The notes below the pieces were generated by a model. That model saw only the letters and a list, made by a program, of their open reading frames with translations, was not told the DNA's origin and searched no databases. This document shows positions 1-64,000 of a stretch of DNA of 64,000 bases, one piece after another. Within the stretch, counting starts at the first letter, position 1. Every line of letters starts with the position of its first letter. This DNA is from Candidatus Eiseniibacteriota bacterium (lineage in GTDB: Bacteria; Eisenbacteria; RBG-16-71-46; CAVPCR01). Both the position numbers and the translations under genes were made by a program. Location of the stretch: contig CAWGMA010000001.1 in assembly GCA_963823555.1 (NCBI GenBank), positions 1,696,001 through 1,760,000 of the forward strand. The letters are read 5' to 3'.

Positions 1-1982
1 CTGGATTGGGCGCCGCGCTCTACGGCCCTCTCCTGTTCTTCGAGAGCCGGCTACTCGCACCCAGTCTCATCCTGTTCCTGAACGTCGCCGGCCTCGTGGC
101 GCTCGACCGGGCGCGGGCGAGTACACGTCTCGGCCCGCGCGTGCTGGCCGGCGTTCTGTTCGGGCTCGCCGCGCTCGCCCGCCCCGATGCTTTCCTCGTC
201 GCGCTCGTGCTCGGCGTGGGACTCGGGGTCATGGAACGGCGACAGGCACCGTCGCCAGCGGGGCGGCGGGCCGCCGGAAGGCGGGCCGTGGCCTTTCTCG
301 CCGCGGCGCTTCTCGTGACGCTCGCCGCCACCGCACGCAACTGGATCGTCGCCCGCGACCTGGTCTGGGTGAGCTCCAATGGCGGCATCAATTTCTATCT
401 CGGCAACAACGCCGAGTCGGATCAGACGATCGAGATCCGACCCGGCCTCGAGTGGGCGGCTCTGGTCGAGAGACCGCATCTGGAAGCCGGCCTCACCCGG
501 GCCTCCGATCGCTCGCGCTTCTTCTACCGCGAGGCCGGTCGCTTCATCCGGCAGGAGCCGCTGGCCTGGGCCTCGCTCATGGCCAAGAAGACAGCCCGCT
601 TCTTCGCCGGCTACGAGATCCGACGAAATGAGGATGCCTATGAATTCCGGCGGGAATCTCGGCTCCTGAGTTTCCTCCTGTGGCGGGCCGGCTCCTTCGG
701 CTTTCCCTTCGGCCTCGTCTCGCCCCTGGCGCTCATGGGTGCCGTACTGCTCTGGCCGCGCCGGCGCGATCTCGCCCACGTCTATCTGTATGCCGGGGCC
801 TATGCGCTCGCTGTCATCGCCTTCTTCGTCACGGCTCGCTACCGGCTCCCCGTCGTTCCCGCCCTTCTCATTCTGGCGGCAGGGGCGGTGGACTGGGTGC
901 TGGCCCGGCGCCGCGTGCCCGGGACCGTGTTCCGCTTCGCCCTCGTCGGGATCGCCCTGGCCCTCATCCTCAACCTGAATGCGGCCACGCCGCGCATCGA
1001 TGCGTCCGGCGAGTACTGGCGGCTCTTCGCGACCGCCGAGTTCGAGCGCGGGAACTACGCGCAGGCCATCGTGGCGCAGGCGCGGGCACTCGAAGCCGAC
1101 CCGGAGCGTGCCGAGCTGCACTACGACCAGGGGATCTACCTGGCCGCTGCCGGAGACACCGCCGGCGCCGTGGCGGCCTATCGCCAGGCGATCGCGCTCG
1201 CTCCGGACTTCGGCGAGCCCAAGGTCAACCTCGGGAACTTGCTGGTCCGTGCGGGCGACTATCGCACGGCGGTACGGCTGTTCATCGAGGCCGCGGTCAC
1301 CGACCCCAACCTCGTCCCGGCCCAGATCGCCGTGGGCAACGCCTTTCTCAACTCGGGTCACCCCGACTCGGCCCTGGCCCGCTTCGATCGCGCCGCAACA
1401 CTGGATCCTGAAAGCGTGGAAGCGGTCCGCGGGCGGATCGCCGCCCTCATGGGCCTCGGGCGTGGCACGGAGGCCGTGGACGCCGCCCGCGAAGCGATCG
1501 TCCGCTTCGGCGAGCGGCCCGATCTCCTTGCCGCGCTGGGGCGAGCGCTCAAGGGTGTCGGGCGCAACGAGGAGGCGGTGGCCGCCCTGGGCGCCTCCCT
1601 GCGGGCCGAGCCGGGCCAGGCTGAGACCTGGGTCGCGCTCGGGCAGTGCTACCGTAATCTGGGGCAACTCGAGGATGCCGCCGAGGCGCAGAAGCAAGCC
1701 ATTGCCCTCGCCCCCGGTCTGGTCGCGGCGCACGTCAACCTGGCCGATGTCCAGGCGCGCCGCGGGTTCTATGATCAGGCCATCGCCTCCCTGCAACAGG
1801 CGCTCGCCCTCGATCCCTACAACGAAGCCGCGGCCTACAACCTGGCCGTCGTCCATGCGGAACTGGGCGAAGATCGGCAGGCGATCGCTCTCCTCGAGCA
1901 GCTGCTGCTCAGGAATCCAGAGCACGGACCCGCACAGCACGCGCTGGCTCGACTTCGCGGGGAGGAGGTCCCTCACCCCTAG
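1..1982 (+). CDS. Membrane glycosyltransferase (GT-C fold, PMT/ArnT-like) fused to C-terminal TPR repeats; 5' end lies outside the window
   Basis: Multiple hydrophobic TM segments, loop SSNGGINFYLGNN, FFVTARYRLP motif, then roughly nine TPR-like helical repeats (e.g. AVAAYRQAIALAPDF, AIASLQQALALDPYN). Confidence 0.8.
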   Translation, partial: GLGAALYGPLLFFESRLLAPSLILFLNVAGLVALDRARASTRLGPRVLAGVLFGLAALARPDAFLVALVLGVGLGVMERRQAPSPAGRRAAGRRAVAFLAAALLVTLAATARNWIVARDLVWVSSNGGINFYLGNNAESDQTIEIRPGLEWAALVERPHLEAGLTRASDRSRFFYREAGRFIRQEPLAWASLMAKKTARFFAGYEIRRNEDAYEFRRESRLLSFLLWRAGSFGFPFGLVSPLALMGAVLLWPRRRDLAHVYLYAGAYALAVIAFFVTARYRLPVVPALLILAAGAVDWVLARRRVPGTVFRFALVGIALALILNLNAATPRIDASGEYWRLFATAEFERGNYAQAIVAQARALEADPERAELHYDQGIYLAAAGDTAGAVAAYRQAIALAPDFGEPKVNLGNLLVRAGDYRTAVRLFIEAAVTDPNLVPAQIAVGNAFLNSGHPDSALARFDRAATLDPESVEAVRGRIAALMGLGRGTEAVDAAREAIVRFGERPDLLAALGRALKGVGRNEEAVAALGASLRAEPGQAETWVALGQCYRNLGQLEDAAEAQKQAIALAPGLVAAHVNLADVQARRGFYDQAIASLQQALALDPYNEAAAYNLAVVHAELGEDRQAIALLEQLLLRNPEHGPAQHALARLRGEEVPHP

Positions 1983-2097
1983 GCGAGAAAGAGATGCTGG
2001 TCCGCTCCCGGCTCGCGCTCTATCTCCTGCCGGGACGGATCCTGGACGCGGGGCTCACGGCTCAACCGGTCGGCACCGCCGAGGGCCGGGAGCGTTG

Positions 2098-3407
2098 TCA
2101 GCTCTTCACCATCGATGATCTGCGCCGGCGGTAGCTGCGCGCGAGCTCGAGGAAGATGCCGAGATCGCGATCGAGGTGGGACTGAGTGCCGTCGAAGTAG
2201 AAGATGCGAACCGGAATCCCGTCGTGGTCGCGACTCAGCTTGGGATACACCGCCTCGGATACGATCCCGTTCATGCACGTGAACGGACTGATGTCGATGA
2301 TCCCGTCGCAACCCTTCGACCAGAGATAGACCGCCTTGCCGACGTTGAGCACCATCTCGCCGTAGACTCCCTCGGCGGGCAGATACGGCTCGGCGAGATC
2401 GGTCACGGCGGCGATCGATGATGGCTCCTCGCGCCCCGCAAAGAGCGCGTGGAATGGCTCGATCAGGGCGTGCTCGTCACGGCGCTGGAACTTCTCCTTG
2501 AGGAAGGCCACGAGCATCCTCTTGCTCCAGCGCTCGCCGGCATAGGGCAGCCATTTCCGCCGTTGCTCGAGATTGGTGTAGTAGATCCACTCGGTGAGGT
2601 CGGAGATCCAGGCCTCTCCACCCTGTTCCTCGAGGCGCCGGATCAGCTCCTCGTTGCTGAAGGTGTTGAGGCGACAGAAGATCTCACCGACGATTCCGAT
2701 GAGAAGGCGCTCCTCGTGCCGCTGCGGGATCGCGGCGAAACGCGCTGCGGCCTGCGTCAAGTGCCTGCGAGCGCCGCCATCATCTCCTTGCCCGATCGAC
2801 CGCCCTGCTCGAGCTCTCGTTCGACCGCGGCGACGGCACTGGCATGAACGGCATCCGTCATCCCTCGTTCCGCCTCGTAGGGGCGAACGCGCAACAGGGC
2901 CTTGCGCAGGATATCGGCGACCAGAAGGGAGCGCCACAGAGCTCGCTGCAGACCGCGGGTATCGATCCCCAGCTCCTGGTAGCCGCTCGTACTCGATGGC
3001 GAGACCACCAGCGCCGCTTCGGCTCCGACCGAGTCGAGGACGCGACGAAGGAACGGCGCGTACTGCCCGAAACGACAGGGCCCGGGAGCGTGCGGCATGA
3101 AGAAGGCGATCCGCTCGGGCTGAGCACCCGGAGCCATGACGATCTTGAGCGCGTCGCCGAGCGTGAGCCGCTCCGGGAAGCACTCCTCGCCCGACGTGTA
3201 GCGCCCTCCGAGCTCCAGCGTCTCGCCGTCCGAGGCGGGGAACGGCACCGCGTTGAGCCCGAATGCGCGCAGGGTGGCGGTGAAGCAGCGCGCCGAGCTC
3301 ACGCTCATCCGCGGCACGTAGAGCACCCGCTCGCGCAGAGGCGGGCCCTCGACGGCACGGTCGTTCGGGAACTCCACGGCACCCCCAGGTGCCGGCGGCC
3401 GGTTCAT
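2098..3407 (-). pseudogene. CoA-enzyme activase partner / 2-hydroxyacyl-CoA dehydratase-like protein, interrupted by one frameshift near 2760
   Basis: The ATG at 3407 overlaps the upstream stop (ATGA). The N-half (GEECFP, GPCRFGQY) stops at 2757. The C-half (IGIVGEIFCRLNTFSN, ISPFTCMNG, FYFDG) continues in another frame to 2098. May be a sequencing error rather than a true pseudogene. Confidence 0.75.
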
Positions 3408-6400
3408 TTCACCGGTATCCCGGCGCCGTCGCGGGCGCTCCGGGCATCTCCCGGGGCATGACGCCTGACCAGGGTGCCCCCGCCGTGGCCCTCTTCTCCC
3501 CGCCCGCCCGGCTCGGGTCCGAGAGCCTCCGTCGCTTCGCCCCCCCCCGCCACCTCTTCCTTCCAGCGCCGGAGGAACCCCTGGCTGTCGAGATAAGCCT
3601 CGACTCGCGTCAGCATGCCGGCGTCGTTGGCGTGTCCATCGAACTGCAAGGTCAGAAAGGCCTGCCCGAACGCGTCGCGGACGAAATGCTTGATGTAGGA
3701 ATCCGGCCCGCACTTGAAGTTGGTGATGTAGATGAGATGCAGGTCGGAGTGCTGCGCGGCCTCGCGGCATGCGGCGAGGATCTTTCGTCCGTAACTCCAG
3801 AACATGTTCGCGTTGACGTCTTCGAGGGTGCGGTCATCGGCGGACAGGAACTCGAGCGGCAGGACGTTGACCCCGTAAAGATCGCGGAGCTTGCGCGGGA
3901 CATCGAGGTTGACGACGGAATCGAACAGGTTGTAGGGCCGGCCGACCAGCAGCACCGCCGGTTCGCGAGTCGCCTTGAGCGTGGCGAGTGCCTCCTGGCC
4001 GGCCTCCCGGACCCGTTGCCGGAAGCCGGCGAGCGCCGCTTCCCCGGCGCGGAGCGCCCGCTCGACCTCGCGCCGCCTGACCCCGTAACGGCGAAGCGAG
4101 TCGTGGAGCGGCTCGACGAGCGCCGAGCGTCCAGCCCGGAAGCGGATCAACGGATGCACGATGCGCTCGGCTTCCGCCTCGAAGGTGTCGGCCGCACACA
4201 GAACATAGGGCAACGTCATCACCCAGGGACAGAAGAAGCTCTGGATGTCCGGGTGCGTACCCTCCGCGTTCACGTAGTTGGGGACGAAGATGAAATCCGT
4301 GTCGTCGATGGCGAGCGCGGCCTGGACATGACCATGCGCGACCTGGATCGGGAAGCAGGGCTCCGCCACGGCGGCCTCGACCCCGTCGTGGGCGATCGCT
4401 CGGTTGGTCTCCGGCGTCAGCTCGACGCCGAACCCGAGTTCCCTGAAGAACGCGTTCCAGAACGGGAATCGATCGTGGAAGTAGAGGGCGCGCGGGAAGG
4501 CGACCTTGCCGCGCCGGCCCCGGCCCGGGGCGTAGTCGGAGAGGAGCCAGGCCTTCCGCTCCCGGACCAGATCGTCGATCACGGGCTGGTGCTCCACCTT
4601 GGAGCGCCGCCGGTAGCGGTCGCCGCATTGATCGCCCCAGTACGTCTTCTCTCCTTCGACACGGAACTCCTGCATGTCGCAACGGTTCTCGCAGGCCCGG
4701 CAGGTGAACTCACGGATGCGGTAGTCGACCTGGCCCAGATCCCAACCCCTGAACCGGGTACCGCCGGCGAGGGTGGGCTCCTTCTCCCAGGCGAGGAGTG
4801 CGGCACCGACCGCCCCGATCACGCCGTTGTAGGGCGGAACGATGATCTCGCGGTCCAGGATCTCGGCAAAGGCTGCGGCCACCGCATCGTTGTAGGCCGT
4901 GCCACCCTGAAAGAAGATGGTGCCGTCGATCTTGCGTCCCCGCACGACCCGATTGATGTAGTTCGTGGCCACCGACAACGCGAGTCCGGCGAGCAGATCA
5001 TCGGTCGCCGCACCACGCTGCTGGTACGCGTTCACGTCGCGCTCCATGAACACCGTGCAGCGCTCGCCGAGACGGACCGGCGTCGTCGAGGCCAGGGCCC
5101 GGCTGGCGAACTCACCCTTGATGCAGACCCCGAGCTCCTCGGCACGCTCCTCGAGGAAGGAGCCGGTACCGGCGGCACAGGCCTCGTTCATGGCGAAGTC
5201 GACGACCACACCGTCCTCGATGCGGATGTACTTGGCGTCTTGCCCGCCGATCTCGAAGATGGTGTTGACCTCACCACCCAGCATGGTGCGGGCGATGAAC
5301 GCAGCACCGGTCTTGTGGGCGGTGATCTCGTCGTTGATGGTGTCGGCTCCGACCAGCTCGCCGATGAGCTCGCGCCCCGACCCGGTCGTTCCCACGGCGC
5401 GTACGGCGACGCGCGCCCCCAGCTCGGCCTCGAGTTCGGCGAGAGCCGCCGTCACCACTTCGACCGGACGCGCCTGGGTCCGCGTGTAGATCTCGCGAAC
5501 TACGCGGCCCTCACGATCGAGAAGGACCACATTGGTCGACACCGATCCGATGTCGATCCCCAGCGTGACCTCGACCGGATGGCCGTTCGATGGTAGAGCG
5601 AAGGGCCGCAGCCGATCGCGGAGGCTCACCACCTTCGTCATCGATAGGCGGCGACTGCGGGGGATCCCCGCGGATTCGAGGGCCGAGCCGGCGAGGTCGC
5701 CGACGGCGAGCGCGCGATGCTCCGCGGCCGCTGCCTCCCGAACGGCGCAACCGATGGCCGCATGGGCGGCGTGGTGTACCGGCACGCGGAGGTCATCGCC
5801 GAGAGCGAAGGTCTCACCAAGGGCGCTGACCACCATGGCGTTCGCCGCCACCCCACCGACGAAGAGCACCGGCGGGCGCGGGGTCTTGCCCTTGGCCACC
5901 GCGGCGTTGAAGTTGCGCGCCACCGTCTCGCAGAGCCCGCGCAGAACCTCGGGCGGGAGGTAGCCCTTCTGCTGAGCATGGATCATGTCGCTCTTCGCGA
6001 ACACCGAGCAGCGCCCGGCGATCTTGGCCGCCCGCTCGCTGTCGCACGCAATGCGACCGACCTCCTCGATGTCGTAGCGGAGGCGACCCGCCTGTTGATC
6101 GAGGAAGGACCCGGTGCCGGCGGCACAATCGCCGTTCGTCTGATAGTCGACGATGGCGAACTCCCCGGATATCGGGTCGGGCTCGAAGACGAGCATCTTC
6201 GAGGATTCCCCGCCGATCTCGAAGAGCGAACGCGCCTCAGGATCCACGACCCAGGTGGCTTGCGCCAGGGCCCGGAATTCGTTCTCCTCCGGCAGGCCGA
6301 GCGCCCGCGCAACCAGGGCTCCACCCGAACCGGTGACCCGCACGCCATCGACGCGACCATGCGGCAACCGAGCCAAGATGTGGGCCAGGAGCTCTCGCGC

Positions 6401-6604
6401 CGCCTCCAGCGGACGGCCCTTGATCCGGCGGTACGAAGTGATACTGACGGCGGCCGGACTCCCCGAAAGCTCAAAGCGGAGGGGAGTGGGATGCCAAACG
6501 GGAGATGATCCCGCGAGCTTGCTCACGAGGTCGGCATCATGCCCGCTTCCCAGAATGGCGGCCTTGATTCCGACCGCACCCAAGTCGAGTCCGAGATACA
6601 CCAC
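3404..6604 (-). CDS. CoA-substrate-specific enzyme activase (two BadF/BadG/BcrA/BcrD ASKHA ATPase domains + DUF2229-like C-terminus)
   Basis: Duplicated motifs GLDLGAVGIK/GIDIGSVSTN, EIGGESSK/EIGGQDAK, CAAGTGSFL twice, RCSVF/RCTVF; Cys cluster CRACENRC..GDQC; C-terminal NFKCGPD. Confidence 0.9.
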   Translation of the reverse strand: MVYLGLDLGAVGIKAAILGSGHDADLVSKLAGSSPVWHPTPLRFELSGSPAAVSITSYRRIKGRPLEAARELLAHILARLPHGRVDGVRVTGSGGALVARALGLPEENEFRALAQATWVVDPEARSLFEIGGESSKMLVFEPDPISGEFAIVDYQTNGDCAAGTGSFLDQQAGRLRYDIEEVGRIACDSERAAKIAGRCSVFAKSDMIHAQQKGYLPPEVLRGLCETVARNFNAAVAKGKTPRPPVLFVGGVAANAMVVSALGETFALGDDLRVPVHHAAHAAIGCAVREAAAAEHRALAVGDLAGSALESAGIPRSRRLSMTKVVSLRDRLRPFALPSNGHPVEVTLGIDIGSVSTNVVLLDREGRVVREIYTRTQARPVEVVTAALAELEAELGARVAVRAVGTTGSGRELIGELVGADTINDEITAHKTGAAFIARTMLGGEVNTIFEIGGQDAKYIRIEDGVVVDFAMNEACAAGTGSFLEERAEELGVCIKGEFASRALASTTPVRLGERCTVFMERDVNAYQQRGAATDDLLAGLALSVATNYINRVVRGRKIDGTIFFQGGTAYNDAVAAAFAEILDREIIVPPYNGVIGAVGAALLAWEKEPTLAGGTRFRGWDLGQVDYRIREFTCRACENRCDMQEFRVEGEKTYWGDQCGDRYRRRSKVEHQPVIDDLVRERKAWLLSDYAPGRGRRGKVAFPRALYFHDRFPFWNAFFRELGFGVELTPETNRAIAHDGVEAAVAEPCFPIQVAHGHVQAALAIDDTDFIFVPNYVNAEGTHPDIQSFFCPWVMTLPYVLCAADTFEAEAERIVHPLIRFRAGRSALVEPLHDSLRRYGVRRREVERALRAGEAALAGFRQRVREAGQEALATLKATREPAVLLVGRPYNLFDSVVNLDVPRKLRDLYGVNVLPLEFLSADDRTLEDVNANMFWSYGRKILAACREAAQHSDLHLIYITNFKCGPDSYIKHFVRDAFGQAFLTLQFDGHANDAGMLTRVEAYLDSQGFLRRWKEEVAGGGEATEALGPEPGGRGEEGHGGGTLVRRHAPGDARSARDGAGIPVK

Positions 6605-6771
6605 GACTTCAGGCCCTTGAATCCATAAGTTCCTGCGTGAATATGGCAGCTGTCCTTCCGGGCTCCACCGGGGGGGGTGCCGCCGCAGAGGCTACGGGTT
6701 GAGAACCACAAGTGCAAGCGTTGTATGATGGGTCGTCGTCTGGACCGAGGACCGAGGGGGGGAACGACGTC

Positions 6772-7923
6772 GTGAAGCGATGGATCCGCCGCATCGGCAT
6801 TCTGGCCGCGCTCGTTGCCGCTGTGGTCCTGCTGCGCCTTACCGTATTCCGCCCGGCTCCGGTGCCGGTCACGGTCTTCGCCGTCGATCGCGGCCGAGTC
6901 GAGTCGACGGTCGTCAATTCCCGCGCCGGCACGGTGCATTCCCGCAACGAAGCGCAGCTCAGCCCCGGGCTGAGCGGCGCCATCAAGGAGATTCGTGCCG
7001 AGAAGGGCAGCCGTGTCCGGAAAGGCGACCTGCTACTCCGCCTCGACGACGCCGAGTACCGCGCCCAGGTGCGGCTCTCGGAGCGCGCGCTCGACGCGGC
7101 CCGAAGCAGCGAACACGAGGCTTGCCTGACCGCCGAGCAAGCGGAACGGGAACTCGCGCGAAGCCGGAGCCTCTTCGCCAAGGGCTTCGTCTCGGATAGC
7201 GGGATCGAGAGAGCGCAGACCGACCGGGATGTCGCTGCCGCCGGATGCACAGCGGCGACCGAGCGCGTCAAGCAGGCGGCAGCCGCCCTGGCTGCGGCCC
7301 AGGCCACCCTCGACAAGACGGTCCTCGCTGCCCCCTTCGATGGCGTCGTCGCCGACGTCCGGGCGGAGGAAGGCGAATGGATCAGCCCGTCGATGTCGGG
7401 CCTCATGATCCCACCCGTCATCGATATCGTCGATCCTGACCACCTCTATGTCCGCGCCCCGCTCGACGAGGTCGACGCGGGGCGCATCGCCATCGGGCTC
7501 CGCGCCCGGATCACCATGGACGCTTTCCCCGACCGCACCTTCCTCGGAACGGTGAGCTGGATCGCTCCCAAGGTCGACGCGCGGGAAGAACAGAACCGCG
7601 TTCTCCCCGTCGAGTGCACATTCGACGCCGAGGACGATCTCGACAGGGTCCTGCCCGGCCTCTCGGCCGATATCGAGGTGATCCTCGATGCGCGCGACGA
7701 CGTGCTGCGGATCCCGAGCTATGCCCTACTCCAGGGCGACAAGGTCCTGGTGATCAACTCCGGGAAACTCACCGAGGAAGAAGTCAGGGTCGGCCTCAAG
7801 AACTGGTCCTACGCCGAGATCCAGAGCGGCCTCGAGGCGGGCCAAAAGGTCGTTGTCTCCCTCGACCGGGCCGAGGTGCGAGCGGGGGCCCGGGCCGAGA
7901 TCCGCGATGAGCTCGCGCCGTGA
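6772..7923 (+). CDS. Efflux periplasmic adaptor subunit (MacA/HlyD family)
   Basis: N-terminal TM anchor, lipoyl-like motifs (EKGSRVRKGDLLLRLD, APFDGVV), coiled-coil hairpin; GTG start after a G-rich RBS; upstream of ABC genes. Confidence 0.88.
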   Translation: MKRWIRRIGILAALVAAVVLLRLTVFRPAPVPVTVFAVDRGRVESTVVNSRAGTVHSRNEAQLSPGLSGAIKEIRAEKGSRVRKGDLLLRLDDAEYRAQVRLSERALDAARSSEHEACLTAEQAERELARSRSLFAKGFVSDSGIERAQTDRDVAAAGCTAATERVKQAAAALAAAQATLDKTVLAAPFDGVVADVRAEEGEWISPSMSGLMIPPVIDIVDPDHLYVRAPLDEVDAGRIAIGLRARITMDAFPDRTFLGTVSWIAPKVDAREEQNRVLPVECTFDAEDDLDRVLPGLSADIEVILDARDDVLRIPSYALLQGDKVLVINSGKLTEEEVRVGLKNWSYAEIQSGLEAGQKVVVSLDRAEVRAGARAEIRDELAP

Positions 7924-7930
7924 GCCCGCC

Positions 7931-8629
7931 ATGATCGAGCTCGAGGACATCTCCCGCACATTTGACGTCGGCGGCCGACCCGTGCACGCGCTCCAGGACG
8001 TCGATATCCAGATCGGCGACGGCGAGTACGTCGCCATCATGGGGCCCTCCGGCTCCGGAAAGTCGACCCTCCTCAACATTCTCGGCTGCCTCGACCGCCC
8101 GTCGTCCGGCCACTACCGGCTCGACGGTCAGGATGTCGCTCCGATGTCGGAACGCGAGCTATCGCGGATCCGCGGCCACAAGATCGGCTTCGTGTTCCAG
8201 TTCTTCCATCTGATTCCGCGTCTCAAGGCGCGGGAGAACATCGAGCTGCCCATGATCTTCGCCGGGATCGAGCCCCGCGAGAGGCGGCGCCGCATCGATC
8301 GAGCGCTCGACGCCGTGGGCCTCCCCGAGCGGGCCGACCACCGTCCGGAACAGCTCTCCGGCGGCGAGCGGCAACGAGTGGCCATCGCTCGCGCCATTGT
8401 CATGGAACCCTCGATTCTGCTAGCCGACGAACCGACCGGAAACCTGGATACCGACTCCGGCAATGAGATCGTGAAGCTGATCGAGGGCCTCAATGCCAAC
8501 GGCCTCACCCTCATCATCGTGACCCACGACCCGGAGATCGGTAGCCGGGCGCGCCGACTCATCCGACTGCGTGACGGGCACAAGGTCCTGGACGAGGCGA
8601 ACCGCGGAGCACCCGATGACCGGCAGTGA
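7931..8629 (+). CDS. ABC transporter ATP-binding protein (MacB/LolD type)
   Basis: Walker A GPSGSGKS, signature LSGGERQRVAIARA, Walker B ILLADEPTGNLD, H-loop VTHD. Confidence 0.93.
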   Translation: MIELEDISRTFDVGGRPVHALQDVDIQIGDGEYVAIMGPSGSGKSTLLNILGCLDRPSSGHYRLDGQDVAPMSERELSRIRGHKIGFVFQFFHLIPRLKARENIELPMIFAGIEPRERRRRIDRALDAVGLPERADHRPEQLSGGERQRVAIARAIVMEPSILLADEPTGNLDTDSGNEIVKLIEGLNANGLTLIIVTHDPEIGSRARRLIRLRDGHKVLDEANRGAPDDRQ

Positions 8630-9821
8630 CATCCTCCGGTTCAGCACGGGCGCGCTGCGTGGCCACCGGCTGCGAACCGCGCTCTCGCTCCTGGGTGTCG
8701 CGATCGGCGTCGCCTCGGTGATCCTGCTCACCAGTCTCGGCGAGGGCGCCAGGCAGTACGTGATGGGCGAGTTCGCCGCGCTCGGATCGAATCTCGTGAT
8801 CGTGGTGCCGGGGAAGACCGAGACCAGGGGCATGGCTCCCCTCCTCAGCGAGGCGCCGCACGACCTGACGATGGCTGACTTGCGGGCCCTCGAGCGCCGC
8901 ATCCCCCTCATCCGCGAGACCGCTCCGCTGGCCCTCGGCACCGCGCCCGTGAGCCACGGATCACGCAGCCGGCAGATCCCGGTCATCGGCACCACGGCTC
9001 CCTTCATCCGCGTCCGCCGGCTCCATCTGGGCCTGGGCCGCTTCCTGCCGCCCGGTGAGGCCGGGGAGGACAGCCGCCTGTGCGTGATCGGCGCCAAGGT
9101 CCAGAGCGAGCTCTTTCCGGGTCAGAACCCGCTCGGCCAGAGCATCCGGGTGGCCGACTACCGTTTCCGTGTGATCGGAGTCATGGCCTCGACGGGCACC
9201 TCGATCGGAATGAACATCGACGACATGGTCGTGGTGCCGGTGGAAACCGCCCTCAGGATCTTCAATCAGACCAGCCTGTTCCGGATCCTGGTTGAAGCCA
9301 ATGCGTACGATGATCTGGACCATGTCCAGGAGGAAGTGATCTCGGTCCTCAAGGAGCGCCACGACGGCGAGGAGGATGTCACCGTCCTCACCCAGGACTC
9401 GGTGCTGTCCACCTTCAGCGACATCCTGGGCATGCTCACCGCCGTCCTGGTCGGCATCGCGGCGATCTCACTCAGCGTGGCCGGGATCGGCATCATGAAT
9501 GTGATGCTGGTCACGGTGGTGGAGCGAACCCGGGAGATCGGGCTCCTCAAGGCTCTGGGCGGGACCCGCTCCCAGATCGTCCTCGTGTTCCTGGTGGAAG
9601 CGGCGATCATCTCGCTGTGCGGCGGACTCGCGGGCCTGGCCGTGGGCATCGGCGCCGGGCAGCTGGCTCGGCACTTCCTCCCGGATTTCCCCATCCAGCC
9701 GCCGCTGTGGGCAGTGGCCGCCGCGGTCGCGATCTCGATCCTGGTGGGAGTCGTCTTTGGCGCCCTTCCGGCTCGCCGCGCGGCGCGGCTCGACCCGGTG
9801 GCGGCGCTGGCACGACGGTAG
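8616..9821 (+). CDS. ABC transporter permease (MacB/FtsX type)
   Basis: LRTALSLLGVAIGVASVI, periplasmic domain, GIGIMNVMLVTVVERTREIG, PARRAARLDPV. Confidence 0.92.
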   Translation: MTGSDILRFSTGALRGHRLRTALSLLGVAIGVASVILLTSLGEGARQYVMGEFAALGSNLVIVVPGKTETRGMAPLLSEAPHDLTMADLRALERRIPLIRETAPLALGTAPVSHGSRSRQIPVIGTTAPFIRVRRLHLGLGRFLPPGEAGEDSRLCVIGAKVQSELFPGQNPLGQSIRVADYRFRVIGVMASTGTSIGMNIDDMVVVPVETALRIFNQTSLFRILVEANAYDDLDHVQEEVISVLKERHDGEEDVTVLTQDSVLSTFSDILGMLTAVLVGIAAISLSVAGIGIMNVMLVTVVERTREIGLLKALGGTRSQIVLVFLVEAAIISLCGGLAGLAVGIGAGQLARHFLPDFPIQPPLWAVAAAVAISILVGVVFGALPARRAARLDPVAALARR

Positions 9822-9864
9822 AGGGTGTGACGGTGGACCTCAGGAGCATCATCGAGGAGCGCCC

Positions 9865-11067
9865 ATGACGTTCGAGGACGGACTCCGGCACGGCGTGCGC
9901 GCCATCCTCGCCTACCGCCAGCGCTCCGCGCTCACCATGCTCGGCATCACGATCGGCATCGCCTCCGTCATCCTCCTGACGTCGATCGGCGAAGGCGCCC
10001 GCGTCTACATGCTCGACAAGTTCACCCAGTTCGGCACCAACCTCATCGCCGTCAACCCCGGTCAGACCGAGACCAGCGGCATCCCGGGAATGATGGGTGG
10101 CACGACGAATCCGCTCACCATCGCCGATGCCGAGGCCATCGGCCGGATGCCGGGTGTCATGGAGATGGTGTCCTTCATCTCTGGAACAGCCAATGTCGAG
10201 TTCGGCGAAAGAAGCCGCGATGTCGTCATCTACGGGGTCACGGCCGGCATGCCCGCCGTGCTCCAGTTCGGGGTTCGCCAGGGCCGCTTCCTCCCCCCCG
10301 GCGATCCCCGCCGCGGCTCGCCCGTGAGCGTGCTCGGCCCGAAGCTCAAGCAAGAGCTGTTCGGAAACGCCAACGCCCTGGGGGAACATGTCCGCATCGC
10401 CGGACAGCGGTTTCTCGTCATCGGAATCATGGAGCCGAAGGGGCAGTTCCTCGGCTTCGATCTCGACGATTCCGCCTATATCCCACTCGCCATCGCGCAG
10501 TCCTTGTTCAACAAGCAATCGCTGATGGAGATCGACATCACCTTCAACCACTCTGTGGAGCCCGACACGCTGGCAGCGCATATCCAGCGACTCCTGATCG
10601 AGCGCCACGACGGCCACCAGGACTTCACCATCACCACCCAGACCGACATGCTGGCCACCACGGACCGCATCCTCCGCATCGTGAGCCTTGCCGTGGCCGG
10701 CATCGGGGCCATCTCGCTTCTCGTCGGCGCGATCGGCATCCTCACCATGATGTGGATCTCGGTCAGCGAGCGCACGAGCGAGATCGGCCTGGTCAAGGCC
10801 ATGGGCGCCACCCACGCCCAGATCCTCTGGCTCTTCCTCGGGGAGGCCATCCTGCTCTCCACTCTCGGCGGCATCGCCGGCCTGGCGGCCGCGCTTGGAA
10901 TCGGCGCCCTCTTGCGCCTTGCCCTGCCCGGATTCCCGATCAGCACTCCACTCCCCTACGTGGTCCTGGCCCTGGCCCTGAGCTTCTCGGTCGGGGTCCT
11001 GAGTGGCATCCTCCCCGCGCGGCGCGCCGCCAGCCTGGACCCCATCCAGGCCCTGGCCGCCGAGTGA
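9865..11067 (+). CDS. ABC transporter permease (MacB/FtsX type), second paralog
   Basis: RSALTMLGITIGIASVI, SVSERTSEIG, PARRAASLDPIQAL; RBS GAGGAG before the ATG at 9865. Confidence 0.92.
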   Translation: MTFEDGLRHGVRAILAYRQRSALTMLGITIGIASVILLTSIGEGARVYMLDKFTQFGTNLIAVNPGQTETSGIPGMMGGTTNPLTIADAEAIGRMPGVMEMVSFISGTANVEFGERSRDVVIYGVTAGMPAVLQFGVRQGRFLPPGDPRRGSPVSVLGPKLKQELFGNANALGEHVRIAGQRFLVIGIMEPKGQFLGFDLDDSAYIPLAIAQSLFNKQSLMEIDITFNHSVEPDTLAAHIQRLLIERHDGHQDFTITTQTDMLATTDRILRIVSLAVAGIGAISLLVGAIGILTMMWISVSERTSEIGLVKAMGATHAQILWLFLGEAILLSTLGGIAGLAAALGIGALLRLALPGFPISTPLPYVVLALALSFSVGVLSGILPARRAASLDPIQALAAE

Positions 11068-11629
11068 GCAAGGTGGCGCGGATCCCCACCGGGTGCCCCG
11101 CCGGGTTCAGGCATGGCTATCGCCAAGCTCATGATTCAGCAATGGAATAGCGATCACGACTGAAGTGCCGTCGAGGAGTCGCCTGCGGCCATCCTCGGGC
11201 GAAGGCGTTTCGCTCTCCCTCCCCCTTCTCCCCCTCCAGCTGCAGCGCCGAAGCGCGAATCAATCCCGGGCCGCGTCCTTCCGTCTTGCCTCGCCTACCG
11301 TTGTCCCGGGGGCGCCGCGTCATGCTCCACCCGGACCTGCTCGGTCGCGCGCCATGGCCGACTCGACCAGCAGCGCATCGGCACACCCTCCGGACCGACT
11401 CTCGGCGCCGCCGCTGTGCTCGTCCGAGAGCTCCGAGCCCCGCCCGGAGGCAAGCAATTCCCAGGGTTTTTTTGCCACGGAACAAAAGAAAGTGGCGTTT
11501 CCCCCTATAAAATGCGGTATAAGCGCTGGGCAATGGATGTGGGGCGCGCCGCAGGAGCCGGGAATCGCCCGGCACCCTCCGGAAGCCGCCCTCTTGACCT
11601 CTCGCTCCATGGATTTGGAGGTAATTGAA

Positions 11630-12001
11630 GTGGCTGCCAAGAAGACAGCAAAGAAGGCCGCGAAGGCGACCGGCCCTGCGGCATACCGTTTTGCCAAGGC
11701 CGACAGGGCGCGCAGCAAGAGTCAGATCGTGGGCAACATCGCCGAGAAGACCGGCCTCACGCGCAAGCAGGTAGTGAGCGTATTCGACGCCATGTCGTCG
11801 ATGCTCACGACCGACTTGAAGAGTGGCCCCAAGGTCTTCAGCCTCGCCGGACTGGCGAAGTTCACGGTTCAGTACAAGCCGGCCACCAAGGCGCGCAAGG
11901 GCATCAATCCCTTCACCGGTGAAGAGACGATGTTCAAGGCCAAGCCGGCGCGCAACGTGGTGAAGATCCGCGCCCTCAAGGCCCTGAAGGACGCCGTCTG
12001 A
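11630..12001 (+). CDS. HU/IHF-family DNA-binding protein with Lys/Ala-rich N-terminus
   Basis: KSQIVGNIAEKTGLTRKQV, LAGLAKF, ARKGINPFTGEETMFKAKPA, LKALKDAV; RBS GGAGG at 11617-11621 before the GTG at 11630. Confidence 0.9.
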   Translation: MAAKKTAKKAAKATGPAAYRFAKADRARSKSQIVGNIAEKTGLTRKQVVSVFDAMSSMLTTDLKSGPKVFSLAGLAKFTVQYKPATKARKGINPFTGEETMFKAKPARNVVKIRALKALKDAV

Positions 12002-12169
12002 TCCACACCGAGCACTAGGGCCCGCGGCCAATGAAACGCGGCCCGCAGGCGTTCAGCTCGCACCTGCCCCCGAGTGGGCTTCCAGCGAGCTGACGCATGC
12101 GGGCCGTCGTTGCTTGAGCTGCCCTTGGGCGAGCCCTTTGAGAATGGCGGGCGGGAATCTCCCCGGCCG

Positions 12170-12727
12170 TTAGCGCAACGCCTCTCCGATCGCGCCCCGG
12201 ACTTTCCCCTGCACCCCCTTCAACTTGAAGCCGAGCAGGATCAGGATGATGCCCTTCAGGATGGCGAAGAGGGCGATCAACGAGATGATGGCGAGAGCGC
12301 CGACCCCCGGGCGGAACACACAGTAGAGCCCGAATGCGACGGACAACAGACCGCTCAGGATCAACCAGAACTCGCCTTGGATCTCCTTGCGCAGCTGCAG
12401 GGCGGCGATGATCTCAGCAACACCCTTGAGAATGGCCCAGGTTCCGATCAGGATGAGGAGCGCGACCGCCGTGGCTCCAGGGCGCGCCAGAGTCATCACG
12501 CCCAGGGCCAAGCTCGCCAAGCCGCTGATCAAGTACCAGCCCCACCGCTCCCCCTTGAACGCGGTGAGCAGCGCCACGAGGCCATCGATGAGGAGATACA
12601 TGCCAAAGAAGATGAGCAGAACGTAAACGGTCATGCCAGGAGAAGCCAGCGCTGCAATGCCGAAGATGATGGCCAGGATTCCATGCACAACGAAGAGCCA
12701 CCAGTTCTTGAGCCATGGCAGAATCAT
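12170..12727 (-). CDS. HdeD/DUF308-family membrane protein
   Basis: Starts MILPWLKNWWLFVVHGILAIIFG; six hydrophobic helices with internal duplication; RBS GAGGAGG upstream. Confidence 0.85.
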   Translation of the reverse strand: MILPWLKNWWLFVVHGILAIIFGIAALASPGMTVYVLLIFFGMYLLIDGLVALLTAFKGERWGWYLISGLASLALGVMTLARPGATAVALLILIGTWAILKGVAEIIAALQLRKEIQGEFWLILSGLLSVAFGLYCVFRPGVGALAIISLIALFAILKGIILILLGFKLKGVQGKVRGAIGEALR

Positions 12728-12828
12728 CAATCCCTCCTCGTGACGACAAAGCGATCCCGGAGATCTTGCCAGTGACAAGCCGAGCGTCCGGGCATGCGGA
12801 GAGGTGGTATCACATGCCACGTTGCGGG

Positions 12829-13782
12829 TCAAGGATGGCCCGGCCCGCAGGCGGGTGCGGGAGGCGCGGGCACCCCCGTCGGTCTCGCTTCCCGCCCCCA
12901 AGCGCGATCTCCGAAGTACCAGTCGATACCCGCAGCTCGATGGCGGCGCAGGAGATACAGATCCTCCCGCCGCTCCCCGCGCGACGTCCCGGTCGTCTTG
13001 TTGACGTCGAGGAGGATCGGCTTGCCATCCACGACAACATAGTCGAGCTTGCCATAGTCGAGGCCCATCTCCTGCCGCCACGTCTCGATTTCGTGATGAG
13101 GCGTCACGGTCTCGGTGCGCACCACCGAGGCATCGTTGACAATCGGCTTGGAAGACACGAGGCGAGTGCAACTCGAGCGGTCACCGAGAAACTGATAGAT
13201 GCGTGTGTGATACATTCCGTTCTCGACTTCAGGCTGGAACTTCTCGATCACGAGCCGGCGGTCCCGGAAGCAGCGCCCCGGGACCGCGCCCAGCGAATCG
13301 AAGATCTGGTAGTCCTGCGCCGACAGGAAGGGCGGCCGGCGCCCGGCCAGGCGTTCCACGAGCCGCACCGCGAGCATCACCGTCTCGTGCCCCCGGGCCC
13401 AACTCGGCTCGAAGAGCCAGCGTTCCGGCCGGCCGGCGTTGTTGAGGTCCGACTTGACGATGACGCGGCCCATCCACGGCGCATCCGGTCGATGGATCAG
13501 GTTCTCGCTGAACGCCGACTTGCGAATGTCCCGCACCCGCCCGTTCAGCACGAGCGGATAGCGGGCGGCGAATTCCAGGTACTCCTCGGGCACGACCGAT
13601 AGATCGATGTGAACGAGAATCAGGTCGGCTGGCACTCGCTCCCGCGTACCGAACAGGAACACAACCTCGTAACCGGCTTCCCGCCAGAATTCTGCGAGGT
13701 GATAGACGGCATACACGGACAGCTTGCGCCCGCGATCCTTCCGGTGAAAGAGCACGGCGAGACGCCGGCCCTTGCCTGGCAA
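12829..13782 (-). CDS. Hypothetical protein, ATP-grasp (RimK-like) fold; start uncertain
   Basis: VIVKSDLN, LVIEKFQPE, GLDYGKLDYVVVDGKPILLDVNKT resemble ATP-grasp nucleotide and metal motifs. Confidence 0.55.
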   Translation of the reverse strand: MPGKGRRLAVLFHRKDRGRKLSVYAVYHLAEFWREAGYEVVFLFGTRERVPADLILVHIDLSVVPEEYLEFAARYPLVLNGRVRDIRKSAFSENLIHRPDAPWMGRVIVKSDLNNAGRPERWLFEPSWARGHETVMLAVRLVERLAGRRPPFLSAQDYQIFDSLGAVPGRCFRDRRLVIEKFQPEVENGMYHTRIYQFLGDRSSCTRLVSSKPIVNDASVVRTETVTPHHEIETWRQEMGLDYGKLDYVVVDGKPILLDVNKTTGTSRGERREDLYLLRRHRAAGIDWYFGDRAWGREARPTGVPAPPAPACGPGHP

Positions 13783-13841
13783 CCCATCACCAGCTACCAA
13801 GAATCGAGATCTCCCGCTGAACCCGGGACCATCTGCCTCGG

Positions 13842-14873
13842 CTACTCGCGATAGCGCTCGGGCATGGTGTAGGTGTAGACGTTCCCGTCGAGGATCAGGA
13901 GCATCACGTCTCCCCGCGGATGCCAGCGCAGGCAGCTCATCTGGGTGCCCGGGACCGCCACCACGATCTTGACGACGTTCTCCGGTTCGGTGTTTGGCTC
14001 GGTGACGAAGATGGCATCGCGTAGCGTACCGTCTCTGAGTCGCGAGCGGTAGGCCACGTAGCGTCCGCTCGGGGACCATGCCGGGTAGTCATCGTCGGTA
14101 CCGTCGGCATTGGAGAGCCCACCGGGCAAGCGGTCCGGCATCGACACCGCGTCGGGGATGCGATCGGGATCGCCGCGCGGGACGACGAAGATGCGCTGCC
14201 CGCGATCGCCATCCATCGCCGCATACGCGATGCGCTGCCCGTCCGGGGAAATCGTGGGATGCCGGACTCCGGTGAGACCGTCGCGCTCGACCTGATCACC
14301 GCTGCCTCCCAGCCCCAACGTGCGAATCGCGTCCCGGCCGATCTCGACATAGACCAGGTTTCCTCCGTCCGGAGAGAACGTCGGCTCGTACCCGGTCACC
14401 CACGCCCGGGGCTCCCCGCCCGGCGTGAGGACATGGATCCAGTTCTCGGTCTCGCCGAAGGCATGTCCATCATAGGCGACCTGGTTCCCCACCGGGGACC
14501 AGTCGAGGTTGGCAATCGTGAATCGTGGCTGGCCGAATACCGGGGTCGTCGGCGGGAAACACCGGTAGTCGAGGCAGCCCTGGGTCACGGCACCGGTCAG
14601 GAGATGGTGCGACACGGCTTCGATGGGTACCCGGAGGGCGATCGTGATGAAAGCGAACCGATCTGGACCCTCCGGAGCCTGGAGCCAGCTCACGGAATCG
14701 GTGAGAAAGTCGTTGTCGCCCTCGGTGATGACGAACCCGGGCTCGGGGCCGAGGTCGGGATCAGGGGTACTGGTGGGAGCGCTGCAACCGGTCAGAATCG
14801 TGACGACCAGCCCAGCGACGATCGCGCCCGGGACTCCCCCGCCCCACCGTCGATCGGCTTGACGCTGGTCCAT
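13842..14873 (-). CDS. TolB-like PD40 beta-propeller lipoprotein
   Basis: Lipobox ILTGC; repeats DWSPVG, PTFSPDG, PTISPDG, PAWSPSG, WHPRG. Confidence 0.8.
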   Translation of the reverse strand: MDQRQADRRWGGGVPGAIVAGLVVTILTGCSAPTSTPDPDLGPEPGFVITEGDNDFLTDSVSWLQAPEGPDRFAFITIALRVPIEAVSHHLLTGAVTQGCLDYRCFPPTTPVFGQPRFTIANLDWSPVGNQVAYDGHAFGETENWIHVLTPGGEPRAWVTGYEPTFSPDGGNLVYVEIGRDAIRTLGLGGSGDQVERDGLTGVRHPTISPDGQRIAYAAMDGDRGQRIFVVPRGDPDRIPDAVSMPDRLPGGLSNADGTDDDYPAWSPSGRYVAYRSRLRDGTLRDAIFVTEPNTEPENVVKIVVAVPGTQMSCLRWHPRGDVMLLILDGNVYTYTMPERYRE

Positions 14874-14925
14874 GATGACAGGCCTCCCCTCCCCGCGAAT
14901 TCCCCGGAGCTTCGCTCGCAGAGGA

Positions 14926-15930
14926 CTACCGGCTGCGATAGGGCTCCGGCATCGGGTAGGCATAGACGTCGCCGTCGATGATCACGAGCACGTACTCCCC
15001 GCTCCTGTGCCACCGCAGTCCGGTCATCTCCCGCCCGGGATCGATGGCCACGATGCGCACGGGATTGTTGAGGGCTCCGAACGCGTTGGTGATGAAGATG
15101 GCATTACGAATCGTGTTCTCGCGAATCTTCGTCCGGTAGGCGATGTATCGCCCTCCCGGGGACCACGCCGGATAGTCGTCGTCCGTACCATCCCCGCCCT
15201 GACCCCCCGGCAGCACGTCGGGATGGGAAACCACATCGGCAAGAAGCGTCGGGTCGCGGCGATCGTGCACGAAGATGCGGCGACCCCGTGTGCCGTCGAT
15301 GGCCGAATAGGCGATGAAATCGCCATCCGGCGACACCACGGGATGAGCGGCACCGGAAAGGGCCTCGCGCAGGGTGGCTCCGCCGCCACTGGAGGGGTTG
15401 AACGACCGGAGCGCGTCCCGCCCGTTCTCGACGTAGATGACGAGGCCGGCATCCGGCGTGAAGCTGGGCTCGAAGCCGGTGAGCCAGCGCCGGGGCTCCC
15501 CCCCCGGCTGCATGGTATAGACCCAGGTCGCCTCTCGGGCCCGCTGACCCTGGAACGCCACGAAGGCGCCGCGCGGCGACCAGCTCACCTCCGATATCGA
15601 GAGACCCGCCTCCTTGAAGATCTCCTGAGTCTGCGGAAAGCAGTCCTCACTGTTGCAGGCCGTCGTGAAATGGGCACTGAAGAGGTAATGGGAGGGGGCG
15701 TTGGTCGGAGCATCACGCGAGACGGCGATGAACGAGAAGCGGCCGAGCCCGCTGGCCGAGTCCTGCCAGCTCACCGAGTTCGTATCCCAGGCGTCGTCGC
15801 CCTCGATGAGGACGAACCCGATGTCGCCGAAGTCGCCGGGGGCGGTGGGGTTGTCGCTCCCCCCGCAGCCGGCCACCATGAGGCCCAGGATCAGAACGAC
15901 CGACCCCCTCCAACCGAACATCCTCGACAT
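14926..15930 (-). CDS. TolB-like PD40 beta-propeller lipoprotein (tandem paralog)
   Basis: Lipobox MVAGC; repeats VSWSPRG, PSFTPDA, PVVSPDG, PAWSPGG; aligns end to end by eye with 13842-14873. Confidence 0.8.
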   Translation of the reverse strand: MSRMFGWRGSVVLILGLMVAGCGGSDNPTAPGDFGDIGFVLIEGDDAWDTNSVSWQDSASGLGRFSFIAVSRDAPTNAPSHYLFSAHFTTACNSEDCFPQTQEIFKEAGLSISEVSWSPRGAFVAFQGQRAREATWVYTMQPGGEPRRWLTGFEPSFTPDAGLVIYVENGRDALRSFNPSSGGGATLREALSGAAHPVVSPDGDFIAYSAIDGTRGRRIFVHDRRDPTLLADVVSHPDVLPGGQGGDGTDDDYPAWSPGGRYIAYRTKIRENTIRNAIFITNAFGALNNPVRIVAIDPGREMTGLRWHRSGEYVLVIIDGDVYAYPMPEPYRSR

Positions 15931-16141
15931 GCGCGATCTCCCAGAGCTTCTGGCGCTGTAAACGACGTTGCCACCGCAAGCTAGCCGCATCTCCACAGAA
16001 CCGAGGTGCGGGCCGCATCTTCCGGTTTCACTTGAACATACGGAAAGAACCGGGCTTCTGTGTCAGGAGTTCCTCGCTTCCCCGCCGCGGCTCGATGGGG
16101 AGGCTCCCGGCATTCCGGATCTCGCGTGCGGCCGCATCGCC

Positions 16142-19100
16142 TCACATGGCGCGCCGATACTCACCACCCACTTCGTAGAGCGCTTGCGTGATCTGACCCA
16201 GGCTCGCCACACGCACGGTCCGCATCAGCTCGGCGAAGATGTTGCCGCGTTCGGCCGCCACCTGCCGCAGCCGATCGAGGGCGGCTCGCGCCTCCGTCTC
16301 ACGCTCGTGCTGGAAGGAACGCAGGCGGGAGATCTGACCGTCCTTCTCCTCGACCGTGGCCCGGGTCAGAGCGGGCACCGAGAGCTCGCTACGAAGCGCC
16401 GGATCGGGATGGATGAACGTATTGACGCCCACGATGGGGAGCTCTCCGGAGTGCTTGAGCCGTTCGTAGAGCAGCGACTCCTCCTGGATCTTCGAGCGCT
16501 GGTACTGGGTCTCCATCGCCCCGAGGACACCACCCCGCTCGTTCAACCGCTCGAACTCCTTGAGCACGGCTTCCTCGACCAGGTCGGTGAGCTCGGACAT
16601 GATGTAGCTCCCCTGGTTCGGATTCTCGTTCTTCGCCACGCCGAACTCGCGGGCGATGATCATCTGGATCGCCATCGCCCGGCGCACCGATTCCTCGGTC
16701 GGCGTCGTGACCGCCTCGTCGTACGCGTTCGTGTGGAGCGAGTTGCAGCTGTCGTGGTAGGCGATGAGTGCCTGCAGCGTGGTGCGGATGTCGTTGAACT
16801 GCACCTCCTGCGCATGCAGGGAGCGCCCGCTGGTCTGGATGTGGTACTTGAGCTGCTGCGCCCGCGAGCCGGCCCCGTAGCGCTCGTGCATGGCCACCGC
16901 CCAGATCCGGCGCGCCACCCGCCCCATCACCGTGTACTCGGCGTCGAGCCCGTTCGAGAAGAAGAATGAGAGGTTCGGTGCGAAATCGTCGATCTTCATC
17001 CCGCGCGCCAGGAAGTACTCGACGTAGGTGAAGCCGTTGGCCAGGGTGAAGGCGAGCTGCGTGATGGGGTTGGCGCCGGCCTCGGCGATGTGATAGCCGG
17101 AGATGGAGATCGAGTAGTAGTTGCGGACCCCGTTCTCGACGAAGAACTGCTGCACGTCCCCCATCATCTTGAGGGCGAACTCGATCGAGAAGATGCAGGT
17201 GTTCTGCGCCTGGTCTTCCTTGAGGATGTCCGCCTGCACGGTGCCGCGCACGGTACGGAGGGTATGAGCGACGATCCGCCCCCGCTCCTCGGCTGTGGGC
17301 TCGCGCCCGGTCTCGCCCCGGAACCGCTCGACCTGCTGATCGATGGCCGTGTTGAAGTAGAGCGCGAGCATGATCGGCGCCGGGCCGTTGATGGTCATCG
17401 ACACCGATGTGTTGGCATCGAGGAGATCGAAGCCGTCGTAGAGCGCCTTCATGTCGTCGAGGGTCGCGATCGAGACCCCGCTTTCCCCGATCTTGCCGTA
17501 GATGTCGGGGCGCTCGTGCGGGTCCTGCCCGTAGAGGGTCACTGAATCGAAGGCGGTCGAAAGACGCCGCGCCTTGTGGCCGCGACACAGGTAGTGGAAA
17601 CGGCGATTGGTGCGTTCCGGCGGCCCCTCCCCCGCGAACATGCGGATCGGGTCCTCGTCCTGGCGCCGGAACGGAAACACACCGGCGGTGAACGGGAACT
17701 GGCCCGGCAGGTTCTCGAGCATCAGGAAGCGAACGATCTCGCCCTCGTCTCGCGTGTGCGGCAGGGCGACCTTCCGCACCGGGATGCCGGACAGCGTGAT
17801 CGTGCGGAGCGGCGTATGCACCTCGCGGTCGCGTACCCGGTAGACGAACTCGTCCCCCTCGTATTCGGACCGCAGCTCAGGCCACGCCGCGAGCAGCACG
17901 CGCGCGCGATCATCGAGCTCGGCATCGGCCTGGGCCGCGAGCTCGTCGAGGCGCACCGCGGCGCTCTCCTCCCCGCGCGCCCTGAGCTCGGCTGCCGACG
18001 TGAGGAAAGCCTGCCGGCGCCGCGCCACGTCGACCTGCACCTCGGCTCGCGCGCGGTACGCGCGGGCGGTTCCAGCGATCTCGCCCAGATACCGCACCCG
18101 CTCCGGCGGGACGATCGTGTGCTTCCAGTCGGCGTGGAACCGGGGTGCCCACAACGCCCCGGGCTCCAGATCGGCGATCCCACCCTCGCGGAGCCGGGCG
18201 AGGAGAGCGACGTAGAGGGCGTTCACGCCGGGGTCGTGGAAGTGGCTGGCGATCGTGGGAAAGACCGGCAGATCCTCGTCGCCGGGCGGCGTACCGTGGA
18301 GATTGTGCCCGCGCCGGAACTGCTTCCGCACATCACGCAGGGCATCCTCGCTGCCGCGACGCTCGAACTTGTTGATGACGATCATGTCGGCGAGGTCGAT
18401 CATGTCGATCTTCTCGAGCTGGGTCTGCGCCCCGAACTCGGAGGTCATGACGTAGATCGAGAGATCCGAGATGTCGACAACCGCCGCATCGCCCTGGCCG
18501 ATGCCCGAGGTTTCGACCAGGATCAGATCGTAGCCGGCACCGCGCGCCACCTTGATCGCATCGGCCATGGCCGCCGTGAGCTCGGTCCCCGATCCGCGCG
18601 TGGCGAAGCTCCGCATGAAGACCCGCGGTGTGCGCAGCGCGTTCATCCGGATGCGGTCGCCGAGGAGGGCTCCACCGGAGCGCCGCTTGGAAGGATCGAC
18701 CGCGAAGATGGCGACCGTCTTCTCGGGGAAATCGCTGAGGAAGCGGCGCACGAGCTCATCGGTGAGGGAGCTCTTGCCGGCGCCGCCGGTGCCCGTGATG
18801 CCGATCACCGGGACCCGGCGGTCGACCGCGGTCGCGAAGTGCAACCCTTCGAACACGCCATGGCCGTTGCCCCCGCTGGCCCGGCGCGTTCGCGCTTCGC
18901 CCCCGGCCCCGCTGCCGACGAGCACCGGACTTCCCGATTCGACAAGGGTGATGGCCCGCGCCACCAGCGGCGGCGCTTGCCAGGCGATCGTGGCGCCGTC
19001 GAGTGGCGCGCGCTCGAGGGTGGAGAAATCAGCGTTCTCCAGCAGATAGTTGATCATCCCCTGGAGACCCATCTGCCGCCCGTCCTCGGGGCTGAAGATC

Positions 19101-19459
19101 TTCGCCACCCCGTAGGCCTCGAGCTCGCGGATCTCATCGGGGATGATCACCCCACCCCCGCCGCCGAAGACCCGGATGTGAGGGGCGCCCTTGGCCTTGA
19201 GGAGATCGCAGACATACTTGAAGAACTCGAGATGGCCGCCCTGGTAGCTCGTGATGGCGAGGCCCTGGGCGTCCTCCTGGATGGCTGCGTCCACCATCTC
19301 CTCGGCCGAGCGGTTGTGGCCGAGATGGATGACCTCGGCGCCTGAGGCCTGGATGATCCGACGCATGACGTTGATCGCCGCATCGTGGCCATCGAACAGG
19401 GCGGCCGCGGTGACGATCCGGATCTTGTGGTGCGGGCTGTAGGGCTCGACTTCGCTCAT
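16142..19459 (-). CDS. icmF: Fused isobutyryl-CoA mutase / MeaB-type GTPase metallochaperone
   Basis: N-terminal cobalamin-binding DGHD motif, G-protein GTGGAGKSS and NKFE, mutase domain PIRMFAGEG (Phe as in ICM), [16 protein letters not shown]; 1105 aa. Confidence 0.93.
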
Positions 19460-19728
19460 CCTTGCTTTCCGAATTCGGGTTTGCGAACTCCGGGGACGAA
19501 AGCCGGCCCGAAGCGGTCCGACCGATCCATGATAGCCCGAGCGATCGATTCCTGGGGACCTGGATGGCCACCGGCGCCCCCCCCCTCTTGCGCGCCAGCG
19601 CCCGCTCCGAGGCGGCTCCGGATGCGCCCCACCCGACTTGAGCGCGACCCCCGACGGGCCTCATTCGGCCTCTGCCCCCCCGCCAGGCGGTGCCTAAACT
19701 TTGTGCACCCCGTTGCTTCACTTTTTCT

Positions 19729-19757
19729 TTGACGTCCCCAAGATGTGGGGCTATACC
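19729..19757 (+). promoter_or_regulatory. Putative sigma70 promoter of nrdJ
   Basis: TTGACG (19729-19734), 17-bp spacer, TATACC (19752-19757), preceded by a T-tract. Confidence 0.6.
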
Positions 19758-19782
19758 TACCGGCGCCCTCTAGATGTGGACT
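19736..19782 (+). promoter_or_regulatory. Tandem NrdR boxes
   Basis: CCCCAAGATGTGGGGC (19736-19751) and CCTCTAGATGTGGACT (19767-19782) both keep the C-n-A-n-AT-n-T-n-G core of the NrdR consensus. They start 31 bp apart and lie upstream of an RNR gene. Confidence 0.8.
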
Positions 19783-20073
19783 CCACGGATGTTTGGTGGA
19801 GCCCAGGCAGACCCGAGGACGGATCTGTTTCGAGCCCGTCCTGGGGCCTGCCCGAGGGTGGTGTCGGACAAGGCCCAGGTCTCCCCCTATCGCCCTTCGG
19901 TGCCCCAACCGGGCGGTTGGGTCAACATGCCCTCGCTCCACCTGCCAAGCCGAAGGCCCCCGTCCGCTCCCAGGCACAATCAACCATCGACCTATCGTTT
20001 TCCCAGTAGTTCGGGAGCGATCGGACCCTTCGCACTCGAACCCCCGCCCCCGCGGGTCACGGGAGGTGCCGCA

Positions 20074-23000
20074 GTGAGCATGGACGCCATGCACCCCACC
20101 GACGTTTCCGCCACCCAGTTTCCGACCTCCGTCTCCCCCTCGACGCCCACGCCGCAACCGAGCGCCGCTCCGTCTTCCACTCATTCCACGACGGAAGGGC
20201 CGCGCACGGGCCGCATGATCCGCCGCCGCTTCACGACTCCAGGGGTGGACCCGTTCACCGGGATCACCTTCGAGGAGCGCGACGCTCGCATCCAGAACTC
20301 CGACGGTTCGGCCGTCTTCGAGATGCGGGGAGCCGCGATCCCCGCCGACTGGTCGCAGCTCGCCTCGGACATCCTCGTCTCCAAGTACTTCCGGAAGACC
20401 GGGGTCCCGGGCACGGACTGCGAGAAGAGCGCGCGGCAGGTGGTCACGCGAATCGCCCGCACCATCCGCCAGGCCGGGGAGTCGCTCCACGGCTACTTCG
20501 CGGACGCCGAGGAATCGGAGACTTTCGAGGCCGAGCTCACCTACATGCTGATCCGCCAGATCGGTGCTTTCAACTCGCCGGTCTGGTTCAACTGCGGGCT
20601 CGCGCAGTCCTACGGCATCACCGGCCGCCCGGTGGGGAGCTGGGTCTGGGATCCGGCCGCTCAGGCGACCGTCCCGACCCGGGATGCCTACACCCACCCG
20701 CAGCTCTCGGCATGCTTCATCCAGTCGATCCAGGATGACCTGATGGACATCGCCGGGGCCGTCCAGCGCGAGATGCGGCTCTTCAAGTTCGGCTCCGGCA
20801 CCGGGACCAACTTCTCCACCCTCCGCGCCGAGGGCGAGCGCCTCTCGGGCGGGGGCACGTCGTCGGGGCTCATGAGCTTCCTCGAGATCCTCGACCGCGC
20901 CGCCGGGGCCACCAAGTCGGGCGGCACCACCCGCCGCGCGGCCAAGATGGTGATCCTCGACGCCGACCACCCGGATATCGAGAAGTTCATCAACTGGAAG
21001 GCCCGCGAGGAGGAGAAGGCTTCGATCTTGATCGCCGCCGGCTACGAGTCGGACTTCAACGGCGAGGCCTACAAGACCGTGAGCGGTCAGAACTCGAACA
21101 ACTCGGTGCGCCTCTCCGACGACTTCATGCAGGCCGTGATCGACGACCGGGAGTGGACCACGCACTTTCGCACGACCGGCGAGGAGGCCCGGACCTTCCG
21201 CGCCCGCGACCTGATGCAGCAGATCGCCTACGCGGCCTGGCGCTGCGCCGATCCCGGGCTCCAGTTCGACACCACCATCAACCGCTGGCACACGTGCAAG
21301 GAGAGCGGGCGCATCAACGCCTCCAATCCCTGCTCCGAGTACATGTTCCTCGATGACTCGGCCTGCAACCTGGCCTCGATCAACCTGATGAAGTTCGCGG
21401 GCGAGGACGGCACCTTCGACGTCGAGGGCTACCGCCACGCGGTGAGCGTGTTCACGCTGGCCATGGATATCATCGTCGATCAGGCGAGCTACCCGACGCA
21501 GGCCATCGCCCAGCACAGCCACGACTACCGGCCGCTGGGCCTGGGCTACGCCAACCTGGGCACGCTCCTCATGGTGAACGGCATCCCGTACGACTCGGAC
21601 ACCGGGCGCGCGACGGCGGCGGCCCTGACCGCCATCCTCACCGGGCGGGCCTATGCCACCTCGGCCGAGATCGCGGCCCGCAAGGGCCCCTTCGCCGGGT
21701 ATCCGAAGAACCGGCTCCCCATGCTCGAGGTCATGAACATGCACCGGGACACCGCCTACGCCATCTCGGCCGGCGACTGCCCGTCCTACCTCCTCGCCGC
21801 AGCGCAGGAGGACTGGGATCATGCCCTCCGCCTCGGGGAGCGTCACGGCTACCGGAACGCCCAGGCCACGGTGATCGCCCCGACCGGAACGATCGGGCTC
21901 TTGATGGACTGCGACACGACGGGCATCGAGCCCGATTTCGCGCTCGTCAAGTTCAAGAAGCTCGCGGGCGGGGGCTACTTCAAGATCGTGAACCGCTCGG
22001 TCAACCGGGCCCTCGAGATGCTCGGTTACACGCCGGAGCAGATCCAGGACATCCTCACCTACGTCACGGGCACCATGAGCCTCAACGGCGCTCCGCACGT
22101 CAACCGCGCCGCGCTCCAGCAGCGCGGGCTCGCCGCCGATGACATCGATCGCATCGAGCGGTCGCTGCCCGGGGTGTTCGAGCTGAAGCACGCTTTCCAG
22201 GCCTCCGCCCTGAGCCCGGTCACGCTCGCGCGCCTGGGGATCGCCGAGGCGGATGCCCGCCGGCCCGGATTCGATCTCCTGACCCGGCTCAACTTCTCGG
22301 CCGGCGAGGTGGCCGAGGCCGAGGAGGTGATCTGCGGGCGGATGACCGTCGAAGGGGCCCCGCATCTCAAGGCCGAGCACCTCGCGGTCTTCGACTGCGC
22401 CAATCGCTGCGGCCGGCACGGCCAGCGCTTCATCGATCCCATGGGTCACGTGCGGATGATGGCGGCGGTGCAGCCCTTCGTCTCCGGGGCGATCTCGAAG
22501 ACGATCAACATGCCCGAGGAGACGACCGCCGAGGACGTCTACCGGACCTACATGGAATCCTGGCGGCTGGGCTTGAAGGCGGTGGCCATCTATCGCGATG
22601 GCTGCAAGCGCTCGCAGCCGCTCTCGAGCTCCGGGGAGGGCAAGAAGAGCCGCCTTGCGGCCGCCGAGAGCGAGGGCAAGACCTCGACCACGGCGCCGCT
22701 GGCGGCCGGGGCGGCACCCGGTGCACCCACCCCAGGCAAGGGCAACGGCAATGGCTCCAATGGCGACGGGACCCCGGCGACCGCGGCCGCACCCGCTCCG
22801 GCTGCGGCCGCCGGGCCCGCGCCAGCCCCCGCTCAGGCCCCGACGGCGTCGCGACGCCAGCGCCTCGGCAAGAAGCGCCGCGGGTTCACCCAGGAGGCGC
22901 GTGTCTGCAACAACAAGGTCTACGTGCGGACCGGCGAGTACCCGGATGGCCGTCTCGGCGAGATCTTCATCGACATGCACAAGGAGGGCGCCGCCTTCCG

Positions 23001-23454
23001 CAGCATGATGAACTGCTTCGCCATCTCGGTCTCCCTCGGGCTCCAGCACGGGGTGCCGCTCAGCGAGTACGTGGACGCCTTCGTCTTCACCCGCTTCGAT
23101 CCGCAGGGACCGGTCGAGGGCCATCCCAACATCAAGTTCGCGACCTCGATCGTCGACTACATCTTCCGCGTCCTCGGCATGGAGTACCTGGGCCGGACCG
23201 ACTTCCTGCAGGTGAAGCCGGCCGACATGGACGTGGCGGAGGAGAAGGCCCTCGAAGCCCTGGCCAACGGGGCGCCGGCTGCGGCGGCCGGGGGCGGTGC
23301 GGGGGCCGGGACGGTGAGCCCCTCGGGGCTCGGGCAGCAGATGCGGACCCTCATGGGCGACGCGCCCCTCTGCGATATCTGCGGCAACATCACCGTCCGC
23401 AACGGCACCTGCTACAAGTGCATGAACTGCGGGAACTCGATGGGCTGCTCGTAG
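20074..23454 (+). CDS. nrdJ: Class II (adenosylcobalamin-dependent) ribonucleotide reductase
   Basis: AFNSPVWFN, QLSACFI, SGGTTRRAAKM, catalytic SNPCSEY, TVIAPTGTIG, SGAISKTIN, YRDGCK; TSCPD-like domain and C-terminal CDICG..CYKCMNCGNSMGCS; RBS GGGAGG before the GTG at 20074. Confidence 0.95.
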   Translation: MSMDAMHPTDVSATQFPTSVSPSTPTPQPSAAPSSTHSTTEGPRTGRMIRRRFTTPGVDPFTGITFEERDARIQNSDGSAVFEMRGAAIPADWSQLASDILVSKYFRKTGVPGTDCEKSARQVVTRIARTIRQAGESLHGYFADAEESETFEAELTYMLIRQIGAFNSPVWFNCGLAQSYGITGRPVGSWVWDPAAQATVPTRDAYTHPQLSACFIQSIQDDLMDIAGAVQREMRLFKFGSGTGTNFSTLRAEGERLSGGGTSSGLMSFLEILDRAAGATKSGGTTRRAAKMVILDADHPDIEKFINWKAREEEKASILIAAGYESDFNGEAYKTVSGQNSNNSVRLSDDFMQAVIDDREWTTHFRTTGEEARTFRARDLMQQIAYAAWRCADPGLQFDTTINRWHTCKESGRINASNPCSEYMFLDDSACNLASINLMKFAGEDGTFDVEGYRHAVSVFTLAMDIIVDQASYPTQAIAQHSHDYRPLGLGYANLGTLLMVNGIPYDSDTGRATAAALTAILTGRAYATSAEIAARKGPFAGYPKNRLPMLEVMNMHRDTAYAISAGDCPSYLLAAAQEDWDHALRLGERHGYRNAQATVIAPTGTIGLLMDCDTTGIEPDFALVKFKKLAGGGYFKIVNRSVNRALEMLGYTPEQIQDILTYVTGTMSLNGAPHVNRAALQQRGLAADDIDRIERSLPGVFELKHAFQASALSPVTLARLGIAEADARRPGFDLLTRLNFSAGEVAEAEEVICGRMTVEGAPHLKAEHLAVFDCANRCGRHGQRFIDPMGHVRMMAAVQPFVSGAISKTINMPEETTAEDVYRTYMESWRLGLKAVAIYRDGCKRSQPLSSSGEGKKSRLAAAESEGKTSTTAPLAAGAAPGAPTPGKGNGNGSNGDGTPATAAAPAPAAAAGPAPAPAQAPTASRRQRLGKKRRGFTQEARVCNNKVYVRTGEYPDGRLGEIFIDMHKEGAAFRSMMNCFAISVSLGLQHGVPLSEYVDAFVFTRFDPQGPVEGHPNIKFATSIVDYIFRVLGMEYLGRTDFLQVKPADMDVAEEKALEALANGAPAAAAGGGAGAGTVSPSGLGQQMRTLMGDAPLCDICGNITVRNGTCYKCMNCGNSMGCS

Positions 23455-23474
23455 GGGAAGGCTGGAGGAAACGA

Positions 23475-23516
23475 GGAGGCCCGGAGCGGTGGACCGCTCC
23501 GGGCCTCCCTTGCTTT
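23475..23516. terminator. Probable bidirectional intrinsic terminator
   Basis: Perfect 16-bp inverted repeat GGAGGCCCGGAGCGGT / ACCGCTCCGGGCCTCC between convergent nrdJ and the sigma54 activator, followed by CTTGCTTT. Confidence 0.75.
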
Positions 23517-23567
23517 CCAGGGCTGCGGCTCTGTCGCTCCGTCGTCGAACTCGAGCTTATCTCCCGC

Positions 23568-26024
23568 TCAGTCGATCCCGAGCCGTCGGATCTTCCCGAG
23601 CAAGGTGGTCCGGCTCATGTTGAGGAGCCGCGCCGCACGGGCCTTGTTCCCTGCAGTCTTCTGCAACGCGTCGACGATGAGGCGACGCTCGTGGTCATCG
23701 ATGGCGCTGGCATACCCACTTGCCTGAGCGGCTGCCCCCGACCTCTCCGCCCCAGCAGAACGCGCAATCTGCGAGTCCTCGACTCGCATGGTCTCACGGT
23801 CATGACTCAGGAGGACCATACGATGCACTTCCTGACGCAGTTCCCGCACGTTACCCGGCCAGCTGTAGCTCTTGTAGAGGGACAGGAGATCCGCCGACAC
23901 GTCGGCGCGTTTCCCGTACTGCCGCTGATACTGCTCGAGGTAGTGCAGCACGAGGACCTCGATGTCCTCGATGCGCTCACGAAGCGCGGGAATGCGGACC
24001 CAAAGACCGTTCAAGCGGTGATAGAGATCACTGCGGAAACTGTCGTCGCGCGCTGCCTGCTCCAGGTCCCGGTTCGTGGCTGCCACAACGCGCGCGTCGA
24101 CGCGCCGGGACTTGAGCTCCCCGACCCGCCGCAATTCGCCGTTCTCCAGCACGCGCAGTAGCTTCCCTTGCGCCCCAAGATCCAGATCGCCGATCTCATC
24201 GAGGAAGATGGTACCGCCGTCGGCCTGCTCGAAGAGCCCGGGCTTTTCGGACGTCGCGCCGGTAAACGACCCTTTGACGTGACCGAAAAGCTCCGACTCA
24301 TGCAGTTCTTTGGGCAGCGCCGCGCAGTTGACCGCGATGAAGCGATCCGCCGGGCGGCCGCTCAGCTCCTGAACCGCCCGCGCCACGAGTTCCTTCCCCG
24401 TCCCGGACTCCCCCGTGATGAGGATCGGCAAGCTACTTGGGGCCACGCGGGCCAGTCTCTCGAGCATCTCGTGCATCTCGCGGGAGCGCGTGATGATCGA
24501 GACCGATCCAATCGAGTGCACGCCGCGCTCGATCGCAGGCGTCGCCGTGCGTTGCACGCCGGGATCGGGAGCGTCGGGTTCTGTCAACCGCATGACCTCG
24601 CCAAGCTCTTGGTCCACTCGCTCGATCCACCGCGTCACTCCAAGATCGGCGAAGTGATCCCGCGCTTCCCGCAGGTGCTCACCAGCCGCACCAAGTGTCA
24701 GCGTGCTTGGATCGGAATCGCGGAGGTGGCAGGCGAATTCAACCAGGGTCTTGGCCAACTCGTAGCGATCGCCGAGTTCTCGCATCTCCTCGATCCCGCG
24801 CCGGAATGTCTGCTCCGCGTCTTCGCGGGCCCCGAGCATCGAGTGCGCCATGGCAAGCGGGCGATGGACCACCGCATGCTCATAGCGATCCTCGTTGTGC
24901 CTTGCGACATCCTGGCAACGGCGAGCGGCAGCAAGCGCCTTTTCGTATTCACCTAGACTGTTCCAGGCTTCCGCTTCCCGACGCTTGCCTTCGGTCGTGG
25001 CATCAGTCATGCCGATCTTCTCGCCGCGGGCGATGCACTCGGCATACCGCTCGATAGCTTCGGCTGGCTTGCCGCGCTCATACGCGATCTCGCCGAGGCA
25101 CTCGAGCGCTGCCAACTCTTCGCGGACTAGGCCATTCTCGCGGGCGATACGCAATGCGCGTGATGCGTGGCTGTCTGCCGCCTCAAGATCCCCTCTTCGG
25201 ATCGCGAGAAGACAAGTGATACTCTCGATTCGCGATAAATCGCTACTCAATCCCAGAGAACCTGCCACCGCAGAAGCACTCGTCAGCCGACACTCAGCAT
25301 CGCCCCAATCTCCGAGAAGCACCAAACAGATCGCATCATTGCAGGCAGTAGTTATACGTTGCTTGGGGCCGACAGCGTCCGCCTGAGCGATATCGTTGAA
25401 CAACTCTTTTGCGACTCTCAGCCGACCTGCGGCCATATGCGTCCTAGCAACATCGCCACTGGCACGCACAGAGTTCGAGATGTCCCCCAGGAGCAGCGAC
25501 AGGGAAGCTGCCGTGTTATAGGCCGCAATGGCTCGGTTGAACTGCCTTCTCCTCGCGAAGATATGACCTAGAGCAAAGTGGTAATTGATGGTGCTCCGAG
25601 TGTCCTTTGCTTCGCAGACCTTCGGTGCGGCTAGCGTTAGGATCTCAGCAGCGCGATCGATATCCCCCGCTTCGCGAAGAACGCTCGCGACTACGAGAAA
25701 AGCCCCAATCTGCTGGACTGGAGAAATGGTCTTGAGCGCAGCGTGTTGTAGGACTCCATCAATGAGATCGAGCGCCTCACGCACTGCACCACGCCTTCTG
25801 AGTGATTCAAGCAACCTCGAGGCGTAGTAGAGCCAGTCGGCAGCGTGCAGATCAAGTTCATCAGCGCGACGCAAAGCGTCGCGACACAGTTCGGCTGCGG
25901 AAGACACCTCGTCCGAACGAGCGAACAGTGAGACTAGGGCATCGAGGGTCTCACGAAGGTCTTGGAGGTTCTTGCAGTCGCCGAGCCGCACATGAATCAA
26001 GTCCGCACCGTCATTGAGGTTCAT
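23568..26024 (-). CDS. Sigma54-dependent enhancer-binding protein with a long N-terminal TPR sensor domain
   Basis: Walker A GESGTGKE, ESELFGHVKGSFTGA, Walker B IFLDEI, FRSDLYHRL, WPGNVREL, Fis-type HTH GNKARAARLLNMSRTTL; the first ~480 aa are TPR-like helical repeats with no REC or GAF motif recognised. Confidence 0.9.
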   Translation of the reverse strand: MNLNDGADLIHVRLGDCKNLQDLRETLDALVSLFARSDEVSSAAELCRDALRRADELDLHAADWLYYASRLLESLRRRGAVREALDLIDGVLQHAALKTISPVQQIGAFLVVASVLREAGDIDRAAEILTLAAPKVCEAKDTRSTINYHFALGHIFARRRQFNRAIAAYNTAASLSLLLGDISNSVRASGDVARTHMAAGRLRVAKELFNDIAQADAVGPKQRITTACNDAICLVLLGDWGDAECRLTSASAVAGSLGLSSDLSRIESITCLLAIRRGDLEAADSHASRALRIARENGLVREELAALECLGEIAYERGKPAEAIERYAECIARGEKIGMTDATTEGKRREAEAWNSLGEYEKALAAARRCQDVARHNEDRYEHAVVHRPLAMAHSMLGAREDAEQTFRRGIEEMRELGDRYELAKTLVEFACHLRDSDPSTLTLGAAGEHLREARDHFADLGVTRWIERVDQELGEVMRLTEPDAPDPGVQRTATPAIERGVHSIGSVSIITRSREMHEMLERLARVAPSSLPILITGESGTGKELVARAVQELSGRPADRFIAVNCAALPKELHESELFGHVKGSFTGATSEKPGLFEQADGGTIFLDEIGDLDLGAQGKLLRVLENGELRRVGELKSRRVDARVVAATNRDLEQAARDDSFRSDLYHRLNGLWVRIPALRERIEDIEVLVLHYLEQYQRQYGKRADVSADLLSLYKSYSWPGNVRELRQEVHRMVLLSHDRETMRVEDSQIARSAGAERSGAAAQASGYASAIDDHERRLIVDALQKTAGNKARAARLLNMSRTTLLGKIRRLGID

Positions 26025-26323
26025 AGTGTAGCCCCACCGCATGCGAGACTTATCTTGAGGAGAATCGCCAGCATTCGAGCTGAGGGAATCAGCGAGACGC
26101 TCTTCGATCCTTGCGATTCATCCAGTTCCAACGCGGGCGAAGGCACCGAATCTCCGCGGTTCGGTGAAGAGCCACCCACAACCTGCATATAATCGGGATC
26201 GTCGATTCCATCCGGGATGATCTGGGTAGTCGCCTCGCGGTATGGGAGCGCGATCGAGCTAAATGCAAAGAGGAGCCCCGCACAAAGGAACAGGGCGATG
26301 GAGAAGCGTCTCAGACCCGTCAT
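26021..26323 (-). CDS. Small (100 aa) exported protein / candidate signalling propeptide
   Basis: RBS GAGGTGAG, ATG at 26323, signal peptide MTGLRRFSIALFLCAGLLFAFSSIA, acidic core IIPDGIDDPDY, hydrophobic C-terminal segment; its stop overlaps the activator start (ATGA). Confidence 0.7.
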   Translation of the reverse strand: MTGLRRFSIALFLCAGLLFAFSSIALPYREATTQIIPDGIDDPDYMQVVGGSSPNRGDSVPSPALELDESQGSKSVSLIPSARMLAILLKISLACGGATL

Positions 26324-26417
26324 CAGCTCACCTCGAGCGTTTGCCACCTCGGAAACAACCCTCTGGGAGTGGGGACACCCATCCAGGAAGTCGCGCGGGG
26401 GAGGTGTCGTGCGGGGA

Positions 26418-26446
26418 AAACTAGCATATATCTTTACAGTGGTCAA
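26418..26446 (-). promoter_or_regulatory. Putative sigma70 promoter for the peptide-activator cassette
   Basis: On the minus strand: TTGACC, 17-bp spacer, TAGTTT with an extended TGn, in an AT-rich patch about 95 bp upstream of the peptide ATG. Confidence 0.6.
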
Positions 26447-26565
26447 CATATGACACGGCCTAGAGTTACAGCCTCGACAGCTTCGGATCGGGCCCGGCCC
26501 GGGCAGCCCTGGCTGGCAGACACGGCCCGGCCCGTTCCCAAAATCCCCGTGCTATCCTGCCCCCC

Positions 26566-27660
26566 ATGGCCAGGCCAACCCGCAAATACGGAGCCAGGCG
26601 CCCCGGCGCCGCCCCTGACCCCTCTGCCTATCCCGAGGCCGCCTACCTCATCGATTCCAACAACTACATCTTCCGGGCCTTCCACGGGGTCCCCGACTTC
26701 TCGGCCGCGGACGACCGCCCCACCAACGCCACCTACGGCTTCATCCGCACGCTCTTGATGCTCGTTCGCGAGCGGCGCCCGGCCTGGGCCGCCGCCATCT
26801 TCGAAGGGGCGGTGAGCTTCCGGAACGAGCTCTTCGCCGAGTACAAGCAGAACCGGGTCGAGCCCCCGGACAACCTCGTGCCGCAGTTCGAGGATTGCCG
26901 CCGTGCTGCGGCCGCGATCGGCTTCGCCTGCCTCGAGGCCGAGGGCTACGAGGCCGACGACTTGATGGGCTCGATCGCCGTCCGCCTCCGTGATGAGGGC
27001 CGCCACGTCGTCCTCGTGAGCGGCGACAAGGACCTGGCCCAGCTCGTGGGCGAGCGCATCTCGCTCTACGACGTGGCTCGAGACGAGGAGTTCGACCGGG
27101 AAAAGGTCATCGAGCGCTTCGGCGTCGCTCCCGAGCAGATCCCGGATCTTCTCGCCCTGATCGGCGACGCCATCGACAACATTCCCGGGATTCGCGGCAT
27201 CGGGGACAAGACCGCGGTCGCGCTCCTCCAGGGCTTCGGGTCGCTCGAGGCGATCCTTGCCGATCCGGACCGCATCGAGACCCTTGCCATCCGGAACGCA
27301 CGAGCGATCAAGGAGAAGATCATCGAAGCGGCGACCAGCGCCCGCCTCTCCCACCGGCTCGCCACGATCGCCACCGACGCCCCCATGGAGCTCGATCTCG
27401 AGGCCCTGCGCTATCGCGGGGCCGACCGGGAGGCCGTCGACGACCTCTTCGACGAGCTTCGCTTCGGTGCGCGCATCCGGGGCGAGATCCCGCTGTGGGC
27501 CGATGCTGGACCGCTCTTCGCCAGTGCCGCATCCGATGAGGCGGCCGCGCCCGAGTCACCGGACTCCCCACCCGCGCCGACCGAGAAGCCCAGGACTACC
27601 TCTGCGAAACGTGCCCGCAAGCCATCCCCTGCCAACGAGAAACAGGACAGCCTCTTCTGA
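26566..27660 (+). CDS. Standalone 5'-3' exonuclease / flap endonuclease (Pol I N-terminal family)
   Basis: LIDSNNYIFRAFH, FRNELFAEYKQNR, GYEADD, SGDKDLAQL, H3TH GDAIDNIPGIRGIGDKTA. Confidence 0.92.
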   Translation: MARPTRKYGARRPGAAPDPSAYPEAAYLIDSNNYIFRAFHGVPDFSAADDRPTNATYGFIRTLLMLVRERRPAWAAAIFEGAVSFRNELFAEYKQNRVEPPDNLVPQFEDCRRAAAAIGFACLEAEGYEADDLMGSIAVRLRDEGRHVVLVSGDKDLAQLVGERISLYDVARDEEFDREKVIERFGVAPEQIPDLLALIGDAIDNIPGIRGIGDKTAVALLQGFGSLEAILADPDRIETLAIRNARAIKEKIIEAATSARLSHRLATIATDAPMELDLEALRYRGADREAVDDLFDELRFGARIRGEIPLWADAGPLFASAASDEAAAPESPDSPPAPTEKPRTTSAKRARKPSPANEKQDSLF

Positions 27661-28205
27661 TGCGACACGCCCCCTTCAATCGTCACGACACCCCCAGGCC
27701 ACCAGCGGACGCGCCCAAGACCATTCTCTTCGTCTGCCTGGGCAACATGATCCGGAGCCCGCTCGCCGAGGCGCTCGCCAAGCGCCTGCTCGCCGAGCGC
27801 GGTCTCGCCGCCCGCTACCGCATCCGCTCGGCCGGGACGATCGCCGGACATGGCTACATCTCCCCGCCCGAGGCGGTCCGTGTCGGGGCCGAGAACGGCC
27901 TGGACATCAAGCCCCACTTGACGACCCCGCTCAGCCGCGACCTCGTCGAGGAAGCCGACCTCGTGATCGCTGTCGATCGCTCGGTGGCCGAGCAGATCCT
28001 CGACCTCGTCCCCGACCTGGGTCCGCGTCTCAAGCTCTTGACGCAGTTCGCCTCGATGCCCGGGGTCTTCGACGTGCCGGACCCGATCGGCGAAAGCCGG
28101 GATGTCTACGAGGAAGCCTTCCGCCGGATCGATGCCGGCGTGCGCGGGCTGGTCGAGGCTTTGGCAGCACGGGCAGCCGACCTCCGCTCGGGGCCGCCCT
28201 CCTAG
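27660..28205 (+). CDS. Low-molecular-weight protein phosphatase family protein
   Basis: P-loop LFVCLGNMIRSPLAE, SAGT, DVPDP general-acid loop; its start overlaps the upstream stop. Confidence 0.85.
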   Translation: MRHAPFNRHDTPRPPADAPKTILFVCLGNMIRSPLAEALAKRLLAERGLAARYRIRSAGTIAGHGYISPPEAVRVGAENGLDIKPHLTTPLSRDLVEEADLVIAVDRSVAEQILDLVPDLGPRLKLLTQFASMPGVFDVPDPIGESRDVYEEAFRRIDAGVRGLVEALAARAADLRSGPPS

Positions 28206-29761
28206 CCCGCGGCGTTCGCTGGCGACAGGGATCCCTTGGGCTCACCGTCTTTGCGGGCCGCCTCGCGCGGCGGCCGCGACACCTCATCGGGTGCCCGACG
28301 CCGTCCCGATTTGTTGCCACCGTTCCGGATCCGCTCACCCTCGATCTCCGCGAGCATCTCCGGCGTGACATCGCCGGTCGGATAGTTTCCGCTGAAACAT
28401 GCCGAGCAAGCGGTCGTGATCCCCTGGCTCCCGGCCAGCACCGACTCCTCGAGCGCACCGAGCTCCTGGTAGATCACCTTGTCGGCGCCCAGGAGTGTTG
28501 CCACTTCCTCGGGCGTCCGGTCGCGGGCGATGAACTCGGTCCGGGTCTGCATATCGATGCCGTAGACGCAGGGGTAGCGGATCGGGGGCGCCGTCGAGGC
28601 CAGGTAGACCTTCTCCGCCCCGTTCCTTCGCACCATGTCGACGATCGAGCGCGAGGTGTGTCCGCGCACGATCGAGTCATCGACGATGAGCACTCGCTTC
28701 CCCTCGAACACGGGTCGGATCGTGTTGAGCTTGTGCCGCACCGAGCGCCGGCGGGCGTCGTCATCGGCCATGATGAAGGTGCGCCCGATGTAGCGGTTCT
28801 TGACCAGCCCTTCGCGGAAGGGCAGCCCGAGCTCGGTGGCGATCGCCTGCGCCGCCGTGCGCGCCGAATCGGGCACCGGCACCACCACATCGATCTCCAG
28901 GCCCAGCTCGCGGATCTTCTGCGCGAGCCGCTCCCCCATCCGGATCCGCGTGTGATAGACGGAGATCGAGTCGATCACGGAATCCGGCCGCGCGAAGTAC
29001 ACGAACTCGAAGAGGCACGGGTGCGGCCGTGCCGGCACGACCTGCCGCGAATGCACCTGCCCCATCATGTCGACGAAGATCGCCTCCCCGGGCGCGGGGG
29101 TGCGGATCTCATCGAACCCGAGGAGGTCGAGGACGACCGACTCCGACGCCACGGCGTAGGACGGCTGGCCGTGCAAGGTCCGGTGACCGAAGGCGATCGG
29201 CTTGATGCCGTAGGGATCGCGGAAGGCGAAGAGCCCCTGCCCCGCGATCATGCCGACCACCGAGTACGAGCCGTGCACGCGCCGGAAGACCTCAGCCACC
29301 GCCTGGTAGTACGAATCCAGGTCGAAGCCGTCTCGGGCCTTGCGCTCGAGCTCCGAGGCGAACACGTTCTGCAGCACCTCGACATCGCAACCGGAGTCGA
29401 TGTGCCGGGACTCCCGTACCTCGAGCTCGCGCTTCAGCTCGTGGTAGTTGGAGACGTTGCCGTTGTGCGCCATCACGATGCCATAGGGGTAGTTGAGCAC
29501 GAACGGCTGCGCGTCCTCGCCGCCGCCCGACCCCATGGTCGGATAGCGCACATGGCCGATCCCGATCCCGCCCTTCAGCCGCTCGATGTTGTCGGCGAAG
29601 AAGATGTCCCGGACGAGTCCCTCCCCCTTCTTGACGTGGAAGCGCCCGTCATAGGTCACGATCCCCGCCGCATCCTGGCCGCGGTGCTGCACCGCGACCA
29701 GGCCGTCATAGATCTCACGGACCGCCGATTCGGAATGGAAAAGTCCCAGGAACCCGCACAT
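28202..29761 (-). CDS. purF: Amidophosphoribosyltransferase
   Basis: N-terminal Ntn nucleophile MCG, QHRGQDAAG, GHVRYPT, AHNGN, CLFEFVYFARPDS, PRPP site VDDSIVRG, YGID, CSAC. Confidence 0.96.
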   Translation of the reverse strand: MCGFLGLFHSESAVREIYDGLVAVQHRGQDAAGIVTYDGRFHVKKGEGLVRDIFFADNIERLKGGIGIGHVRYPTMGSGGGEDAQPFVLNYPYGIVMAHNGNVSNYHELKRELEVRESRHIDSGCDVEVLQNVFASELERKARDGFDLDSYYQAVAEVFRRVHGSYSVVGMIAGQGLFAFRDPYGIKPIAFGHRTLHGQPSYAVASESVVLDLLGFDEIRTPAPGEAIFVDMMGQVHSRQVVPARPHPCLFEFVYFARPDSVIDSISVYHTRIRMGERLAQKIRELGLEIDVVVPVPDSARTAAQAIATELGLPFREGLVKNRYIGRTFIMADDDARRRSVRHKLNTIRPVFEGKRVLIVDDSIVRGHTSRSIVDMVRRNGAEKVYLASTAPPIRYPCVYGIDMQTRTEFIARDRTPEEVATLLGADKVIYQELGALEESVLAGSQGITTACSACFSGNYPTGDVTPEMLAEIEGERIRNGGNKSGRRRAPDEVSRPPREAARKDGEPKGSLSPANAAG

Positions 29762-29814
29762 GAGCTTTGTTCACCTCGAAGACGCCTCTGCCGAGCGGAC
29801 GTGGAGCTACAACC

Positions 29815-31078
29815 CTAGCTGGCCGTACCAGCCTCCACCAGATCCTCCATCTTGACCCCGCGCTGGGTCTCGGCGGGAATGTAGGACTCGAGGTGGGTGA
29901 GCTGACCGGCCTCCTTGATCAGGTTGCGGGCGATCGACCATGCGCTGGACCTGGTTGGTGCCCTCGTAGATCTGGGTGATCTTGGCGTCGCGCATGTACT
30001 TCTCGATCGGGTAGTCCCGCATGAAGCCGTAGCCGCCGAAGATCTGCACGGCGTCGGTGGTGACCTCCATGGCGACGTCGGTGGCGAAGCACTTGGCCAT
30101 GGCGGCCAGCTTGGTGACGTCGCGGGTCGCCGGTCTCCAGCGGCGCCGCGGCGGCGGCGTAGACCAGCTGGCGCGCGGCCTCGATCTTCATCGCCATGTC
30201 GGCCAGCATCTGCTGGATCATCTGGAAGGACGAGATCGGCTGCGCCGAACTGCTGGCGCCGGTTGGCGTAGACCAGGGCGAGGTCGAGCGCGCCCTGGGC
30301 CGCAGGCCCACGCGCCTGCGCGGCGACGCCGGGCCGGGCGCGGTCGAGGGTCATCATGGCGTGCTTGAAGCCGCAGCCCGGGCTTGCCGCCGAGCAGGTT
30401 GCTCCGGCCGGCACGCGGCACGTTCTCGAAGTGCGGTCTCGACCACCGGCACGCAGCGGATGCCCATCTTGTCCTCGACCTTGCCGATCGAGAAGCCGGG
30501 CGTGCCCTTCTCGACGATGAAGGCCGAGATGCGCCGCGACTTGACGCTCGGGATCGGTGACCGCGAAGACGGTGTAGAGGTCGGCGACGCCGCCGTTGGT
30601 GGTCCACTTCTTCTCGCCGTCAGAGGACGTAGTCGTCGCCGTCCTCGCTCGCCCCGGCACGCGCAGGCCGCCGGCGTCGGAGCCGGCGTACTTCTCGGAG
30701 AGGCAGAAGGCGATCAGCTTCTCGCCGCGCGGCGATCTGCGGCAGGTACTTCTGCTTCTGCTCCTCGGTCCCGCCGACGCAGGATGGGGAACGAGCCCAG
30801 GGCGTTGACCGCGAAGAGCACGCCGACGCCACCGCAGGCGCGCGACAGCTCCTCCACGACGAGGCAGAGGTCGAGGACGTCGTGCCGCCCGGCCGCCGCC
30901 GTACTGCCTTCGGGATCCACACCCCGAAGAGCCCGGCCTCGGCCAGCGCTTCCTTGATCTCCCAGGGGTACTCCTGGAGCTCGTCGTACTTCGCGGCCAG
31001 CGGGCGGACGACCTTCTCGGCCACCTCGCGCGCGCGCTCCTGCCACTGGCGAGTTTCGTTGGTCATAAACGCCGACAT
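29815..31078 (-). pseudogene. Acyl-CoA dehydrogenase with many frameshifts (likely sequencing indels)
   Basis: A complete ACAD can be stitched from three frames: [87 protein letters not shown]. Confidence 0.85.
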
Positions 31079-31242
31079 GGTTGCCTCTTCTTCCCGCGCC
31101 CTTCCGGCGCCGGCATTTTGAGTTGTCGTCCGAGGGCCGCACGAAATGGGGAAGCTCGCAGTCTAGCACACGACCCGGCAGCTTGGACGGGGCGCGCTCC
31201 CAAGCGTAAGAGGGGATCACGCCACCAGGGCAGGCGTCCTGG

Positions 31243-32337
31243 TCAGTCGCCCAGCCGCTCTTCGGTGGCCGCGTCGAAGAGATGGAGCCGATCGAGCTCG
31301 AGATCGAGCGCCAGTGTGGACCCCACGGCAGGCGCCCGGTGGGGGTCCACCTTGGCCACGAGCAGGGCCTTCCCAAGCCGTCCGTGCACGATCACCTCGT
31401 GGCCCAGAGGCTCCACGAGCTCGACCTGGACCTGGAGCGTCTGGGTCGGGCCCCGAGCACCGGCCTCCGCGTCACGCAAGTGCTCGGGTCGGATCCCCAC
31501 CGCGACCTTGAGCCCGCCCCGGCCGGCGGTGAGGGCACAGAGCGACTCCGGCACGGGCAGCGTCACAGCCTCTGCCACCAGGGCCTGGCCGCCGGCCTCC
31601 ACGATCGCCGGGACGACATTCATCGGCGGCGTGCCGATGAAATGGGCCACGAAGAGATTCGCCGGGCGCTCGTAGACCTCGAGCGCCGTCCCCACCTGCT
31701 GCAGCTTGCCGTCCCGCATGACGGCGATGCGATGGCCCATGGTCATCGCCTCCACCTGATCGTGGGTGACGTAGATGCAGGTGGTCTGGAGCCGCTGCTG
31801 GAGGCGGGTGAGCTCTCCCCGCATCTGCACCCGGAGCTTGGCGTCCAGGTTGGACAGCGGCTCGTCGAAGAGGAAGACCGACGGCTTCCTCACGATCGCC
31901 CTCCCCAGAGCGACCCGCTGGCGCTGGCCACCCGAGAGCTGCTTCGGCTTCCGATCGAGAAGATGCGCGATGTCAAGAACTTGGGCTGCCTCGCGAACCC
32001 GGGTGTCCATCTCGGCCCGCGGTGTCTTGCGCATCCTGAGCCCGAACTCGAGGTTCCCGCGCACCGTGAGGTGCGGGTAGAGCGCGTAGCTCTGGAACAC
32101 CATGGCGATGTCCCGATCCTTGGGCGGCAGATCGTTGACCTGCCGGCCACCGATCGAAATCGTCCCCGCGCTCACTTCCTCGAGGCCCGCGAGCATACGC
32201 AGGGCGGTCGACTTGCCGCAGCCCGATGGCCCGACGAGTACCATGAACTCCCGGTCGTGGACGCGAAGATCGAGCCCCTCGATGACGGAGACCGTCCCGA
32301 ACTGCTTGCTGACCCCCCTGAACTCGACCTCGGCCAT
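31243..32337 (-). CDS. Carbohydrate ABC transporter ATP-binding protein (MalK/UgpC/MsmX type)
   Basis: GPSGCGKST, MVFQSYALYPH, LSGGQRQRVALGRA, FDEPLSNLDAKLR, YVTHDQVEAMT, C-terminal TOBE domain. Confidence 0.93.
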   Translation of the reverse strand: MAEVEFRGVSKQFGTVSVIEGLDLRVHDREFMVLVGPSGCGKSTALRMLAGLEEVSAGTISIGGRQVNDLPPKDRDIAMVFQSYALYPHLTVRGNLEFGLRMRKTPRAEMDTRVREAAQVLDIAHLLDRKPKQLSGGQRQRVALGRAIVRKPSVFLFDEPLSNLDAKLRVQMRGELTRLQQRLQTTCIYVTHDQVEAMTMGHRIAVMRDGKLQQVGTALEVYERPANLFVAHFIGTPPMNVVPAIVEAGGQALVAEAVTLPVPESLCALTAGRGGLKVAVGIRPEHLRDAEAGARGPTQTLQVQVELVEPLGHEVIVHGRLGKALLVAKVDPHRAPAVGSTLALDLELDRLHLFDAATEERLGD

Positions 32338-32593
32338 ACCCCGGTGCTCCTCCTGCCCTGGCTCCGTCCCGGCGCGGGAGACGTTGGCGATGCGCTTGAG
32401 AGGCCCATCCTCATCCCGGGCCCCACCCGCGGTCAAGGCCTGGAAGCTCGCGTCCCGACCTGCCCGCCCCGGCGGCTCGTCCGATCCTCGCCTCACAAAG
32501 GAGATTGCAGCCCGCGCCGGGCTTGATATGCTGCCCCTGCCCGGGCCCACGCTGGCAGGGGGCAGGGCGAATGGCACGGCCGGTCGAAACACG

Positions 32594-33490
32594 ATGAGCC
32601 TCGTCAACCGCCTCATAGCCTCCACGATCCCCATCGTCCCCCGCCCCATCATTGGTCACTTTTCACGGCGTTACATTGCAGGTCCGAACCTCGATGATGC
32701 CGTGCGCGTGGTCCGCGACCTCAACCGCTCCGGCGTCCTCGCCACCATGGACGTGCTCGGCGAGCACCTGACCCGGATCGAGGAAGCCGAGCCCGCCCTC
32801 GCCGAGTATCTCCGTCTCATTGACCGCATTGCGAGCGAGAAGCTCGACTCCACCGTTTCGGTCAAGCTCACCGCGCTCGGACTCGAGAAGGATCCAGCGG
32901 TCTGTCTCGATCACATGCGCCAGATCTGCGCTGCAGCCCGCGCTCACGACAACTTCGTGACCATCGACATGGAGGACTCGCGCGTCACCACGCCGACGCT
33001 CGACATCTACCGCCAGCTCCGGCGGGAGTTCTCTGCTGTCGGGGGTGTCATCCAGGCGTATCTGCGCCGCAGCATGGCGGATATCCAGGAGCTCGCGGCC
33101 GAGAACGCCCGCCTCCGCATCTGCAAGGGCATCTACATCGAGCCACGGGCGATCGCCTACAAGGAACGCGACATCATCCGCGCCAATTTCGTCGAGATCA
33201 TCGCCACCCTGATGCGTGCCGGGTGCTATGTCGAGATCGCAACCCACGACGAAACGGTCGTTTGGCATGCGCTACGGCTCATCAAGGAACTGCGCCTGCC
33301 GCGCGATGCGTATGAGTTCCAGATGCTCCTCGGGGTAGACGAGGAACTGCGCCGCATCCTGGTCGGAGCCGGCCACCGCCTGCGCGTCTATGTCCCCTAT
33401 GGCGCTCACTGGCATGCCTATTCGGTGCGCCGTCTCAAGGAGAATCCCGACATCGTCGGACACGTCCTCAAGAACATCCTGCGCGTGTAG
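32594..33490 (+). CDS. Monofunctional proline dehydrogenase
   Basis: RRYIAG, DVLGE, SVKLTALG, IDMED, QAYLRRS, RICKGIY, IATHD, EFQMLLG, RVYVPYG, RRLKENP. Confidence 0.92.
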   Translation: MSLVNRLIASTIPIVPRPIIGHFSRRYIAGPNLDDAVRVVRDLNRSGVLATMDVLGEHLTRIEEAEPALAEYLRLIDRIASEKLDSTVSVKLTALGLEKDPAVCLDHMRQICAAARAHDNFVTIDMEDSRVTTPTLDIYRQLRREFSAVGGVIQAYLRRSMADIQELAAENARLRICKGIYIEPRAIAYKERDIIRANFVEIIATLMRAGCYVEIATHDETVVWHALRLIKELRLPRDAYEFQMLLGVDEELRRILVGAGHRLRVYVPYGAHWHAYSVRRLKENPDIVGHVLKNILRV

Positions 33491-33528
33491 AACCCGGCGC
33501 CGCACGGCCTTGGTGGCAGGATCGAGCG

Positions 33529-34746
33529 CTAGTTGGGCGCCCATGGGCCGCTGGCCGTCCCCTCGCGATAGAAGACGTCGCCCTCGCCGAATCCGGCATT
33601 GCGCCACACGAGGTGGAGCTTTCCCACCGTCCCCGCGCCCAGGGACGGATTGAAGCAGGAGACCGGAAGATCGGTGGTGATGGCGGTTTCCTCGCTCAAA
33701 CGGCCGCCGCCGAGGCGTGCGTAGTAGATCTGGATGGACTGCTCTTCACCCTGGCTGTGCCGGCCATCCTCCCACAGAAGGTGGACGCCGCTATCGCTCG
33801 CCAGGAGGCTGGGAGACCGGGTGAACGAGGTGGCCAGCCCAATCGGGATGGGCGATGAGAACCTCTCGGCTCCGGCCGAGGCCACGTAAACCCGCTCGGA
33901 ATCGCCTCGTGACTCCTGCCACGCGATATGGACGCCTCCTCCTGGATCCACGGCGACCACGGGTCGCGTCTGCTTGCTATCCCCTTCCATTGGGCTGATT
34001 TCGAAGGGCTTCCTGATGTCGCCGGGAGCCAGGCTGCCGTAGAAGATACGTCGCGCACCGCCACGGCTGTCGGCCCAAGCCAGATGGAGTCGACTGTCGG
34101 GGCCGTAGGCGAGCGAAATCTGGTCCGAAGCCCTCTTGTCCTGGGGTGTTACCGGCTCGACGGGACCGAGCTTGCCGTCGGGAGCGCGCCGGCGGAGGCG
34201 GAGCTCGTAGTTCATCTCCTCCATCACGGTCCAGGCGATGGCGATCTCGCCCTTGGGGCCCGCTGCGATCGCGGGCTCCATGAGGAGCAGCGTGGGCTCG
34301 GATATCGCCTGCGACTCCAACAGCTTGGGCTCCAGAGGATCGATGAAGGCGAGGCGCACCTCGAAGCTCCCCGACCCCTGATCGACCCAGGCCACGGCCA
34401 CACGCCCGTCGGCGGTGGTCGCCAGCGCGGCATCCCCCGAGTACTTGCCATCACGCGGCGTCAGGAGGGCACTCTTGGACCAGCGCCCGTCCGGCTGCCT
34501 CACTCGAGCCATGAGCTCGGGCGTTCCCCCTTCGGTCGTGAACTCCGACCACACGACGATCACCCGCCCCTGCCCGTCCGCAGCCACGGCCTGGGGATTG
34601 ATCTCGTTCAGGAGTGAGGCCGCGGGACTGTCGGAGAGGTTCACCTCCGCCGTGAAGGTCGCGGCTGAAACCCGGCTCACCCAGAGACCGAGGAGCGTGA
34701 CGACCGCCATAACCGAGATAGCCCTTTGCAGATAGTCGCGTTCCAT
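33529..34746 (-). CDS. Secreted beta-propeller-like hypothetical protein
   Basis: Signal peptide, then about seven repeats of P-x-(A/V)..D..G-x-hydrophobic-H-x-x-W (GRVIVVW, GRVAVAW, SRLHLAW, GGVHIAW, GVHLLW, GKLHLVW). Confidence 0.65.
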   Translation of the reverse strand: MERDYLQRAISVMAVVTLLGLWVSRVSAATFTAEVNLSDSPAASLLNEINPQAVAADGQGRVIVVWSEFTTEGGTPELMARVRQPDGRWSKSALLTPRDGKYSGDAALATTADGRVAVAWVDQGSGSFEVRLAFIDPLEPKLLESQAISEPTLLLMEPAIAAGPKGEIAIAWTVMEEMNYELRLRRRAPDGKLGPVEPVTPQDKRASDQISLAYGPDSRLHLAWADSRGGARRIFYGSLAPGDIRKPFEISPMEGDSKQTRPVVAVDPGGGVHIAWQESRGDSERVYVASAGAERFSSPIPIGLATSFTRSPSLLASDSGVHLLWEDGRHSQGEEQSIQIYYARLGGGRLSEETAITTDLPVSCFNPSLGAGTVGKLHLVWRNAGFGEGDVFYREGTASGPWAPN

Positions 34747-34841
34747 GCGCCACAGTGTAACCGATTCCGGGCTGTGTCGTGCAACTCCCGCCAATTCCGG
34801 CATTTGACTCGCACGGGCGCGCACCCTACGATCCGTTTGCC

Positions 34842-36053
34842 ATGACTCACCCTGGAGAGAGCGCGAGCGCACCAGCGGCTACCAAATCACCTCGTCGCAA
34901 CGAGGTGGTCGTCAACGTCATCGGATCCGAGCGTCTGCTCTCGGGTCACCTGTGGGTATTCCGCCCGCAGATCCTCCGTGGCGAACCTGAGGATGGAGCG
35001 GTGGTGCGCGTTACCGATCAGCGCGGCCGCTTCCTCGGGATGGCCTTCCACTCCGCGCAGTCCGCCATCGCCCTCCGCCTCCTCTCGCGCGAGGAGTGCG
35101 CCATCGATGGCGACTTCCTCCGGAAGCTGCTGCGCACGGCGCGGGCGAGGCGAGAGTTCCACCTCCCGGGAGTCACGGCGTATCGCCTCGTCCATGGCGA
35201 GGCCGACGGGCTGCCGGGAACCATCGTCGATGTCTACGGCAGGCACCTCGTGCTCCAGACGCTCACCGCAGGCAGCGAGCACCTCCTGGGGCCGCTCGAA
35301 GAAGCGCTCGCCGAGGTCATGGCTCCGGACTCGATTCTCCTCCGCAATGACCCGGCGGTGCGCCGGCTCGAGGGACTGCCCCGGGAGGTGCGCCAGCTCC
35401 GGGGCACCACCCCACAACGCCTGCACCTCCGCGAGGGATCGATCCATCTCACCGCCGATTGCTGGCACGGGCAGAAGACCGGGCTCTTCCTCGACCAGCG
35501 GGAGAACCGGATCGCCGTCGAGGCCCTCGGCGGCCGCCAGGTCCTCGATTGCTTCAGCTACGAGGGCGCATTTGCGCTCCACGCCGCCACTTTCGCCGAG
35601 CAGGTGACGGCGGTCGATGTCTCGCGCGACGCCCTCTTGCAGGTGGAAGCCCACGCGGAGATGAACGGGCTCGCCAATATCCGCGCGGTCGAGGGCAACG
35701 CCTTCGATGTGCTGCGCTCGTACGCGGTCGGAGGCCAGCGCTTCGATCTCGTGATCCTCGACCCGCCCGCGTTCGCCAAGAACAAGGCCGCGCTCGATGG
35801 CGCCCTGCGTGGCTACAAGGAGATCAATCTCCGCGCCTTGAAGCTCCTCATGCCCGGGGGCCGCCTTGTCACCTCGAGCTGCTCCTATCACATGAACGAG
35901 CAACGCTTCGAGGCCATGCTCCGCGACGCGGCGGCGGATGCGCGGCGGACGGTCAGGGTCCTCGCCCGGCGGGGCCAGGCCGCAGACCACCCGGTGCTCC
36001 TCGGGGTGCCGGAGACCTCCTACCTCAAGTCCTGGGTGCTCGAGGCGGAGTGA
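34842..36053 (+). CDS. RlmI/RlmK-like class I SAM-dependent rRNA methyltransferase
   Basis: PUA-like GHLWVF, RLVHGEADGLPG, GQKTGLFLDQRENR, VLDCFSYEG, ILDPPAFAK, SSCS, DHP..PETSYLK. Confidence 0.9.
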   Translation: MTHPGESASAPAATKSPRRNEVVVNVIGSERLLSGHLWVFRPQILRGEPEDGAVVRVTDQRGRFLGMAFHSAQSAIALRLLSREECAIDGDFLRKLLRTARARREFHLPGVTAYRLVHGEADGLPGTIVDVYGRHLVLQTLTAGSEHLLGPLEEALAEVMAPDSILLRNDPAVRRLEGLPREVRQLRGTTPQRLHLREGSIHLTADCWHGQKTGLFLDQRENRIAVEALGGRQVLDCFSYEGAFALHAATFAEQVTAVDVSRDALLQVEAHAEMNGLANIRAVEGNAFDVLRSYAVGGQRFDLVILDPPAFAKNKAALDGALRGYKEINLRALKLLMPGGRLVTSSCSYHMNEQRFEAMLRDAAADARRTVRVLARRGQAADHPVLLGVPETSYLKSWVLEAE

Positions 36054-36059
36054 TCCTCG

Positions 36060-39000
36060 CTAGCGAAGACGACCGCGCTCGGCCGGCATGCAGTCGGGAC
36101 GCCGGCAGTAGATGGCGGCGCGGGCTTTGGCCTCTTCGCTGATCAGGATGGAGGCCCGGGCGCGGGCCACCCGGTGGGGATCCTGCAGGTCTCGCGGAAC
36201 GGGCACCATGACCGACTCCTGGGCCATGAGACCGGCGCTGAGCGCCGCCCCTTCCGTGCCCTCGAAGTAGACTTCCCCTTCGATCCGGGCCAGCGCCACC
36301 TCGACATGCGACGCAGCGACGATGTTGGCCGCCACCGCCGGGAGCAGCGCCCTGAGAACGTCCGCTGCCCGCGGATCTCCCCCAGCGCCCATTGCATCGA
36401 TCGCGAGGAGGCGCCGGGACGGATCCTCTTCGGCCCAGATCAACGCCGCGAGGTCCGCCGTCGCCTGGGGGCCGGCGCGGCCGAGCGCGTGGCCGGCGGC
36501 CAGGCGAACCCCTGGACTTGGGTCTTTCATCGCCTCGACGAGCGCCGGCACGGCCGCCTCGAGGCGGGCTGATGCCTCTGCATCCGCACGCCCAAGCTCG
36601 AGCCGCTCGCCCAAGGCGTAGGCCGCCGCTTGCCGCGTCGAGGCGTCCGCGTCCGAGAGGCCCGCGATGAGGACGTGCACCGAGGCTCGGCCACCGCCCC
36701 GCCCGAGCGCTACCAGGGAACCTGCGCGCACGCGCCAGCTCGCGTGCTTCGCCCCACTCATGAGCTCCTTCTCGACCCCCTCCGCCTCGATCCGCTCGAG
36801 ACACCAGGCCGCACCTCGCGCCGCGCGCTCGTCGGCGCCGAGGAGCACCCGCGCGAACTCCTTCTCCACCATGTCCGGGCCGAGGAGGAGCGCGAGGTCC
36901 TTGATCGTGTGACGTTCCCGCGCCACATCCGTGCCCAGACGGTCCGCGAGCTCGCGCGCGCTCGTCTTGCCACGGCGAACGATCTCGGTCCGCGCCTGAT
37001 CGCGCTCGACCGTGAAGCGCGGCTCTCCGGTCGCGGCCCGGTGGAAGAGCCGCTCGAACGACATCGTCCGGAAGCTATCGGGCACGCTCTCCGCCGGAGC
37101 CATGGCCGGGTGCCCCTCGAGCGGCTCGCGGGTGGGAGGTGAAGCACTGACGGCCGGACCGAGCTCTGGCGGCGCGCCACCCAAGGGCCACGGTTCCTGC
37201 GCCAGCTCGGCGATGACCGCGATCCAGTCGCGTTCGCCATCGATGCCGATCCCATGCTCCCCCTCCTGCCACAACCGCCCATCGCCCGCGCCATCCCCGA
37301 GGTAGTCATCCGCGCCTCCGGCATCGATGAGAAGACCGATGCTGCCCCGATGCCGCCGCAGGTTCCCGTATCCCTGACTCGTGGTCGCGTTGCGCACGGT
37401 GTAGACATCATCCCCGGCCCGATCGATGAGCAGCCCCGCGCCATTGGCGTTCCCCGCACCCTGGGACAGGTCGCTGGCGTCATAGCGATCGTTGCCGGCG
37501 CCATCGATGAGCGCGCCCAGCGCCAGATCGTGCCCGCAGCCTTGCGAGACGCCCTTAGTGCGATACAGATCGTCTCCCTCCTCATCGACCAGCGCAGCGA
37601 CGGCAACGTGCACGCCTGAGCCCTGCGTGTAGTTGAACCCGTCGTAGTGATCGTTGCCCCCGCGATCGACGATACCCCCGAGCGCGCACCAGTAGGCGCT
37701 GCCCTGGGCGAACACCTCGGCCATGTAGCGATCGTGGCCGCCGCCGTCGACGAGCAGCCCTATTCCACCCGACGCATGCGGTCTCAGGCCGTAGCCGAAG
37801 CCCTGGGCCATGCTGAGCGTCGTCGTCGCGTCGCGAAGCAGGTCGGAGAATCTCGGCTGACAGAGGTAGATATCCTCGCCGGCTCGATCCTCGAGGAACC
37901 CCACACCCCAGACGAACCCGAAGCCCTGGGTGAAGGCGCTCCCCTGATAGAGATCGCGGCCTTCCTGGTCGCGAAGAACACCCATCCCGAACGCTCCGGC
38001 CCCACAGGTGAACGTCCCGCCGAGATAGCGATCCTCCCCACCACGATCATCGAGGAGCCCGAGCCCGCAGAAGCCCGCGCCCAGAGCACAGTCGCCGGCG
38101 GCATAGAGATCGTTCCCCGCGAGATCGATCAGGATGCCCGCGCCGAGCATGCCGGCGGCGAGCATGAACGGCGCATCACCGCGGTAGGCGTCGTTCCCCG
38201 CCACATCGATGGCCACGGCGGCGACCCCGGGCGTGCCGCCATTCCCGCCGGCGCCGGCCTCATAGACGTCATCCCCGCCCAGATCGAGGATCAGCCCGCA
38301 AGGTTCCGCGTAGCGGGTGGGGCCCGGTCCACCGAGCACGGCCGGCCGCCCATCCGCCAGGCGGTACACTCCCAGCACGTCCCCCATGGCCGGCGGCGGC
38401 CCATCCCAGGGCGGGAGCGCGATATCGCCCCGGCCCAGGCCGCGCGGCGCCGCCGAGGCAACCGACCATGCGGCAAGTGCCAGATCTTCAGCGGCCTGGA
38501 GCAAGCGTCTGCGGTCGATCTTCGCGGCGGCTGCGAGTACGCGCTCCCCGGCGGCCTCGCCCTCCGCCTCGGCGACCGCCACCTCATCGATCGTGCGCGC
38601 CGCCTCATCCTCGTCGAAACGAAGCAGTTCGGGGCCATCCGCGCGGAGCGTCGAGAGCTCCTCGGGCGTGAGACCGGCGAAGGCCGCCCGCCACAGATTG
38701 CGTACGGATCCCTCATCGATGCGATCGGCGAGGTCCGTGAATGCCGCGGCCAGATCATCGTAGTGAGGCCCCACGAAGCCAGGCCGCAGGCCCCCGGCGG
38801 GCAAGACCTCGCCCCGAAGCGCCTCTGCCGCGGCACGAACGGGGTCGGCCGACAGCTTCCGCGCCAGGCTGTCGACAGCTGCCGGAGTGTGGCGTGGATT
38901 CACGAGAAGGTCATCGATCAGCCGCAGCCGGAACTCATCGCGATCCTCGTAGTCGGTGCGAAAGCCGATGTCGGCCGGATCCAGGCCAGCGATGGCAAGC

Positions 39001-39143
39001 ACGCCGGCGAGAAGCGAATCGGTCTCCGCGCCGCCGGGTGAAGCAGCACCGCAAACAGGGACTTCACTCGCAAGCAAAACAAGAACAAGGAAACCCGCGA
39101 GCCTCATTGCAATCGCAGTCGGCATTCGCTCTCGTCCTGCCAT
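36060..39143 (-). CDS. Large secreted protein with twelve D-x-x-G-x-D-x-Y Gly-rich repeats and C-terminal HEAT repeats
   Basis: Signal peptide; repeats from ILDLGGDDVY to LIDAGGADDY; HEAT-like units (WRVRAGSLVALG, STRQAAAYALG, GVRLAAGHALG). Confidence 0.75.
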   Translation of the reverse strand: MAGRERMPTAIAMRLAGFLVLVLLASEVPVCGAASPGGAETDSLLAGVLAIAGLDPADIGFRTDYEDRDEFRLRLIDDLLVNPRHTPAAVDSLARKLSADPVRAAAEALRGEVLPAGGLRPGFVGPHYDDLAAAFTDLADRIDEGSVRNLWRAAFAGLTPEELSTLRADGPELLRFDEDEAARTIDEVAVAEAEGEAAGERVLAAAAKIDRRRLLQAAEDLALAAWSVASAAPRGLGRGDIALPPWDGPPPAMGDVLGVYRLADGRPAVLGGPGPTRYAEPCGLILDLGGDDVYEAGAGGNGGTPGVAAVAIDVAGNDAYRGDAPFMLAAGMLGAGILIDLAGNDLYAAGDCALGAGFCGLGLLDDRGGEDRYLGGTFTCGAGAFGMGVLRDQEGRDLYQGSAFTQGFGFVWGVGFLEDRAGEDIYLCQPRFSDLLRDATTTLSMAQGFGYGLRPHASGGIGLLVDGGGHDRYMAEVFAQGSAYWCALGGIVDRGGNDHYDGFNYTQGSGVHVAVAALVDEEGDDLYRTKGVSQGCGHDLALGALIDGAGNDRYDASDLSQGAGNANGAGLLIDRAGDDVYTVRNATTSQGYGNLRRHRGSIGLLIDAGGADDYLGDGAGDGRLWQEGEHGIGIDGERDWIAVIAELAQEPWPLGGAPPELGPAVSASPPTREPLEGHPAMAPAESVPDSFRTMSFERLFHRAATGEPRFTVERDQARTEIVRRGKTSARELADRLGTDVARERHTIKDLALLLGPDMVEKEFARVLLGADERAARGAAWCLERIEAEGVEKELMSGAKHASWRVRAGSLVALGRGGGRASVHVLIAGLSDADASTRQAAAYALGERLELGRADAEASARLEAAVPALVEAMKDPSPGVRLAAGHALGRAGPQATADLAALIWAEEDPSRRLLAIDAMGAGGDPRAADVLRALLPAVAANIVAASHVEVALARIEGEVYFEGTEGAALSAGLMAQESVMVPVPRDLQDPHRVARARASILISEEAKARAAIYCRRPDCMPAERGRLR
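37300..38295 (-). repeat. Intragenic protein-level repeat array (12 x DxxGxDxY, mostly ~26-aa period)
   Basis: Counted in the translation: DLGGDDVY, DVAGNDAY, DLAGNDLY, DRGGEDRY, DQEGRDLY, DRAGEDIY, DGGGHDRY, DRGGNDHY, DEEGDDLY, DGAGNDRY, DRAGDDVY, DAGGADDY. Confidence 0.8.
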
Positions 39144-39230
39144 GCCATCTATCCTCGTTACGCCGCTTCATGCGAGTGGTCGACCACCTGGCGGGAACCC
39201 CGTGGTACAAGAGGCCCCGTCCCCCAGGCG

Positions 39231-40757
39231 TCACAGGCCCCGCGCGTCCTTGAAGGTACCGCCCAGCCAGCGCACGATCCGGGGCACGAGCTCATCGACT
39301 TCCTCGAGCAGCGCCGTGCCATGGCTCTGTCCGGGGTACACGAGCACTTCGGAGCGTGTCCGGTCGAGACCGGCCAGCATGATCTCGGCTCCCGCCATCG
39401 CAGTCGGGTCCTCGGCGCTGGCGATGAGCAACGTCGGCCGATGGCGATCGAGGGTGACCGCCTCGGTGAACGGCTCGGCAGGACCGGGGCTCAGGAGGAC
39501 GAGGGCCTTGACGGCGTCCTCGTCCAGCGCCCCCAGCGCGCCCACCATGCCGCCCAGGCTGGCGCCGACGACGGCAACAGATTGTCCCCGGCTCGCTGGA
39601 TGCTCGCCCAGGTGGCGGATGGCCGCCGTCACGTCGAGGATGGCGCCATGGATGAAAGCGGGGATGTTCTCCACGAAGGCTCCGGGTCCATAGACCTCGG
39701 CCGTGATCGAAGCCCCGTGACCGCGCGGATCGAGGGTGAGGGCATTCATCCCCGATTCGACGAGCGCCCGGGCCAGCGGATCGAAGTCCTTGCGCTCGCC
39801 GCCGAACATGGGGAGGAGGACGACACTGGGGGCCTTCGCCTTGCTGCGGGTCGGATACCAGGTCGCCACGAGGGGAAAACCGTCCATCGAGTCGAAGCGG
39901 ATCACGGAGCCCCCGGCCGCCTCGATCGCCTCGACCTCGGCAATCTCCCGGGCGAGCACCTGTCGTTCCACCTCGAGCTCGACCGGGAGCGGCTTGCCTT
40001 CAGGAGTCGTCCGATACAGGCGGCGGAGACGGGCTCGCAAGTCGGGGTCCATTCCGCGGGCAGCCACCAGGTCCTCGACGAGGATCGCGGCGGCATCATC
40101 GCGCCTCCCGATCTCGTCGTAGACCTCGACCAGATGGTCCCGGATCTCCGGCGTGCCCGGAGCGAGGTGATTCGCCGCCTCGAGGGTCACGACCGCTGAA
40201 TCCATCCGCCCTTGCTGGAAGAAGACCCAGCCCAGCGAATCGCGGTAATAGCCGATGACGTGCCCGGGCGTGTCGCTGGGTGCTGTAGCGAGGGCACGCC
40301 TGATGAGCTCCTCGGCACGCGGGAGCTCACGATTTTCCTCGGCATAGACGTAGCCGAGGGTGTTGAGGAGATCGGCATCATCAGGGCGGCCCTCGACTGC
40401 CAGCTCGAGGTAGTGAATCGCCTCATCGGTCCGTCCCAGCGTGACGCAGATGCGCCCCAGCGCGTCGGCCGCCTCGTGGACCCATGGTTCCCCATCTTCC
40501 TCGTGACCGAGGAGAATCTGCTCGAGGGCGTAGGCCTTGAACTCGGGCGGAAGACTCGGATCGGCGAGCAGCGAATCGATGGCCGCGGCGCGATCGACGG
40601 GCGAGATGGATGGCTCCACTTCCCTTGGCCCGTCCTCGGCATGCGCCGGAAGCGCGACCTGCCCCAGGCCGATGCCAAGGGCCAGAGAGAAAGTGAGCAG
40701 CCATGCGCCAACAACTAGCCGCCTGAGCACTGGCTCACTCCCGGGGGTAGCACTCAC
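39231..40757 (-). CDS. Exported TPR + alpha/beta-hydrolase fusion protein
   Basis: Signal peptide ending AHA; TPRs (LNTLGYVYAE, YRDSLGWVFF); DPRGHG, nucleophile elbow GASLGG, acid in SAEDP, His in SHGT. Confidence 0.82.
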   Translation of the reverse strand: MSATPGSEPVLRRLVVGAWLLTFSLALGIGLGQVALPAHAEDGPREVEPSISPVDRAAAIDSLLADPSLPPEFKAYALEQILLGHEEDGEPWVHEAADALGRICVTLGRTDEAIHYLELAVEGRPDDADLLNTLGYVYAEENRELPRAEELIRRALATAPSDTPGHVIGYYRDSLGWVFFQQGRMDSAVVTLEAANHLAPGTPEIRDHLVEVYDEIGRRDDAAAILVEDLVAARGMDPDLRARLRRLYRTTPEGKPLPVELEVERQVLAREIAEVEAIEAAGGSVIRFDSMDGFPLVATWYPTRSKAKAPSVVLLPMFGGERKDFDPLARALVESGMNALTLDPRGHGASITAEVYGPGAFVENIPAFIHGAILDVTAAIRHLGEHPASRGQSVAVVGASLGGMVGALGALDEDAVKALVLLSPGPAEPFTEAVTLDRHRPTLLIASAEDPTAMAGAEIMLAGLDRTRSEVLVYPGQSHGTALLEEVDELVPRIVRWLGGTFKDARGL

Positions 40758-40763
40758 CTTGGA

Positions 40764-41945
40764 TCAGTCGAGAGAGCGGGCGAGAAGGACCTCGACGCGC
40801 TCGCCCGCCACCTCGACAACGCGGGCGATCACCTCGCCCAGTTTGTTATCGGGAGTCGAGGCCCCGGCCGTGAAGCCGATCACGACCTCCCCGGACGGCA
40901 GCCAACCCTCGGTGGTCACTCGCTCCGGGCGATTCAGCCGCTGGTGATGGATGGCCGCAGGGCCGATCTCGGAGGCCTCCTCGATGTGGAACGTGGGCAC
41001 GCGCGTCGCCGCCACTCGAGCCAGGTTGTGCGTGTTCGAGCTCTCGTAGCCCCCGACAACGATCATCAGATCGAGATCCGGGGAGCCGAGGAGCTCGAGC
41101 ACCGCATCCTGATTCTCCTGCGTCGCGCTGCATATGGTGTCGAAGTCGCGAAAGTGATCTCTCAACTGCGGTGTTCCAACGCGCGCCGCCATGGCCTCGG
41201 CAATGCGGTGGGCGATCTCGCGAGATTCGCTCGCCAGCATGGTCGTCTGATTGATGAGGCCGATGCGCTGGAGCTGTCGCCCGGGATCGAATCCCGGAGA
41301 GGTGGCCCTGGCGAAGCGCTTGAGAAACTCGGCCCTCGAGAGCTCCCCCCGCACGGCCGAGCAGAGGAGATCAGCCTCCTCGAGATCGAGGATGACCACG
41401 TAGTGTCCGCCACGGCTCCGGATGAGGGAGCAGGTCGCGCGGGTCTCGTCATGTCCCACCTTGCCATGAATGACAAGGCTGAACCCCTCCTCGACAAGCC
41501 GCTCGGTCCGCCGATGAGGCCGTTCCACCCAGGGGCAGGTGGTGTCGAGAACCGTGCAGCCGATGGCCAGGAGGCGTTCGGTATCCTCGACCTCGGCGGA
41601 GAACGCCGGGATCACCACGAGATCATCCGGGCTCACCCGGGTGAAGGGGTCCTCTCCTCCGATCGCCCCCCCACCCTTCAGGAACTGTACCCCGCGGGCG
41701 GCAAGGTCACGGTTGACCGATGGATTGTGGATGATGGGGCTCAAGAGCCAGATGCGCCGATCCGGATGGGCGGCGATCGCCTCGTGAATCATGGTGACGG
41801 CCTTGTCGACGCCCCAGCAGAAGCCGAAGTTCCGAGCACACCGCAAGATGAGCCGCCCGACGCGCAGCTCATACCCCGACTCGCGCAAGCGATCGATGAT
41901 CGGGCTGCGATAGGAGGCTCGGGCTACGGGAAGGACCTGGACCAT
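40764..41945 (-). CDS. ispH: 4-hydroxy-3-methylbut-2-enyl diphosphate reductase
   Basis: Three Fe-S Cys motifs FGFCWGV, DTTCPWV, DTICSAT; IIHNP, HDET, NQTTM, SSNT, AGASTP. Confidence 0.95.
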   Translation of the reverse strand: MVQVLPVARASYRSPIIDRLRESGYELRVGRLILRCARNFGFCWGVDKAVTMIHEAIAAHPDRRIWLLSPIIHNPSVNRDLAARGVQFLKGGGAIGGEDPFTRVSPDDLVVIPAFSAEVEDTERLLAIGCTVLDTTCPWVERPHRRTERLVEEGFSLVIHGKVGHDETRATCSLIRSRGGHYVVILDLEEADLLCSAVRGELSRAEFLKRFARATSPGFDPGRQLQRIGLINQTTMLASESREIAHRIAEAMAARVGTPQLRDHFRDFDTICSATQENQDAVLELLGSPDLDLMIVVGGYESSNTHNLARVAATRVPTFHIEEASEIGPAAIHHQRLNRPERVTTEGWLPSGEVVIGFTAGASTPDNKLGEVIARVVEVAGERVEVLLARSLD

Positions 41946-42010
41946 GCTCCTAACCTAGCACGCCGCCTCGCAGGAGGCGAGTCGGAGCACTTCCCCTGCT
42001 GCACCCAAAG

Positions 42011-42049
42011 GAAAAGGGCCGACACCATTCGCATGGTGCCGGCCCCTTC
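42011..42049 (-). terminator. Intrinsic terminator of the rRNA operon
   Basis: Minus-strand hairpin GGGCCGGCACCAT-GCGA-ATGGTGTCGGCCC followed by TTTTCCTTT, directly after 5S. Confidence 0.85.
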
Positions 42050-42058
42050 GCAATTAAA

Positions 42059-42175
42059 TCCGGCGACGTCCTACTCTCCCACACAGTCTCCCATGCAGTA
42101 CCATCGGCGCTGGAGGGCTTAACTGCCGTGTTCGGAATGGGAACGGGTGTTTCCCCTCCGCTATTGCCACCGGAA
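42059..42175 (-). rRNA. rrf: 5S rRNA
   Basis: TTCCGGTGGC...CCCATTCCGAAC...GATGGTACT...GGGAGAGTAGGACGTCGCCGGA; canonical 5S, ends approximate. Confidence 0.96.
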
Positions 42176-42271
42176 ACTTAGCGTGCAGCCTGTGCCTTCG
42201 GCACGACTGCCAAGATTCGACAACTGCATACCGGGATGGACGGTATCGCGTGACCGTGAACATTTAAGTTC

Positions 42272-45324
<3,053 letters not shown>

Positions 45325-45400
45325 GAACAAAATGTGCTCGATCGCTCGACATGTTCCTCGCTATGAAAGCACAGCGAAGATCCGTCATCCCGGTATTCAG

Positions 45401-45412
45401 TTGTCAAAGATC
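45401..45412 (-). promoter_or_regulatory. Spacer boxA antitermination element
   Basis: GATCTTTGACAA in the ITS before 23S, identical to the copy in the 16S leader (47692-47703). Confidence 0.75.
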
Positions 45413-45549
45413 GAGCTCGATCCGCAGCTCGAGCGCCGCAGCTCGCGAGCGAGGCCGTGCATGCCCGGTCGCAGACTCGGTCGACAAGATCGGTCTCGTG
45501 CCGTCCGCCGGAGCGTGGCGCGGAACTCGTCCAGACTCTCGTCACCGAC

Positions 45550-45625
45550 TGGTGGAGATAACCGGGATCGAACCGGTAACCTCCGGCTTGCAAAGCCGGC
45601 GCTCTCCCAATTGAGCTATATCCCC
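45550..45625 (-). tRNA. tRNA-Ala(UGC)
   Basis: GGGGATATAGCTCAATTGGGAGAGCGCCGGCTTTGCAAGCCGG...GGTTCGATCCC...CTCCACCA; 76 nt, G3:U70, encoded CCA. Confidence 0.97.
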
Positions 45626-45676
45626 GAGACTTGGCTCGAGCCTGGCCCCAGGATCGCTCCAGGCCTGCCCTGGAAT

Positions 45677-45753
<77 letters not shown>

Positions 45754-45966
45754 ATCCAGTAGATGAGCCCAGCCGGTCGGCAGTCATGTGCAGGGCCACG
45801 GCTCCAGCTCTCGCTCGACACGTCCGGCGCCAGGCCCGGGAATCCGGACGGCGCCAATGCCGAGAGGGAATACCGCCACTATGAATCGAATAGCGACGTC
45901 GGCCGTCTGAAGATCGAGAACGAACTCGATTCGACCGTGAGCTCGTGAGCCCGATGGCTCGTGGCT

Positions 45967-47535
<1,569 letters not shown>

Positions 47536-47691
47536 TTAAAAACGGTGCCTTGCGCAAGCGCCTCCCGAAGGAAGCGCCAGAGTTTGGCAAGGTTCTCTTT
47601 GGGCCCTTCTCGGAACGTTACCGAGTCGGTCCGTCCCTGAAGGGCATCGAATTCATCTATCCCCTCAGACGGACCGGCACGCGCTATTCGA

Positions 47692-47703
47692 TTGTCAAAG
47701 ATC
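47692..47703 (-). promoter_or_regulatory. Leader boxA antitermination element
   Basis: GATCTTTGACAA between the rrn promoter and 16S. Confidence 0.75.
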
Positions 47704-47745
47704 GTGCTCTTGGCTAGCACTCAGCTAGCCTCAAGGCGAAAGATC

Positions 47746-47786
47746 ACGTTACCCAGGCTGGGGGGGCGCAGTCAAGCGCTTTTTTG
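47746..47786 (-). promoter_or_regulatory. Putative rrn promoter
   Basis: A-tract (UP-like), TTGACT (47775-47770), 18-bp spacer containing a homopolymer run, TAACGT (47751-47746). Confidence 0.65.
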
Positions 47787-48050
47787 AGGACTTTCCCCCA
47801 ACCGTATGTTTTTCGCAATCCCCAGAACAACAAAGAGTTACGAAATCAGAGGTGTTTCGGCCTGGCTGGGGCCCCCTGGCGACCCGGGCAACTGCCTTTC
47901 AATGCGCGGGGCAGTGTAGAAGCCCGGGGATCCGCCCGTCAACTGATTTGATGGCGGGCACCCGGATGGGCCCCCCCCCCGCGCCGCGCCGAATGGACAG
48001 CGGACCGCCCCGGGGGCCTTCCTTGACCCCTCCGGAGGGCCCGGAGTAAC

Positions 48051-50180
48051 GTGACCGTGACCATGCGCCGACTCAGACCCTGGCTCACGAGCCCTCTCGT
48101 CATCGTTGCGGCCTTCTGCCTCATCGGCCTCTCCCTGTCCGGATTCCGCTGGGTCGACCGTCATCTGCCATCGCCCTACCGGCTCCGCGACATCCAGCCG
48201 CCGCAAAAGACCGTCGTTCTCGACATCCACGAGCGGGTCGTGCACGAGTTCTTCCGCGAGAACCGTGACCTCGTGAGCTTGCCCGAGATCCCCGCACCCC
48301 TCAAGCAAGCGCTGCTCGCCACCGAGGACCGCAAGTTCTATCACCACTGGGGCGTCGATATATACGGCGTCATCCGCGCCGGGCTGCGGAATCTGCGCAC
48401 CGGACGCCTCCGCGAGGGCGGATCGACGATCACACAGCAACTGGCGCGCAATCTCTTTCTCACGCATGACCGCACCTGGCGACGCAAGCTGCAAGAGGTC
48501 GTTCTCGCCACGCGCATCGAGCGCATCTATTCGAAGGACGAGATCCTCGAGCTCTACCTCAATCAGGTCTATTTCGGTGATGGGGCGTATGGCGCGCAAG
48601 CCGCCGCGCGTACGTTCTATGGCAAGGATGTCGGCGATCTCTCGGTCGCTGAATGTGCCTTGATCGCGGGGTTGCCTGGCAACCCTCGCGATTTCAATCC
48701 GCGACTCCATCCGGAAGCCGCGGTTCACCGGCGTCATGTCGTCCTCAACGCCATGATCGATACCGGCGCCATCAGCAAGGAACAGGCGGCTGAGATCGAT
48801 GCGGCTCCCCTCGGTATCACCGAGATGAGCAACTCCTCGGCCGTCGGCCCCTACTTCGTCGAGATCATTCGCCAGTACCTCACCGAGCGCTACGGCTCGA
48901 AGGATCTCTACGAAGGTGGAATGCGTATCTACACCACCCTCGATCTCGACCTCCAGCTCGCTGCCGAAGAAGCCCTCGAGCACCGCCTGGTAGCTCTCGA
49001 GGAGAACTACCGCACGGTCGAGACGCGCGCCAAGTACGAGACCAAGGTCGCCAAGGCTGAATCCGGTGGCGAGGAGGTGCCGGTTCCCAAGTATCTCCAG
49101 GGAGCCCTCATCAGCATGGATGCGCGGACCGGCTACGTGAATGCTCTGATCGGCGGCCGGAGTTTTCGCGAGAGCCCCTTCAATCGCGCCATCCAGGCCA
49201 AGCGCCAGCCGGGATCTGCGTTCAAGCCCTTCATCTACACCGCAGCCATCGATAACGGCTTCCGCGCCTCCGACATCATTCTCGACACACCCGTCGTATT
49301 CCAGGGCGCATCGGCAACCGACGAGTGGCGGCCACAGAACTACTCCGCCACGTTCTCGGGACCCATGACGCTGCGCTACGCTCTCAAGAAGTCGGTGAAC
49401 ATCCCGGCGATCAAGCTCATGCGGAAGGTGGGGATCCCCGTTGTCGCCAGCTATGCGCGGCGGATGGGCATCAAGAGCCCCATCCAGAACGTGCTGTCCA
49501 CGGCCCTCGGCACCAGCGAGGTCTCCCTGATCGAGCTCACCGCGGCCTACTCCACCTACGCCACGGGTGGCGTCCATAGTGAACCCATCTTCGTCTTACG
49601 CGTCGAGGATCGAAGCGGGCAAGTCCTCGAGATCAACTCGAGCCGCTCGGAGGAAGTGCTGAGCGCCGAGACCTCGGCGATCATGACCAGCATGCTCGAG
49701 GACGTGATCACTTCGGGAACCGCCGGCGGCGCCAGGCTCATCGGCCTCACTGGACCTGCGGCCGGCAAGACGGGGACCACCGACGAATACAACAACGGCT
49801 GGTTCATCGGTTTCACTCCCGACATCGTGTGCGGGGTCTGGGTGGGATACGACTCCAACGAGTCGATGGGCAACGGCATGGAGGGTGCGCGGGTGGCGCT
49901 GCCGATATGGACGGACTACATGATCCAGGCCACGAGTGGCCGTCCGCCCCTGGACTTCCCCGCTCCATCGACACTCGCCACCGCTCGCGTTTGCAGCGAG
50001 TCGGGGATGCTCGCACGCGAGGGCTATTGTCCCGACACCTACATCGAGATCTACAAGGCGGGAACACAGCCGGCGAGGCTGTGCAGCTTCCACGGACTGG
50101 GCGAGCCTCCGGTGGACGCCGGCGCCTACCCGACGCTGGGGGACGACCTGATCCAGTCCGGTATGATCTTCATCGAGTGA
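48051..50180 (+). CDS. Class A penicillin-binding protein (PBP1A family)
   Basis: Transglycosylase EDRKFYHHWG, GGSTITQQLARN, RKLQE, KDEILELYLN; transpeptidase SAFK, SVN, KTGT. Confidence 0.94.
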   Translation: MTVTMRRLRPWLTSPLVIVAAFCLIGLSLSGFRWVDRHLPSPYRLRDIQPPQKTVVLDIHERVVHEFFRENRDLVSLPEIPAPLKQALLATEDRKFYHHWGVDIYGVIRAGLRNLRTGRLREGGSTITQQLARNLFLTHDRTWRRKLQEVVLATRIERIYSKDEILELYLNQVYFGDGAYGAQAAARTFYGKDVGDLSVAECALIAGLPGNPRDFNPRLHPEAAVHRRHVVLNAMIDTGAISKEQAAEIDAAPLGITEMSNSSAVGPYFVEIIRQYLTERYGSKDLYEGGMRIYTTLDLDLQLAAEEALEHRLVALEENYRTVETRAKYETKVAKAESGGEEVPVPKYLQGALISMDARTGYVNALIGGRSFRESPFNRAIQAKRQPGSAFKPFIYTAAIDNGFRASDIILDTPVVFQGASATDEWRPQNYSATFSGPMTLRYALKKSVNIPAIKLMRKVGIPVVASYARRMGIKSPIQNVLSTALGTSEVSLIELTAAYSTYATGGVHSEPIFVLRVEDRSGQVLEINSSRSEEVLSAETSAIMTSMLEDVITSGTAGGARLIGLTGPAAGKTGTTDEYNNGWFIGFTPDIVCGVWVGYDSNESMGNGMEGARVALPIWTDYMIQATSGRPPLDFPAPSTLATARVCSESGMLAREGYCPDTYIEIYKAGTQPARLCSFHGLGEPPVDAGAYPTLGDDLIQSGMIFIE

Positions 50181-50198
50181 GGTCCGCTGGCGCCCGGG

Positions 50199-51428
50199 CT
50201 ATCGCCCGCCGTGGCGTGCGGCATGCGGGATGTTGATCTGGTACTCGACCGGATGGCCCTCGGGGCCTTGCCGCCGTTCGCCAATGAGTGTCGTGACCTT
50301 CACCATGGCCGCCCCGCGCCGGAACACGCGTGGGACTCGCTTCCCGATCGAGCAGATGATCTCGTAGGGAATGGTCCCCGAGATGGCCGCCACCTCCTCG
50401 ATGGAGATGGAAGCGCCCACCTGCTCCCCGAAGACGACCACCTCGTCCTCGACGACTGCGTCCGGTACGCGGTCGAGATCGACCATGGTCATGTCCATGG
50501 TCACCCGCCCCACGACCGGCACTCGCGTGCCGCGAACGAGCATCTCGCCCCGGTTCGACAGCTCGCGACTCAGCCCGTGACCGTAGCCCACGGCCACGAC
50601 CCCGATGCGCATGGCATGGGGCGTGATGAAGGTGCGACCGTAGCTCACGGGGTGCCCCTGTGGCAGATCCCGGATCTGGAGCAGCCGGGATCGGAAGGAC
50701 ATCACCGGGCGCACATCGAGCTCGGGCGGCGTGCCGCGGGGCTTGAGCCCATAAGCCAGGAGCCCGGGGCGCACGAGATCCAGGGCCGCCCCGGGCAGGC
50801 GGGCCAGCGCGGCCGAGTTGGCGGCGTGAATGAGCGGGATGTCGATCCCTTCCGCCAGCACGGAGTCGCGGATGAGGTGAAACCGCTCGAGCTGAGCGCG
50901 GGCGAAGCTCAGGTTCGGGCCGTCGGCGTCGGGAAAGTGCGTGTAGAGCCCCTCGAGCCTGAGCTCCGGAGCGGCGGCCACGAGACGGGCCAGCGGGAGA
51001 ACGGCTTCGGGCATCACGCCGCTGCGGCCCATGCCGGTGTCCACCTCGAGGTGAACCGAGGCCACGGTCCCGGCCGCACCGGCGGCCCGGGCCAGGTCAT
51101 GGATGAAATCGGCCCGATTGACGGTGCAGGCCAGCCCATGCTCGACGATCTCGATCGTCTCGCCGGCCAGACAAGGAGAGAGGATCAGGATCGGCGCGCC
51201 GATACCCGCCCGCCGGAGCTCGATCCCCTCGTGCAGCGTGGCAACGCCCAGCATCTCGACGCCGGCGGCCAGAGCCTCCCGGGAGACGTCGACCGCCCCA
51301 TGGCCATAGGCGTCCGCCTTGACCACGAGAAGCGTCTTCTGCCCCGCGAGCGACTTCCGGATCTGCCCGAGGTTGTGGCCGAGACGGTCGAGGTCGATCT
51401 CGACCCATGTCGGAAACGCCTTGGTCAT
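50199..51428 (-). CDS. alr: Alanine racemase
   Basis: PLP Lys motif VVKADAYGHG, VDTGMGRSG, HAANSA, VRPGLLAYG, VSYG, GRVTMD, TIPYE. Confidence 0.95.
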   Translation of the reverse strand: MTKAFPTWVEIDLDRLGHNLGQIRKSLAGQKTLLVVKADAYGHGAVDVSREALAAGVEMLGVATLHEGIELRRAGIGAPILILSPCLAGETIEIVEHGLACTVNRADFIHDLARAAGAAGTVASVHLEVDTGMGRSGVMPEAVLPLARLVAAAPELRLEGLYTHFPDADGPNLSFARAQLERFHLIRDSVLAEGIDIPLIHAANSAALARLPGAALDLVRPGLLAYGLKPRGTPPELDVRPVMSFRSRLLQIRDLPQGHPVSYGRTFITPHAMRIGVVAVGYGHGLSRELSNRGEMLVRGTRVPVVGRVTMDMTMVDLDRVPDAVVEDEVVVFGEQVGASISIEEVAAISGTIPYEIICSIGKRVPRVFRRGAAMVKVTTLIGERRQGPEGHPVEYQINIPHAARHGGR

Positions 51429-51575
51429 CCCTCAATCCCGATGTTCGTTGTCTCAGAGGCACGCCGCGCCGTGGTCGGCTGCCGGCGACCTTGTTAGCAC
51501 AGGCGACACAACCGGGGCAAGACAGGCCACCCCATCTGGCCCTGGCCGCTCATAACATGTTAGCTTTCGCGCACC

Positions 51576-52436
51576 ATGTCCAACAAGAAAACCCCTCCGG
51601 ATTCGCCCTCGCTCCCATCCCTCCCCCCCCTGTCCTCGCCTGAGCAAGACGCGGTGAGCGCCCTCGTCGGCCTGGTGCGGCGACTGCGCGGTCCCGACGG
51701 CTGCCCCTGGGATCGGGAGCAAACGCTCAGGACCATGACTCCCTACATCATCGAGGAGGCCTACGAGGTTATCGACGCCATCGAGCGCAATGATGACACC
51801 CATCTGCGCGAGGAGCTCGGCGACCTCGTCTTCCTGCTCTTCTTCTGCGCCGAGATCAGCCGCGAGGAGAGGCGTTTCACGATCGAGGACATGCTCCTCG
51901 GCCATGTCCGGAAGATGGTCGCGCGCCATCCTCACGTGTTCGGCGATGCGGGTCAGATCGGCACCGAGCGGGCGGCCCAGCAGTGGGAGGAGCTCAAACA
52001 GGAGGAGGGCCAGGGCCGGCGGTCGGTGGTCGATGGGCGCCTGCCGTCGCTCCCGGCCTTGACCGCAGCCTTCCGCGTGCAGGAGAAGGCGGCCGCCGTG
52101 GGATTCGACTGGGAGAACGTGGGCGGCGCGCTGGAGAAGCTGGAGGAGGAGATCGCCGAGCTCAAGGCGGCGATCCGCCGCGAGGAAGACGCCGGCGACG
52201 CCCAGCGCGAGGAAGTCGGGGATCTCCTGTTCTCGATCGTCAACGTCGCCCGCCGCCTCAGGATCGACCCCGAGGCCGCGCTCCGCGGCACCACGGCCAA
52301 GTTCATGCGCCGCTTCCGCTACATCGAGGAGCGACTGGCGGCGAACGGCGTCCGCCCGTCGCAGTCGACGCTCGCCGAGATGGACCGGCTGTGGGATGAG
52401 GCCAAGGCGCGCGAGGCGGGGGAATCCTCCAGCTAG
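51576..52436 (+). CDS. mazG: Nucleoside triphosphate pyrophosphohydrolase MazG (tandem domain)
   Basis: LRGPDGCPWDREQT, EEAYEV, EELGD, RHPHVF, AAVGFDW, EEVGDLLF, KFMRRFRYIE. Confidence 0.94.
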   Translation: MSNKKTPPDSPSLPSLPPLSSPEQDAVSALVGLVRRLRGPDGCPWDREQTLRTMTPYIIEEAYEVIDAIERNDDTHLREELGDLVFLLFFCAEISREERRFTIEDMLLGHVRKMVARHPHVFGDAGQIGTERAAQQWEELKQEEGQGRRSVVDGRLPSLPALTAAFRVQEKAAAVGFDWENVGGALEKLEEEIAELKAAIRREEDAGDAQREEVGDLLFSIVNVARRLRIDPEAALRGTTAKFMRRFRYIEERLAANGVRPSQSTLAEMDRLWDEAKAREAGESSS

Positions 52437-52437
52437 G

Positions 52438-52459
52438 GTGCAAGCCTGCGGCTTGCGCC
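52438..52459. terminator. Hairpin between convergent genes, possible terminator
   Basis: GGTGCAAGCC-TGC-GGCTTGCGCC immediately after the mazG stop; no U-tract. Confidence 0.4.
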
Positions 52460-52557
52460 AGCACTGCGAATCTAGCGATCAAGGAGGACGAGCTTGCGAC
52501 TCCTCCCCAACCCTGCCCGTGAAGAAGCCTGCCTCTCAGCCGCGTCAAATCACTCGC

Positions 52558-53946
52558 CTAGATCGGATACTCCTTCTTCCACTCGGGAATCACGGCATCC
52601 TGCGCGCCGCGCTTCTCGAGCTCCGCGACCAGGGCCTCCGACTGATCCGGATCGCCGTGCACGACGAAGATGCGCTTGTCGGCATCGGAGCGATTCTCGA
52701 TCCACTCGAGGAGCTCGTGTTGATCGGCGTGCGCACTCAGGGAGTTCAAGACCCGCACCCGCGCCTTGACCTGATGCGGCTCCCCGAAGATGCGCACTTC
52801 CTTTTCCTTCTCCACGAGCTTCCGCCCCAGCGTGCCATGCGCCTGGTAGCCGACGATGAGCACCGTGTTCCGTCCATCCCCGATGTTGTTCCGCAGGTGA
52901 TGGAGGATGCGCCCCGTCTCCGCCATGCCGGAGGCCGAGATGATCACCATGGGGCCCGGCTTCCCGTTGAGCGCCTTCGAATCCTCGACATGGCGGATGT
53001 AGGTGATGTTGTGGAACCCGAACGGCTTGCCGCCGCCCTCGATCATCTTCTGGACCTCGGAGTCGTAGCACTCCGGATGCAGGCGGTAGATCTCGGTGAT
53101 ATCCACCGTGAGCGGGCTATCGACATAGATCGGGATCACCGGGATCCTCTTCTCCTCCTGGAGCCGCGAGATGACGTAGACCAGTTCCTGGGCCCGGCCG
53201 ACGGCGAAGCTGGGGACGACGACCTTGCTCCCCTTGTCGGCGGCTTCGATGAGCACCGCAGCGATGTCCTCGCTCGCCTTCTCGTAGGGATCGTGCAGCC
53301 GCCCGCCGTAGGTCGACTCGGTGATGAGGACATCGAGACCGAGCGGTCGCTCCGGATCGCGGATGATGGGGCTCTTGCGGCGCCCGAGGTCGCCCGTGAA
53401 CCCGACGCGGCGCTTGATACCGCGCTCCTGCGCATCGAGCGCCACAACCCCCGAACCGAGGATGTGCCCGGCATCGTGGAAGGTAAGGGACACGTTCGGC
53501 ACGATTGGAATCTTGGCGTGATACGGAACCGCGATCATGCGCTCCATGATCTGGATCACATCGCCGTATTCGTAGAGCGGTTCGATCAGGGGCTCGTGCT
53601 TCTTCCTTCTCTTGTTGATGAACTCGGCATCCTGCTCCTGGATGTAAGCCGAGTCACGGAGCATGGCCGAGCAGAGGTCGCGCGTGGCCGGCGTCGTGTA
53701 GACGATGCCCTTGAACCCCTGCCGGGCGAACTGCGGCAGGTTGCCCGAGTGATCGATGTGGGCGTGCGAGAGCACGATGGCATCGATCGAGCCCGGATCG
53801 ACCTCGAGCTGGCGGTTACGCCGGTTCGATTCCTCGCGATGACCCTGGTAGAGACCGCAGTCGAGAAGGATGCGGGATCCGCCTGTCTCGAGAAGATGCA
53901 TCGAGCCGGTCACCGTGCGCACGGCGCCGAGAAAAGTGAGCTTCAC
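52558..53946 (-). CDS. MBL-fold beta-CASP ribonuclease (YSH1/CPSF73-like)
   Basis: GAVRTVTGS, LLDCGLYQG, SHAHIDHSG, AGHILGS, ESTYG, PSFAVGRAQE, SASGM..GRILHHL, SAHAD, VHGD. Confidence 0.92.
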   Translation of the reverse strand: MKLTFLGAVRTVTGSMHLLETGGSRILLDCGLYQGHREESNRRNRQLEVDPGSIDAIVLSHAHIDHSGNLPQFARQGFKGIVYTTPATRDLCSAMLRDSAYIQEQDAEFINKRRKKHEPLIEPLYEYGDVIQIMERMIAVPYHAKIPIVPNVSLTFHDAGHILGSGVVALDAQERGIKRRVGFTGDLGRRKSPIIRDPERPLGLDVLITESTYGGRLHDPYEKASEDIAAVLIEAADKGSKVVVPSFAVGRAQELVYVISRLQEEKRIPVIPIYVDSPLTVDITEIYRLHPECYDSEVQKMIEGGGKPFGFHNITYIRHVEDSKALNGKPGPMVIISASGMAETGRILHHLRNNIGDGRNTVLIVGYQAHGTLGRKLVEKEKEVRIFGEPHQVKARVRVLNSLSAHADQHELLEWIENRSDADKRIFVVHGDPDQSEALVAELEKRGAQDAVIPEWKKEYPI

Positions 53947-55406
53947 GGGGTCTTGCCTCCATCGGCCTCGGTGCCATCCGGGCCCGGGCCGGGCTCGGGA
54001 TTGCCAGGAGGTGCCGCCGGTTCCACATCCGGCGCCGCACTCGAGGGTGCTGCCGGCTCGGGTGCGGTCGCCTTCGTGCCCGGCTCGGGACAGCCATCAT
54101 CGTCCTCGAAACCGTCCAAGTCCTCGGGGGTTTTGGGACAGAGATCGTCGCGATCGGGAATCCCATCGCCGTCATCATCCAGATCGGGGCAACCATCATC
54201 ATCCTGGAATCCATCCCGATCCTCGGGATCGTTCGGGCACTCATCCGAGAAATCGAGGATGCCATCCCCATCGTTGTCCAGATCCGGGCAGCCGTCGCGG
54301 TCGGCGAACCCATCCCGGTCCTCGACCTCACGGGGACAGAGGTCCTCCAGATCCCCCACCCCATCGCCATCGTGGTCGGGCTGGAGAACGGCCAGATCAG
54401 GACCGACCCGGACGCGAAGCGTCCACTCCGGGTAGACGAGCCGGGGATCGAAGGCGGTGGCTGGATCGTCGCTGGCAAGCAGCAGATCGGCCTGGGTCGA
54501 GAGCTCGAGCCCGAAAGCGCGGAGGGCGAACCCCGGGCTCAGGGAACGGGGCGCTTCCTTGGGGGCCATCTCGCGGACACCCTGGAGGCGCGGGAGCTCG
54601 TACTCCGCGAATAATGTCGTCCGGCCGTGGGTGAGGGCGATGGCGAACCGCCAATCGAGACGATCAGCGGCCGGAGACTGGATCGAGAGAGCCGGCATGC
54701 GTTCGCGGAAGGGAACAAACGCCTCCCCCGGCTCGAGGTCGACTCGCCCGGTCCAACGACCCTCGGCGTGAAAGTGGATGGGGACCGGCACGCCGGCGCC
54801 GGTGAGCGCCACCGTGAGCCCAGCTCCGGCGAAGGGCGCCGTGCCGCCGGCCGTGAAGGGCTGGATGATCGCATCGCCGGCGGCCAGGGCATCGCTGCGA
54901 CCAGTGGCCAGGAAGGCCCCGCCCCCGAGTCGACCGCGAAGCCTCCCCCCGAGCAATGGGTGCGCGTAGTCGAGACCCACGGCCAGGTCCTCGATCCCAG
55001 TCCGGTTTCCGGCTGGCGCCAGATCGAGCCCCAGCCAGGACACCTGGGTGCGGGCCGTGAGGCCGTAGCCGATGCCGAACCCCGCATCGATACCCAGCCT
55101 CCGCACGCCGCCATCCGCGAGCAGGGTCCACGCTGCGTCCTCGGCTTCGCCGGCCCGCTCCGGATAGGCGAAACCTTCATACTCGAACCTGAGGCCGAGG
55201 ACATGTTCCGGAAGCGGCACTGCCGGGCGCGCTCGCACGAGGCGGAAGGGCGGCCAGTCGACCGGCCCGATCCGGTCCGGAAACGCCAGGACCCCGGCCC
55301 GGGCGCTCGCCGGTGGACCGATGAGGATCGAAGCAAGGAGGAGCATGGCTCCGGTAGCGATCCGGCGGCGCGCCGTCGCCGCCGGCACCGGAGCCCGCCC
55401 TGTCAT
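53943..55406 (-). CDS. Exported protein: probable beta-barrel + thrombospondin type-3 Ca-binding repeats + Pro/Ala tail
   Basis: Signal peptide, alternating beta-strand segments, then three pairs of DxDGDGxxDxxDxCP / EDxDGFxDxDGCP at about 54085-54380. Confidence 0.75.
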   Translation of the reverse strand: MTGRAPVPAATARRRIATGAMLLLASILIGPPASARAGVLAFPDRIGPVDWPPFRLVRARPAVPLPEHVLGLRFEYEGFAYPERAGEAEDAAWTLLADGGVRRLGIDAGFGIGYGLTARTQVSWLGLDLAPAGNRTGIEDLAVGLDYAHPLLGGRLRGRLGGGAFLATGRSDALAAGDAIIQPFTAGGTAPFAGAGLTVALTGAGVPVPIHFHAEGRWTGRVDLEPGEAFVPFRERMPALSIQSPAADRLDWRFAIALTHGRTTLFAEYELPRLQGVREMAPKEAPRSLSPGFALRAFGLELSTQADLLLASDDPATAFDPRLVYPEWTLRVRVGPDLAVLQPDHDGDGVGDLEDLCPREVEDRDGFADRDGCPDLDNDGDGILDFSDECPNDPEDRDGFQDDDGCPDLDDDGDGIPDRDDLCPKTPEDLDGFEDDDGCPEPGTKATAPEPAAPSSAAPDVEPAAPPGNPEPGPGPDGTEADGGKTP

Positions 55407-56785
55407 CGGACCATCACGGAGGGCTCGACCTCGGCAAGGCGAGCGGTGAAGTGGCGCAGCACGGGCGCCTCGTAGGTGAGACGGAGCCCGCGCACCCGGT
55501 CGCGAGCCTTCCACACCTCGATGATCGCGTCCGCGACGTAGCGCATGTGCTGGGTCGTGTAGACGCGGCGCGGGATCGCGAGCCGGACGAGCTCCAGATC
55601 GGGATAGACCGGACGTCCGCTCTCCACTCTCCCGAACATGAGGCTTCCGATCTCGACGGCCCGGATTCCCCCCTCCACGTAGAGCGCAGCGGTCAGCGCC
55701 TGCGCCGGAAACTGCTCCTGGGGAATCTGGGGCAGGAACCGGCGCGCGTTGAGATACACGGCGTGGCCGCCCGCCGGGCGCACCAGCGGAATCCCCGCCT
55801 CATCGAGCATCTCCCAGAGGTTCCGCACCTGGGCTGTGCGAAAGCGCAGGTAGTCGTCGTCGAGAACCTCCCTCAGCCCGATGGCCATGGCCTCGAGATC
55901 GCGACCGGCGAGCCCGCCATAGGTCGGGAATCCCTCGACCAGGATGAGCAAGTTCTTGATCTGCTCGGCGAGCGAGTCGTCCTCGAGACACAAGAATCCG
56001 CCGATGTTCACGAGGCCGTCCTTCTTGGCGCTCATGGTGCAGCCCTGGGCATGGGAGAACATCTCGCGCGCGATCTCGTGGATGGTGCGATTCGCGTAGC
56101 CCGCCTCGCGTTCCTTGATGAAGTAGCTGTTCTCGGCAAAGCGGCAAGCGTCAATGAACAAGGGGATCCGGTACCGGTCCAGGAGGGCGCGCGTGTCACG
56201 GATGTTCTGCATCGAAACCGGCTGCCCACCTCCTGAGTTGTTGGTCACCGTCATCATCACCAGCGGGACCTGCGCCGGCCCGTGTTCCTTGATCACTTGC
56301 TCGAGCTTGGCGATATCCATGTTGCCCTTGAACGGGAGCTCGGCATCGGGATTGTAGGCGTCGGCAATGGCACAGTCGATCGCCTTGCCGCCGACATGTT
56401 CGACGTTGGCGCGAGTCGTGTCGAAGTGGATGTTGTTGGGAACCACGTTCCCCGCTGTGACCACGGTCGAGAACAGGAGATGTTCGGCCACGCGTCCCTG
56501 ATGCGTTGGGATCACATGCTTGAAGCCGAAGATGTCGCGAACCACCGATTCGAGATGATAGAAGTTCTGGCTGCCGGCATAGGATTCGTCACCTTGCATC
56601 AGTCCCGCCCACTGCATCTGACTCATGGCGGAGGTGCCTGAATCGGTGAGGAGGTCGATGAAGATCTTGTCCGCCGGTATTCGGAACACGTTGTAGCCGG
56701 CTTCCTGGATGGCGCTGAGACGCTCCTCGCGTGAGATGTGGCGGATAGGCTCGACGACCTTGATCTTGAATGGCTCGGTGAGCAT
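55403..56785 (-). CDS. tnaA: Tryptophanase (beta-eliminating lyase)
   Basis: EPFKIKVVE, DLLTDSGT, HQGR, FDTT, PLP site MSAKKD; GIRAVEIGS and LRHFTAR match tryptophanase rather than tyrosine phenol-lyase (which has ERG and LRFFTAR). Confidence 0.88.
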   Translation of the reverse strand: MLTEPFKIKVVEPIRHISREERLSAIQEAGYNVFRIPADKIFIDLLTDSGTSAMSQMQWAGLMQGDESYAGSQNFYHLESVVRDIFGFKHVIPTHQGRVAEHLLFSTVVTAGNVVPNNIHFDTTRANVEHVGGKAIDCAIADAYNPDAELPFKGNMDIAKLEQVIKEHGPAQVPLVMMTVTNNSGGGQPVSMQNIRDTRALLDRYRIPLFIDACRFAENSYFIKEREAGYANRTIHEIAREMFSHAQGCTMSAKKDGLVNIGGFLCLEDDSLAEQIKNLLILVEGFPTYGGLAGRDLEAMAIGLREVLDDDYLRFRTAQVRNLWEMLDEAGIPLVRPAGGHAVYLNARRFLPQIPQEQFPAQALTAALYVEGGIRAVEIGSLMFGRVESGRPVYPDLELVRLAIPRRVYTTQHMRYVADAIIEVWKARDRVRGLRLTYEAPVLRHFTARLAEVEPSVMVR

Positions 56786-57076
56786 GGTCCCTCCGTCCGC
56801 GGCGGACCCGCCGGCTAAACGGCCCGGCCCTGGAATGCAATCGCATTCCAGGGGCCAGCGCCCTCCAGCGCCCGCCTGGCGGCCTTCCGTGTAACACAGG
56901 ACGCCCGCCGGCTCAACCAGACCCAGCGGGGCCGCCAGGACTTCCGGAACCCTTGCCCGGCTCATCAAGGCTGTGTTAACCTACATATTTGAACGGTGAT
57001 CATGGGCGGGCTGGATCACGAAGACGCGCCCCGCCACATGTCATGTCCTGTGCCTTCCCCTAGAGGTTAGCTCATT

Positions 57077-57568
57077 ATGGGTAGCAAGCAGTCCAAGGCC
57101 TCGGCCAAAAAGAAGTCCGCGCGCACGGCCAAGCCCAAGAACGTAACCGACAGGGCGGTCATCGAGGTTGCCTCCGCTATCATCCAGCGCGAAGGACGTT
57201 ATCTGGTCTCGCAGCGGCCTGAGGGTTCGCATCTCGGTCCATGCTGGGAGTTCCCCGGCGGCAAGCGACTTTCGACCGAGACCATCGAAGAGTGCGCCAT
57301 GCGCAAGGTGCGCGAGGAGCTGGGGATCGAGATCTCCGTCGACAAGCTCTGGCGTGTGATCGAACGCACCTATCCGGAGCGGATTGTTCGCCTTCACTTC
57401 TTCCTGTGCAGCCTCGAATCGGGAACTCCCCGCGCCATCGGCTGCCAGCATTTCCGCTGGATCCAGCCCAGCGAGTTCGGCAACTACGAGTTCCCGCCGG
57501 CCGATCTCGACATCGTCCACGAGTTGGCGCGGAAGAGCCTCCGGATGCAGGCGGCGGCCACCGTCTAG
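57077..57568 (+). CDS. MutT-like NUDIX protein with a degenerate Nudix box and basic N-terminal tail
   Basis: WEFPGGK....E.......RKVREELGI and FPPAD; the canonical RE reads RK. Confidence 0.85.
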   Translation: MGSKQSKASAKKKSARTAKPKNVTDRAVIEVASAIIQREGRYLVSQRPEGSHLGPCWEFPGGKRLSTETIEECAMRKVREELGIEISVDKLWRVIERTYPERIVRLHFFLCSLESGTPRAIGCQHFRWIQPSEFGNYEFPPADLDIVHELARKSLRMQAAATV

Positions 57569-57678
57569 GATCAGGCAGGTCCGGCGCGGAGCGCCGCCGG
57601 ATCCGCTCTCACCGGCATCTCCCCCTCTTCTCCCCCTGTTATCGCCGCGCCCTGGAACCTCCAACAACCCGGGAATCC

Positions 57679-58311
57679 ATGAAGATCGACCCCAAGGACA
57701 TGCCTGGCAAGGCCAGTTATTCGCTCCTCATCTCGACGATCGTGCCGCGCCCGATCGCCTGGGTCTCGACCCTGTCCCCGGAAGGGCGCCCGAACCTCGC
57801 CCCGTTCAGCTTCTTCATGGGCGTGAGCTCGGATCCCCCGATGCTCGCGGTCGCCATCGGCCGCCGGCGTGGCGAACCGAAGGACACGGCTCGCAACATC
57901 GAGGCTCGGGGCGAGTTCGTCGTCAACGTCGTGACCGCGGATCTCGGGCCCGCCATGGTGCTCACCTCGGCCGACTTCGGACCCGACCAGGACGAGTTCG
58001 CCGAGGTCGGGCTGACCCCGATCCCCTCCGAACGGGTCTCACCACCTCGGGTCCAGGAGTCGCCGATCCACATGGAGTGCCGGCTCGAGCGTCTGATCGC
58101 GATTGGCCGGTCGGCCACCGCGCTTGCCATCGGGGAAGTGGTCCTGTTCCACGTCGATGACGCCTTGTGGACGGGAAACGACGTGGATATCGCTCGGCTC
58201 AAGCCCCTGGGCCGTCTCGGTGGGACGCTCTATGCGCCGGTCACCGAGGTGCAGGCGATCCCGCGCCCCGCGCTCGACCCCGCGACCGGTCGCCTCCGGG
58301 GTCCGCGCTAG
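57679..58311 (+). CDS. Flavin reductase-like FMN-binding protein
   Basis: IVPRPIAWVST, NLAPFSFF, KDTARNI, EFVVN, PLGRLGG..Y. Confidence 0.9.
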   Translation: MKIDPKDMPGKASYSLLISTIVPRPIAWVSTLSPEGRPNLAPFSFFMGVSSDPPMLAVAIGRRRGEPKDTARNIEARGEFVVNVVTADLGPAMVLTSADFGPDQDEFAEVGLTPIPSERVSPPRVQESPIHMECRLERLIAIGRSATALAIGEVVLFHVDDALWTGNDVDIARLKPLGRLGGTLYAPVTEVQAIPRPALDPATGRLRGPR

Positions 58312-58338
58312 CAAGACCTGCCCTACCGAAGCGCCTCG

Positions 58339-58776
58339 TCAGGAATCCTCAGCCTGATCGCCGGCTCCGCGGCGCTCGCGCTTGCGCTGGCGTTGCCGAG
58401 CCTTGGCCCGCAGGCGCTCCTCCACCGCGGCACGCGAGGGCTTGGTGGGACGGCGGGGGCGGGGCGGAGTGAGCGCGCGCTCGATGAGGCGGCGCAACCG
58501 GGCGCGGCACTCCTCGAGATTGCGGGCCTGGGTCCGGTACCGCTGGCTCGTCAGGACCAGCTCGCCATCCTGGGTCACTCGACCGCGCGCGAGACGCTCG
58601 ACTCGCGCCTTCACCTCAGGCGACAGCGCCACGGAGGATGCCAGCGCGAAGCGCAGAGTGGCCCGCGTCTCGACCTTGTTGACGTTCTGTCCGCCCGGTC
58701 CGCTGGCGCGCGAGAAGCTGGCAGTGAGGTCGGCCGCTGGAATGACGAGCCCGGACCGGATCTCGAGCGGTTCCAT
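58339..58776 (-). CDS. arfB: Alternative ribosome-rescue peptidyl-tRNA hydrolase
   Basis: SRASGPGGQNVNKV, RTQARN, basic tail RRPTKPS...RLRAK. Confidence 0.93.
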   Translation of the reverse strand: MEPLEIRSGLVIPAADLTASFSRASGPGGQNVNKVETRATLRFALASSVALSPEVKARVERLARGRVTQDGELVLTSQRYRTQARNLEECRARLRRLIERALTPPRPRRPTKPSRAAVEERLRAKARQRQRKRERRGAGDQAEDS

Positions 58777-58804
58777 CTCCGGCCCTCCCCTGCAGCGCTC
58801 CCCC

Positions 58805-60142
58805 CTACACCGGAAGCCGGAGCGGCTGGGCCATCGTGGCCTCGATCTCGGCGATCTCCTTGGGTACCGCCGCGGTCAGGACCTCTCGGCCCGTCCGGGT
58901 CACGAGGATGTCATCCTCGATGCGCACGCCGATGCCGTGATAGCGCTTGGGAACCCCACGCGATCCAGCCGGGATGTAGATCCCCGGCTCGATCGTGAGA
59001 ACCATGCCGGGCTCGAGGCGCCGCCACCGCTTGCCATTGCGGTAGCTCCCGACATCGTGCACGTCCATGCCGAGCCAGTGGCTGGTCCCGTGCATGAAGA
59101 AGCGCTTGTGCTTCTCCTTCTTGATGAGGTCGCGAACCTCGCCGCGCAAGAGACCGAGCCGAACCAGGCCTCGCGTGATGACCCTGGTTGCGGTGTCGTG
59201 AATGCGATTGAAGGGCGCTCCGGGGCGCACGGCGGCGATCGCGGCCTTCTGGGCGGCGAGCACCACCGAGTAGATGTCGCGCTGGGCGGCGGTGAAGTGC
59301 CCGTTCGCCGGGAAGGTGCGCGTGATATCGCCCGAGAAGAGCTGGTACTCGGCGCCGGCGTCGATCAGGAGGAGCTCACCATCCCGGATCTCGTGGTCGT
59401 TCTCGTTGTAGTGGAGGATCGTGGCGTTCTCCCCGGAGGCCACGATGTGGTTGTAGCCGGGAGAGCGGGCGCCGAGACGCTTGAACACGTATTCGAGCAG
59501 GGCTTCGATCTCGAACTCCATCATCCCGGGCCGGCACGCCCGCATGCTGGCGATGTGGCCGGCAGCACTGATGGCCGCCGCCTTTCGCTGCAACTCGAGA
59601 TCATAGGGCCCCTTGCGCAGCCGCATCTCGTGCAGCACTTCACGCAGATCGAGGACCCCTGCCGGGGGGCGGACTCCGTTCCGCGACTTGCGCCGGAGCC
59701 CGTCGAGAACGGCGTTCACCATGGCATCGAAGTCGGGATACTTGCCTGGAGCCAGGAAGACGCGATCGGCCCCGGCCAGGAGCTGCGGCAGCTCGGCGTC
59801 CAGTTCGGCGATGGGATGGGCGATGTCCGCCCCGAAGATCTTTCGCGCCCCGTCGGGCCCGTGCCGCCGGCCGTCCCAGGTCTCCCGCTCCGGGTCGCGA
59901 GGCTGAACGAAGAGCACGAACGGTTGCTTGTGGCCCGGACGGAGGACCGCCACCGCATTCGGCTCAGCGAATCCTGTGAGATAGAAGAAATCGCTGTCGG
60001 GGCGGTAGGGATACTCGGTGTCGTTGGAGCGAGTACGCTGCGGTGCGGTCGGAATGAGCGCAACGCCCTTGCGAAGGACACGCATCAGCTCGCGGCGACG
60101 GCGACTGAAGACTTCGAGATCAAGCCGACCCTTGGTGCTCAT
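58805..60142 (-). CDS. pepP: Xaa-Pro aminopeptidase P
   Basis: YRPDSDFFYLTG, WDGRR, ILHY, DAG..DITRT, HGTSHWLGMDVHD, TIEPGIY, GVRIEDD; RBS AAGGAG before the ATG at 60142. Confidence 0.94.
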   Translation of the reverse strand: MSTKGRLDLEVFSRRRRELMRVLRKGVALIPTAPQRTRSNDTEYPYRPDSDFFYLTGFAEPNAVAVLRPGHKQPFVLFVQPRDPERETWDGRRHGPDGARKIFGADIAHPIAELDAELPQLLAGADRVFLAPGKYPDFDAMVNAVLDGLRRKSRNGVRPPAGVLDLREVLHEMRLRKGPYDLELQRKAAAISAAGHIASMRACRPGMMEFEIEALLEYVFKRLGARSPGYNHIVASGENATILHYNENDHEIRDGELLLIDAGAEYQLFSGDITRTFPANGHFTAAQRDIYSVVLAAQKAAIAAVRPGAPFNRIHDTATRVITRGLVRLGLLRGEVRDLIKKEKHKRFFMHGTSHWLGMDVHDVGSYRNGKRWRRLEPGMVLTIEPGIYIPAGSRGVPKRYHGIGVRIEDDILVTRTGREVLTAAVPKEIAEIEATMAQPLRLPV

Positions 60143-60428
60143 CGAACTCACTCCTTGCAGAAGGCGGGTCGCCATCAGGAGCTCCAGCATGGACAGGGAG
60201 CGCCTGAATCGACCCGGACGAAAACGGGCGGCACAGTGTACCAGGACGATGCTCGCCCCCGGGAGGCGCGCTCGCCCAGCTCGAGAGCGGCCCCGGTGGC
60301 CGCTCCCGGCCCGGCCGGCCAGGGTTCCGTCAGCCTGCCTTCTTGACAATCGGACCCCCACCCTGTGGCATGATACAAAGGACCGACGGCCAGGGCGAGC
60401 AGCGCTCGAAACCATGGAGAAGGCGCCC

Positions 60429-61301
60429 ATGATCGAAGAACACTGGAATCTCCTGCACGCGCCCTTCACTCTGGACCCGGACGTCCGGTTCCTGTTCGAG
60501 TCGGCGGGCCATCGGGAAGGCCTGGCTCGCCTCCTCTTCGCCGTGCGCGAGCTACGCGGAGGGATCACGCTCCTCACGGGCGAGATCGGCTGCGGCAAGA
60601 CGACTCTGGCCCGCACGCTGTTCCGCCTGCTGCCGCCCGAGCATTTCCGCGCGGCCTTCATCGGCAACCCGCTCTTGCCGGTCGCCCAGTTGCTCGCGGT
60701 CACGCTCCGCGAGTTCGGAGCCATGAGAGCGCGCGGCAACAAGGCCACCCAGAGTGCTGCGCTCCAGGCCTATCTCACCGAGCTCAGCGGCAAGCATCTG
60801 GCTCCGGTGCTGGTGGTCGATGAGGCGCAGCTCCTGGGCCGCCCGCAGCTCGAGGAGCTGCGCCTGCTCACGAATCTGGAAACCAGTGAGCGGAAGTTGC
60901 TGCACCTTGTCCTCCTCGGGCAACCTGAGCTGGCCCAGCGCGCATCGCGATTCCCGGAGCTGGCGCAGCGCATCACGATGCGATTCCACCTGCGGCCGCT
61001 CGGCCTCGTCGAGACCGGGCGCTACATCGATCACCGCCTGCGCGTCGCGGGCGCCAGCTATCCCATCTTCACCGACAGCGCAACCGCCGAGGTCTACCGT
61101 CACTCCGGTGGCGTGCCCCGTCTCATCAACATTCTGTGCGCGCACGCGCTCTTCCTGGCTGCGGCTGATCGCCGCGCCCAGGTCGATGCCGCCTTCGTGG
61201 CCAGCGCCGCGCGTGAACTCGATCCACACGGCGACCAGCGACCCCAATCCGCCGCGAGCACCCCACGCGACCGCGACCCGGTCCATCAGGAGCAGGGATG
61301 A
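60429..61301 (+). CDS. ExeA/GspA-like AAA ATPase
   Basis: PF...PD, Walker A GEIGCGKT, Walker B VVDEAQ, LEELRLLTNLE, LLGQPEL, YIDHRL, SGGVPRLIN; no TM or peptidoglycan-binding tail. Confidence 0.9.
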   Translation: MIEEHWNLLHAPFTLDPDVRFLFESAGHREGLARLLFAVRELRGGITLLTGEIGCGKTTLARTLFRLLPPEHFRAAFIGNPLLPVAQLLAVTLREFGAMRARGNKATQSAALQAYLTELSGKHLAPVLVVDEAQLLGRPQLEELRLLTNLETSERKLLHLVLLGQPELAQRASRFPELAQRITMRFHLRPLGLVETGRYIDHRLRVAGASYPIFTDSATAEVYRHSGGVPRLINILCAHALFLAAADRRAQVDAAFVASAARELDPHGDQRPQSAASTPRDRDPVHQEQG

Positions 61302-61921
61302 ACGAACCGCTTCCCAAGAAGGTCGAAACAGGGATCGACAGCGAGGAGCAGGCGCTTCCGGCCAGCTACACGAGATTCCTCGACCGGTGGCCCGAGGTGG
61401 CCGGCGGCCCCTCGGCCCGTCCCACCCAGCCAGAAGCGACAGGAAGCAAGGAAGCCCCGGGCGACGCCGCGAAGCCTGACACCGCCCGCAAGCGGCGCCG
61501 CCGGGCGCGGCCCCCCCGCACGGCGACCGGGTCCCGAGCCTCGGGGCCGTTCGTCGCCCCGCGCCGGAGGGCGTCCACCGAGAGCATCAAGGTGCGCCTT
61601 GCTCCGGAGCAGCTGTACTGGCTCCGCCTGACCGCCGCCCGCGCCGGACGCAAGGTGAACGAGTCGATGATCGTCGCCGCCGGTCTCCGCGTCATCGAGT
61701 GGCTGAATCTCGATTGGCGGTGCATCGACTCACGCACCGCCATCGCCGCCGCCCTCGCCGAGGCCCTCTCGCCCGAAGGGCCGGAGCGCAGCGCGGCGGA
61801 TCTCGAGGGAGAGTGGGGCAAGCTGGAAGCCAGCGTCCGCAGGGAAGCGGCAACGCCGCCTCCGCCACCTCCCCCCGCCGCGAGCGAACCCCATCCCGAG
61901 CCCGGAGCCACGGAGGCCTAA
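61298..61921 (+). CDS. Hypothetical protein with a disordered Arg-rich N-terminus and putative ribbon-helix-helix core
   Basis: Coupled by an ATGA overlap; RKRRRRARPPR patch; SIKVRL strand followed by two predicted helices. Confidence 0.6.
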   Translation: MNEPLPKKVETGIDSEEQALPASYTRFLDRWPEVAGGPSARPTQPEATGSKEAPGDAAKPDTARKRRRRARPPRTATGSRASGPFVAPRRRASTESIKVRLAPEQLYWLRLTAARAGRKVNESMIVAAGLRVIEWLNLDWRCIDSRTAIAAALAEALSPEGPERSAADLEGEWGKLEASVRREAATPPPPPPPAASEPHPEPGATEA

Positions 61922-61924
61922 CGG

Positions 61925-62416
61925 ATGGCGGCGGCGCAGGGACTGGCGGGCGTGGGTCCGGAAACCCCACTCGTCACCTTTCTCCGGATGCTCATTCTCA
62001 GACGGCTCGATCGGATGATGGCGCACTTCCCGGGCACACTCGCGGGTGACATCGAGGAGTTGCACAACATGCGTGTGGACTCACGTCGCCTGCGCAGCGC
62101 CCTTCTTCTCGGGCGCGATCTCTTTCCCGCTCGCCGCCGCTACCGCCGCTTCGAACGCCGGATCACCCGCTTCACGCGCGCGCTCGGTCATGTTCGCGAT
62201 CTCGACGTCATGCTGCTCTACCTCGAGGGCGAACGCGCCGCGGCTTCGCCCGCGGAGATCCCGCACCTCGACCGTCTGGCGGCCCACATCGATGGCCGGC
62301 GCGCGGAACGCCGTGAAGCCATGAACGAGGCCCTGCACGTTCTCGGCAGCCCCGAGAAACTCAAGCGCATGGCCTCAATGTTCGAGGACTCTGCTAGTAT
62401 GGAGCGGCCGGTATGA
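61925..62416 (+). CDS. Half-length CHAD-domain protein
   Basis: EELHNMRVDSRRLRS and LGHVRDLDV CHAD motifs; 163 aa. Confidence 0.82.
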   Translation: MAAAQGLAGVGPETPLVTFLRMLILRRLDRMMAHFPGTLAGDIEELHNMRVDSRRLRSALLLGRDLFPARRRYRRFERRITRFTRALGHVRDLDVMLLYLEGERAAASPAEIPHLDRLAAHIDGRRAERREAMNEALHVLGSPEKLKRMASMFEDSASMERPV

Positions 62417-63033
62417 CGCGGCCCAGCCCTATCCTCGGGCTCGACCCGGGAGAGCCGGTCATCGAAGGAGCTCGGCACATCCTCCCGGTTCGTCTCGATG
62501 AGCTCTATGGCTTCGCCCCGGCGGTGACCGACCCGGCACAGGAACAAGCGCACCATGACATGCGCATCGCCGCCAAACGGCTGCGCTACACGATGGAGAT
62601 CTTCCGTTTCCTCTTTCCACCCGGTTTCCGCGACCTGACCCGCAAGGTGCGCCGGATCCAGGACACCCTGGGTCTCGTTCATGACTACGACGTCTTCGTG
62701 CCATTCCTGTCCCGTTACCTGGACGGGCGCCGCCTCGATGCGGAGAGCGAGCTCCGCCGGCGGATGTTCCCTGGCGGCAACGGAGGCCGGAGCCCGGTCT
62801 CCATTGGCGAGATTCGCATGGTGATCGAGAAGACCGGCGGCGCCGACGAGCGCGAGGCCATCCTGCATCTGATCGAGCGCACGCGGGCCCACCGGCGCGA
62901 AACCTTCGCCGAGTTCCAGAACTACTGGCAGTCCCTGATGGAAGAGGATTTTCGCGGCACCGTGCTCGCGATGATCGGGCTGTCGACCTTCACCACCGGG
63001 CCGCCGGGCAGTCACCCGGCTACGGCGACCTGA
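62413..63033 (+). CDS. Half-length CHAD-domain protein
   Basis: HHDMRIAAKRLRY and QDTLGLVHDYDV CHAD motifs; own RBS (GGAG, 62401) and ATGA overlap. Confidence 0.82.
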   Translation: MTRPSPILGLDPGEPVIEGARHILPVRLDELYGFAPAVTDPAQEQAHHDMRIAAKRLRYTMEIFRFLFPPGFRDLTRKVRRIQDTLGLVHDYDVFVPFLSRYLDGRRLDAESELRRRMFPGGNGGRSPVSIGEIRMVIEKTGGADEREAILHLIERTRAHRRETFAEFQNYWQSLMEEDFRGTVLAMIGLSTFTTGPPGSHPATAT

Positions 63034-63123
63034 GGACGGACGAGCATGCATCTCCCCCCGCTCCCCCAGCACTCAGGGCGCTCCCTCCAGCTCCCTGGGG
63101 GTCATTCTCCCCATCCTCCGGGG

Positions 63124-63139
63124 TGGAATGACGATTGCA
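63124..63139 (+). promoter_or_regulatory. Putative sigma54 (-24/-12) promoter
   Basis: TGGAATGACGATTGCA: exact GG-N10-GC spacing with TTGCA, about 85 bp upstream of the ATG at 63224. Confidence 0.55.
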
Positions 63140-63223
63140 TTGCCATGCCCCGTGGCGCTCGAACCGAGCACCGGCGCCGCTCCTTGCCCACCTATTTCAC
63201 CTGCAACTTGGGAATACGACACC

Positions 63224-64000
63224 ATGGCATTTGACCCAGCCTCGACGACTCGCACCCTGCATGCCCGTATACAGCGAACCGCCTGGTTGCGATCCACGGG
63301 AAGCAGGGCCGCGGCCGGCCTCCGCTATGCGATCGCCGCTCTCGCCCTGGCCGCGATGACGGGAGGTGCCGGGGTCTCCCCCGCCAGTGCCGGCGACCCG
63401 TTCACGAGTTCCTATCCCCATCTCTTCTACGACGACACGGGATGGCTCGACGGTCAGCTCGAGGTCATTGCCCACTTCGACGTGCTCACGACCGCGTTCT
63501 GGAACGGCGAGGGCGAGAGAGCGGCTCGGCTCGATTCGCTCCGGCTCATGAACCCGGATCTCGTCCGGCTCGCCTATTTCAACCTCGCCGGGAAGAGCTT
63601 GCCCGAGGTCGTCGATCCCGATCATGTCGTGAACCGCCTGGGCCGCGGCATCGCCGACGAGTGGTTGGCGCGCAACGAGCACGGTGAGCTCATCTACTGG
63701 GATCCGCGCGCTCCCAACGCCGTGCTCCTCAACGTCTCGACCAAGTGCCCGCGGGTGAACGGCAAGACCTGGGGCGAGTTCGCCGCTGATTTCATGATCG
63801 ACGAGGTCCTCCCCGCCGGACGCTGGGAAGGCCTCATGATGGACAACGTGTGGAGCGGCGCCTCCTGGATGAACGCGTCGATTCCGGGCTCCCTCGACCT
63901 CGACCTGAACGGCGTCCCCGATCATCCCGATTCGGCCGACGCCTGGTGGACCGCTGGATTGAACCTCATGCTCGAGCGCTTCCACGCTCGGGTCGGCCCC
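63224..64000 (+). CDS. Secreted putative glycoside hydrolase (TIM-barrel, GHL15-like), runs off the 3' end; absent from the ORF track
   Basis: My translation from the ATG at 63224 stays open to the window end: signal-like YAIAALALAAM..ASA, then YPHLFY, LRLMNPDLVRLAY, EWLARN, WEGLMMDNVW, DLDLNGVPD. Confidence 0.7.
   Translation, partial: MAFDPASTTRTLHARIQRTAWLRSTGSRAAAGLRYAIAALALAAMTGGAGVSPASAGDPFTSSYPHLFYDDTGWLDGQLEVIAHFDVLTTAFWNGEGERAARLDSLRLMNPDLVRLAYFNLAGKSLPEVVDPDHVVNRLGRGIADEWLARNEHGELIYWDPRAPNAVLLNVSTKCPRVNGKTWGEFAADFMIDEVLPAGRWEGLMMDNVWSGASWMNASIPGSLDLDLNGVPDHPDSADAWWTAGLNLMLERFHARVGP

Follow-up and report, generated by a model that had tools for sequence, protein, structure and literature searches.

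Pairing of a small exported-type protein with a TPR-sigma-54 activator across Candidatus Eisenbacteria suggests a peptide-receptor module

The window, the whole 64,000-nucleotide stretch analyzed here (positions 1,696,001 to 1,760,000 of contig CAWGMA010000001.1 of a Candidatus Eiseniibacteriota bacterium), carries on its minus strand a small ORF directly upstream of a gene for a sigma-54 activator with a TPR array (Table 1). As a sequence-only reading of this DNA had claimed, the stop of the small ORF overlaps the start of the activator (4 nt, with its ATG), and the activator is as described there, a TPR array, a sigma-54 AAA+ domain and a Fis HTH all being matched in its 818 aa (Sigma54_activat, PF00158, E 2.8e-65). 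GSFTGA is listed in PMC4641369 as a variant expected to retain activation, and rpoN is present in the window's genome. All NCBIfam matches of the activator, and the TPR_MalT match to its TPR domain, fell under their cut-offs.

Table 1. Positions in the window of the two genes, their domains and the neighboring predicted elements.
Feature	Position	Strand	Basis
Activator, 818 aa	23568-26024	-	TPR array, AAA+, lid and HTH_8
TPR sensor domain, residues 1-481, about 12 helical hairpins	24582-26024	-	AF2 model (pLDDT 95.8), structural matches
Sigma-54 AAA+ ATPase domain with lid, motif GSFTGA	23778-24497	-	Pfam
Fis-type HTH	23583-23699	-	PF02954, E 6.3e-12
Small ORF, candidate propeptide, 100 aa	26021-26323	-	Hydropathy and codon comparison
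Predicted Sec signal peptide, residues 1-25	26249-26323	-	Hydropathy and sequence pattern only
Acidic core QIIPDGIDDPDY, residues 34-45, candidate active peptide	26189-26224	-	Codon changes and clade consensus
C-terminal amphipathic/hydrophobic helix, residues 82-95	26039-26080	-	Found throughout family
Conserved 5' leader, about 90 nt, predicted stem-loop and SD (26326-26334)	26324-26411	-	Blocks conserved, 5 clade members
C-rich leader site complementary to 5' end of second-cassette RNA (G000:C1:171501)	26366-26380	-	11-nt perfect complement
Predicted sigma-70-type promoter: -35 TTGACC (26441-26446), 17-nt spacer, -10 TAGTTT (26418-26423)	26418-26446	-	
16-bp inverted repeat, likely terminator between nrdJ and convergent activator	23475-23508	.	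Scanner

The 100-aa ORF was proposed from the letters as having an RBS and a Sec-type signal peptide, and sequence patterns for both were seen: an SD-like GAGGTGAG precedes it, and its N terminus follows the N/h/c pattern (basic N-region; h-region hydrophobic, KD11 2.82; cleavage-like S-I-A site), after which come QIIPDGIDDPDY, a Ser/Pro/Gly linker and ARMLAILLKISLAC. Protein-coding selection acts on this ORF, codon changes having been counted in the acidic core (8 synonymous and 1 nonsynonymous against the relative L049; 5 and 2 against L144). Four DNA sequencing runs matched in short stretches, none of which covered the small ORF. The core itself had been taken for DPD-type; in the window clade this did not hold, the conserved core being instead Q-[IV]-[IVA]-P-D. 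Across the family the small protein is 85-135 aa long (most members 100-125 aa), nearly all members show the signal-peptide pattern by hydropathy, and Pfam and NCBIfam gave a relevant family for 0 of 97 members. The C-terminal segment is hydrophobic in the window, as claimed (KD19 1.66), but amphipathic in the family, with medians of 0.78 for KD19 and 0.58 for the hydrophobic moment; the possibility that it is a transmembrane sorting signal was dropped for the family, since only 9% of segments exceed a KD19 of 1.6. Asp-Pro self-cleavage as a common mechanism was also rejected, as the GSPD, hPD and GDGD classes contain no Asp-Pro.

The promoter noted upstream lies below the threshold of a consensus promoter scanner (0 sites), although all 5 clade leaders that cover it, in differing neighborhoods, share its TTGAC box and have a matching -10-like box. 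In the leader stem-loop, both sides have changed in 3 of the 24 predicted pairs among five clade members; the single-sequence folding z was not significant. The 16-bp inverted repeat that had been said to close the cassette is real. It lies between convergent genes, is called by the scanner as a terminator on the plus strand, i.e., that of nrdJ, and was not seen downstream of five relatives, so the module probably does not include it.

The window cassette is one copy of a phylum-wide two-gene module of Eisenbacteria. Among 156 TPR-activator-like genes with upstream sequence, 152 had a small signal-peptide ORF directly upstream (by script), as did 29/29 held-out loci with upstream room and 20/20 further new loci (L169-L188). 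As controls from the window's genome, non-TPR sigma-54 activators (bEBPs) had a small hydrophobic ORF upstream in 1/15 cases and other TPR proteins in 2/24, none with the motif described below. The enrichment of signal-peptide ORFs beside these activators for which the sequence-only reading had proposed a test is present, and the findings that would have spoken against it were not encountered: the neighboring ORF is near-universal, conserved and under selection. This near-obligate adjacency spans 18 families and many gene neighborhoods, with several paralogous pairs per genome. Stop and start codons of the two genes often overlap (gap of -8 to >80 nt), and the activator is about 770-1100 aa long in the family, many members having a GAF domain.

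A short motif recurs in the small proteins, with GDPD in 80/152, related DP, PD or GDxD forms in 60, and a duplication in 13/152; duplicated pheromones are reported in RRNPPA systems (PMC11343458). The window clade is of the hPD type. The motif can lie as early as the third residue past the predicted signal peptide and as late as about 15-25 residues before the C terminus. Motif variants mapped onto TPR clades and tracked groove-type TPR residues, a correlation that rests on about four clade-level events and for which matching trees are expected because adjacent genes are co-inherited: K/R197 occurs in 84/88 receptors of the DPD type and in 0/12 of the hPD, 0/10 of the GDPT and 0/5 of the TP[YF]EEP type, and K/R236 in 87/88 of the DPD versus 0/12 of the hPD type. 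The clade without Asp before Pro shows a matched loss of K197, K236, N190 and N191.

An upstream signal-peptide ORF that is always present, often translationally coupled and set behind a structured, conserved leader could be a cis-acting leader or arrest peptide (such as SecM, MifM and VemP), whose translation and export would control translation of the downstream activator. We consider this very improbable, as several members have the motif just about three residues past the predicted signal peptide, it occurs in duplicate in some, its distance to the stop and the gap to the activator vary, and the matched TPR residues would be left unexplained.

Structural matching placed the TPR domain closest, among bacterial folds, to domain DIII of MalT (Z 26.6, rmsd 4.0, 358 aligned); the RRNPP receptors Rap (Z 24.4), NprR (23.9), AimR (21.6) and PlcR (18.9) also matched, and APC5, APPBP2, MalT DIII and LGN resemble the domain at least as well as they do. 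The ligand of the MalT sensor is a sugar. The domain has conserved polar residues, the most invariant of which (R301, E302, E308, D341, E345, R348, E382 and R388) are constant across peptide classes. This constancy and the MalT match would suit a TPR domain that senses some other ligand (a small molecule or protein), with the small protein acting through a periplasmic or membrane partner or being co-regulated cargo. That alternative appears improbable given the adjacency maintained over 18 families and many neighborhoods and the joint loss of K197, K236, N190 and N191. From MalT and AfsR, whose TPR sensors share the fold, the activator differs in having no STAND NTPase and a sigma-54 output. 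Co-folding of TPR residues 1-490 with the mature small protein (97-row alignments each; score 0.02, mark 0.32) bears neither way.

The RRNPP signature is described in PMC10075063 as a Sec-secreted, matured propeptide of 10-100 aa and a receptor of 250-500 aa with peptide-binding TPRs, encoded by adjacent genes; intracellular peptide-receptor signaling is described there for Bacillota and their mobile elements. The cassette shares a small gene, here for a predicted Sec-type propeptide, directly adjoining that of a cytoplasmic TPR regulator, occasional duplication of the motif, several paralogous pairs in each genome and a TPR superhelix. It differs in that the host is diderm (its relatives are Ca. 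Eisenbacteria, an outer-membrane lineage in which Omp85 genes are present), that the receptor of 770-1100 aa, in the window 818 aa with a TPR part of about 480 aa, bears a sigma-54 AAA+ domain and Fis HTH (GAF in many), and that the propeptide (85-135 aa in the family, exactly 100 aa in the window) has a C-terminal amphipathic helix and is encoded upstream of the receptor, whereas in Bacillales systems the propeptide gene is reported downstream (PMC9765709). Sequence affinity to RRNPP receptors is not specific, RapF ranking far below LGN, kinesin light chain and AfsR. By the five-point signature the cassette is not an RRNPP member, because its receptor has 818 aa. Of the RRNPP-like layout that had been claimed, the near-obligatory pairing of candidate propeptide and TPR activator, with its shared motif and selection, stands. 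Among one-component bEBPs, NifA, FhlA and NorR have a GAF domain and PspF has the trans-inhibitor PspA. The activator resembles them in its AAA+ domain with a GAFTGA-type loop, its HTH core and the GAF domain of its longer subtype, and differs from them in its 480-residue TPR sensor and dedicated signal-peptide partner gene.

Downstream of the cassettes, a sigma-54 site was found in 27/84 regions (0.6 expected), with a site score of at least 6 (of 8) in 47/84 sister cassettes, and a promoter-plus-seed pattern in 172/206 genomes. The RNA predicted to follow combines a G-rich seed in a 5' hairpin with a long stem (folding z of -3.0 to -6.8 in 7/8), and compensatory pairs were seen in 10/44 and 13/43. 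Its 5' end is complementary over at least 8 nt to its own leader in 8/8 type B and 7/16 type A cassettes (9/16 for held-out type A), compared with 2-3% for leaders of other types, and the seed has changed on both sides, in a compensatory manner, in L020 and L111; in three other RNA types such complementarity occurs in only 1/7, 0/3 and 1/3. Cognate and other leaders are separated by the length of perfect complement, and poorly by duplex energy alone; a family-specific U/A compensation at seed position 5 was not supported. Rfam 15 gave no match save tRNAs in 10 loci, even at E up to 5 no hit approached the gathering score, and identity with SRP or 6S RNA was ruled out, both being located elsewhere in the window's genome. 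In the window copy an adjacent sigma-54 site was not found (best score 3/8), so the target of its activator would have to be at another locus of the genome. The leader site of this copy could pair with the first 15 nt of the second-cassette RNA (duplex -27.2 kcal/mol, net about -6); the site was found after the fact, and its 11-mer is present at 7 places in the genome, roughly as many as expected by chance. In genome G001 the counterpart complement is 7 nt only, and blocking the window site leaves predicted SD accessibility unchanged (0.60 to 0.58).

In the Vibrio LuxO-Qrr circuit, small RNAs are described as pairing with the mRNA of their own activator and repressing an autoinducer-receptor pair as feedback (PMC3262071). 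LuxO is sigma-54 dependent in the NCBIfam listing. It is controlled by a phosphorelay from membrane receptors, and the Qrr RNAs require Hfq. The cassettes resemble this circuit in combining a sigma-54 activator with a predicted RNA of apparent complementarity to the leader of the activator cassette, and differ in their TPR input, in the G-rich hairpin seed and long stem with no Rfam match, and in that Hfq was not found in the window's genome (92.5% complete). The hairpin loop contains GGA and csrA is present in that genome, and a role for the predicted RNA as a CsrA sponge is possible.

A small ORF with a predicted export signal and motif just upstream of nearly every TPR-activator, and after many copies a predicted RNA complementary to the leader, make it likely that the two proteins act as peptide signal and receptor. 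The best reading, toward which we lean without being firm about it, combines a peptide input like that of RRNPP systems with an RNA feedback like that of LuxO/Qrr. We infer export, cleavage, import, TPR binding, the sign of control and RNA feedback on the leader: the small protein would be exported via Sec and cleaved in the periplasm to an acidic Pro-Asp peptide, which would re-enter the cytoplasm by an Opp/OPT/PTR-type transporter and there bind to the TPR domain of the partner activator, switching its activity; the activator would then drive, in many sister cassettes, a sigma-54-dependent RNA that feeds back on the cassette leader, and the window leader would receive the RNA of the genome's second cassette. 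The window's genome encodes an Opp-like operon and an OPT gene, and at least one peptide-importer family was present in 12/12 other genomes tested; an apparent lack of Opp in family f9 (ABC-permease screen, E 1e-25) was discarded when binding proteins were found in 8/8.

Counting against a peptide signal are the mature protein (about 75 aa), which is long for a pheromone precursor, its unexplained conserved C-terminal helix, and the near-universal GDPD, which gives little species specificity. The intact small protein, unexported or held in the membrane, might instead bind the TPR domain via its motif and/or C-terminal helix with no diffusible signal, the activator reporting on Sec export or membrane state of the same cell, functionally like PspA-PspF. 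We regard this as rather unlikely, with points on either side: a strict 1:1, apparently co-transcribed pair, a family-wide helix superfluous for a short pheromone, a motif that is not strain-specific, an outer membrane that hampers exchange between cells, and an Opp-type binding protein not found in 2/12 genomes would all fit it, whereas the tandem duplication and free position of the motif fit a short ligand released by cleavage, the signal peptides and their cleavage-like sites are retained throughout, and some importer exists in every genome tested. Doubtful, though to be kept in mind, is a multi-channel cell-to-cell network independent of RRNPP, with exported Pro-Asp peptides being re-imported and read by TPR-sigma-54 activators, whose main products would be sRNAs with a G-rich seed, not described before, acting on their own and sibling leaders. 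Such a network would amount to a peptide quorum system with intracellular receptors in a diderm phylum, running through sigma-54 and RNA.

If the peptide-input reading is true, a diderm phylum of soil and sediment would have a near-universal, multi-copy counterpart of the intracellular peptide-receptor signaling of Bacillota, coupled to sigma-54 and to a conserved RNA. Enhancer-binding proteins would gain a new class of input, a new family of sRNAs would be added, and regulation in an uncultured phylum would become approachable for the first time. The components are small and lend themselves to tests in E. coli; natural variants of motif and receptor (GDPD, GDPT, GSPD and hPD) predict specificity residues and could yield orthogonal peptide-inducible sigma-54 switches.

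Full-text literature searches, which covered sources other than subscription journals and supplements, found nothing on the peptide-activator pair or the RNA, and a relative of the window-clade TPR was not found in one scan of viral contigs. As to breadth beyond the phylum, profile and word searches returned proteins labeled Eisenbacteria or left without a name and generic TPR proteins, along with two cluster members bearing other taxon labels. A single genome-collection scan by close alignment returned 3 loci, and an atlas look-up of the second peptide gave, as a lead, three Eiseniibacteriota clusters at 0.89.

Of the 17 strong sigma-54 activators in the window's own genome (G000), two carry a TPR domain, and a small signal-peptide ORF lies directly upstream of both, the second encoding two GDPD motifs. 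In the controls from the same genome, a small hydrophobic ORF accompanied 1/15 non-TPR sigma-54 activators (377 nt off, without the motif) and 2/24 other TPR proteins (both without the motif). A 97-TPR-domain profile, run against the phylum's 206 genomes (relatives titled Ca. Eisenbacteria in the database), matched 205 at E 1e-40, mostly far better, a cut that lets in some unrelated TPR proteins. Among the best-ranked of the matches listed, which make up the cassette loci surveyed, a small ORF with a hydrophobic start ended ≤450 nt upstream of 152/156 distinct TPR genes that had ≥500 nt of upstream sequence. Set against the 1/15 above, this agrees with the enrichment of neighboring, putatively secreted ORFs for which the sequence-only reading had proposed a test. 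On inspection of the four misses, a small ORF is in fact present in L011 and L096; the other two are the 3′ part of a cassette broken by a frameshift and a locus lacking the AAA domain. L033, counted as positive, is itself a 3′ fragment, and its candidate ORF is spurious. Held-out loci, from genomes and families mostly absent from profile building, had the small ORF in 29/29 cases with upstream room, as did 20/20 additional new loci. A shared DPD-type motif had also been expected, and held in part: GDPD was found in 80 of the 152 small proteins, with related forms elsewhere, but the remainder include other classes (other xDP, 24; G[STVG]PD/EPD, 18; GDxD, 10; hydrophobic-PD, the class of the window's clade, 8; other, 12). 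The motif was doubled in 13/152. No relevant family covering the small proteins was found in Pfam or NCBIfam, and full-text literature searches (subscription papers and supplements being outside their scope) returned no description of the pair or of the RNA. The module is a real regulatory cassette that spans the phylum and is apparently undescribed, and the second G000 cassette is its most complete test case. In genome G003, two tandem arrays (L031, L032) hold three cassettes each, with near-identical G-[IVL]-P-D-Q motifs and one broken, which was read as local duplication and turnover. The same genome encodes a protein made up of TPRs alone, with no AAA domain (L035:2586-4031), behind a 68-aa signal-peptide ORF with GVPDE, possibly a stand-alone Rap-like receptor.

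Locations of the two cassettes of G000
Feature	Location	Strand	Description
Small ORF, 100 aa	window 26021-26323	minus	candidate propeptide gene
TPR-AAA+-HTH activator, 818 aa	window 23568-26024	minus	
Second cassette	G000:C1 ~167,600-171,650 (L091:7734-11640)		111-aa GDPD x2 protein, TPR-GAF-sigma-54 activator, sigma-54 site, structured RNA of ~125 nt

In the window's cassette, both genes of the proposed pair are present and the stop of the small ORF overlaps the start of the activator. The 12-codon acidic core differs from that of the same-genus copy by eight synonymous and one nonsynonymous codons, and from that of a metagenomic copy by five and two; because these changes are mostly synonymous, the 100-aa ORF is, by codon comparison, protein-coding. 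That its product acts in cis as an arrest peptide seems highly improbable. GC content was 55 to 59% across the small ORF and the N-terminal half of the TPR region (genome, 67%). The promoter proposed upstream recurs in 5/5 clade leaders covering that region, but scores under the scanner threshold, and the inverted repeat taken to close the cassette is real but is better explained as a terminator for the convergent gene nrdJ than as a cassette part. The six window-clade copies examined occupied at least four different gene neighborhoods. The genes flanking the cassette (window 19774-23454 and 26566-28205) are ordinary: a class II ribonucleotide reductase, a stand-alone 5′-3′ exonuclease and an LMW phosphatase. 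One gene at 29767-31078, which we take from its sequence to be acyl-CoA dehydrogenase-like, is broken across multiple frames, which hints at local frameshifts introduced by sequencing. In genome G001, the activator's orthologue from the same genus (L049:4893-7340) has a frameshift in its TPR N-half and is a pseudogene or an assembly error.

Within 400 nt downstream, 27/84 cassettes had a sigma-54 site (≥7/8), always on the cassette strand (shuffles expect 0.6; inside genes, 1/98), and 47/84 had a site scoring at least 6. Behind most lay non-coding sequence, which in GAF-type orthologues runs from a near-invariant G-rich 5′ hairpin through a long stem to, often, a U tract. RNA folding z was −3.0 to −6.8 in 7/8 sequences folded, and predicted stems show compensatory pairs within families. 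A promoter-plus-seed pattern, which does not catch G000's own RNA variant, matched 172/206 genomes about once each (reversed control pattern, 17); an Rfam search with the predicted RNA gave no match. The 5′ 24 nt of the RNA had a perfect complement of ≥8 nt in the leader of its own cassette in 8/8 type B and 7/16 type A loci (against 2.2 and 2.8% in other types' leaders); these counts include kin, which are not independent, and are therefore frequencies rather than P values. Held-out type A loci gave 9/16, and in family f17 (L020, L111) pairing survives changes on both sides, in the type B seed and in the leader site. Three other RNA types showed no signal (1/7, 0/3 and 1/3). Clade-specific conserved non-coding sequence also lies behind sigma-54 sites in the GSPD clade (L063, L072, L074, L080, L094, L100, L103), in f12 (L036, L041, L067) and in f11 (L059, L065, L076), there upstream of a gene that by its sequence resembles a DAHP synthase. 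A conserved winged-helix-domain gene follows the type A RNA in L042, L045 (PF22977), L047 and L052. In L062 and L079, a 65- to 67-aa lipoprotein-like ORF with two C-terminal G-N-E-L-[KN]-P units follows the site, possibly a second propeptide as output. In L040, L051, L060, L064, L096 and L110 the small ORF is itself preceded by a sigma-54 site, which suggests direct autoregulation.

The predicted TPR structure (pLDDT 95.8) is a generic superhelix whose best structural matches were, in order, APC5, APPBP2, MalT DIII, LGN and TONSOKU, then Rap, NprR, AimR and PlcR; the fold therefore offers no specific link to RRNPP systems. Of the RRNPP-like layout first proposed, the small signal-peptide ORF beside a TPR regulator stands; the module falls outside the receptor-length and host criteria of PMC10075063, and its gene order differs from that of Bacillales systems (PMC9765709). 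Duplicated pheromones are described for RRNPPA (PMC11343458). By analogy, the input side would work like RRNPP and the output side like LuxO-Qrr (PMC3262071). Conserved polar residues of the TPR domain fall into an N-terminal and a C-terminal set. The latter (R301, E302, E308, D341, E345, R348, R349, E382, R388) is retained by P0002 and by nearly all classes; the former (N190, N191, K197, K236), which we take from general TPR geometry to face the groove, varies with peptide class. K/R197 occurred in 84/88 DPD-type receptors and in 0/12 of the window's hydrophobic-PD type, 0/10 GDPT and 0/5 TP[YF]EEP receptors, and K/R236 in 87/88 DPD-type against 0/12 hydrophobic-PD receptors. Matching of peptide class and TPR residues is only suggestive, because about four clades underlie the correlation. 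The GDPD equivalent in the window's peptide is ambiguous (alignment picks P43, clade conservation points to P37). Beside this correlation, a receptor answering to an unrelated ligand appears unlikely. From the observed genomic anatomy we infer, as a somewhat probable course, that the small protein would be exported and cleaved, that its acidic Pro-Asp peptide would re-enter by import and bind the TPR, that binding would alter sigma-54 activation, and that the RNA would then feed back on the leader. Some peptide importer was present in 12/12 other genomes tested, which permits import; G000 encodes rpoN, an Opp-like operon, an OPT transporter, csrA and Omp85 genes, and Hfq was not found in it (92.5% complete). 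The small protein could instead monitor export or the envelope of the same cell, a possibility that we regard as rather doubtful.

No sigma-54 site adjoins the window's copy, the rest of its clade or the GDPT clade. GSFTGA is regarded as activation-compatible (PMC4641369), and the window's activator therefore likely has its target elsewhere; G000 has 41 candidate sigma-54 sites. The window's leader contains an 11-nt perfect complement to the RNA of the second G000 cassette (L050 and L147 have 10 to 11 nt of it, L049 just 7 nt), and among six non-self sites of this 11-mer in G000 it is the only one outside a long reading frame. As the 11-mer occurs seven times in G000, about the composition-expected frequency, and predicted net binding is ∼−6 kcal/mol without predicted change in Shine-Dalgarno access, putative regulation of the leader by this RNA is a lead, not a result. 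GDPT-clade members read had lost the GAFTGA loop; in family f9 of that clade (L004 to L010, L014, L017) it is degenerate or unreadable with no downstream sigma-54 site, and these activators may be decoys or repressors.
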